A stretch of 32,000 bases of DNA from Raphidiopsis brookii D9 (GTDB taxonomy: Bacteria; Cyanobacteriota; Cyanobacteriia; Cyanobacteriales; Nostocaceae), in assembly GCA_000175855.1 (NCBI GenBank), contig ACYB01000038.1:94243-126242 (forward strand). The letters run 5' to 3'. A model generated the notes under the pieces. The model was given only the letters and a program-made list of their open reading frames with translations. It searched no databases and had not been told where the DNA came from. Below, piece by piece: positions 1 through 32,000 of the stretch. Each line of letters opens with the position of its first letter. Positions within the stretch are counted from its first letter, which is position 1. The position numbers and the translations under genes were made by a program.

Positions 1-2
1 CG

Positions 3-209
3 ACTTTAACAGTGGGAGGTGGCATTGTAGTAGCTGGTGTGTTGTCCTTGTTTTCGCCTAGACAACGTCCCTCTCGCACTGTGCAGGTAATTCACCCTTA
101 TCATGGAGTAACAACACCCCTGGGAACCATGCGACGGGCGGAGTTTTTACCACCCTCTCACGCTGAAAGCAGAAGGGTAGAAACAGCGGAATACGACGAA
201 TTACATTAG
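3..209 (+). CDS. 3' end of an unidentified gene that begins upstream of the window (partial)
   Basis: The frame is open from the window edge (codons from nt 3: T L T V G G G I V V A G V L S L F...) to TAG at 207-209. It has a hydrophobic stretch followed by a charged tail. No recognisable family. Confidence 0.3.
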   Translation, partial: TLTVGGGIVVAGVLSLFSPRQRPSRTVQVIHPYHGVTTPLGTMRRAEFLPPSHAESRRVETAEYDELH

Positions 210-224
210 AAGTGTAACACAGGG

Positions 225-2063
225 TTATCTACTACTGATCGGTTTTGGAGTTGGTATGGGGTTGTGGGTTTGACCCGGTAAAACCTGTTGGGCAACCTTT
301 TGAGCTGCTTGTTTAAACAATGGTTCTAGTTTATCTTGCCAGTATTTAATATTAGGCAACTTTTCTGGTTCGTTGCGATAGGCCAAGACCTTTTCCCATT
401 GTCCGCTGTCAACAGCACGATTAATTTCATTAGCCAAAGTCTCAGCTTTGGCCCAGTCTTGTTGCCATTGGTCAATTATCTTCAATTGCTGACCATTAGA
501 AGTGGTTTTTTGGGGAGCGGATTTCAGTTGAGCTATTGCTCCCTTCACATCCCCTGACTGGAATTTTTGTCGAGCTTGTAGAACGATTGGATCTTGAGAC
601 TCTGTATCAGCAGATTGAGACAAGAATGGGGATGGAGGGGTAGTAGGAGATAACTGAGGTTTAGGCACTATTCGAGATGTAATTAAAGGTAAATCATCAA
701 CGATTTGAAGAGAAACACCCTGGTCTCGCAGACAAGAGACCCATTGGTCATTGTTAGTAATCACATCGGAATGAGCCCAGGCCAAACGACCAGATTTAAG
801 TTTAACTTCTATCCAACCACGCTTAGTTCTTTTTCCGGTAACAATAAACTCACTAGGATCACCAATACTCTTTAAAATATTATCAGAACTAATGGCGCTA
901 GGTTGGGAGCGCACATTAGAATTTGGTGCTACCATGGCCAAACAATTTTCTGGAGATGTGCCATTCTTATCCTTCCAATTAGCAGTCAAGGTTTGAATGT
1001 TGGGATATAAATTGCCTACTAAAGCTGCTGCACCACCGACCAAAAATAAACCAATTACCAGTGGTAAGAGATCTGGTTTTTGTTCCTGTTTAGGAGCAGA
1101 TACTAGGGGAGGAGTGTGAACAGGTGCCAAAGCTAAGGTAGGTTGTGGAAACAATGAAACAGATTGATTATGGGCTTTTATGGGTAATTTTTTTCCACTG
1201 GGTGTGGGAGATAGGGAGTAACCGAAGGATTTAGCATATTCTTTTATAAACTCTCGACAAACTTCTAATACTTCTGTTGCCGTTTGATAACGTTCCTTGA
1301 AGTGATAACGCACCATTTTGCTGAGAATTTCCCCCAGACGGGAATTGACAGGTCGAAAATGTTGCCAGAGAATTTCACCGGTATCCGGATCCTCTGGAAA
1401 CTGATTAGCAGCTATTCCTGTTAAAGCTTGAATAGCAATGATACCCAAAGCATAAATATCACTACTTGGGCGAGGTTTACCCTGTCCTTGCTCAGTAGGC
1501 ATATAACCAGGAGTGCCAACAATTATAGTGGGATTTAATTGATGTTCTGAAAGAACAGAAGGACAACGTACTTGTTTGACAGCTCCAAAATCCACAAGCA
1601 CCAGTTTGTAATCATCCACACGACGAATCAGATTGTCAGGTTTTATATCCCGGTGAATCACCCCCTGCTGATGGACAAATTCCAAAACTTCTAAGATTTC
1701 CAAGAGGAATTGTATGACTTGGTTTTCACCCCATGGTTGTCCGGGTATAAGTTCCATTGTCAGGGTATGACCATCAATGTATTCCTGAACCAGGAAAAAT
1801 TCCTGATTTTCATCAAAATAAGCCAGTAACCGAGGTATTTGATCATGATTACCCAATTTTTCCAAGGTTTCAGCTTCATTATTAAACAGACGTTTAGCAG
1901 TTGTAAAAATATGCTTGTCATTACTAACCAGTTTTAGATGTTTAACAACACAAATAGGATTACCAGGTCGCCGAGTATCTTGAGCGATGTAGGTTTGACT
2001 AAATCCCCCAGTTGCTAAAACACGCACAACTTTATATCTATGGTCTAGTAGTTTGCCTATCAT
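225..2063 (-). CDS. Membrane-spanning Hanks-type Ser/Thr protein kinase with an extracytoplasmic SH3b-like domain
   Basis: 612-aa ORF. Kinase motifs are a Gly-loop LATGGFSQTY, VVKHL (VAIK-like Lys), catalytic loop HRDIKPDNLI, DFG (VDFGAVK) and GTPGYMPTEQ. One TM helix is present (LLPLVIGLFLVGGAAALVGNLY). An SH3b-like segment follows (NVRSQPS...GWIEVKLKSGRLAWAHSDVI). Confidence 0.9.
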   Translation of the reverse strand: MIGKLLDHRYKVVRVLATGGFSQTYIAQDTRRPGNPICVVKHLKLVSNDKHIFTTAKRLFNNEAETLEKLGNHDQIPRLLAYFDENQEFFLVQEYIDGHTLTMELIPGQPWGENQVIQFLLEILEVLEFVHQQGVIHRDIKPDNLIRRVDDYKLVLVDFGAVKQVRCPSVLSEHQLNPTIIVGTPGYMPTEQGQGKPRPSSDIYALGIIAIQALTGIAANQFPEDPDTGEILWQHFRPVNSRLGEILSKMVRYHFKERYQTATEVLEVCREFIKEYAKSFGYSLSPTPSGKKLPIKAHNQSVSLFPQPTLALAPVHTPPLVSAPKQEQKPDLLPLVIGLFLVGGAAALVGNLYPNIQTLTANWKDKNGTSPENCLAMVAPNSNVRSQPSAISSDNILKSIGDPSEFIVTGKRTKRGWIEVKLKSGRLAWAHSDVITNNDQWVSCLRDQGVSLQIVDDLPLITSRIVPKPQLSPTTPPSPFLSQSADTESQDPIVLQARQKFQSGDVKGAIAQLKSAPQKTTSNGQQLKIIDQWQQDWAKAETLANEINRAVDSGQWEKVLAYRNEPEKLPNIKYWQDKLEPLFKQAAQKVAQQVLPGQTHNPIPTPKPISSR

Positions 2064-2241
2064 GATTTATTCCCCGGTTCCATACTTAATCTTGTAATTT
2101 TGCCTAGTCAATATCTCCAAATTTTCTGTCCTAATATCCGCTATGTTGAGAAAAGATTTAGACTAAAGTGGCAGTTTTTTCGATTAAACTCAAAAATTGT
2201 CAATGCGTAGGTCCTAGTTTTTTGAATTATTTTTAAAAAAA

Positions 2242-2730
2242 ATGCCACCTAATATCCCCAATTCTACTATATGGCAACAAGCGGAAATTCTCATGCAACC
2301 AGCTTTTATCCGCATTGTTGATAATATTCGTAAACATCTAGATATATCCAAGTGGAAAGGAAGTTACCACGATGTACTGATTTGGCCAGCAGGTACAACG
2401 GATGGAACTAAATCTATTGTGATCCAGTTATTGGAGGATTCGAAAAACGCCACAGCGGAAGATTTACTAGCTATTAAGCAAAAACTGGCTCTTTTACCCA
2501 TCCCCCATCCGGGATATCATTTGCGTTTGCAATATCAAGAACAGGTGGTGAATATGGATTTGTGGGATTTATGTTATCAGGTTTGTTTTGTGGATTATAG
2601 TCCTGAAAATGTCCTAGTTGACATTGATACTAATTTATTAGATGAATTTGGGGAGGTAGATTGGCAATATTTAGAGAGTAAGACCAAGGGGTTAGTGCAA
2701 AGAATTTTTGATAACCTAATAGAAAGTTGA
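2242..2730 (+). CDS. Hypothetical protein (162 aa), divergent from the kinase gene
   Basis: Clean ORF with native-looking composition, and no competing ORF in the track on the opposite strand. I recognise no family motif. Confidence 0.55.
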   Translation: MPPNIPNSTIWQQAEILMQPAFIRIVDNIRKHLDISKWKGSYHDVLIWPAGTTDGTKSIVIQLLEDSKNATAEDLLAIKQKLALLPIPHPGYHLRLQYQEQVVNMDLWDLCYQVCFVDYSPENVLVDIDTNLLDEFGEVDWQYLESKTKGLVQRIFDNLIES

Positions 2731-2976
2731 CTCTCCCCCACGCACAGTGTCCAGGTAGTGCATTGACTGTTATAGCTTTTTTAGTATCCCTACAGCATAG
2801 TCCCAAATACTAATGTAGGGGATATACACATACACAATAGTTCACCGGTTCTCAGCGATTTTTTCCATGCTCCGGTTTGGGTAATTAATGACTGGTTCAC
2901 AATTTGTTTGGTTCAGCTTGCATGAAAATCCCCGTTGTGCATAAAATTACAATGAACCTAATTGGGAATTTCACAA

Positions 2977-4218
2977 ATGTGGCAAGTAATAAAAGACATA
3001 ATTGAAAAATTGCAAAGTTGGTGGGGTGGATTGAGAGATCATATTTTCGGGAAAGAACCAGATATTATAGATGATGGTGGTGATGGGGACGGAGAGGAAT
3101 CCGAAACAGGAGGTTCTGGAGAAAAAATTCCAATAATCGACGACTTCGATTATGGCCCTATTATTGATCGTCTTCCTCCAACAAAGATCTTCCCGAAAGA
3201 AATTTTATTTGAGCATCCCAGTGATAAAATTGATTCGCTCCAGAAAAAAGTTTTAGAAATTTTATTTTCTCGATTCAACTTATCAGCAAAAGAGGGTGAT
3301 AATTATGTTGCCTATTTTCCGTCTCGGTTGCTTTCTTATATTAAACAAAAAGATGCCTTTTTTGCCTTTAGGCAATTTCTTAATGACATCGGCACAACAC
3401 CCGATGAAGTTTTTAAAAACCGAGAAATAGCAAATTTTGTCAAAGAGGCAATTTTGGGGCTTTATGAAGCTGATGTCAACCGTTGGGATACTCCCCTTTC
3501 TACTGAACCTCTGTATCAAAAACTAAAACAATCCATTAATTGCCATAACTTAGATGACTTTATTAACCTGCTAAATAAACTGGAAAAATTTGCCATTCTT
3601 GCCCACCAAATAGAAAGATTGATCGGTAAAATTCCCTTTCACGAGTTTGACCAATTTTCCCAGGAAGTAAAATCTCAATTAAAAGAATGGCATACTATAC
3701 CGGAAAAAACTGTTAATCAGTGGAAGAATTCACTGAACAAATATGAAAGCCAATCTACAAATTACCAAAATCTTTGTAAGCAAATTTCTCAAGATTTTCT
3801 GCGAGTAGAATCATTGTCCCTAACATCGGAACAAACTATCGTTATTGAATATTTATTAAAGGAAGTAGAGCAACTTAAAAAACTACTGCAAGTTGGACCA
3901 GTTGAACTCGATGATGGGATAGAACAACTGGAAATTTTAGCCGATGAAATCAAGGGATTTGTTGATGAAGTTTCATATCGTCATAGAGAGGCCGAAAGTT
4001 CGAGAACAGAAGATGTTCCACCCAAAAATAATAAATTATCCCTGGATGAGGCATTAATACTACTCAGTCTAACCCTAGAAACACTCACACTCCAATCACT
4101 CAAAACATCACGCAATAGATATGCCAGAATTCATCACCCTGATATAGGTGGAGATGAAAAAATGATGAAAAAAATTAATCAGGCCTACGAAATCTTGAAG
4201 GAGTACTTAGAAATCTGA
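2977..4218 (+). CDS. Orphan protein with a C-terminal J-domain (DnaJ-like, HPD motif)
   Basis: The ORF is open from TTG 2962. The first ATG is at 2977 (MWQVIKDII...). The C-terminus reads LSLDEALILLSL...LKTSRNRYARIHHPDIGGDEKMMKKINQAYEILKEYL, which matches J-domain helices I-III with HPD at nt 4135-4143. The N-terminal part has an acidic Gly/Asp linker (DDGGDGDGEESETGGSGE) and a long helical region with no family I recognise. Confidence 0.8.
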   Translation: MWQVIKDIIEKLQSWWGGLRDHIFGKEPDIIDDGGDGDGEESETGGSGEKIPIIDDFDYGPIIDRLPPTKIFPKEILFEHPSDKIDSLQKKVLEILFSRFNLSAKEGDNYVAYFPSRLLSYIKQKDAFFAFRQFLNDIGTTPDEVFKNREIANFVKEAILGLYEADVNRWDTPLSTEPLYQKLKQSINCHNLDDFINLLNKLEKFAILAHQIERLIGKIPFHEFDQFSQEVKSQLKEWHTIPEKTVNQWKNSLNKYESQSTNYQNLCKQISQDFLRVESLSLTSEQTIVIEYLLKEVEQLKKLLQVGPVELDDGIEQLEILADEIKGFVDEVSYRHREAESSRTEDVPPKNNKLSLDEALILLSLTLETLTLQSLKTSRNRYARIHHPDIGGDEKMMKKINQAYEILKEYLEI

Positions 4219-4352
4219 AGTAAAAATAACTAACCGGATAGATCTTCATTTACGGATCTTCTTTACAAATCTTAATATACTTTGCTACTAGCAAGTTTTA
4301 GGATTGATTAGAATAAAAAAAATACGTATTATTCCCTACTACTTACACCCCA

Positions 4353-5102
4353 ATGCGCCAGGAACCGATTAAAAATCCTCCGGATCATCTCAAGACTCAG
4401 GATCACCAGTCACTGAAACCACAACGCGAACTGAGAAATTATGATGATCTAATCAAACAATATGCTAAGCCAACCCGAATTATAGGTCTGGTAGATGCAA
4501 CGGGTTCAATGAAACCATTGTGGGACAAAACAGTACAGAGTATTCAAGAACTGATCCGTCGAATCCTGGAAACGGGAAAAATTGAGCTTTCTTGGGTTGC
4601 TTACCGAGATTATTGCGATCATCACAGAATTATTGAACAAAGTAATTGGAGCGACTCGGTTGAATATCTCAAAACCTTTATGGCAAAAATCGTCTGTAAT
4701 GGTGGTGGAGACTTTCCTGAAGCTGTGGAAAAAGCCTTAGAGGTTGCAATTAATGAGTCTGAGGTTTCTAGGGTTATCCTCATTGGTGATGCACCTCCTC
4801 ATGCGGATAAAGATTACCGAAGTAAGGCAATTCAACTAGGGAAACTTAACAGGCCTGTTTTTAGCTTTGTTGTTGGCAATCACACCGACACGAAAAGAAC
4901 CTTCGGAGAAATTTCAGATCTTTCGCGTGGAGTTTCTTTTAACCTAGAAAATGAGGATGATATTTTGGATTTAATTGCAGTTACTGTTATAGATCAAATT
5001 GGGGGTCAAAAGTCTTTAGGTAAATATTTAGATGCTTATGGCTCTAAGTTATCTCCCAGCGTCAAAAACTTTATTCAACAACTTCCTCCAAGCAAAAAGT
5101 AG
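4353..5102 (+). CDS. Cytoplasmic von Willebrand factor A (vWA) domain protein with a MIDAS-like site
   Basis: 249-aa ORF. IIGLVDATGSM is a DxTGS variant of the DxSxS MIDAS motif. The beta-alpha pattern SWVAYRDYCD...NGGGDFPEAVEKAL...RVILIGDAPPH includes the second MIDAS Asp. No signal peptide or TM helix is visible. Confidence 0.8.
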   Translation: MRQEPIKNPPDHLKTQDHQSLKPQRELRNYDDLIKQYAKPTRIIGLVDATGSMKPLWDKTVQSIQELIRRILETGKIELSWVAYRDYCDHHRIIEQSNWSDSVEYLKTFMAKIVCNGGGDFPEAVEKALEVAINESEVSRVILIGDAPPHADKDYRSKAIQLGKLNRPVFSFVVGNHTDTKRTFGEISDLSRGVSFNLENEDDILDLIAVTVIDQIGGQKSLGKYLDAYGSKLSPSVKNFIQQLPPSKK

Positions 5103-5112
5103 AAAGCAGATT

Positions 5113-6066
5113 ATGAGCTTGATCAAAATCTTTAAAATAGTCTATTTAGTTGGCATAGTTTTGTCGGGAGTGTTGACATTTGTTTCCTCTGACAAGAACA
5201 ATACCGAAATTAGTAAATTAGTCTGGTTAGTTGGTGTGAGTCATGTTTTCGTACTAGCCATGATAGGTTTTAGGATGGAAAGATCTAAAGATAAAGCTGC
5301 TGCTGGACTGAGAGTACAGACATCAGGTTATCTGCATACGTTGATAGGATTCAGTGGTGCTTTATTTCAACTAGATCCCCAAAATTTATTGGCAACCATT
5401 GTGGTTCCTTTAAGTTACGCCCTATTCACCAGTATTATCGGTTGGTTTTTTGGTGGAGAATTAGTAAATGAATTCGATGGGGGAGGAGCGGTAGATATTG
5501 GCAATGAAGGAGAGCGAATTGCCCAAGAGTTTCACATTTTTGCGGAGAACCTTGGCCGAGAATTTCAGAGTTTTGCAGATAGCTTGAGTGCAATTCACGA
5601 GCAATACAGTCGCAAAATAGAAGATGCTTCAAACTCTTTTGAAAGTCAGCTACAAAAAGTAGGAGCAGCTTATAAAGGAATGGTGGATACACAGGAAGTT
5701 CAATTTGATAGATTGAGCAAAAAACAGCTTGATTTATTGGCTCAATTAGAAGATTATCAAAAAAGGTTCATAGATAGTCAGAATAGCTGTTACGGTAAAA
5801 TGGATAATGCTATTCAGGAGTCTATTAATTCATCGGATAAATTAAACGCCAGTGTTGATGCTTTGACTAGTGCTTTATCCACAAAGGAACTATTCTCCAT
5901 AACTAGCAATTTTGTATACCTAAGTGAACAGACAAAAGTAGCATCAGATAATATGGAACAAGTGGCAACTACATCTAAAAATGTCGCTAAATACTTGGAG
6001 GAGAGTAAAATTTTAATCGACCAACTGGAAAAGTTATTAAGTTCAATTAACTCTTATCGGAGGTAA
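5113..6066 (+). CDS. MotA/ExbB/TolQ-like 4-TM channel subunit with a long helical cytoplasmic tail (ZorA-like architecture)
   Basis: ATG 5113 lies 10 nt after the vWA stop, so the 5032 start in the ORF track would overlap the vWA gene. Four hydrophobic helices fall in aa 1-115. The last pair, LHTLIGFSGALFQL...PLSYALFTSIIGWFFGG, resembles the conserved GLLGTVxG...A(L)xTTxxG(L) signature of MotA/TolQ/ExbB TM3-TM4. About 200 aa of heptad-like helical sequence rich in Q/E/K/S follows. Confidence 0.65.
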   Translation: MSLIKIFKIVYLVGIVLSGVLTFVSSDKNNTEISKLVWLVGVSHVFVLAMIGFRMERSKDKAAAGLRVQTSGYLHTLIGFSGALFQLDPQNLLATIVVPLSYALFTSIIGWFFGGELVNEFDGGGAVDIGNEGERIAQEFHIFAENLGREFQSFADSLSAIHEQYSRKIEDASNSFESQLQKVGAAYKGMVDTQEVQFDRLSKKQLDLLAQLEDYQKRFIDSQNSCYGKMDNAIQESINSSDKLNASVDALTSALSTKELFSITSNFVYLSEQTKVASDNMEQVATTSKNVAKYLEESKILIDQLEKLLSSINSYRR

Positions 6067-6072
6067 AGACTA

Positions 6073-6693
6073 ATGCAAATTAGAAGCAATATGGAACAAG
6101 CAGAGATTTTTGTTTTTATCGCTTCCTTCTTTCTGATTGCTCTTGGTTTTAAGGAACCAGATGGGCCAGTCAAAAAGCCGTCTGAACATCCACCAATCAT
6201 TCTATTTCCTGAATCTTCCAGGTATAACTTTCGTTCAGGTCGTGCTGAATTAAGTTCGGAATTTAGGGATCATATTCGCACTAAACTGAAACCAAAAATT
6301 TTGGAAGTTGTCAAACAATACAAGGATATTGACGCTATTGAGGTGATTGGTCATACTGATGGCAGGCCAATTAATAGTGTTGAACAATCCATCTCAAGTC
6401 ACAATAGCAATTTGGATAATAATTTAGAGAGGGTTAATCTAGGCAAATTATCTGTATCCAGATTGCAACCTGGCTCTAATACCGATTTAGGTATTATGAG
6501 AGCTTTGGCTGTTGTCCAGGAACTGAAACAATCCGGAGGGGGAATTTCAAAACTCAATCTCCGTGCCTATTCTGCAGGACAGTTATTATTGGAAGATGGT
6601 CAACCAGCACCAATAGATACAACAGATAACCCTGAAAGAAGACGAATAGAAATTCGTTTCACAAAATTGGGTCGTACTCAGGTTTTTAAATAG
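6073..6693 (+). CDS. MotB-like protein: N-terminal TM anchor plus OmpA-type peptidoglycan-binding domain
   Basis: GGAGG (6059-6063) sits 9 nt upstream of ATG 6073 and abuts the upstream stop codon (TAA 6064-6066). One TM helix is present (IFVFIASFFLIALGF). OmpA_C-like motifs are IEVIGHTDGRPIN, NTDLGIMRALAVVQEL, AYSAGQ and NPERRRIEIRF. Confidence 0.8.
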   Translation: MQIRSNMEQAEIFVFIASFFLIALGFKEPDGPVKKPSEHPPIILFPESSRYNFRSGRAELSSEFRDHIRTKLKPKILEVVKQYKDIDAIEVIGHTDGRPINSVEQSISSHNSNLDNNLERVNLGKLSVSRLQPGSNTDLGIMRALAVVQELKQSGGGISKLNLRAYSAGQLLLEDGQPAPIDTTDNPERRRIEIRFTKLGRTQVFK

Positions 6694-7168
6694 GGGTTCC
6701 TATTGGAAAATTTCGTTTTAAGAATTTCGTTTTACTTTGGCGATCGCATGATTTGCGCCATACAAAAAACCAACTGGCGATCGCTCTTTTAATTTCAAAT
6801 AACTTCACATAGCAAAATGGAAAATTATGAGTTTTAGACCACCATATAAATATGTCTAATACGGGAATTAGCTCTTAAGTTACCTAATTTTTTTAGTCTT
6901 GTCAAGCAGGATATTCTTGTGTTCTTGCAAGTTCTCGTTAATAAGTAGCAAAATCTACTAAATATATTATGACATGATTATAGTTACTAAAATAGTTGCT
7001 TAAATGGGACAAAGGCAAAAAAGATGATCTTACCTGTCAACATTATGAGTTAGGATAGAAAATTAGCATTTCTTTGATGAAATATCCCTATTAAATTGTT
7101 GATTGTTGGGATTTTATGGACAAAAGTCCACCAGATGGCAGTAGTATCCTCTCCTAAGTTGGGGACAT

Positions 7169-7191
7169 TGTCTCCCGCTGTAGGGGAGACA
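7169..7191 (+). promoter_or_regulatory. Stable hairpin in the mgtE 5' leader, just upstream of the Shine-Dalgarno sequence
   Basis: TGTCTCCC-gctgtag-GGGAGACA is an 8-bp perfect stem with a 7-nt loop. AAGGAGG (7193-7199) and the GTG start at 7206 follow. Confidence 0.45.
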
Positions 7192-7205
7192 TAAGGAGGT
7201 GAATC

Positions 7206-8555
7206 GTGCTAACACAAGATGTTCGCAACGCTTTGGATGTTGCTGACTTAAACAAACTCAAATATGATTTAAATAGTCTCCAACCGGTAGACGTAGGAGA
7301 GTATATTTCAGAATTGCCAGAACAACAAAGGGCGATCGCATTTAGGTTGTTAAACAAAAATCAGGCCATTGATGTTTTTGAGTACTTACCTACAGATGTG
7401 CAGGAGGAACTGATTAATTCCTTGCATGATGTTCAGGTGGTACATTTAGTAGAAGAAATGAGTCCTGATGAAAGAGCGTATTTATTTGATGAATTACCTG
7501 CAGGGGTAGTTAAAAGACTATTACAACAACTTAGTCCGGAACAAAGACAAGCAACCGCGACAATTTTGGGATATCCCGAAGGTACCGCAGGTAGAGTCAT
7601 GACTACAGAGTATGTCCGGTTGCGTCAAGGATTAACAGTGGGGGAAGCATTAAGTAAAATTCGTCTTCAAGATGAAGATAAAGAAACTATTTACTATGCT
7701 TATGTAACCGATGATAACCGTAAGTTAGTGAGTGTAGTCTCTTTGCGTCAGTTGTTATTCACCTTTCCAGAAGTTTTCATCAGGGATATTGCTAGTTCCC
7801 AGGTAGTGAAAGTGACTACAGAAACTCCCCAAGAAGAAGTGGCGCGGATCATGCAGCGTTATGATTTAATTGCCATACCCGTAGTGGATCGGGAGGATAG
7901 ATTAGTAGGAATTATCACTATTGATGATGTGGTTGATATTTTACAAGAGGAGGCCACAGAGGATATTCAAAAATTGGCAGCGGTAAGTGGTGATGAAGAG
8001 GCCTTATCCCCACCCCATTTGACCATTCGCAAACGCTTACCCTGGTTATTGGGGATTATGGCATTGTATATTGGTGCAGCTAGTGCGATCGCTCCTTTTC
8101 AAAAAGTAATTGCTGCGGTTCCGGTTTTAGCGGTGATTATGCCCATATTTTCTAATACTGGAGGAACCGTGGGTATTCAGGCCTTAACCGTGACAATTCG
8201 GGGTTTAGGTGTGGGAGAGGTGACCACAAAGGATGCTGGGAAAATTTTGCGGAAGGAACTCATAGCAGGTCTAGGAACTTCCTTGGCTTTGGGTTCAACC
8301 ATGGTTCTACTTTCTTTGATTTGGGCAAAACCTGATGAAAAGTGGGTAGCTTTAATTGCTGGAATAGTAATGGCCACTAACACCATGGTTGCTGTGAGTT
8401 TGGGGACTTTATTACCCATGGGATTACAAAGGCTAAAATTAGATCCAGCTTTAATGAGTGGTCCACTGGTGACAACTATGTTGGATACTATTGGTTTTTT
8501 AACCTTCTTGAGCATGATTTCCCTTGCTTTGAAAGTATTTAATTTAAGCTATTAG
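7206..8555 (+). CDS. mgtE: Magnesium transporter MgtE
   Basis: 449 aa with a GTG start preceded by a strong SD. It has an MgtE N-domain, a CBS pair (...[25 protein letters not shown]...) and a C-terminal 5-TM domain with the [16 protein letters not shown] motif. Confidence 0.93.
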
Positions 8556-8586
8556 AGCTATTAAGCAGTATTATTTTCAGTTTAAC

Positions 8587-9588
8587 ATGTCAACGCCCGC
8601 AAATAATTGGAATCGTCATCATATTCTTTCTCTAGCTGATTTTACTGTAAATGAATATAATGCTGTTTTACAAACAGCAGCTTCATTTAAAGAAGTGTTA
8701 TCACGACGAACTAAAAAAGTCCCCACTTTACAAGGACAAGTGGTAGCCAATCTCTTTTTTGAACCTTCCACCCGCACCAGAAGTAGTTTTGAAATAGCTG
8801 CTAAAAGGCTAAGTGCAGATACTCTAAATTTCTCTAGTGCTAGTTCCTCTATGACCAAGGGAGAAACAATTTTAGATACAGCTAAAACCTATTTAGCCAT
8901 GGGTACAGATATTATGGTGATTCGCCATAAAGAAGCAGGAGTACCACAGGCGATCGCCCGGGAAATGGATCGTTTAGGTGTAAAAGTTAGTGTATTAAAT
9001 GCTGGTGATGGCCAACATGAACATCCCTCCCAAGGACTATTAGATTTATTCACAATTTGTAGTTTAATTGATCCAGAACAACCCAAAATTGAATCATTAG
9101 CAGGTAAAAAGATTGCCATTATAGGTGACATTTTACACTCACGGGTTGCCAGGTCTAATATTTGGAGTTTGACCACCAGTGGTGCCCAAGTACATCTAGC
9201 AGCACCACCAACCTTACTACCCAAATACTTTAGTGAGTATGTAGGATCACAGGGAAATTCCCGGAGTTTATTCATCCATTGGCAATTGGATCCAGCTTTG
9301 GAGGATGCTGACTTTGTCATGACTTTAAGGTTGCAAAAAGAAAGGATGACTGGTAACCTGTTACCCAGTTTAAGAGAATATCATCAATTATTTGGCATTA
9401 CCAGGCAGAGATTAAAAGCTTGTAAACCTCAAGTAAAAGTACTACATCCAGGTCCAGTAAATAGGGGTGTGGAAATCAGTTCAGATTTAATGGACGATCC
9501 AGAATTCAGCCTAATTCAAGATCAGGTGACTAGTGGTGTAGCTGTGCGCATGGCACTATTGTATTTTATTGGTGGTGGGAAAGGTTAG
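8587..9588 (+). CDS. pyrB: Aspartate carbamoyltransferase catalytic subunit
   Basis: Motifs [23 protein letters not shown] and [12 protein letters not shown] in a 333-aa ORF. Confidence 0.95.
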
Positions 9589-9644
9589 ACCAAATAACAA
9601 AAATGGTAAGATGAAAGTGAAAGCCAAATCCAAACACAACGACA

Positions 9645-12083
9645 ATGCGTATCTCTTTCAATTGGTTACGGGAACTCGTAGAAATTAAACTAACTCCGGA
9701 AGAACTAGCTCATACCCTAACAATGGCGGGGTTTGAGGTGGAGAGTATAGAGGATCGTCGCACTTGGGCGGATGGCGTTGTCATAGGGAAAGTTATAAAA
9801 CGGGAGCAGCATCCAAACGCGGACAAGTTAAGTGTTTGCACAGTAGATATAGGCAGTGAGGAAACACTAAATATTGTTTGTGGCGCATCAAATGTGTGTG
9901 CTGATATTTACGTGCCAGTTGCGACCAAGGGGACTTATTTGCCCAATATTGATTTAAAAATCAAACCGACGAAGCTCAGAGGTGTACCTTCCAACGGGAT
10001 GATTTGTTCATTAAAAGAATTGGGTTTACCCACAGACATAGACGGGATTCATATTTTCAGACAAGAGGGTTTAACCCTAGGTAGGGAAGTAGGTCCCATC
10101 CTAGGTTTGGACGATGTGATTTTAGATGTCACAGCTACCGCTAATCGTGCAGATGCTTTATCCATGGTAGGGATTGCCAGGGAAATTGCAGCATTAACGG
10201 GTGGAAAGCTATCCCTTCCTCAACTAACAGGAGTAGAAATTACCCCCAGCACTGGGCAAAAAATCCGGGTGAAAATTTCTGAACAGCACGCTTGTCCTCT
10301 ATATATTGGTACCCTAATAGAAAACGTGAAAATTGCTGCTTCTCCTGAATGGTTGCAAAGACGTTTAATTGCTGCGGGTGTACGTCCAATTAACAACATA
10401 GTAGATATTACAAATTATGTGTTATTAGAAAGAGGACAACCTCTACACGCTTTTGATAAATCCAGATTAGAGCAGGTAGGTGGGGGAACAGATGTAACTA
10501 TTGGTGTGAGATTTGCTCAAGCTGGAGAAACTCTCAAAACCCTAGATGGACAAACCCGGAACTTATCTACTCAGAACTTATTAATTACCGCTAACAATCA
10601 ACCGGTAGCTCTAGCAGGGGTTATGGGTGGGGAAGAAACAGAGATTCATCCAGGTACAACTAGTTTATTTTTAGAAGCTGCACTATTCAATTCAGTCGCT
10701 ATTCGTCGTTCCTCTCGTAGTGTGGGTTTAAGAAGTGAAGCATCAGGAAGATACGAAAGAGGAGTCAATTGGGCAGAATTAGCAATAGCTTCTGACCGAG
10801 CTTTATCTCTCATGCAGGAGTTAGCAGATGCTAAAGTTGTTCATCAAGAAACTTCTGATTACCGTCCCGATAATGCTCTAAAGAATCATCCCATTATTTT
10901 GCGATTAGAGAGAATTAATCAAGTGTTAGGTCCCATTGATTTGGGCGCAGAAACGGGAGAGTTAAAAGCAGCAGATGTGGAAAGGATTCTCACAGCTTTA
11001 GGATGCGAACTAACTGATAATCAGGATGGTAGTTGGCAAGTGAAAGTACCATCTTATCGCTATTCCGATTTGGAAAGGGAAATTGATTTAATTGAAGAAA
11101 TTGCCCGACTTTACGGTTATGATAACTTTGTTGATACTCTACCAGAAAAAACGGAACCGGGTTATTTACCCTTAGACCAGGAACTACTGCGAAAATTACG
11201 TGGTTATTTAAGAGCAGAGGGTTTAACAGAGTTAATGCACTACTCCTTAGTCAAACCCGGTGAAGACAGGCAAATTCTTTTAAATAATCCTTTATTTACC
11301 GAATATTCAGCCCTGAGAACCGACTTGATTTCTGGTTTAATTGATGCTTTTGAATATAATCTACAGCAAGGAAATGGGGCGTTAAATGGTTTTGAAATTG
11401 GCACCATTTTCTCTAGAGAAGAAGAAGGACTAGAAGAATCACAAGTCATTGCAGGAATTATGGGAGGTGATACTACCGTCGGTAGATGGTTCAATGGTGG
11501 AAAAGAAAATCCCATGACCTGGTTCGCAGCAAAAGGTATTTTAGAAAATGTCTTTCAACAACTGGGAATGCAGGTAGAATTTCAACCAGAAAATCGAGAT
11601 AGAAGGTTACATCCCGGAAGGACAGCTTCCTTATGGTTAGGAGGAGCTAGACTGGGAACTTTTGGACAAGTTCATCCCCAACTCAGACGAGAAAAGAGTT
11701 TACCAGATGCAGTTTATGTCTTCCAATTAGATTTGGATACCTTACTCAGTACCCTGGATAATGATGAATTATTGATTCCTAAATTTAAACCCTATTCTAC
11801 CTATCCCGCAAGCGATCGCGATTTGGCGTTTTTCGCGTCTGTAAAAGTTACGGTTGGGGAGATTGAAAAGGTAATTACTAAAGCTGGTAAGGGGTTGCTA
11901 GAGTCTGTAGAAGTCTTTGATGAATACAGAGGTGAAAATGTCCCCATAGGACAAAGAAGTTTAGGTTTTCGGTTAGTTTATCGTGCGGTTGACCACACTT
12001 TGACTGATAATGAGGTTGAACCAATACACCATAAAATTCGAGAATCCCTAGTAGAAAAATTCGGTGTTACTTTGAGAAGTTAA
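9645..12083 (+). CDS. pheT: Phenylalanine--tRNA ligase beta subunit
   Basis: 812 aa. The N-terminal tRNA-binding domain reads [15 protein letters not shown]. The B3/4 and B5 regions and the C-terminal FDX-ACB-like end ([10 protein letters not shown]...) are present. Confidence 0.95.
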
Positions 12084-12140
12084 CTCCCTAGGGAGCAGCA
12101 GATTAAGCTTAACAACTACAAATATCAGAGGAAGAAGATC

Positions 12141-12411
12141 ATGGCAAAATATATTATGTGGGGTAGTTATTGCGAAGAGGTTTTAACCAAACGGGAACCT
12201 TATCGTCAAGCGCATCTAGAGGGACTGGCAAAACAAAAAGGATGCGGGAATACTAATTACCATAGGTCCCACTAAGGATATTACTAAGGTCTTTGGTATT
12301 TATGAAGCTGAGAGCGAAAGCGCCGTGAGTCAACTCATAGAAGCTGACCCCTATTGGAAAAATGGTATTTGGACAGAGTATATAGTTAAAGAGTGGATTC
12401 AAGCTTTTTAA
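12141..12411 (+). pseudogene. YciI-like small protein gene interrupted by a single-nt (+1) frameshift; absent from the ORF track
   Basis: ATG 12141 reads MAKYIMWGSYCEEVLTKREPYRQAHLEGLAKQK... and hits TAA at 12273. The +1 frame continues GILITIGPTKDITKVFGIYEAESESAVSQLIEADPYWKNGIWTEYIVKEWIQAF* and ends at 12411. Total length is 271 nt (3n+1). The two halves together look like one roughly 90-aa YciI-family protein. Confidence 0.7.
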
Positions 12412-12429
12412 ACCAAATGTTTAAAAACT

Positions 12430-12642
12430 TCATCGTTTCAGTGCTCTTTTAAAATTGCGTCTAAAGGAGGTGTTGATCAGGTAGAAAACTGGCCACAGAA
12501 TACTAAATTTTAAGCGATTCAAAAATCTTTGACTGAAATGTGTTCTTTCAAAACCAAACCAGAACCGCCAAGCGAAAGCCAGATAAATAAAGGCAAGTCC
12601 AATAATTATTAGTTGCACCTTCTTACACTCCTGTAAAGACAT
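12430..12642 (-). CDS. Small hypothetical membrane protein (70 aa)
   Basis: The ORF has one clear hydrophobic helix (LIIIGLAFIYLAFAWRFWF) and a basic C-terminus. It has no family assignment and lies only 18 nt from the convergent YciI-like gene. Confidence 0.4.
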   Translation of the reverse strand: MSLQECKKVQLIIIGLAFIYLAFAWRFWFGFERTHFSQRFLNRLKFSILWPVFYLINTSFRRNFKRALKR

Positions 12643-12647
12643 GCCCA

Positions 12648-12676
12648 GTAATATGGATTCATAGAATCCATATTAC
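12648..12676. promoter_or_regulatory. Perfect 13-bp inverted repeat (operator or 5'-UTR hairpin candidate)
   Basis: GTAATATGGATTC-ata-GAATCCATATTAC starts 6 nt upstream of the ATG of the minus-strand small ORF (start codon at 12642-12640). Confidence 0.5.
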
Positions 12677-13031
12677 CAACTGTTTTAACCATTGTCAAGA
12701 GTAAAGGGACAAAAATTTTAAGAAATTTGCTGCGAGAACACGTAAAATTACGCATAATAATTTAATTGATTCATTATGAGGAATCGCTTATTGTATAATA
12801 ATCTGGTGTATAGCCAGAGACGAGCCATGATGCTCACCTAACCTAGTAGAGACTTGCTGAGAAAGAAGTCAATCATACAATCTTGAGGATCAGATAAGTA
12901 AATTTGCTAGACTTTTATAAGATGTCTCTTGTGGAAGTTCCTCAAAAGTCAAAATTAATAGGAGACTAAAAAAGAAGAGCCATATTTTATAACGAATCTA
13001 TATGCAATTCAGCTCGTCCACAGGAGGATTT

Positions 13032-15557
13032 ATGCGTGCAGTGCTAATGGCAGGTGGTTCAGGTACAAGACTACGTCCTTTAACCTGTGATCTACCCAAA
13101 CCAATGGTTCCCATCTTAAACAGACCAATTGCTGAACATATTATTCATCTTCTTCGAGAAAATGAAATTACGGAAATAATTGCCACATTACACTACTTAC
13201 CAGATGTAATTCGGGAATATTTTCAAGATGGTAGTGATTTTGGGGTGCAAATCACCTATGCAATTGAAGAAGAACAAGGTCTAGGCACAGCGGGTTGTGT
13301 TAAGAATGTAGCTGAACTATTAGACGAGACATTTTTAGTAATAAGTGGTGATAGCATTACAGATTTTGATTTAAAAGCAGCCATTGAGTTTCATAGGCAA
13401 AAAAACTCCAAGGCCACTTTAATATTAACCCGTGTTCCCAACCCAATTGAGTTTGGAGTGGTAATTACAGATGAGGAAGGACACATCAGAAGATTTTTAG
13501 AAAAACCTTCCACAGGGGAAGTTTTTTCCGACACGGTTAATACGGGCATTTATGTTTTAGAACCAGAAGTTTTAGAATACCTACCAGAAAATACGGAATC
13601 TGATTTTTCAAAAGACCTATTCCCCTTGCTATTAGAGAAAAATGAACCCATTTATGGTTATATTGCCCGAGGCTACTGGTGTGATGTAGGTCACCTAGAT
13701 GCCTACAGAGAAGCACAATATGATGCTTTAAGGAGGAAAGTGAAATTAGAGATTGCCTATAGGGAAGTTTCTCCCTCCCAATGGATAGGGCAAAATACTT
13801 ATATTGACCCCACAGCAAAAATTGAGAGTCCCACTATTATTGGTAATAATTGCCGAATTGGGGCCAGGGTAAAAATTGAGGATGGCACAGTAATTGGTGA
13901 TAATGTAACCATTGGTGCAGATGCGAATTTAAAACGTCCCATAGTCTGGAATGGAGCGATTATTGGGGAAGAAGCAGAACTATCTGCTTGTGTTATTTCC
14001 CGTGGTACTAGGGTAAACCGTCGTGCCCATGTAATGGAAGCTGCTATTGTGGGTTCCTTGTCTACGGTAGGAGAAGAGGCACAAATTAATCCAGGGATTC
14101 GGGTTTGGCCGAGTAAAAAGATTGAATCTGGTGCTGTTTTAAACATCAATTTGATATGGGGAAACACCGCTCAAAGAAACTTATTTGGTCAGCGAGGGGT
14201 ACAAGGTTTGGCAAACATTGATATTAGTCCAGAATTTGCTGTGAAACTAGGTGTAGCTTATGGTTCCACCTTAAAACCAGGTTCCATAGTCAGCGTTTCC
14301 CGTGATCAGCGCACCGTCTCACGCATGGTCACCCGTTCTCTGATTGCTGGGTTAATGTCCGTAGGGGTAGATATTCAAAATCTTGACTCCACTGCAATTC
14401 CCATTACTAGAACCGTAATTCCCAAAATGGCTTTAGTTGGTGGAATTCATGTGCGGGTGCACCCGGACCGTCCTGATTATATCCTGATTGAGTTTATGGA
14501 TGGTAAAGGAATTAATATTACTAAAGCTCAGGAAAAGAAAATTGAAGGCGCTTATTTTAAAGAGGACATGCGAAGGGCACAAAGTCATGAAATTGGAGAC
14601 GTGTCCTATCCTGGTCAAGTCATAGATTATTATTGTACAGCTTTTGAAAATCTTTTAAATGTAGAAACCTTACGTAATAGTCGAGCTAAGATTGTTATCG
14701 ACTATGTTTATGCTGTTTCTGGTGCTGTCCTACCCCAGCTGTTGGATAAATTTGGTGCGGATGCAGTAGTTTTAAATGCTAGTGTAAATAGAACATCAAT
14801 GACTATAACAACCAAAGAGGGTCTATTAACTCAATTAGGTCATGTAGTGGAAGCGTTGAAAGCGAACTTTGGTGTGCAGGTGTCCGCAAATGGGGAACAA
14901 CTAATTTTAGTGGATGAGTCTGGTTATCCCGTGCGGGGAGAAATGCTGACAGCATTAATGGTAGAAATGATGTTAACAGCTAATCCTCGAAGTTCTGTAG
15001 TTGTACCAGTTCATGCTTCGAGTGCAGTGGAACAGGTAGCACGTCGTCATGATGGTAGAGTAATTCGCACCAAAGCCAACCCTACAGCTTTAATGGAAGC
15101 TTGTCAGAAAAATCCCCATGTAGTATTAGGTGGTAGTGGAGAAACTGGTTTTATTTTCCCCCAATTACATCCTGGATTTGATTCCATGTTTTGCATTGCT
15201 AAATTAATTGAAATGTTAACAATTCAGGAGCGTTCCTTGACTGCTGTCCGGGGAGAGTTACCGCGAGTGATTCATAAAAACTCTACCATTCGTTGTCCTT
15301 GGATTACCAAAGGAGCTTTAATGCGTTATCTAGTGGAAACTCATCCCGCACACAACCTAGAATTGATTGACGGAGTAAAAATTTGCCAATCTTATGATGA
15401 CAGTTGGGTATTAGTATTACCAGATGCAAGTGAACCCTTAGTGCATTTATTTGTTAACAGTAGTGATAAGGAGTGGGCGGACGAAAATATGAGGATTTAC
15501 CGTTATCGTGTACAAACTTTTGTGGAACGCCAACAGGAACATTACGCAGAAGTTTAA
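13032..15557 (+). CDS. Sugar-1-phosphate nucleotidyltransferase / left-handed beta-helix / phosphohexomutase-like fusion protein
   Basis: The ORF is open from 13002, but AGGAGGA (13023-13029) precedes ATG 13032 (MRAVLMAGGSGTRLRPLT, the NTP-transferase signature). Hexapeptide repeats follow (IGNNCRIGARVKIEDGTVIGDNVTIGA...). The C-terminal ~450 aa have four-domain PGM/PMM-like organisation. Confidence 0.85.
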   Translation: MRAVLMAGGSGTRLRPLTCDLPKPMVPILNRPIAEHIIHLLRENEITEIIATLHYLPDVIREYFQDGSDFGVQITYAIEEEQGLGTAGCVKNVAELLDETFLVISGDSITDFDLKAAIEFHRQKNSKATLILTRVPNPIEFGVVITDEEGHIRRFLEKPSTGEVFSDTVNTGIYVLEPEVLEYLPENTESDFSKDLFPLLLEKNEPIYGYIARGYWCDVGHLDAYREAQYDALRRKVKLEIAYREVSPSQWIGQNTYIDPTAKIESPTIIGNNCRIGARVKIEDGTVIGDNVTIGADANLKRPIVWNGAIIGEEAELSACVISRGTRVNRRAHVMEAAIVGSLSTVGEEAQINPGIRVWPSKKIESGAVLNINLIWGNTAQRNLFGQRGVQGLANIDISPEFAVKLGVAYGSTLKPGSIVSVSRDQRTVSRMVTRSLIAGLMSVGVDIQNLDSTAIPITRTVIPKMALVGGIHVRVHPDRPDYILIEFMDGKGINITKAQEKKIEGAYFKEDMRRAQSHEIGDVSYPGQVIDYYCTAFENLLNVETLRNSRAKIVIDYVYAVSGAVLPQLLDKFGADAVVLNASVNRTSMTITTKEGLLTQLGHVVEALKANFGVQVSANGEQLILVDESGYPVRGEMLTALMVEMMLTANPRSSVVVPVHASSAVEQVARRHDGRVIRTKANPTALMEACQKNPHVVLGGSGETGFIFPQLHPGFDSMFCIAKLIEMLTIQERSLTAVRGELPRVIHKNSTIRCPWITKGALMRYLVETHPAHNLELIDGVKICQSYDDSWVLVLPDASEPLVHLFVNSSDKEWADENMRIYRYRVQTFVERQQEHYAEV

Positions 15558-15562
15558 ACTGG

Positions 15563-15595
15563 GAATTGTAGCAGGTAAGATGCCTGCCACAATTC
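15563..15595. terminator. Hairpin between convergent genes (putative bidirectional terminator)
   Basis: GAATTGTAGCAGG-taagatg-CCTGCCACAATTC pairs at 12 of 13 positions. It sits between the stop of the fusion gene (15557) and the stop of thiC (15617). Flanking U-tracts are weak. Confidence 0.5.
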
Positions 15596-15616
15596 ATTAC
15601 TTCGGATTTAGAAGAT

Positions 15617-17092
<1,476 letters not shown>

Positions 17093-17117
17093 GTACAATT
17101 TTAGCACGTGGAATTGA

Positions 17118-18020
17118 TCAACGATCTGGGCGCCATCTGGTTTGAAACCTTTCCCAGGATAATTTTAATTCTTCTGGCGGTGGATTTTTACCATCATAAA
17201 CCAAAATTACATTGGTCAGTTTTCTTGCTGGTGGGACCAAAATCACATTATCTGATGCTAAGGCTCTAGATGGTCCACCGTCTAAATTCATTGCTTCATA
17301 GCACCCTATAGCTTTCATTGCTTCAGCTTCTTCTTCTAAATATAACTTCTCATCGAAATTGGCTAAAAAAAGTCTTTTGCCGTCTTCAGAGAAACCAATT
17401 GCGGTTCTGAGACTAGTACCTAAAACAGCAGGGTCTTTAAAACCCTCAAGACGGGGATTGACCGAAACTTCACCATTGCGCAATAATCGTGGTCCAGAGG
17501 TAATAGAAAACCAGTGTTTATTCCATTCTGGTCTACCTTCAACCCTTGCTGTTATCATTTCTGGTTTATTACCAACACCCAATCCCAAAGTGGTGCCAAA
17601 GTTTTCCCATGGGCTATATTTTAAGGATCTTCCACCTGCGACCAGATTACCCATAACCGTTTTTTGGGGATTTGTGTAAGCAAAAGTACCATTCACCACC
17701 ACCGCAGCTCCAGAGCGAGCAACCAATTGGTCAAAATTCTCATCACCATTGGTTCTACTAATTGTATTGGCAAAATTGGCACTGTTGGGTAAACCAATGG
17801 TCAGAAGAATATTAGGATCTTCCAAATCAATGATTGTTTGATAAAATGGGATACCGTTAATTTGACTTCTATATGCTCGTACAGTCGGTATGATAGTTGG
17901 TGTCAGACTCGGTTGGCTGGGTGTAGTCGGTCTAACGGGCAAATCCAATCTCCAAACCTGGGTTAAAAAGGCACCTCCAAAAAGTAAAAAGGAGCGCCGA
18001 GGAACTTTAAACTTGGTCAT
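17118..18020 (-). CDS. Secreted phosphodiester glycosidase-family (DUF2233-like) protein
   Basis: 300 aa with an N-terminal signal-like segment (RRSFLLFGGAFLTQV). The AMNLDGGPS motif and overall pattern are typical of this family. The assignment rests on motif memory only. Confidence 0.6.
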   Translation of the reverse strand: MTKFKVPRRSFLLFGGAFLTQVWRLDLPVRPTTPSQPSLTPTIIPTVRAYRSQINGIPFYQTIIDLEDPNILLTIGLPNSANFANTISRTNGDENFDQLVARSGAAVVVNGTFAYTNPQKTVMGNLVAGGRSLKYSPWENFGTTLGLGVGNKPEMITARVEGRPEWNKHWFSITSGPRLLRNGEVSVNPRLEGFKDPAVLGTSLRTAIGFSEDGKRLFLANFDEKLYLEEEAEAMKAIGCYEAMNLDGGPSRALASDNVILVPPARKLTNVILVYDGKNPPPEELKLSWERFQTRWRPDR

Positions 18021-18053
18021 AATAAAACCTTGTCAAGTGTTGAAAGCTAAGAA

Positions 18054-18632
18054 ATGATGGCTCACAACTTCAAGTATATTATTTTTCATAAGCCCTATGG
18101 AGTCCTGAGCCAATTTACCCGGGAACTTCCTGAACATGTTACCCTCAAAGACTATATTGATGTCCCGGATGTATATCCTGTGGGACGTTTAGATTGGGAT
18201 AGCGAGGGGTTACTGTTACTCACCAATGATGGCAAATTACAACATCATATTGCCAACCCCCGTTTTGGTCACCAACGTACCTATTGGGTTCAGGTGGAAC
18301 GCATTCCTGACCCAGTAGCTATTGCTAAATTGGGCCAGGGAGTGGAAATTCAAAATTATCGCACTCTTCCTGCTCAGGTTAAACTGTTATTGGAAGAGCC
18401 AACTGTTGGTGAGCGTCACCCTCCCATCAGGTATAGGAAAAACGTTCCCACCGCTTGGTTGGAAATGACCCTCAAGGAAGGAAAAAACCGTCAAGTTAGA
18501 CGTATGACCGCTGCTGTGGGTTTTCCTACCTTAAGGTTAATTAGAATCCGTATAGCTCAACTACAATTAGATGATTTACCGGTGGGTACCTGGCGCTATC
18601 TTGGCCCTGTCGAGGTCAATTTAATTGTTTAA
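18054..18632 (+). CDS. rluE: RluE-type rRNA pseudouridine synthase (no S4 domain)
   Basis: The sequence is collinear with E. coli RluE as I remember it. Matching segments are FHKPYGVLSQFT, the catalytic GRLDWDSEGLLLLTNDG, YWVQVE, PPIRYRKNVPTAWLEMTLKEGKNRQVRRMTAAVGFPTLRLIR. Confidence 0.8.
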   Translation: MMAHNFKYIIFHKPYGVLSQFTRELPEHVTLKDYIDVPDVYPVGRLDWDSEGLLLLTNDGKLQHHIANPRFGHQRTYWVQVERIPDPVAIAKLGQGVEIQNYRTLPAQVKLLLEEPTVGERHPPIRYRKNVPTAWLEMTLKEGKNRQVRRMTAAVGFPTLRLIRIRIAQLQLDDLPVGTWRYLGPVEVNLIV

Positions 18633-18735
18633 TGGAGAAATCGCTGGTAAGCTATTGCTCAAGAGCATAAATAATTTTAAAAACTATTATGGTTGACCAC
18701 AGTTTTTCCCTAACAAAAGAGCTTTTGCACTACTT

Positions 18736-18766
18736 AAAAAGCGATCGCCCCAGACGATCGCTTTTT
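18736..18766. terminator. Bidirectional intrinsic terminator built on a HIP1 site
   Basis: AAAAAGCGATCG-ccccaga-CGATCGCTTTTT has perfect 12-nt arms, with a GC core flanked by A5 and T5. It lies between convergent rluE-like (stop 18632) and ctaB (stop 18786). Confidence 0.8.
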
Positions 18767-18785
18767 GTTTGTCTGGAGAAAGTTC

Positions 18786-19740
18786 CTAACCAACCAAATG
18801 GAAACTGTGGAGAATTGTATTCACCAAATAATGGGTAAAGGGTAAACTATCAATTACCATTCCTAAACACAATAGCATCATGTAAGAAATAGAGTACAAA
18901 AACAACTCTTTGGCAATAGTTTTATCTTCCGGATTTTGCAATAATCGCCAAGATTTGTGCAGAAAGATTCCACCCAAGGTCATGGCTATCACCACATAAA
19001 CAATCCCACTAGCATGTAAGGGATAAAACAACAATACCGTAGAGGTCACGGTAATTACCGTATAAAACCAAATCTGTCGGACCGTGGCTTGATTACCGGC
19101 AACCACAGGTAACATAGGAATCCCAACTTTTGCGTAGTCGTCCCGAATCATCATGGCTAAAGCCCAGAAGTGGGGGGTGTCCATAAAAATACAATGGCAA
19201 AAAGTAAACCAAGCTGCCCAACTCAAGGTATCTGTAACTGCTGCCCAACCAACTAAAGCGGGAATGGCACCAGCTGCACCCCCAATAACAATGTTTTGAG
19301 TGCTATGGCGTTTTAGCCAATGGGTATAGACTAAAACATAAAAAACAATACCAGAAAATGCTAAAAGTGCAGCCAGTAGATTGGCAAAAACAGTTAATAG
19401 GGTAAAGGAAGCTATAGCTAGGGCGATCGCAAAAATTAAAAGCATCCCTAAATTGCACCTTACCAGAGGGCATGGGACGGTGACGCGTCCTTTCCATTTC
19501 ATAATCTATATCCCGGTCATAGATACAGTTAATGGTTTGGGCGCTAGCTGCTGCCAGGGTTCCACCCAAGAGAGTCACTAATAATAGCCAAGGGTCAACT
19601 TGTCCTTTAGCAGCGATCCACATACTACCAGAAGTAGTAATCAAAAGCAGCGGAATAATCCGAGGCTTAGTTAACTGATAGTAACTTTGAATCACTTGCA
19701 AAAATGAATCATGGTGACGAGAGACATTAGTCTCAATCAT
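18786..19740 (-). pseudogene. ctaB: Protoheme IX farnesyltransferase (heme O synthase), split by a +1 frameshift
   Basis: Two overlapping ORFs (19303..19740 and 18786..19502) together give a full CtaB. The first reads ...[14 protein letters not shown]...[27 protein letters not shown]. The second reads [15 protein letters not shown]...GGAAGAIPALVGWAAV...HFWALAM. The span is 955 nt (3n+1). The junction is at the plus-strand A4 run 19438-19441. Confidence 0.85.
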
Positions 19741-19766
19741 GTTGGTTATACTTCCTTTATCAATTA

Positions 19767-20694
19767 CTAATTATTTAGGTAACTAGGGTTACTAATGCTT
19801 CTGTCTCGTAAAGCCAGAACGGTAAAAACTACTAGAGTTCCTAACAGAGTAGCTCCGACTGCTTGGTGAGTTATAGTGAGAGGTTCAACTTGTAAATGTA
19901 ATCGGAAGGTGGCCAAACCCAACAGCAATTGTGAAATTAACAACCCACCTGCTAGATTAGCCAATTTTCGCAAAACGGGATGTAATGCTGGAGTACGCCA
20001 GGAAATAAAGACCATGGACAAAGTTGCTACCGTGGGGGGTAATAAACCAAAAATATGGCTATACATAACACCACACAACTCCTCTCCTGCTAAACATTGA
20101 TGTAATGCCCAACGGGAACCTACCAAAGCACCTAAAAGACTTTGTAGATAGACCAAAACTGCAGCTGTTAAACTCACCCAAGGAAGTTTGCCCACAGCAC
20201 CTGTTCCTTTATAAGGAATAAGGAATGTACCAATGACTAATAGAGTAGTGAAAAATAAGAGTGCGGTTGCTAAATGAGCAGTTACAATATCAAACCGCAA
20301 CAATTCAGTCACGGTCAGTCCGCCCAAAATTCCTTGAAATACGATTAATAACAGAGCGAAAGTAGCAGCTCCTGGTAACCATAGAGGTAAAACACGACGA
20401 TGCCACCAACATAAACCTGTTAAGGCAATCGCACTTAAGCCAATTAAAAGCAGCATCTAATCTATGGAACCACTCCAAGAAGACTTGAAGATTCATTTGT
20501 TTAGTCGGCACCAATTCGCCATAACACAAGGGCCAGTCTGGACAAGCCAAACCAGCATTCATTACGCGAGTAGCACTACCTATAGCCATCAAAATCAAAG
20601 TGGCTATACAAATTTTCCAAACCAGGCGCCGAATGAGTTCCTGGGGATGATTCTCTACCGCCTCATTTTGTTGTTCTAGGACAAATTCACTCAT
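19767..20694 (-). pseudogene. ctaA: Heme A synthase (COX15/CtaA), split by a +1 frameshift
   Basis: ORFs 20305..20760 and 19767..20456 join as ...SATRVMNAGLACPDWPLCYGELVP...FLEWFHRLDAA | LIGLSAIALTGLCWWHRR... The likely start is ATG 20694 (MSEFVLEQQ...). The span is 928 nt (3n+1). The junction is at the plus-strand A4 run 20446-20449. Confidence 0.85.
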
Positions 20695-21097
20695 GAACGA
20701 TACCCGATCCATTCTAGAGACTGAGAAAGACACACACCTACACCTTAACCTATCGGTCAAAATTGCCAGATGGGCTTTCCTTTATAATTTGAATCCTCCA
20801 GGGCTATCTTGACTGTAAGATTTAGGCATTTTTTAAGATACTAATAATTGGTTATTGACAAATTTGCCAACTTTTGGCCTCATGAATAATGCAGATTAGA
20901 GACCAAGTGGGGATAAATTGCCTAATTTGCCGAAAAAATAACAGCTAATGTTGCCATACATAATGAATGCTCCTAGAAGCAACATGAGAAAAACTTAACA
21001 AAAATTTTAGACATCACAACCCAATCTTCTCACAGCTGCACTACCTTGGTATATGGGTTACTAAATAAATTCAATCAAGTAAAACCTCAAATAAGCC

Positions 21098-22114
21098 GTG
21101 AAAATTCCAAATTCCATCTGGACATTACTCATTGGCATCGCTCTCACTCTAACTAGTCTTTGGTACGGTCAGAATCATGGGCTGTTACCCGCAGCAGCAG
21201 CAGATGAAGCTGTATTAATAGACGGTCTGTTTGATGCGATGTTAACGGTCTCTATAGGCATATTTCTCTTAGTCGAAGGTATTTTAATTTACTCAGTATT
21301 TAAATATCGTCGGCGTGCGGGTGATAACGAAGATGGTCCAGCTATTGAAGGCAACATTCCTCTGGAAATACTTTGGACAGCAATTCCAGCAGTGATAGTC
21401 CTGGGCATTTCTGTATACAGTTTTGATGTATACAATCAAATTGGGGGATTAGATCCTCATGGAGGACATGATGCTCCCATCATGGAGGAAGCTAGGGTTA
21501 TGCCAGGTACTGCTATTGCGGCTACTCTCAGTGACAAGCCAGTAAATAGATCAGTCCATCACCAAGATTCCCCTGCCCCCATGGAAATTGCTCAGGCGGA
21601 AATCGCATCCAATGAAGCGAAACCACTAGTGGTTGAAGTCTCAGCTTTACAATACGCTTGGATATTCACCTATCCAGATGCGGGGATAACCACAGGGGAA
21701 ATTCACGTTCCTGTGGGTCAACAAGTACAGATGAAGATGACAGCTAATGATGTGATTCACGCCTTTTGGGTTCCAGAATTTCGTCTGAAACAAGATGTGA
21801 TCCCAGGTAGGGAAACTCGAGTCCGCTTCACTCCCAAAAAAGAGGGAACCTATACTGTGGTTTGTGCAGAACTCTGTGGACCCTACCATGGTGCTATGCA
21901 AACTCAAGTCATAGTAGAGTCAAAACAAGCCTTTGATGCCTGGGTTCAGGAACAGTTACTGGCGGAAAAAGAAACTATTAATCAGGCGATCGCCCTGAAT
22001 CCCTCCGCTATGTCAGCTGATGAGTTTCTGGCCCCCTATATGCAAAAGATGCATATTCACCCAGAAACCTTAGGAATAGGAAAGGTACTTTTAGAATCTT
22101 TCTCAAAGTCATAG
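21098..22114 (+). CDS. ctaC: Cytochrome c oxidase subunit II
   Basis: GTG start and two N-terminal TM helices. The CuA site reads VVCAELCGPYHGAM. 338 aa. Confidence 0.9.
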   Translation: MKIPNSIWTLLIGIALTLTSLWYGQNHGLLPAAAADEAVLIDGLFDAMLTVSIGIFLLVEGILIYSVFKYRRRAGDNEDGPAIEGNIPLEILWTAIPAVIVLGISVYSFDVYNQIGGLDPHGGHDAPIMEEARVMPGTAIAATLSDKPVNRSVHHQDSPAPMEIAQAEIASNEAKPLVVEVSALQYAWIFTYPDAGITTGEIHVPVGQQVQMKMTANDVIHAFWVPEFRLKQDVIPGRETRVRFTPKKEGTYTVVCAELCGPYHGAMQTQVIVESKQAFDAWVQEQLLAEKETINQAIALNPSAMSADEFLAPYMQKMHIHPETLGIGKVLLESFSKS

Positions 22115-22188
22115 CTGGTAAAGATATGGCTTAAATATATCGGGAGAAAACACCTTTTGAACTTCCTAAATGGAAAGCCCCTATAACT

Positions 22189-23808
22189 ATGACACAAGCT
22201 CAATTACAAGACACCTCTCACCTGGCCATACCCCATGAACAATTGGGGGGAAGAAAGTGGTGGGAATTTTTTACTTTTAATACCGACCACAAGGTAATCG
22301 GGATTCAATATCTAGTGACATCGTTTATTTTTTACTGTATTGGCGGTGTCATGGCAGATTTGGTACGGACAGAATTACGCACTCCAGAAGTAGATTTTGT
22401 CACGCCAGAAGTTTATAACAGTCTGTTTACTCTCCATGCCACGATCATGATTTTCCTCTGGATAGTTCCAGCGGGGGCGGGTTTTGCCAATTATCTGATT
22501 CCCTTGATGATTGGAGCTAGGGATATGGCTTTTCCCCGGTTGAATGCGGTGGCTTTTTGGATGATTCCTCCTTCAGGTATATTATTAGTTGCCAGCTTAG
22601 TGGTGGGCGATGCTCCAGATGCTGGTTGGACTTCCTATCCTCCCCTGAGTTTAATGACCGGTGAGGTGGGTGAAGCCATTTGGATTATGAGTATTCTGTT
22701 ACTAGGTACATCCTCAATTTTAGGAGCAATTAATTTTTTGGTCACCATGCTGAAAATGCGTGTTCCTAGCATGGGGATTCATAAAATGCCCCTGTTTTGC
22801 TGGGCTATGTTGGCAACTTCCGCCCTGGTTTTATTATCCACACCTGTTTTGGCAGGAGCATTGATTCTACTGGCTTTTGATTTGTTAGCAGGAACCACCT
22901 TTTTTAATCCCACTGGTGGTGGTGACCCGGTAGTTTACCAACACATGTTTTGGTTCTACTCTCACCCAGCGGTGTATATTATGATTTTGCCTTTCTTTGG
23001 CGCAATTTCAGAAATTATACCAGTTCATGCTCGCAAACCCATTTTTGGTTATAAGGCGATCGCCTATTCTTCTCTAGCGATTAGTTTTTTGGGTTTAATT
23101 GTTTGGGCCCACCACATGTTTACCAGTGGTATTCCGGGTTGGTTACGGATGTTCTTTATGATTACGACCATGATCATCGCCGTGCCCACGGGGATCAAAA
23201 TCTTTAGTTGGTTAGCAACCATCTGGGGAGGGAAAGTGGAATTAAATACTCCCATGTTATTTGCTATTGGTTTTGTGGGTACTTTCGTCATTGGTGGTAT
23301 CAGCGGTGTGATGTTAGCCTCTGTACCTTTTGACATTCATGTTCATGACACCTACTTTGTAGTTGCCCATTTGCACTATGTACTATTTGGTGGTAGTGTG
23401 CTGGGGATTTTTGCCGCTATTTATCATTGGTTTCCCAAAATGACAGGGAGAATGATGAATGAGTTTTGGGGTAAGGTTCACTTTGCTCTAACTATTGTTG
23501 GGTTAAATATGTCCTTTTTGCCCATGCACAAATTAGGACTAATGGGTATGAACCGTCGTATTGCCCAATATGACCCAAAATTCACCACCTTAAATGAAAT
23601 ATGTACATACGGGGCTTATATTCTAGCTGTTTCCACTTTGCCCTTTATTATCAATGCTGTATGGAGTTGGTTATATGGGCCCAAAGCTAGTAATAATCCT
23701 TGGCGTGGTCTGACTTTAGAGTGGATGACCACCTCCCCACCAGAAATTGAAAACTTTGAAAAACTGCCCGTTTTGACCACAGGTCCCTATGACTACGGTG
23801 TGAAATAA
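22189..23808 (+). CDS. ctaD: Cytochrome c oxidase subunit I
   Basis: 539 aa and 12-TM-like. Motifs are WFYSHPAVYIMILP, WAHHMFTSG and HDTYFVVAHLHYVLFGG. Confidence 0.97.
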   Translation: MTQAQLQDTSHLAIPHEQLGGRKWWEFFTFNTDHKVIGIQYLVTSFIFYCIGGVMADLVRTELRTPEVDFVTPEVYNSLFTLHATIMIFLWIVPAGAGFANYLIPLMIGARDMAFPRLNAVAFWMIPPSGILLVASLVVGDAPDAGWTSYPPLSLMTGEVGEAIWIMSILLLGTSSILGAINFLVTMLKMRVPSMGIHKMPLFCWAMLATSALVLLSTPVLAGALILLAFDLLAGTTFFNPTGGGDPVVYQHMFWFYSHPAVYIMILPFFGAISEIIPVHARKPIFGYKAIAYSSLAISFLGLIVWAHHMFTSGIPGWLRMFFMITTMIIAVPTGIKIFSWLATIWGGKVELNTPMLFAIGFVGTFVIGGISGVMLASVPFDIHVHDTYFVVAHLHYVLFGGSVLGIFAAIYHWFPKMTGRMMNEFWGKVHFALTIVGLNMSFLPMHKLGLMGMNRRIAQYDPKFTTLNEICTYGAYILAVSTLPFIINAVWSWLYGPKASNNPWRGLTLEWMTTSPPEIENFEKLPVLTTGPYDYGVK

Positions 23809-23888
23809 AACGAAACCTAAATTTTGCAGCAATTGTAGGGGAAAGGGGGATTTAACTAGCAATTACTTATTTACTACTGTCAAAATTT

Positions 23889-24506
23889 ATGCAAAGTCAA
23901 ATTGTGGACACTGCTCAACTCACAGCAAATCATCAGCTTCATCTAGATGGTCATCATGAAGCACACCCGGATTATCGTTTGTTTGGTCTGGTGGTGTTTC
24001 TCATTGCTGAGGGGATGATTTTTATGGGTATGTTTGGAGCTTATCTAGCTTTCCGCTCTACCTTATCTGTATGGCCACCAGAAGGTACACCTGAATTGGA
24101 ACTATTATTACCGGGTGTGAATACTATAAATTTGATTGCTAGCAGTTTTGTTATGCACAACGCTGATACAGCAATTAAAAAGAATGACGAAAAAGGAATG
24201 CGTATATGGTTAGCTATTACTGCTGCCATGGGAATAATTTTTCTGTTTGGTCAAGTTTATGAATATACCCATTTGGAATTTGGTTTAACCACCAATCTTT
24301 TTGCCAGTGCATTCTACGTCTTGACTGGTTTCCACGGTTTGCATGTTACCTTGGGAGTTTTGCTAATTTTGTCCGTTTTGTGGCGCTCTCGTCATTCTGG
24401 ACACTATAATAGTCAAAGTCATTTTGGTATAGAAGCTGCGGAATTGTATTGGCACTTTGTAGACGTGATCTGGATTGTTTTATTTGGATTACTTTATTTG
24501 CTGTAA
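23889..24506 (+). CDS. ctaE: Cytochrome c oxidase subunit III
   Basis: 205 aa with FHGLHVTLGVLL and YWHFVDVIWIVLF motifs. It follows ctaD directly. Confidence 0.95.
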   Translation: MQSQIVDTAQLTANHQLHLDGHHEAHPDYRLFGLVVFLIAEGMIFMGMFGAYLAFRSTLSVWPPEGTPELELLLPGVNTINLIASSFVMHNADTAIKKNDEKGMRIWLAITAAMGIIFLFGQVYEYTHLEFGLTTNLFASAFYVLTGFHGLHVTLGVLLILSVLWRSRHSGHYNSQSHFGIEAAELYWHFVDVIWIVLFGLLYLL

Positions 24507-24526
24507 GTTGCATTTTATAGCTCTAT

Positions 24527-24560
24527 TATAGCCATAGTCACCGCTTTGACTAAGGCTATA
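24527..24560. terminator. Hairpin between convergent ctaE and the EEP-family gene
   Basis: TATAGCCATAGTCA-ccgctt-TGACTAAGGCTATA pairs at 13 of 14 positions. The downstream sequence is only moderately T-rich. Confidence 0.45.
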
Positions 24561-24586
24561 TGGCTATATTGTGTTCCCAGGATAAG

Positions 24587-25360
24587 TCAAGTTTCTCCAG
24601 TAAGACCTAATTTGACAATCACCGGAAAATGATCCGATGGCCATATACCCTCCCATCGCTGATCGTCAATAATCACGTGATTAATTTGCCAACGGTGATC
24701 GCAATATATTGTATCTCTGGCATCCCAAGCTTGACCTGTAAAGTCGTGGAAGGTTTTTTGTGATTCTAAAGGAAGATTACCCAGAACATCTCTAATTCTA
24801 TAATTATCAGCGAGAATAATTCTTTCCAGACTCTTAGGACCAGCGTTAAAATCCCCCGTTAACAATAAATAGTCTTCCATGGGAAAATTCATTAAGCGCA
24901 AACTCACTAAACCCGCACCCAACTCCCTAGCTCTACTAACCTCATGATCTAAATGAGTATTCATGATGGTCACAGAAAAACCTAAATCCTCCACCATAAA
25001 ATTGGCCCAAGTGACCATTCTGGGTAAACGAGTCCCCCAGGTAATACTACCGGGAATTTCTGGGGTGTCACTCAGGTAAAAATCCTGGGTTTCCCTCAGC
25101 TGCAACTTTCCTCTCTTATAGAAGATCGCACAATGTTCACCTTTTCCTGTTCCAGTGCGATCGCCCCCCACAAATTCATAGTCTGGTAAAAGTACCTGTA
25201 AATCCCTAAGTTGATGAGGTTGACCCTCCTGGGTCCCCCATAACTCAGGTTGATAATTTTGGATCATACAGGCGATCGCTCCTACACGCTTTTGCCAACA
25301 TCTCTCACCCGGATCTGGTTTGTCGCAGCGGAGGTTGAAAGTCATAACTGTGATTTGCAT
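24587..25360 (-). CDS. Endonuclease/exonuclease/phosphatase (EEP) family protein
   Basis: The likely start is MQITVMTFNLR (25360); the longer ORF from 25417 adds a non-homologous-looking leader. Motifs are TFNLR, TQE, GDFN and SDHFPV. Confidence 0.8.
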   Translation of the reverse strand: MQITVMTFNLRCDKPDPGERCWQKRVGAIACMIQNYQPELWGTQEGQPHQLRDLQVLLPDYEFVGGDRTGTGKGEHCAIFYKRGKLQLRETQDFYLSDTPEIPGSITWGTRLPRMVTWANFMVEDLGFSVTIMNTHLDHEVSRARELGAGLVSLRLMNFPMEDYLLLTGDFNAGPKSLERIILADNYRIRDVLGNLPLESQKTFHDFTGQAWDARDTIYCDHRWQINHVIIDDQRWEGIWPSDHFPVIVKLGLTGET

Positions 25361-25419
25361 TACACTACCTAAGTGAATCCCTAGGGAATAATATATAACA
25401 AATATATTATTCCTCAAAT

Positions 25420-26136
25420 TTAAACTCTATTATGTTCAGGAGATTCAAACTTGTAACCATAACCACGTACTGTTTTAATAAACTCTGGAGTGCTAGAATC
25501 AACCTCCATTTTTTTACGCAGTTGACCAATATGAACATCAACAACCCTTCCATCACCCACATAGTCACACCCCCAAATTTTTTGAATTAGCTGGGGACGA
25601 CTCCACGCTTGTCCAGGGTGACAAGCCAAAAAATGTAAAATATTAAACTCTAAAGCAGTTAAGGCCAAAGGTTTATCATTGAGTGTGACTTCTCGACCTT
25701 CTGGGTTGATTGCTAACTGTTTAAAAATAAGACGTTGTGATTGGGTGGGTTGAATATAACGTATGCGTCTCAGGAGAGCATTTACTCTCACTTCCACCTC
25801 CACTAGACTAAATGGTTTGGTCATAAAATCATCCGCACCACCAGTTAGGACTTTAATTTTGTCAGTTTCATCATTACGACTGGTGAGCATAAGAACTAAG
25901 ACATTGGTTCGATTTTGCATATCCTGACAAAGTTTGTAACCATTTATATCTGGTAAGTTCCAGTCTAGTATTACCAAAGATGGATTAAACTGCTCAAACA
26001 ATGTCATAGCACTTTTACCATCAGCAGCAGTTTCTGTTTTATATTTTCGACTTAAAAAGCGATGAACAAGATTTCTGACACTGAAATCGTCATCTACAAC
26101 CATAATCTTGGGAATATTTGTAGCGATGTTATCCAT
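25420..26136 (-). CDS. OmpR-family response regulator (receiver plus winged-helix DNA-binding domain)
   Basis: The likely start is MDNIATNIPKIMVVDDD (26136). The receiver shows VILDWNLPDING and MLTSRND...KPF. The C-terminal part reads LTALEFNILHFL...VDVHIGQLRKK...IKTVRGYGYKF. Confidence 0.9.
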   Translation of the reverse strand: MDNIATNIPKIMVVDDDFSVRNLVHRFLSRKYKTETAADGKSAMTLFEQFNPSLVILDWNLPDINGYKLCQDMQNRTNVLVLMLTSRNDETDKIKVLTGGADDFMTKPFSLVEVEVRVNALLRRIRYIQPTQSQRLIFKQLAINPEGREVTLNDKPLALTALEFNILHFLACHPGQAWSRPQLIQKIWGCDYVGDGRVVDVHIGQLRKKMEVDSSTPEFIKTVRGYGYKFESPEHNRV

Positions 26137-26474
26137 AGTCTTGTGCAGATTATTAATTAACAAATGGTTTTTCTGTTTGTTTGTGATTTTTATACCCAAA
26201 AATATTAGTTTCCCTCTGATGCGGTAGGAACAATATTTTATTCTTGGTATAATTGTTTTGCTATACAATTAGCTTCTTCTGGCGTTTTCCCTGAACTTTA
26301 ACCAACCAACATTTTAATCGCCAAAAACTGTATCGTGAATGTATGATTTTGGGTATTTTTTTGTATTTTTTTTTGTATAAAATATTATTAACTTATTATT
26401 GTTAACTATTATTATTAACTGGTTAACCCATTTCCAATTCCCCAATTCCAGTAACTTATTACTAGTGTCTATGA

Positions 26475-27116
26475 CTAGTGTTCAAATAGGTCTTTGAACT
26501 GCAAAAGATCCAAAGAAACTAAAGTAGGTAAAAAACTAAAACACTCCTGTACCAATTGCCAACGCTCTTCTCTTTGTAACATTTGAGAAAGTTTTTGCTT
26601 CAAACTGAGTAAATAGCGTACATCATTAGCAGCATAGCTTAGTTGAGCATCAGATAAACTCACCGGGTTCCCCCAGTCTGAACTCTGAGAACTTTTATCC
26701 AATTCTAGTTGCTCTAACTCCTGTACAAGCTCCTTTAATCCATGGCGATTTGTATAAGTACGAGCCAACTTACTGGCAATTTTCGTGCAAAAAACAGGTT
26801 GGACATAAATTTTCAGGTTGTGACGCAAAGTAGCCAGATCAAACCTAGCAAAGTGAAAAACCTTGACAACATGGGTTGATTCTAGAAGTTGTTGTAGGTT
26901 AGGAGCGTGGGTTTGTCCCTTAGCAATGCGGACAGCAGTCACCTTACCTTCAGGGTTACACAGTTGAACCAGACAGAGACGATCTCGCTGTGGTACCAAA
27001 CCCATAGTTTCCGTATCCACCGCTAAAGCATCTGACCTTAAATATTCTGACAGGGTAGGGTGGTCTAGATCCCCATCAAGTACCTGAAAATCATCTAGTG
27101 TCATGATTTTTACCAA
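26475..27116 (-). CDS. RNase D-like DEDDy 3'-5' exonuclease
   Basis: The Exo I motif is VDTETMGL, Exo II is FHFARFDL, and Exo III is YAANDVRYL. 213 aa; an alternative start lies at Met5. Confidence 0.8.
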   Translation of the reverse strand: MVKIMTLDDFQVLDGDLDHPTLSEYLRSDALAVDTETMGLVPQRDRLCLVQLCNPEGKVTAVRIAKGQTHAPNLQQLLESTHVVKVFHFARFDLATLRHNLKIYVQPVFCTKIASKLARTYTNRHGLKELVQELEQLELDKSSQSSDWGNPVSLSDAQLSYAANDVRYLLSLKQKLSQMLQREERWQLVQECFSFLPTLVSLDLLQFKDLFEH

Positions 27117-27165
27117 AACATTTACAAAACAATTACCTTATGTAATGACCTTATCAGAAAATCGC

Positions 27166-27768
27166 TTAAAAAGCTGGGGATCTGGGGGAAATTTTTCGGG
27201 AGTATCTGAGGGTTGTATTGATAAATATTTGAGTCAGATAAACTTCACCTTTATCATTTTTAGCTACCCCCACCCCTGTCAGCTGAAACTTCCCTCGAAT
27301 ATTTCGCAAATGTCCCGGACTATTAAGCCAACCAATTATCGCTTGTTTTGCTGGTTCATTATACCCTATGTTAAATGCCACATTTTCTGCAGCATTATTA
27401 TATTTTAAATGGATGGATTTGACCCGTTGCTCAAAACCATGATGGCTAAATTTTACCGTACCATTAGCCATATTTTGACTATGAATTCTTGCCTGTTTAG
27501 TGATGTTTAAATTCAAGGTTAATTTTGATAATCCTTGGGCAACACGATACTGATTAATTTGCTCAAAAACCAATTTTTCTAACCTGTTATTATCGTGCTT
27601 ATTACCCTCATTATTCTGGTGGGAAGCAACAGCTCGGGTGGAACCATTAAATGAGGAAATAGATGAGATTTTTTTAGTAACATTGCTAGTGGAAATAGCA
27701 CCAGTTACCAATCCACTGGTAAGGACAAGTGTAGTTAAACCAATTCCGAAAGCAGTTTGTCGGAACAT
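27166..27768 (-). CDS. Secreted CAP/SCP (YkwD-like) domain protein, paralog 1
   Basis: The likely start is MFRQTAFGIGLTTLVLTSG, a signal peptide. The CAP core reads INQYRVAQGL...ARIHSQNMA...FSHHGF...AENVAFN...GWLNSPGHLRNI...GVGVAKN. Confidence 0.8.
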   Translation of the reverse strand: MFRQTAFGIGLTTLVLTSGLVTGAISTSNVTKKISSISSFNGSTRAVASHQNNEGNKHDNNRLEKLVFEQINQYRVAQGLSKLTLNLNITKQARIHSQNMANGTVKFSHHGFEQRVKSIHLKYNNAAENVAFNIGYNEPAKQAIIGWLNSPGHLRNIRGKFQLTGVGVAKNDKGEVYLTQIFINTTLRYSRKISPRSPAF

Positions 27769-27999
27769 AGAAAAATCCCCAGATAGTGTATGAGTTTCTT
27801 GGACATATACTCTATCTTTCAATACTCAAAAGAAATACCAGGAAGGATACTTCCAGTATATGTCTATGATGGATGGTACTTTTGGTGATATCCTCAATAC
27901 ATTCTCAACTACAAAATATATAAAAACAGTATCTTCTGACAGATAACTTAATAGTTTATGGAGAAAATTAGGTTAGAAATTGATTAATAGATTAAGACC

Positions 28000-28707
28000 T
28001 CATGACGATAACATAGGTACTTCTATCAGCAACAGCTCACATTGTTGAAAGACTTGAATGTGCAGATCTTCCTCCAGTCCCAGTCCATCACGAGGAAATA
28101 GCTCTTTGCCATTGACGTTTGCAAATCCTGATATCACGAACACATACACACCTTGACCTTTTCCGTGCAACTTATATTCCACACTAGTTCCTTCTAGATC
28201 TGCCAAATAAAACCAAGCATCTTGATTGATCCCTAGTCCTTCACCATCACCAGAAACCACTGTTTGTAACTTTTGCTTGCGATCGCTAGGATTGAAGGCT
28301 TTTTGTTCATATCTAGGCTGAACACCTATCTTCTTGGGTAAGACCCAGATTTGAAGGAGTTTGAGATCCTCATCACCATGGTTGAATTCTGAATGGAGGA
28401 TACCCGTTCCTGCACTCATGGACTGGATTTCTCCCTTTTGTAGTACTTGAGAGTTTCCCATACTATCTTTGTGTCTAAGAGAACCTTGAAGAGGTATGGT
28501 CACAATTTCCATATCCCTGTGGGGGTGGGTGGCAAATCCCCTACCAGCAGCTATATGGTCATCGTTAATGACGCGAAGAGCCCCAAATCCCATACGAGAA
28601 GGATCATGATAGTTAGCAAAGCTAAATGTGTGTTTCGCTTTAAGCCACCCGTGGTCTGCCACACCTCTGGTGTTTGCTGCATGGTAAATCATTGGAAACC
28701 TCGCCAA
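28000..28707 (-). CDS. Pirin-family (bicupin) protein
   Basis: The motif FATHPHRDMEIVTIPLQGSLRHKDSMGN and the two-cupin layout are present. 235 aa. The start lies 4 nt downstream of the upstream CAP gene stop. Confidence 0.9.
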   Translation of the reverse strand: MARFPMIYHAANTRGVADHGWLKAKHTFSFANYHDPSRMGFGALRVINDDHIAAGRGFATHPHRDMEIVTIPLQGSLRHKDSMGNSQVLQKGEIQSMSAGTGILHSEFNHGDEDLKLLQIWVLPKKIGVQPRYEQKAFNPSDRKQKLQTVVSGDGEGLGINQDAWFYLADLEGTSVEYKLHGKGQGVYVFVISGFANVNGKELFPRDGLGLEEDLHIQVFQQCELLLIEVPMLSS

Positions 28708-28710
28708 AAT

Positions 28711-29223
28711 TTATCTTGATTTTAAAAAAATCTGGGTGAAAAAAATTTCCCCTTTATTATTGATCGCAACACCAATACCATTTAAGTTGTAATCACCTCG
28801 GATGTTTCTTAAATGTCCCGGACTTTTTAACCAACCTCGAACCGCAGTACTAGCAGGATCTTGAACTCCTTGATTATAGGCCACATTTTCCGCTACAGCA
28901 CGGTAGGTAATATTAATTGCTTTAACTCGTTTATCAAAGTCTTGATGACTAAAGGGAACTTTGCCACTAGCCATGTTTTGACTGTGAATCCTAGCTTGTG
29001 TATCAATACTAGGGTTACGGGTTAAGGTACCCAACTTCTGACTAACACGATACTGATTGATTTGTTGGAAAACTTGAGCTTCTAGGTTGGCGCTATTCAA
29101 ATTGTTCTGAGCTAATTTATAGCTGTTATTAGGTAAAAAGGATGGAATTAAGTTAGTTGCTCCACCATTAGTAGATGCAATTAAAAGCCCTGCACCAATA
29201 GCCGAAATACTTATTTTTAACAT
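28711..29223 (-). CDS. Secreted CAP/SCP (YkwD-like) domain protein, paralog 2
   Basis: The signal peptide is MLKISISAIGAGLLIAS. The CAP core is collinear with the 27166..27768 product (INQYRVSQKL...ARIHSQNMA...GWLKSPGHLRNI...). Confidence 0.85.
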   Translation of the reverse strand: MLKISISAIGAGLLIASTNGGATNLIPSFLPNNSYKLAQNNLNSANLEAQVFQQINQYRVSQKLGTLTRNPSIDTQARIHSQNMASGKVPFSHQDFDKRVKAINITYRAVAENVAYNQGVQDPASTAVRGWLKSPGHLRNIRGDYNLNGIGVAINNKGEIFFTQIFLKSR

Positions 29224-29273
29224 AATCCTTTAAATTAACTTTAGTGTGTGCTACTATAACATACTATAATAAG

Positions 29274-30026
29274 ATGAATCCTAACCATATTACCAATTTT
29301 GACAACCTATGGCTAGAACTATTCTCTCTTTACACCTATCCTTATTTGCTTTTATTGATTGGTAACTCAATCGCTTTTGGACAAACTGGTGTAGTTGTTC
29401 CCACCGTACCCTCAGACTCAACCACTCCCTCTCCCTCTAATCCCCCATCCAGCACACCTACCCAAATACCCAGTCCCAACAACCTTAGCACCACCAGGTT
29501 CAGTTGTCAATATTATGATGGTAAATATACTGTTATGTATGAACCTCAAAGTCAACCAGGGCGATTTTTTGCCTGGGCCATACCCCAGTCCTTGGGTGGT
29601 GGTTGGAACCCGCAAAACCGCTGTCAGGCGATCGCCAGTCGTCTAGAATTATATCGTCCTGATGGTTTGCAAGAACTGCAAATTGCCAGACAAAATAATG
29701 AAAATATTATTTGTGTCACCACTGAAGTTGTTTCCACCTGTCGCATAGTTTTTACAGTACCACGAACCAGGGATCCCTATTCTGTCCGCAGCAGCATTTT
29801 TAGTAGCCTAACTGCTGCAGATCAGGGACAGCAGACTGTTGGTGTGAACACTTACATCAGCTCTCCTAGAAGATCAGGTAATAATCCTCATTCCAGGAGG
29901 GGAATTAACTTAAAACCCTTTTTGTCCATGGAAGATGGTGGAACAGGTACTAATCTCAATAATGGATTATTAATTCGTAGTCGGACTCCAGGAAAAACCA
30001 TTTTAAATCCCCGCTTATTTCGATAA
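29274..30026 (+). CDS. COP23-family (circadian oscillating protein 23-like) secreted protein
   Basis: ATG 29274 lies within the ORF opened at GTG 29244. A hydrophobic leader and a Pro/Ser/Thr-rich linker come first. The core is RFSCQYYDGKYTVMYEPQ...FFAWAI...WNPQNRCQAIASRLE...NNENIICVT, which matches my memory of the cyanobacteria-restricted COP23 pattern. Confidence 0.6.
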   Translation: MNPNHITNFDNLWLELFSLYTYPYLLLLIGNSIAFGQTGVVVPTVPSDSTTPSPSNPPSSTPTQIPSPNNLSTTRFSCQYYDGKYTVMYEPQSQPGRFFAWAIPQSLGGGWNPQNRCQAIASRLELYRPDGLQELQIARQNNENIICVTTEVVSTCRIVFTVPRTRDPYSVRSSIFSSLTAADQGQQTVGVNTYISSPRRSGNNPHSRRGINLKPFLSMEDGGTGTNLNNGLLIRSRTPGKTILNPRLFR

Positions 30027-30040
30027 CCATTGGATTTTGA

Positions 30041-30418
30041 TTAACTGTCCCACGCCAAAATTTCCTGCACTTGTTTCCAAATGATTATGGGATTAAATGG
30101 TTTAGTAATTACCCCCGCAACACCCATATCGCTAAAACGTTTCTTGTCCAAAGAAGATGTTTTAGCAGTTAGTAAAATTACTGGTATGGATTTAGTTAAG
30201 GGGTCAGATTGTAACTTGTCCCACACTTGAAAACCATCCGTATCAGGCATTGTTATGTCTAATAATATAGCATCTGGCAATTGGGATCTAGCCTTTTCTA
30301 AGGCCTCCTCTGCGGTAGCAGCTAAAATAGTCCGCCAACCGGCAAATTTTTCTAAAGAAATGCGGACAATTACACGAATGTCTTGCTCATCATCCACTAT
30401 CAAAATATGTTTAGCCAT
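30041..30418 (-). CDS. Single-domain CheY-like response regulator
   Basis: 125 aa with ILIVDDE, ILLDITMPDTDG and LLTAK...KPF. Confidence 0.9.
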   Translation of the reverse strand: MAKHILIVDDEQDIRVIVRISLEKFAGWRTILAATAEEALEKARSQLPDAILLDITMPDTDGFQVWDKLQSDPLTKSIPVILLTAKTSSLDKKRFSDMGVAGVITKPFNPIIIWKQVQEILAWDS

Positions 30419-30487
30419 GATCCGACTAGTTGGAATATAAAAGGTTCTCTTATATCTTGAGTTCCTCCATGGTAGCCCAAAAAACTA

Positions 30488-32000
30488 CTACTGCGGTAGT
30501 GTAAAATAAAAAGTGCTACCACTATCCAATGTGCTCTCAATCCAAATTTTTCCCTGGTGTTTTTCCACAATATTTTTACAAATAGCTAATCCTAAACCCG
30601 TACCACCGTTTTGACGAGCATCAGAAACATCCACCTGTTCAAATCGCTCAAAAATAGTCTTTAACTTATCCGCAGGAATACCTTTACCATAATCTTTTAC
30701 TGCGATAATAATCTCTTTATCACCCATTTTAGTGTATATCTCTACTTTAGTACCAGCATGGGAAAATTTTACGCTATTGCTCAATAGGTTGGTCAGGACT
30801 TGAATAATTGTTTCTTCGTCAGCTAGGATTTTTGAGTTATGTACATCAAGTGTGCTGTAGGAAATTTCCATCCTCTTTTGTTGCGCGATTGGTTGCACTG
30901 TTTCCATTGCTTGTTTTACCATGATATTAATATCACAAAGCTCCAGGTTTAGTCTCATTTTACCTGAATCCAACATTTCTAAATTCAAAATATTGTTGAC
31001 AAGACGTAACAGTCTTTCACTATTACTAACAGCGATTTTTAACATCTGTTCTGCTTCCCGTGGTTCATCAACTAAAATTCCTGTTGCCAAAATCTCCAAA
31101 GCACCTTTAATAGCTGTTAAAGGTGTGCGTAATTCATGACTAACTACAGAGACAAATTCATTTTTTAATTGCTCAACTTCGTGTTGTTCACTAATATCCT
31201 GAATCTGCCAAATAAAATGCAGGGGTTTCCCGTTGACATCAGATAGTAATGAAACATTCAGCAACACCCAAATAATTTTTCCCGATTTATGTAAACAGGA
31301 TTTTTCTACTTGATAGTTAGTTATTTGACCAGAGATAAACTGGTATGCCAAATCAAAATCTTTTAGTAACTCCTCACCTGTAATAATTTCTGTCACCTTT
31401 TTAGTGAGTAAATCTGGAGAATCATAACCCAAGATTTGACATAATGCTCTATTCACCTTGATGAAATATCCATTGAGTGACACTAAAGCCATACCACTAC
31501 CAGCATTTTCAAAAGCAGTGCGAAATCTTTCTTCACTTTGTCTTAAATTTTCCTCTATTTTTTTGCGATCTGTAATATCTTTAATGATAGAAATTACACA
31601 GTCTTTGTTATCTATCACAATAGGTTCACAAGATACTAAAGAGGTTTTTACTTCCCCAGATTTTATAAGCCAGTCGAATTCTAAATTTCGGACATATCCT
31701 TGATTTTTGAGTTGTTCCTTGAGTAATAATCCCTGTTCAGGATTATATATCAAGGGTAAATTATCAAAACTATAACCTATCAATTCTACTTCCGAATAAC
31801 CAGTGAAATTTAAGAAATTAGGATTGACATCTAACAATATACAGCCCTGAATGTTTGGGTCGATAATTTGATGAATTAAAATTGGGTCAGGGGAACTGTG
31901 AAATATTTTAGTAAACTTATCTTGAGATTCCTGTAAAGCAGCTTGAATACTTATAAATGATAGTGCCAACTCCCTGGCCATAGTTTGAAAAGATTCACCC
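30488..32000 (-). CDS. PAS-domain sensor histidine kinase (N-terminus probably outside the window)
   Basis: The frame stays open upstream of Met at 31981 to the window edge (...GESFQT-MARELA...). Two PAS-like segments are present. The H-box is SHELRTPL, the N-box NLLSNSVKFS, G1 DYGKGIP and G2 GGTGLGLAI. Confidence 0.9.
   Translation of the reverse strand, partial: GESFQTMARELALSFISIQAALQESQDKFTKIFHSSPDPILIHQIIDPNIQGCILLDVNPNFLNFTGYSEVELIGYSFDNLPLIYNPEQGLLLKEQLKNQGYVRNLEFDWLIKSGEVKTSLVSCEPIVIDNKDCVISIIKDITDRKKIEENLRQSEERFRTAFENAGSGMALVSLNGYFIKVNRALCQILGYDSPDLLTKKVTEIITGEELLKDFDLAYQFISGQITNYQVEKSCLHKSGKIIWVLLNVSLLSDVNGKPLHFIWQIQDISEQHEVEQLKNEFVSVVSHELRTPLTAIKGALEILATGILVDEPREAEQMLKIAVSNSERLLRLVNNILNLEMLDSGKMRLNLELCDINIMVKQAMETVQPIAQQKRMEISYSTLDVHNSKILADEETIIQVLTNLLSNSVKFSHAGTKVEIYTKMGDKEIIIAVKDYGKGIPADKLKTIFERFEQVDVSDARQNGGTGLGLAICKNIVEKHQGKIWIESTLDSGSTFYFTLPQ

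What the first reader, a model, noticed from the sequence alone, without database searches (positions are those of the whole stretch)
2962..6693. Four-gene cluster pairing a flagellum-less MotA/MotB-type stator with a vWA protein and a J-domain protein: a Zorya-like candidate system with a different partner set
Four same-strand genes run in sequence:
- an orphan protein with a C-terminal J-domain (2977-4218);
- a cytoplasmic vWA/MIDAS protein (4353-5102);
- a MotA/ExbB/TolQ-like 4-TM protein with a long helical tail (5113-6066);
- a MotB-like protein with a TM anchor and an OmpA-type domain (6073-6693).

The last three genes are packed with 10-nt and 6-nt gaps, and the SD of the fourth gene abuts the stop codon of the third. 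This indicates one operon. The J-domain gene sits 134 nt upstream.

Cyanobacteria have no flagella. ExbD and TolR lack OmpA domains. So a MotA-like/MotB-like pair here is unlikely to be a flagellar stator or a Tol/Ton motor. The closest known logic is the Zorya anti-phage system, where a peptidoglycan-anchored ZorAB ion-driven complex signals through a long ZorA tail to cytoplasmic effectors. The Zorya partners I know of are ZorC/D, ZorE and ZorF/G, which are not J-domain or vWA proteins.

A J-domain implies recruitment of Hsp70/DnaK. A MIDAS vWA domain implies metal-dependent protein-protein capture. Together they suggest an envelope-sensing module wired to chaperone-mediated remodelling or to an abortive response. 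I know of no described system with this four-part composition.
Basis: partly seen in the sequence, partly recalled or inferred. Interest (0 to 1): 0.85.

Follow-up and report, generated by a model that had tools for sequence, protein, structure and literature searches.

The report
Zorya-like stator with chaperone-recruiting partners
A conserved four-gene operon in a Cylindrospermopsis-type cyanobacterium encodes an unannotated, distant relative of the ion-driven, cell-wall-anchored ZorAB/MotAB membrane complexes, together with a cytoplasmic adaptor ending in an Hsp70-recruiting J-domain and a metal-binding vWA protein; no paper or library searched here reports this partner set for such a complex.

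Summary
The four genes are real, co-oriented and tightly packed.

**Domain calls**
- Gene 4 is a MotB/ZorB-type protein. It has a transmembrane (TM) helix with an invariant Glu and an OmpA-like domain. Its family profile hits ZorB best, then PomB and MotB.
- Gene 3 gives no MotA_ExbB Pfam hit itself. Weak evidence from several methods still places its 4-helix core nearest to type II ZorA:
  - only ZorA2 models hit in PADLOC;
  - the one good Foldseek superposition is ZorA;
  - 15 of 150 family members give sub-threshold PF01618 hits;
  - the family HMM aligns to the TolQ/ExbB/MotA hairpin.
- Gene 2 is a cytoplasmic vWA protein with a MIDAS metal-binding motif.
- Gene 1 is not an orphan. It has a new "X" domain, a coiled coil and a C-terminal J-domain with HPD.

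**Synteny**
- The four-gene order recurs in at least 7 independent loci across phyla.
- It also recurs in a second paralogous locus in the same species.
- A–B, usually with X upstream, is the recurrent core. J+vWA is one output module; other loci carry a vWA–PP2C–kinase triad instead.

**Status**
- It matches no named system in the libraries and papers searched.
- Ion-driven, Zorya-like operation is inferred.
- A defence role is unproven; genomic contexts are mixed.

The parts
2977..4218 (+). Gene 1: X-domain / coiled-coil / C-terminal J-domain protein (413 aa)
   Evidence: ORF. Full-length homologues sit upstream of vWA-A-B in other loci.
3238..3621 (+). X domain (about residues 88-215). New domain, the conserved cytoplasmic partner of A-B.
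   Evidence: The short stand-alone X proteins (clusters K2 and K3) are homologous: hhalign probability 96%, E 2e-9. X lies directly upstream of A in 28 of 52 loci. No PDB relative by sequence profile. No Pfam hit on this region of the window protein.
4060..4215 (+). J-domain, with HPD at nt 4135-4143
   Evidence: The family profile hits TIM14 and DnaJ J-domains at E 2e-8.
4353..5102 (+). Gene 2: cytoplasmic vWA protein (PF25106) with MIDAS motif D48-x-T50-x-S52 and D146
5113..6066 (+). Gene 3 ('A'): ZorA/MotA-like membrane protein (317 aa)
5113..5481 (+). A transmembrane core: four helices, with the motifs QTxGYLHTLIGF (T76) and PLSYALxTSIIGW (T106/S107)
   Evidence: AF2 pLDDT 93. Conservation counts. 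ZorA2 and TolQ similarity.
5503..6063 (+). A cytoplasmic helical tail (about 190 aa) with the conserved tip VAKYLEESKILIDQLEKLL (from nt 5968)
   Evidence: Differences between strains are confined to residues 124-282 of the tail.
6059..6063 (+). Shine-Dalgarno GGAGG for gene 4, directly before the gene-3 stop codon
6073..6693 (+). Gene 4 ('B'): MotB/ZorB-like protein. N-terminal TM helix with invariant Glu11 (nt 6103-6105). OmpA-like domain with the motifs GHTD, SNxDLGxxRA and RRRIEIR.
225..2063 (-). Divergent membrane Ser/Thr kinase. Possible, unproven accessory; not part of the conserved cluster.
   Evidence: Kinases recur near A-B in other loci, but this one is absent from the paralogous locus.

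Best explanation
**Proposed complex.** Genes 3 and 4 encode a compact, previously unannotated branch of the MotAB/ExbBD/ZorAB '5:2' ion-driven inner-membrane complexes. It most resembles type II ZorAB.
- A is a roughly 120-residue four-helix core followed directly by a long helical tail. It is proposed to form a pentamer around a dimer of B.
- B's TM helix carries the ion-binding carboxylate, which here is Glu rather than Asp. Its OmpA-like domain anchors the complex to peptidoglycan.
- The A tails are proposed to bundle into a cytoplasmic rod.

**Proposed partners.**
- The rod's conserved tip, or the cytoplasmic face of the core, engages the X domain of gene 1.
- In this operon X is extended by a coiled coil and a C-terminal J-domain. 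The J-domain would recruit the housekeeping DnaK/Hsp70 to the complex.
- The co-inherited MIDAS vWA protein would act as the client-capturing or co-chaperone-like partner.
- The system would thus couple an envelope event (ion flow or peptidoglycan engagement) to chaperone-driven remodelling of a cytoplasmic target.

**Shown:**
- the gene order and its conservation;
- the domain identities of J, vWA and B;
- the invariant polar and acidic TM residues;
- the modular exchange of partners.

**Inferred:**
- 5:2 stoichiometry and ion flow;
- tail-X contact and DnaK recruitment;
- the biological role (defence versus envelope stress), which is unresolved.
For: **B subunit**
- The family profile's best solved relative is type I ZorB (8vvn_B, E 1.1e-6), then PomB and MotB. 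The entry's identity is given in PMC11890865.
- An invariant Glu sits at the N-terminal end of the TM helix in all 41 full-length B proteins. It is in the same register as MotB D32 (read from the sequences).

**A subunit**
- TM-core-only sequences scanned against 5027 PADLOC models hit almost only ZorA2 models: 6 of the 7 families returned, best E 4e-4.
- NCBIfam lists ZorA2 (E 0.015) and MotA (E 0.14).
- The only good Foldseek superposition in the PDB is type II ZorA: 8vvi_C, TM-score 0.68, rmsd 2.8 A over 91 columns, probability 0.97.
- 15 of 150 family members give sub-threshold PF01618 hits. In the three members inspected the hits fall on the region the family profile aligns as TM3-TM4.
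- The family HMM aligns its positions 73-115 to the homologous hairpin of TolQ (141-184), ExbB (144-186) and MotA (176-214). For the TolQ segment, 0 of 1000 shuffles reach the observed score.
- T76, T106 and S107 are kept in at least 90% of members, and G110 is invariant. This matches the Ser/Thr ring around the B-subunit carboxylate described for ZorAB and MotAB.
- The architecture matches S. kujiense ZorA, which has a core of about residues 1-100 and a rod of residues 100-378.

**Synteny**
- A and B are adjacent in 42 of 52 loci, and X lies upstream in 28.
- The full XJ-vWA-A-B order is found in L014, L031, L064-66 and L069-72.
- The tail-tip motif co-varies with the X subtype.

**J-vWA link**
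- J-vWA fusion proteins exist (P0058, P0076). A J+vWA pair also occurs without A/B.
Against: - The window A protein has no MotA_ExbB hit.
- A profile search against PDB sequences finds no MotA or ZorA.
- hhalign against single E. coli TolQ, ExbB and MotA sequences is negative.
- All Foldseek E-values are above 0.1.
- The A core lacks the large cytoplasmic domain of MotA and ExbB.
- The carboxylate is Glu, whereas the MotB, ExbD, TolR and ZorB sequences and papers examined here all have Asp.
- No multimer model or experiment exists.
- No DnaK gene is linked to the cluster.
- No recognisable enzymatic effector is present, so the output is unknown.
- The X-tail contact rests only on co-variation of motif types.
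Confidence: 0.55

Rival explanations
1. It is specifically a new subtype of the Zorya anti-phage defence system. ZorAB-like sensing of phage-induced envelope damage would activate J/vWA (or vWA-PP2C-kinase) effectors. This shares the mechanism of the best explanation and adds a specific role.
For: - The nearest relatives are ZorA2 and ZorB.
- Distribution is patchy: about 156 clusters among 1.84 billion representatives, in organisms labelled Cyanobacteria, Saprospiraceae, Pyrinomonadaceae and Thiotrichales.
- Partner modules are exchanged between loci.
- In L072 the cluster is followed by RadC, an Mrr-type nuclease and PD-T7-1 (E 5e-165).
- L070 has caspase and HNH neighbours, and L069 is flanked by transposases.
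- Caspase-domain neighbours occur in 5 loci.
Against: - No ZorC/D/E/F/G and no PADLOC match for the partners.
- In Cylindrospermopsis both copies sit between housekeeping genes at fixed positions. At the window locus the flanks are 99-100% identical between strains.
- The X-A-B loci L050-L061 lie between gyrA and asd/hemE.
- No nuclease or other killing effector is present.
- Absent from IMG/VR viral contigs, which is neutral.
- No phage assay has been done.
Confidence: 0.3
2. It is a housekeeping or stress-response envelope machine, analogous to Tol-Pal. A peptidoglycan-anchored motor would maintain or monitor the envelope, with X, J and vWA as cytoplasmic regulators or assembly factors.
For: - Core-genome-like positions in Cylindrospermopsis and in the gyrA-X-A-B-asd-hemE contigs.
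- Very high conservation of the TM core, B and vWA between strains.
- The minimal X-A-B version has no effector.
Against: - The family is rare and sporadically distributed.
- Partner sets are highly variable.
- A paralogous duplicate exists in one species.
- Some loci lie next to defence or mobile genes.
Confidence: 0.25
3. A and B form a static membrane-to-peptidoglycan tether or scaffold with no ion conduction. The resemblance of A to MotA/ZorA would be convergent, as for any generic four-helix membrane bundle.
For: - Every individual similarity of A to MotA, ExbB or ZorA is statistically weak.
- A four-helix bundle is a common fold.
Against: - A buried charged residue is invariant in B's TM helix (41 of 41), and polar T/S positions in A's TM3 and TM4 are nearly invariant.
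- The weak hits from independent methods all point to one family, namely ZorA2, MotA_ExbB and TolQ.
- The gene order and A-B coupling are those of the known 5:2 motors.
Confidence: 0.12
4. The J+vWA pair is a self-contained chaperone module that merely neighbours X-A-B and has no functional coupling to it.
For: - J+vWA occurs without A/B (L023-25) and as J-vWA fusions without A/B (L026).
- A 134-nt gap with a promoter-like site (4304-4332) separates gene 1 from genes 2-4.
Against: - The J-domain is physically fused to the X domain, which is the A-B partner.
- vWA_4 lies between XJ and A in every complete four-gene locus across distant taxa.
- The L023 J protein still carries X.
Confidence: 0.1

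Closest known systems
Zorya type II (ZorA2-ZorB2-ZorE), anti-phage system
   Same: - A has a compact TM core of about 100-120 residues followed directly by a long helical cytoplasmic tail.
- B has an N-terminal TM helix with a carboxylate and a peptidoglycan-binding OmpA-like domain.
- The genes are adjacent in the order A then B.
- ZorA2 models and the ZorA2 structure are the best, though weak, matches to A. ZorB is the best match to B.
   Different: - Similarity is far below family thresholds.
- B has Glu, not Asp.
- There is no ZorE HNH nickase.
- The partners are instead an X-domain protein (with or without a J-domain), a cytoplasmic vWA protein, or a vWA-PP2C-kinase triad.
- Anti-phage activity is untested.
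Flagellar stator MotAB/PomAB and Ton/Tol motors ExbBD/TolQR
   Same: - The A family HMM aligns to the conserved TM hairpin of TolQ, ExbB and MotA.
- 15 of 150 members give sub-threshold PF01618 hits.
- B resembles PomB and MotB in its OmpA-like domain and TM register.
   Different: - Cyanobacteria lack flagella (established knowledge).
- A lacks the MotA torque-generating cytoplasmic domain and the ExbB cytoplasmic domain.
- ExbD and TolR lack OmpA domains.
- No TonB, TolA or Pal genes are linked.
MoxR-vWA and Hsp70/DnaJ-containing chaperone-based conflict systems (Kaur et al. 2020, PMC7159879)
   Same: - A vWA domain is paired with a chaperone system.
- That paper also describes conflict systems with Hsp70 and DnaJ-fused components.
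   Different: - Here no MoxR, GTPase or dedicated Hsp70 is encoded.
- The J-domain would borrow the housekeeping DnaK.
- That paper mentions no MotA/ZorA-like membrane complex (0 occurrences of 'MotA').
TerY-P-type triad (vWA + PP2C phosphatase + Ser/Thr kinase)
   Same: Eleven related A-B loci carry vWA (PF00092), PP2C_2 and a kinase directly downstream of B.
   Different: - The window has no PP2C and a different vWA family (PF25106).
- The triad proteins of the related loci give no PADLOC hits apart from generic kinase similarity.
TM-tethered vWA 'force transducers' paired with TolQ-like motors (PMC12204202)
   Same: A 5:2-type motor is genetically coupled to a vWA protein.
   Different: - Those vWA domains are periplasmic and membrane-tethered. 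They either bind the motor like TolA/TonB or replace TolR.
- The vWA here has no TM segment or signal peptide and is cytoplasmic.
vWA/FtsZl1 operons with OmpA-like proteins and kinases (Makarova & Koonin 2010, PMC2875224)
   Same: Both show a recurrent association of vWA proteins, OmpA-like proteins, Ser/Thr kinases and uncharacterised membrane proteins.
   Different: No FtsZ-like or GTPase gene appeared among the common neighbour families here. That paper describes no J-domain adaptor.

Membership tests
MotA/TolQ/ExbB proton-channel family (PF01618), for gene 3 | Profile match at or above the curated threshold | tested here: not met
   The window protein has no PF01618 hit even at E<=1. 15 of 150 family members hit below threshold, best E 1.8e-4 against a GA of 22.9 bits.
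MotA/TolQ/ExbB proton-channel family (PF01618), for gene 3 | Conserved C-terminal TM hairpin with a Thr/Ser ring facing the B-subunit carboxylate | tested here: inconclusive
   Family HMM positions 73-115 align to TolQ 141-184, ExbB 144-186 and MotA 176-214. For TolQ, 0 of 1000 shuffles reach the observed score; for ExbB 7 of 1000; for MotA 51 of 1000. T76, T106 and S107 are conserved in at least 90% of members. The spatial arrangement was not testable.
MotA/TolQ/ExbB proton-channel family (PF01618), for gene 3 | 5:2 assembly with the B subunit and ion-dependent activity | not testable with these tools
   No multimer prediction or experiment was available.
MotB/PomB/ZorB-type B subunit, for gene 4 | N-terminal single TM helix with a conserved acidic residue near its cytoplasmic end | tested here: met
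   Glu11 is invariant in all 41 full-length family members. It is Glu rather than the Asp seen in the MotB, ExbD and TolR sequences and the ZorB description examined here.
MotB/PomB/ZorB-type B subunit, for gene 4 | C-terminal OmpA-like peptidoglycan-binding domain | tested here: met
   For the window protein alone, Pfam OmpA scores 21 bits, below the GA of 27.2. The family profile hits ZorB at 1.1e-6, PomB at 1.5e-5 and MotB at 5.5e-4. The motifs GHTD, DLGxxRA and RRRIEIR are conserved.
Zorya anti-phage system (types I-III) | ZorA and ZorB matching the system's models | tested here: inconclusive
   PADLOC ZorA hits to full-length A fall only on the tail (19 bits). ZorB2 scores 22.8 bits. The TM core alone hits six ZorA2 models at E 4e-4 to 0.1.
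Zorya anti-phage system (types I-III) | Subtype-defining partners ZorC+ZorD, ZorE or ZorF+ZorG adjacent | tested here: not met
   Genes 1 and 2 and the upstream ORF give no Zor hits. The neighbours are MgtE, PyrB and PheT.
Zorya anti-phage system (types I-III) | Protection against phage | not testable with these tools
   Requires an experiment.
J-domain proteins (PF00226), for gene 1 | J-domain fold signature with the HPD tripeptide | tested here: met
   HPD lies at residues 387-389 and is conserved in 11 of 12 homologues. The window protein scores 18.1 bits, below the GA of 27.8. The L014 orthologue scores 38.4 bits. The family profile hits about 45 solved J-domains, best E 2e-8.
vWA domain (PF25106 VWA_4), for gene 2 | Profile match above threshold and a MIDAS motif | tested here: met
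   36.4 bits against a GA of 27. D48-A-T50-G-S52, D120 and D146 are invariant across 23 homologues.
TerY-P-type triad | vWA + PP2C + Ser/Thr kinase encoded together | tested here: not met
   There is no PP2C in the window. The kinase at 225-2063 is divergent and absent from the paralogous locus. The triad is present only in the related 'type C' A-B loci.
Periplasmic vWA force transducers of TolQ-like motors | vWA protein with a TM helix or motor-binding helix and a periplasmic vWA domain | tested here: not met
   The vWA family has no hydrophobic N-terminal segment. Compare the description.

The most novel reading that the evidence does not exclude
A and B define a previously unrecognised, Glu-dependent branch of the 5:2 ion-driven rotary or signalling complexes. 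Its cytoplasmic rod would dock a dedicated adaptor domain (X). In this operon the complex would be wired through a J-domain to the housekeeping Hsp70 and to a MIDAS vWA protein. That would be a trans-envelope device converting an envelope or peptidoglycan event into chaperone-driven remodelling, used for phage defence or envelope-stress signalling. In sister loci the same chassis would plug into a vWA-PP2C-kinase phospho-switch.
Probability: 0.35. Interest if true: 0.85.

Novelty: new variant of a known kind. Interest (0 to 1): 0.68.

Why it matters
- Only a handful of 5:2 ion-driven complexes are known: MotAB, ExbBD, TolQR, GldLM, AglRQS and ZorAB. Each one revealed a new way of transmitting membrane energy.
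- This family would add a minimal ZorA-like chassis with swappable cytoplasmic outputs: the X adaptor alone, J-domain plus vWA, or vWA-PP2C-kinase.
- It would be the first such complex predicted to signal through Hsp70 recruitment.
- It gives a small, tractable set of point mutants to test how a Zorya-type tail passes information into the cytoplasm: B-E11, A-T76, HPD and the MIDAS Asp.
- It also gives a provisional functional label to three protein families that carry no family assignment in the libraries searched: A, B and X.

Tried and rejected
**Searches with negative or weak results**
- Direct Pfam, NCBIfam and PADLOC scans of the window A protein gave only coiled-coil noise and ZorA-tail hits.
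- phmmer and profile searches of A against PDB sequences found nothing relevant.
- hhalign of the A TM-core alignment against single E. coli TolQ, ExbB and MotA sequences was negative. Single-sequence templates are too weak for this.
- Foldseek with the full-length model was dominated by helical-repeat proteins. The TM-only model gave no significant E-values, only the ZorA superposition.
- The X-domain profile has no PDB hit.
- No A relative was found in IMG/VR.
- Five full-text searches combined vWA, MotA/ZorAB/Zorya, OmpA and J-domain/DnaJ/DnaK terms. None found a paper describing this composition. The only relevant hits were PMC2875224 and PMC12204202, and both describe different systems.

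- Alignment A4 was too diverse to seed a metagenome scan.
- The look-up of P0309, meant to prove that both paralogous loci share one genome, failed.

**Interpretations rejected**
- Flagellar stator: cyanobacteria have no flagella, and A has no torque domain.
- Ton/Tol motor: B has an OmpA domain, and no TonB or TolA is linked.
- Canonical Zorya I-III: the partner genes are absent.
- Canonical TerY-P: no PP2C is present.
- Periplasmic vWA transducer: the vWA here is cytoplasmic.
- Arms-race-type divergence as a reading of the extra strain-to-strain change in A and XJ. The differences sit in coiled-coil and linker segments, so relaxed constraint is the simpler reading.

Full report
**Observation**

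The four + strand ORFs exist as described: 2977-4218, 4353-5102, 5113-6066 and 6073-6693. The gaps are 134, 10 and 6 nt. A GGAGG lies directly before the stop codon of gene 3. Homologue N-termini support the ATG starts at 2977 and 5113.

The first 14 kb of the window is 97-98% identical in DNA to two Cylindrospermopsis raciborskii assemblies with the same gene order. The source is therefore a Cylindrospermopsis/Raphidiopsis-type cyanobacterium. The flanking genes are housekeeping: a divergent Ser/Thr kinase and a 162-aa ORF upstream, and MgtE, PyrB and PheT downstream.

**Domain identities**

*Gene 2* passes the Pfam threshold for VWA_4 (36.4 bits).
- Across 23 homologues the MIDAS-type residues D48-x-T50-x-S52 and D146 are invariant. 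So are AYRD, GGxDxPEAV and LIGDAPPH.
- There is no hydrophobic N-terminus, so the protein is cytoplasmic.

*Gene 1* scores only 18 bits for DnaJ in the window.
- HPD is present at residues 387-389 and is kept in 11 of 12 homologues.
- An orthologue passes the Pfam threshold.
- The family profile hits about 45 solved J-domains, best E 2e-8.

*Gene 4* alone is sub-threshold for OmpA at 21 bits.
- A 16-member family profile hits type I ZorB of Shewanella (8vvn_B, E 1.1e-6), then PomB and MotB. The entry's identity comes from PMC11890865.
- Its TM helix begins with a Glu that is present in all 41 full-length family members.
- By eye, AE-IFVFIASFFL aligns in register with MotB AD-FMTAMMAFFL (sequences).

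**Is gene 3 MotA/ExbB/ZorA-like?**

The window protein gives no PF01618 hit. Its PADLOC and NCBIfam ZorA hits lie only in the coiled-coil tail.

The family is small and carries no family assignment in the libraries searched.
- The word-indexed search found 31 clusters, none with a Pfam domain on the TM core.
- A TM-core profile found 156 clusters among 1.84 billion representatives, and the hit list stayed at family size.
- AF2 gives a confident four-helix membrane core (pLDDT 93) followed by about 190 residues of helix.

Five independent but individually weak lines converge on one family.
1. TM-core-only sequences scanned against 5027 PADLOC models return almost exclusively type II ZorA models: 6 of 7 families, best E 4e-4. 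NCBIfam also lists ZorA2 and MotA.
2. The only well-superposed PDB chain is type II ZorA: 8vvi_C, TM-score 0.68, rmsd 2.8 A over 91 columns, 22% identity. TolQ, PomA and MotA chains are also in the top 40, but all E-values exceed 0.1.
3. 15 of 150 members give sub-threshold PF01618 hits. In the three inspected, the hits fall on the region the family profile aligns as TM3-TM4.
4. The family HMM aligns its positions 73-115 to the homologous hairpin of E. coli TolQ, ExbB and MotA. Composition-preserving shuffles reach the observed score 0, 7 and 51 times out of 1000.
5. A always precedes the ZorB/MotB-like B gene, often with overlapping or near-abutting ORFs.

Two further points fit.
- T76, T106 and S107 are conserved in at least 90% of 126 members, and G110 is invariant. 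This matches the Ser/Thr ring around the B-subunit carboxylate described for ZorAB and MotAB.
- S. kujiense type II ZorA has a core of about residues 1-100 and a rod of residues 100-378, the same layout as here.

Against this, hhalign versus single E. coli sequences and profile-versus-PDB sequence searches were negative.

I conclude that A is probably a remote, compact member of the MotA/ExbB/ZorA superfamily and closest to ZorA2. I put this at about 0.7; it is not demonstrated.

**Conservation and modularity**

Scans of one-genome-per-species contigs and of metagenome contigs gave 22 and 34 loci. Four of the metagenome loci duplicate genome loci. ORFs were clustered across 52 non-redundant loci, counting the window.
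- B follows A in 42 loci. The loci without B include contigs that end within or just after A.
- Directly upstream of A lies a protein of 170-240 aa (clusters K2 and K3) in 28 loci.
- K2 and K3 are homologous to each other and to residues about 88-215 of gene 1. hhalign gives 96% probability and E 2e-9, and HMM E-values reach 1e-13.

Gene 1 is therefore this 'X' domain plus a coiled coil plus a J-domain. X has no PDB relative by sequence profile, and Pfam finds nothing on that part of the window protein.

The long J-bearing form co-occurs with the VWA_4 protein. Complete XJ-vWA-A-B clusters are found in:
- a Thiotrichales MAG (L014);
- L031;
- four unrelated metagenome contigs (L069-L072);
- a second, paralogous locus of C. 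raciborskii between era and dxs (L064-66).

Three truncated contigs (L001, L013, L038) are consistent with the same order.

J and vWA are linked on their own account.
- Two homologues are J-vWA fusions.
- One locus has XJ+vWA without A/B.

Eleven other A-B loci carry no X. They have instead a giant SPFH-vWA protein upstream and vWA (PF00092), PP2C and a kinase-GUN4 protein downstream.

The recurrent core is thus A-B, usually with X. J+vWA and the vWA-PP2C-kinase triad are alternative cytoplasmic modules.

The conserved tip of the A tail differs by partner type.
- With K3/J-type X it reads YLxES..LI..LE.LL.
- With K2-type X it reads IPSAGK.I..ID.FL.KLK.

This is consistent with a tail-X contact but does not prove one.

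**Role**

Context is mixed.
- *Housekeeping-like.* In Cylindrospermopsis both loci lie between housekeeping genes. At the window locus, flanking proteins are 99-100% identical between strains, and vWA and B are 97-99.6% identical. A is 90.5% identical: all 30 differences, including an 11-residue indel, fall in tail residues 124-282, while the TM core and tip are identical. XJ differs mainly in its acidic N-terminus and its coiled-coil linker. Many X-A-B contigs lie between gyrA and asd/hemE.
- *Defence- or mobile-like.* In L072 the cluster is followed by RadC, an Mrr-type nuclease and a strong PD-T7-1 match (E 5e-165). L070 has caspase and HNH neighbours. L069 is surrounded by transposases, and one is inserted between J and vWA.
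- *Neighbour survey.* Among 139 neighbour proteins, PADLOC found mostly generic kinase similarity and a few caspases.
- *Viral contigs.* The family is absent from IMG/VR contigs.

I cannot decide between a defence role and an envelope-stress role.

**Mechanism (inference)**

The reasoning is by analogy with ZorAB. There, peptidoglycan binding by ZorB, ion flow and the ZorA tail are all required (PMC11890865).
- A5B2 would sit in the inner membrane with B's OmpA-like domain on the wall.
- Ions would pass via Glu11 and the Thr/Ser ring.
- The bundled A tails would present their tip to X.
- The C-terminal J-domain of X would bring DnaK to the complex or to the vWA protein. A target-binding N-terminus with a C-terminal J-domain is the layout of auxilin (my own knowledge).
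- The MIDAS site of the vWA protein would capture a client.

Kaur et al. 2020 treat vWA as a peptide-binding co-chaperone of MoxR, and they describe Hsp70/DnaJ-containing conflict systems. The J+vWA pair may be a functional counterpart that borrows the housekeeping Hsp70.

**Comparison and novelty**

- The cluster is not a member of Zorya I-III. The partner genes are absent and the A and B matches are far below threshold.
- It is not a flagellar, Ton or Tol motor.
- The window itself is not a TerY-P triad.
- It is not the periplasmic vWA force-transducer type recently paired with TolQ-like motors.
- The vWA/OmpA-like/kinase theme of Makarova & Koonin 2010 is related in spirit, but that system is built around FtsZ-like proteins.
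- No paper in the searchable library combines Zorya/ZorAB or MotA with J-domain and vWA partners.

I classify it as a new variant of a known kind: a ZorAB-like chassis with a new adaptor domain and new output modules.

Noticed in passing
window 16999-17095 (-), upstream of ORF 15617-16990 (-): TPP riboswitch (RF00059, 62.6 bits, above the gathering score) in front of a 457-aa ORF. The ORF was not identified here.
   Followed up: partly
L064-L066 (C. raciborskii assemblies), genes at about 5276-9556: A second, paralogous XJ-vWA-A-B cluster lies between era and dxs in C. raciborskii. Its A protein is about 55% identical to the window's. Its tail length varies between strains (312-367 aa). Whether both loci share one genome was not proven.
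   Followed up: partly
window 5482-5958 (A residues 124-282) and 3130-3216 / 3835-4095 (XJ residues 52-80 and 287-373): Between strains, all A differences, including an 11-residue indel, fall in the tail. The TM core and tip are identical. XJ differences cluster in the acidic N-terminus and the coiled-coil linker. Flanking genes are 99-100% identical.
   Followed up: yes
window 225-2063 (-): Divergent Ser/Thr kinase with a hydrophobic segment after the kinase domain (read from the sequence only). Ser/Thr kinases recur beside A-B in 5 other loci (cluster K10), and the 11 'type C' loci carry a kinase in their downstream triad. This kinase is absent from the paralogous locus.
   Followed up: partly
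L010, L015-L019, L021, L039-L041, L054: An alternative A-B context: a giant SPFH(Band_7)-vWA protein upstream, and vWA (PF00092), PP2C_2 and a kinase-GUN4 protein downstream.
   Followed up: partly
L016:2954-4552 and L039:6294-7916: The protein between the SPFH-vWA gene and A matches PADLOC models of pAgo-associated SIR2-PNTD proteins (E 6e-12 and 1e-15).
   Followed up: no
L072:6968-9986; L070:682-3343 and 9911-10747; L069:2039-4950: Some four-gene clusters sit in defence- or mobile-type surroundings. L072 has RadC, Mrr_cat and PD-T7-1 (E 5e-165). L070 has caspase, lipase and an HNH homing-endonuclease-like gene. L069 has transposases, one of them inserted between the J and vWA genes.
   Followed up: partly
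P0058, P0076; L023-L025; L026: J-domain/vWA_4 fusion proteins exist. An XJ+vWA pair also occurs with no A/B nearby. This argues that J and vWA form a unit of their own.
   Followed up: partly
P0003 (orthologue of window 5113-6066): One public source names the A orthologue 'MgtC/SapB family protein'. No search here gave an MgtC-type hit, so this looks like a misannotation.
   Followed up: no
alignment A5 (vWA family): The only solved structure hit by the vWA family profile is 8s05_A, deposited as 'Conserved protein' (E 1.9e-5).
   Followed up: no
window 26383-26420: Short 13-nt tandem repeat (2.8 copies) in an intergenic stretch. Probably trivial.
   Followed up: no
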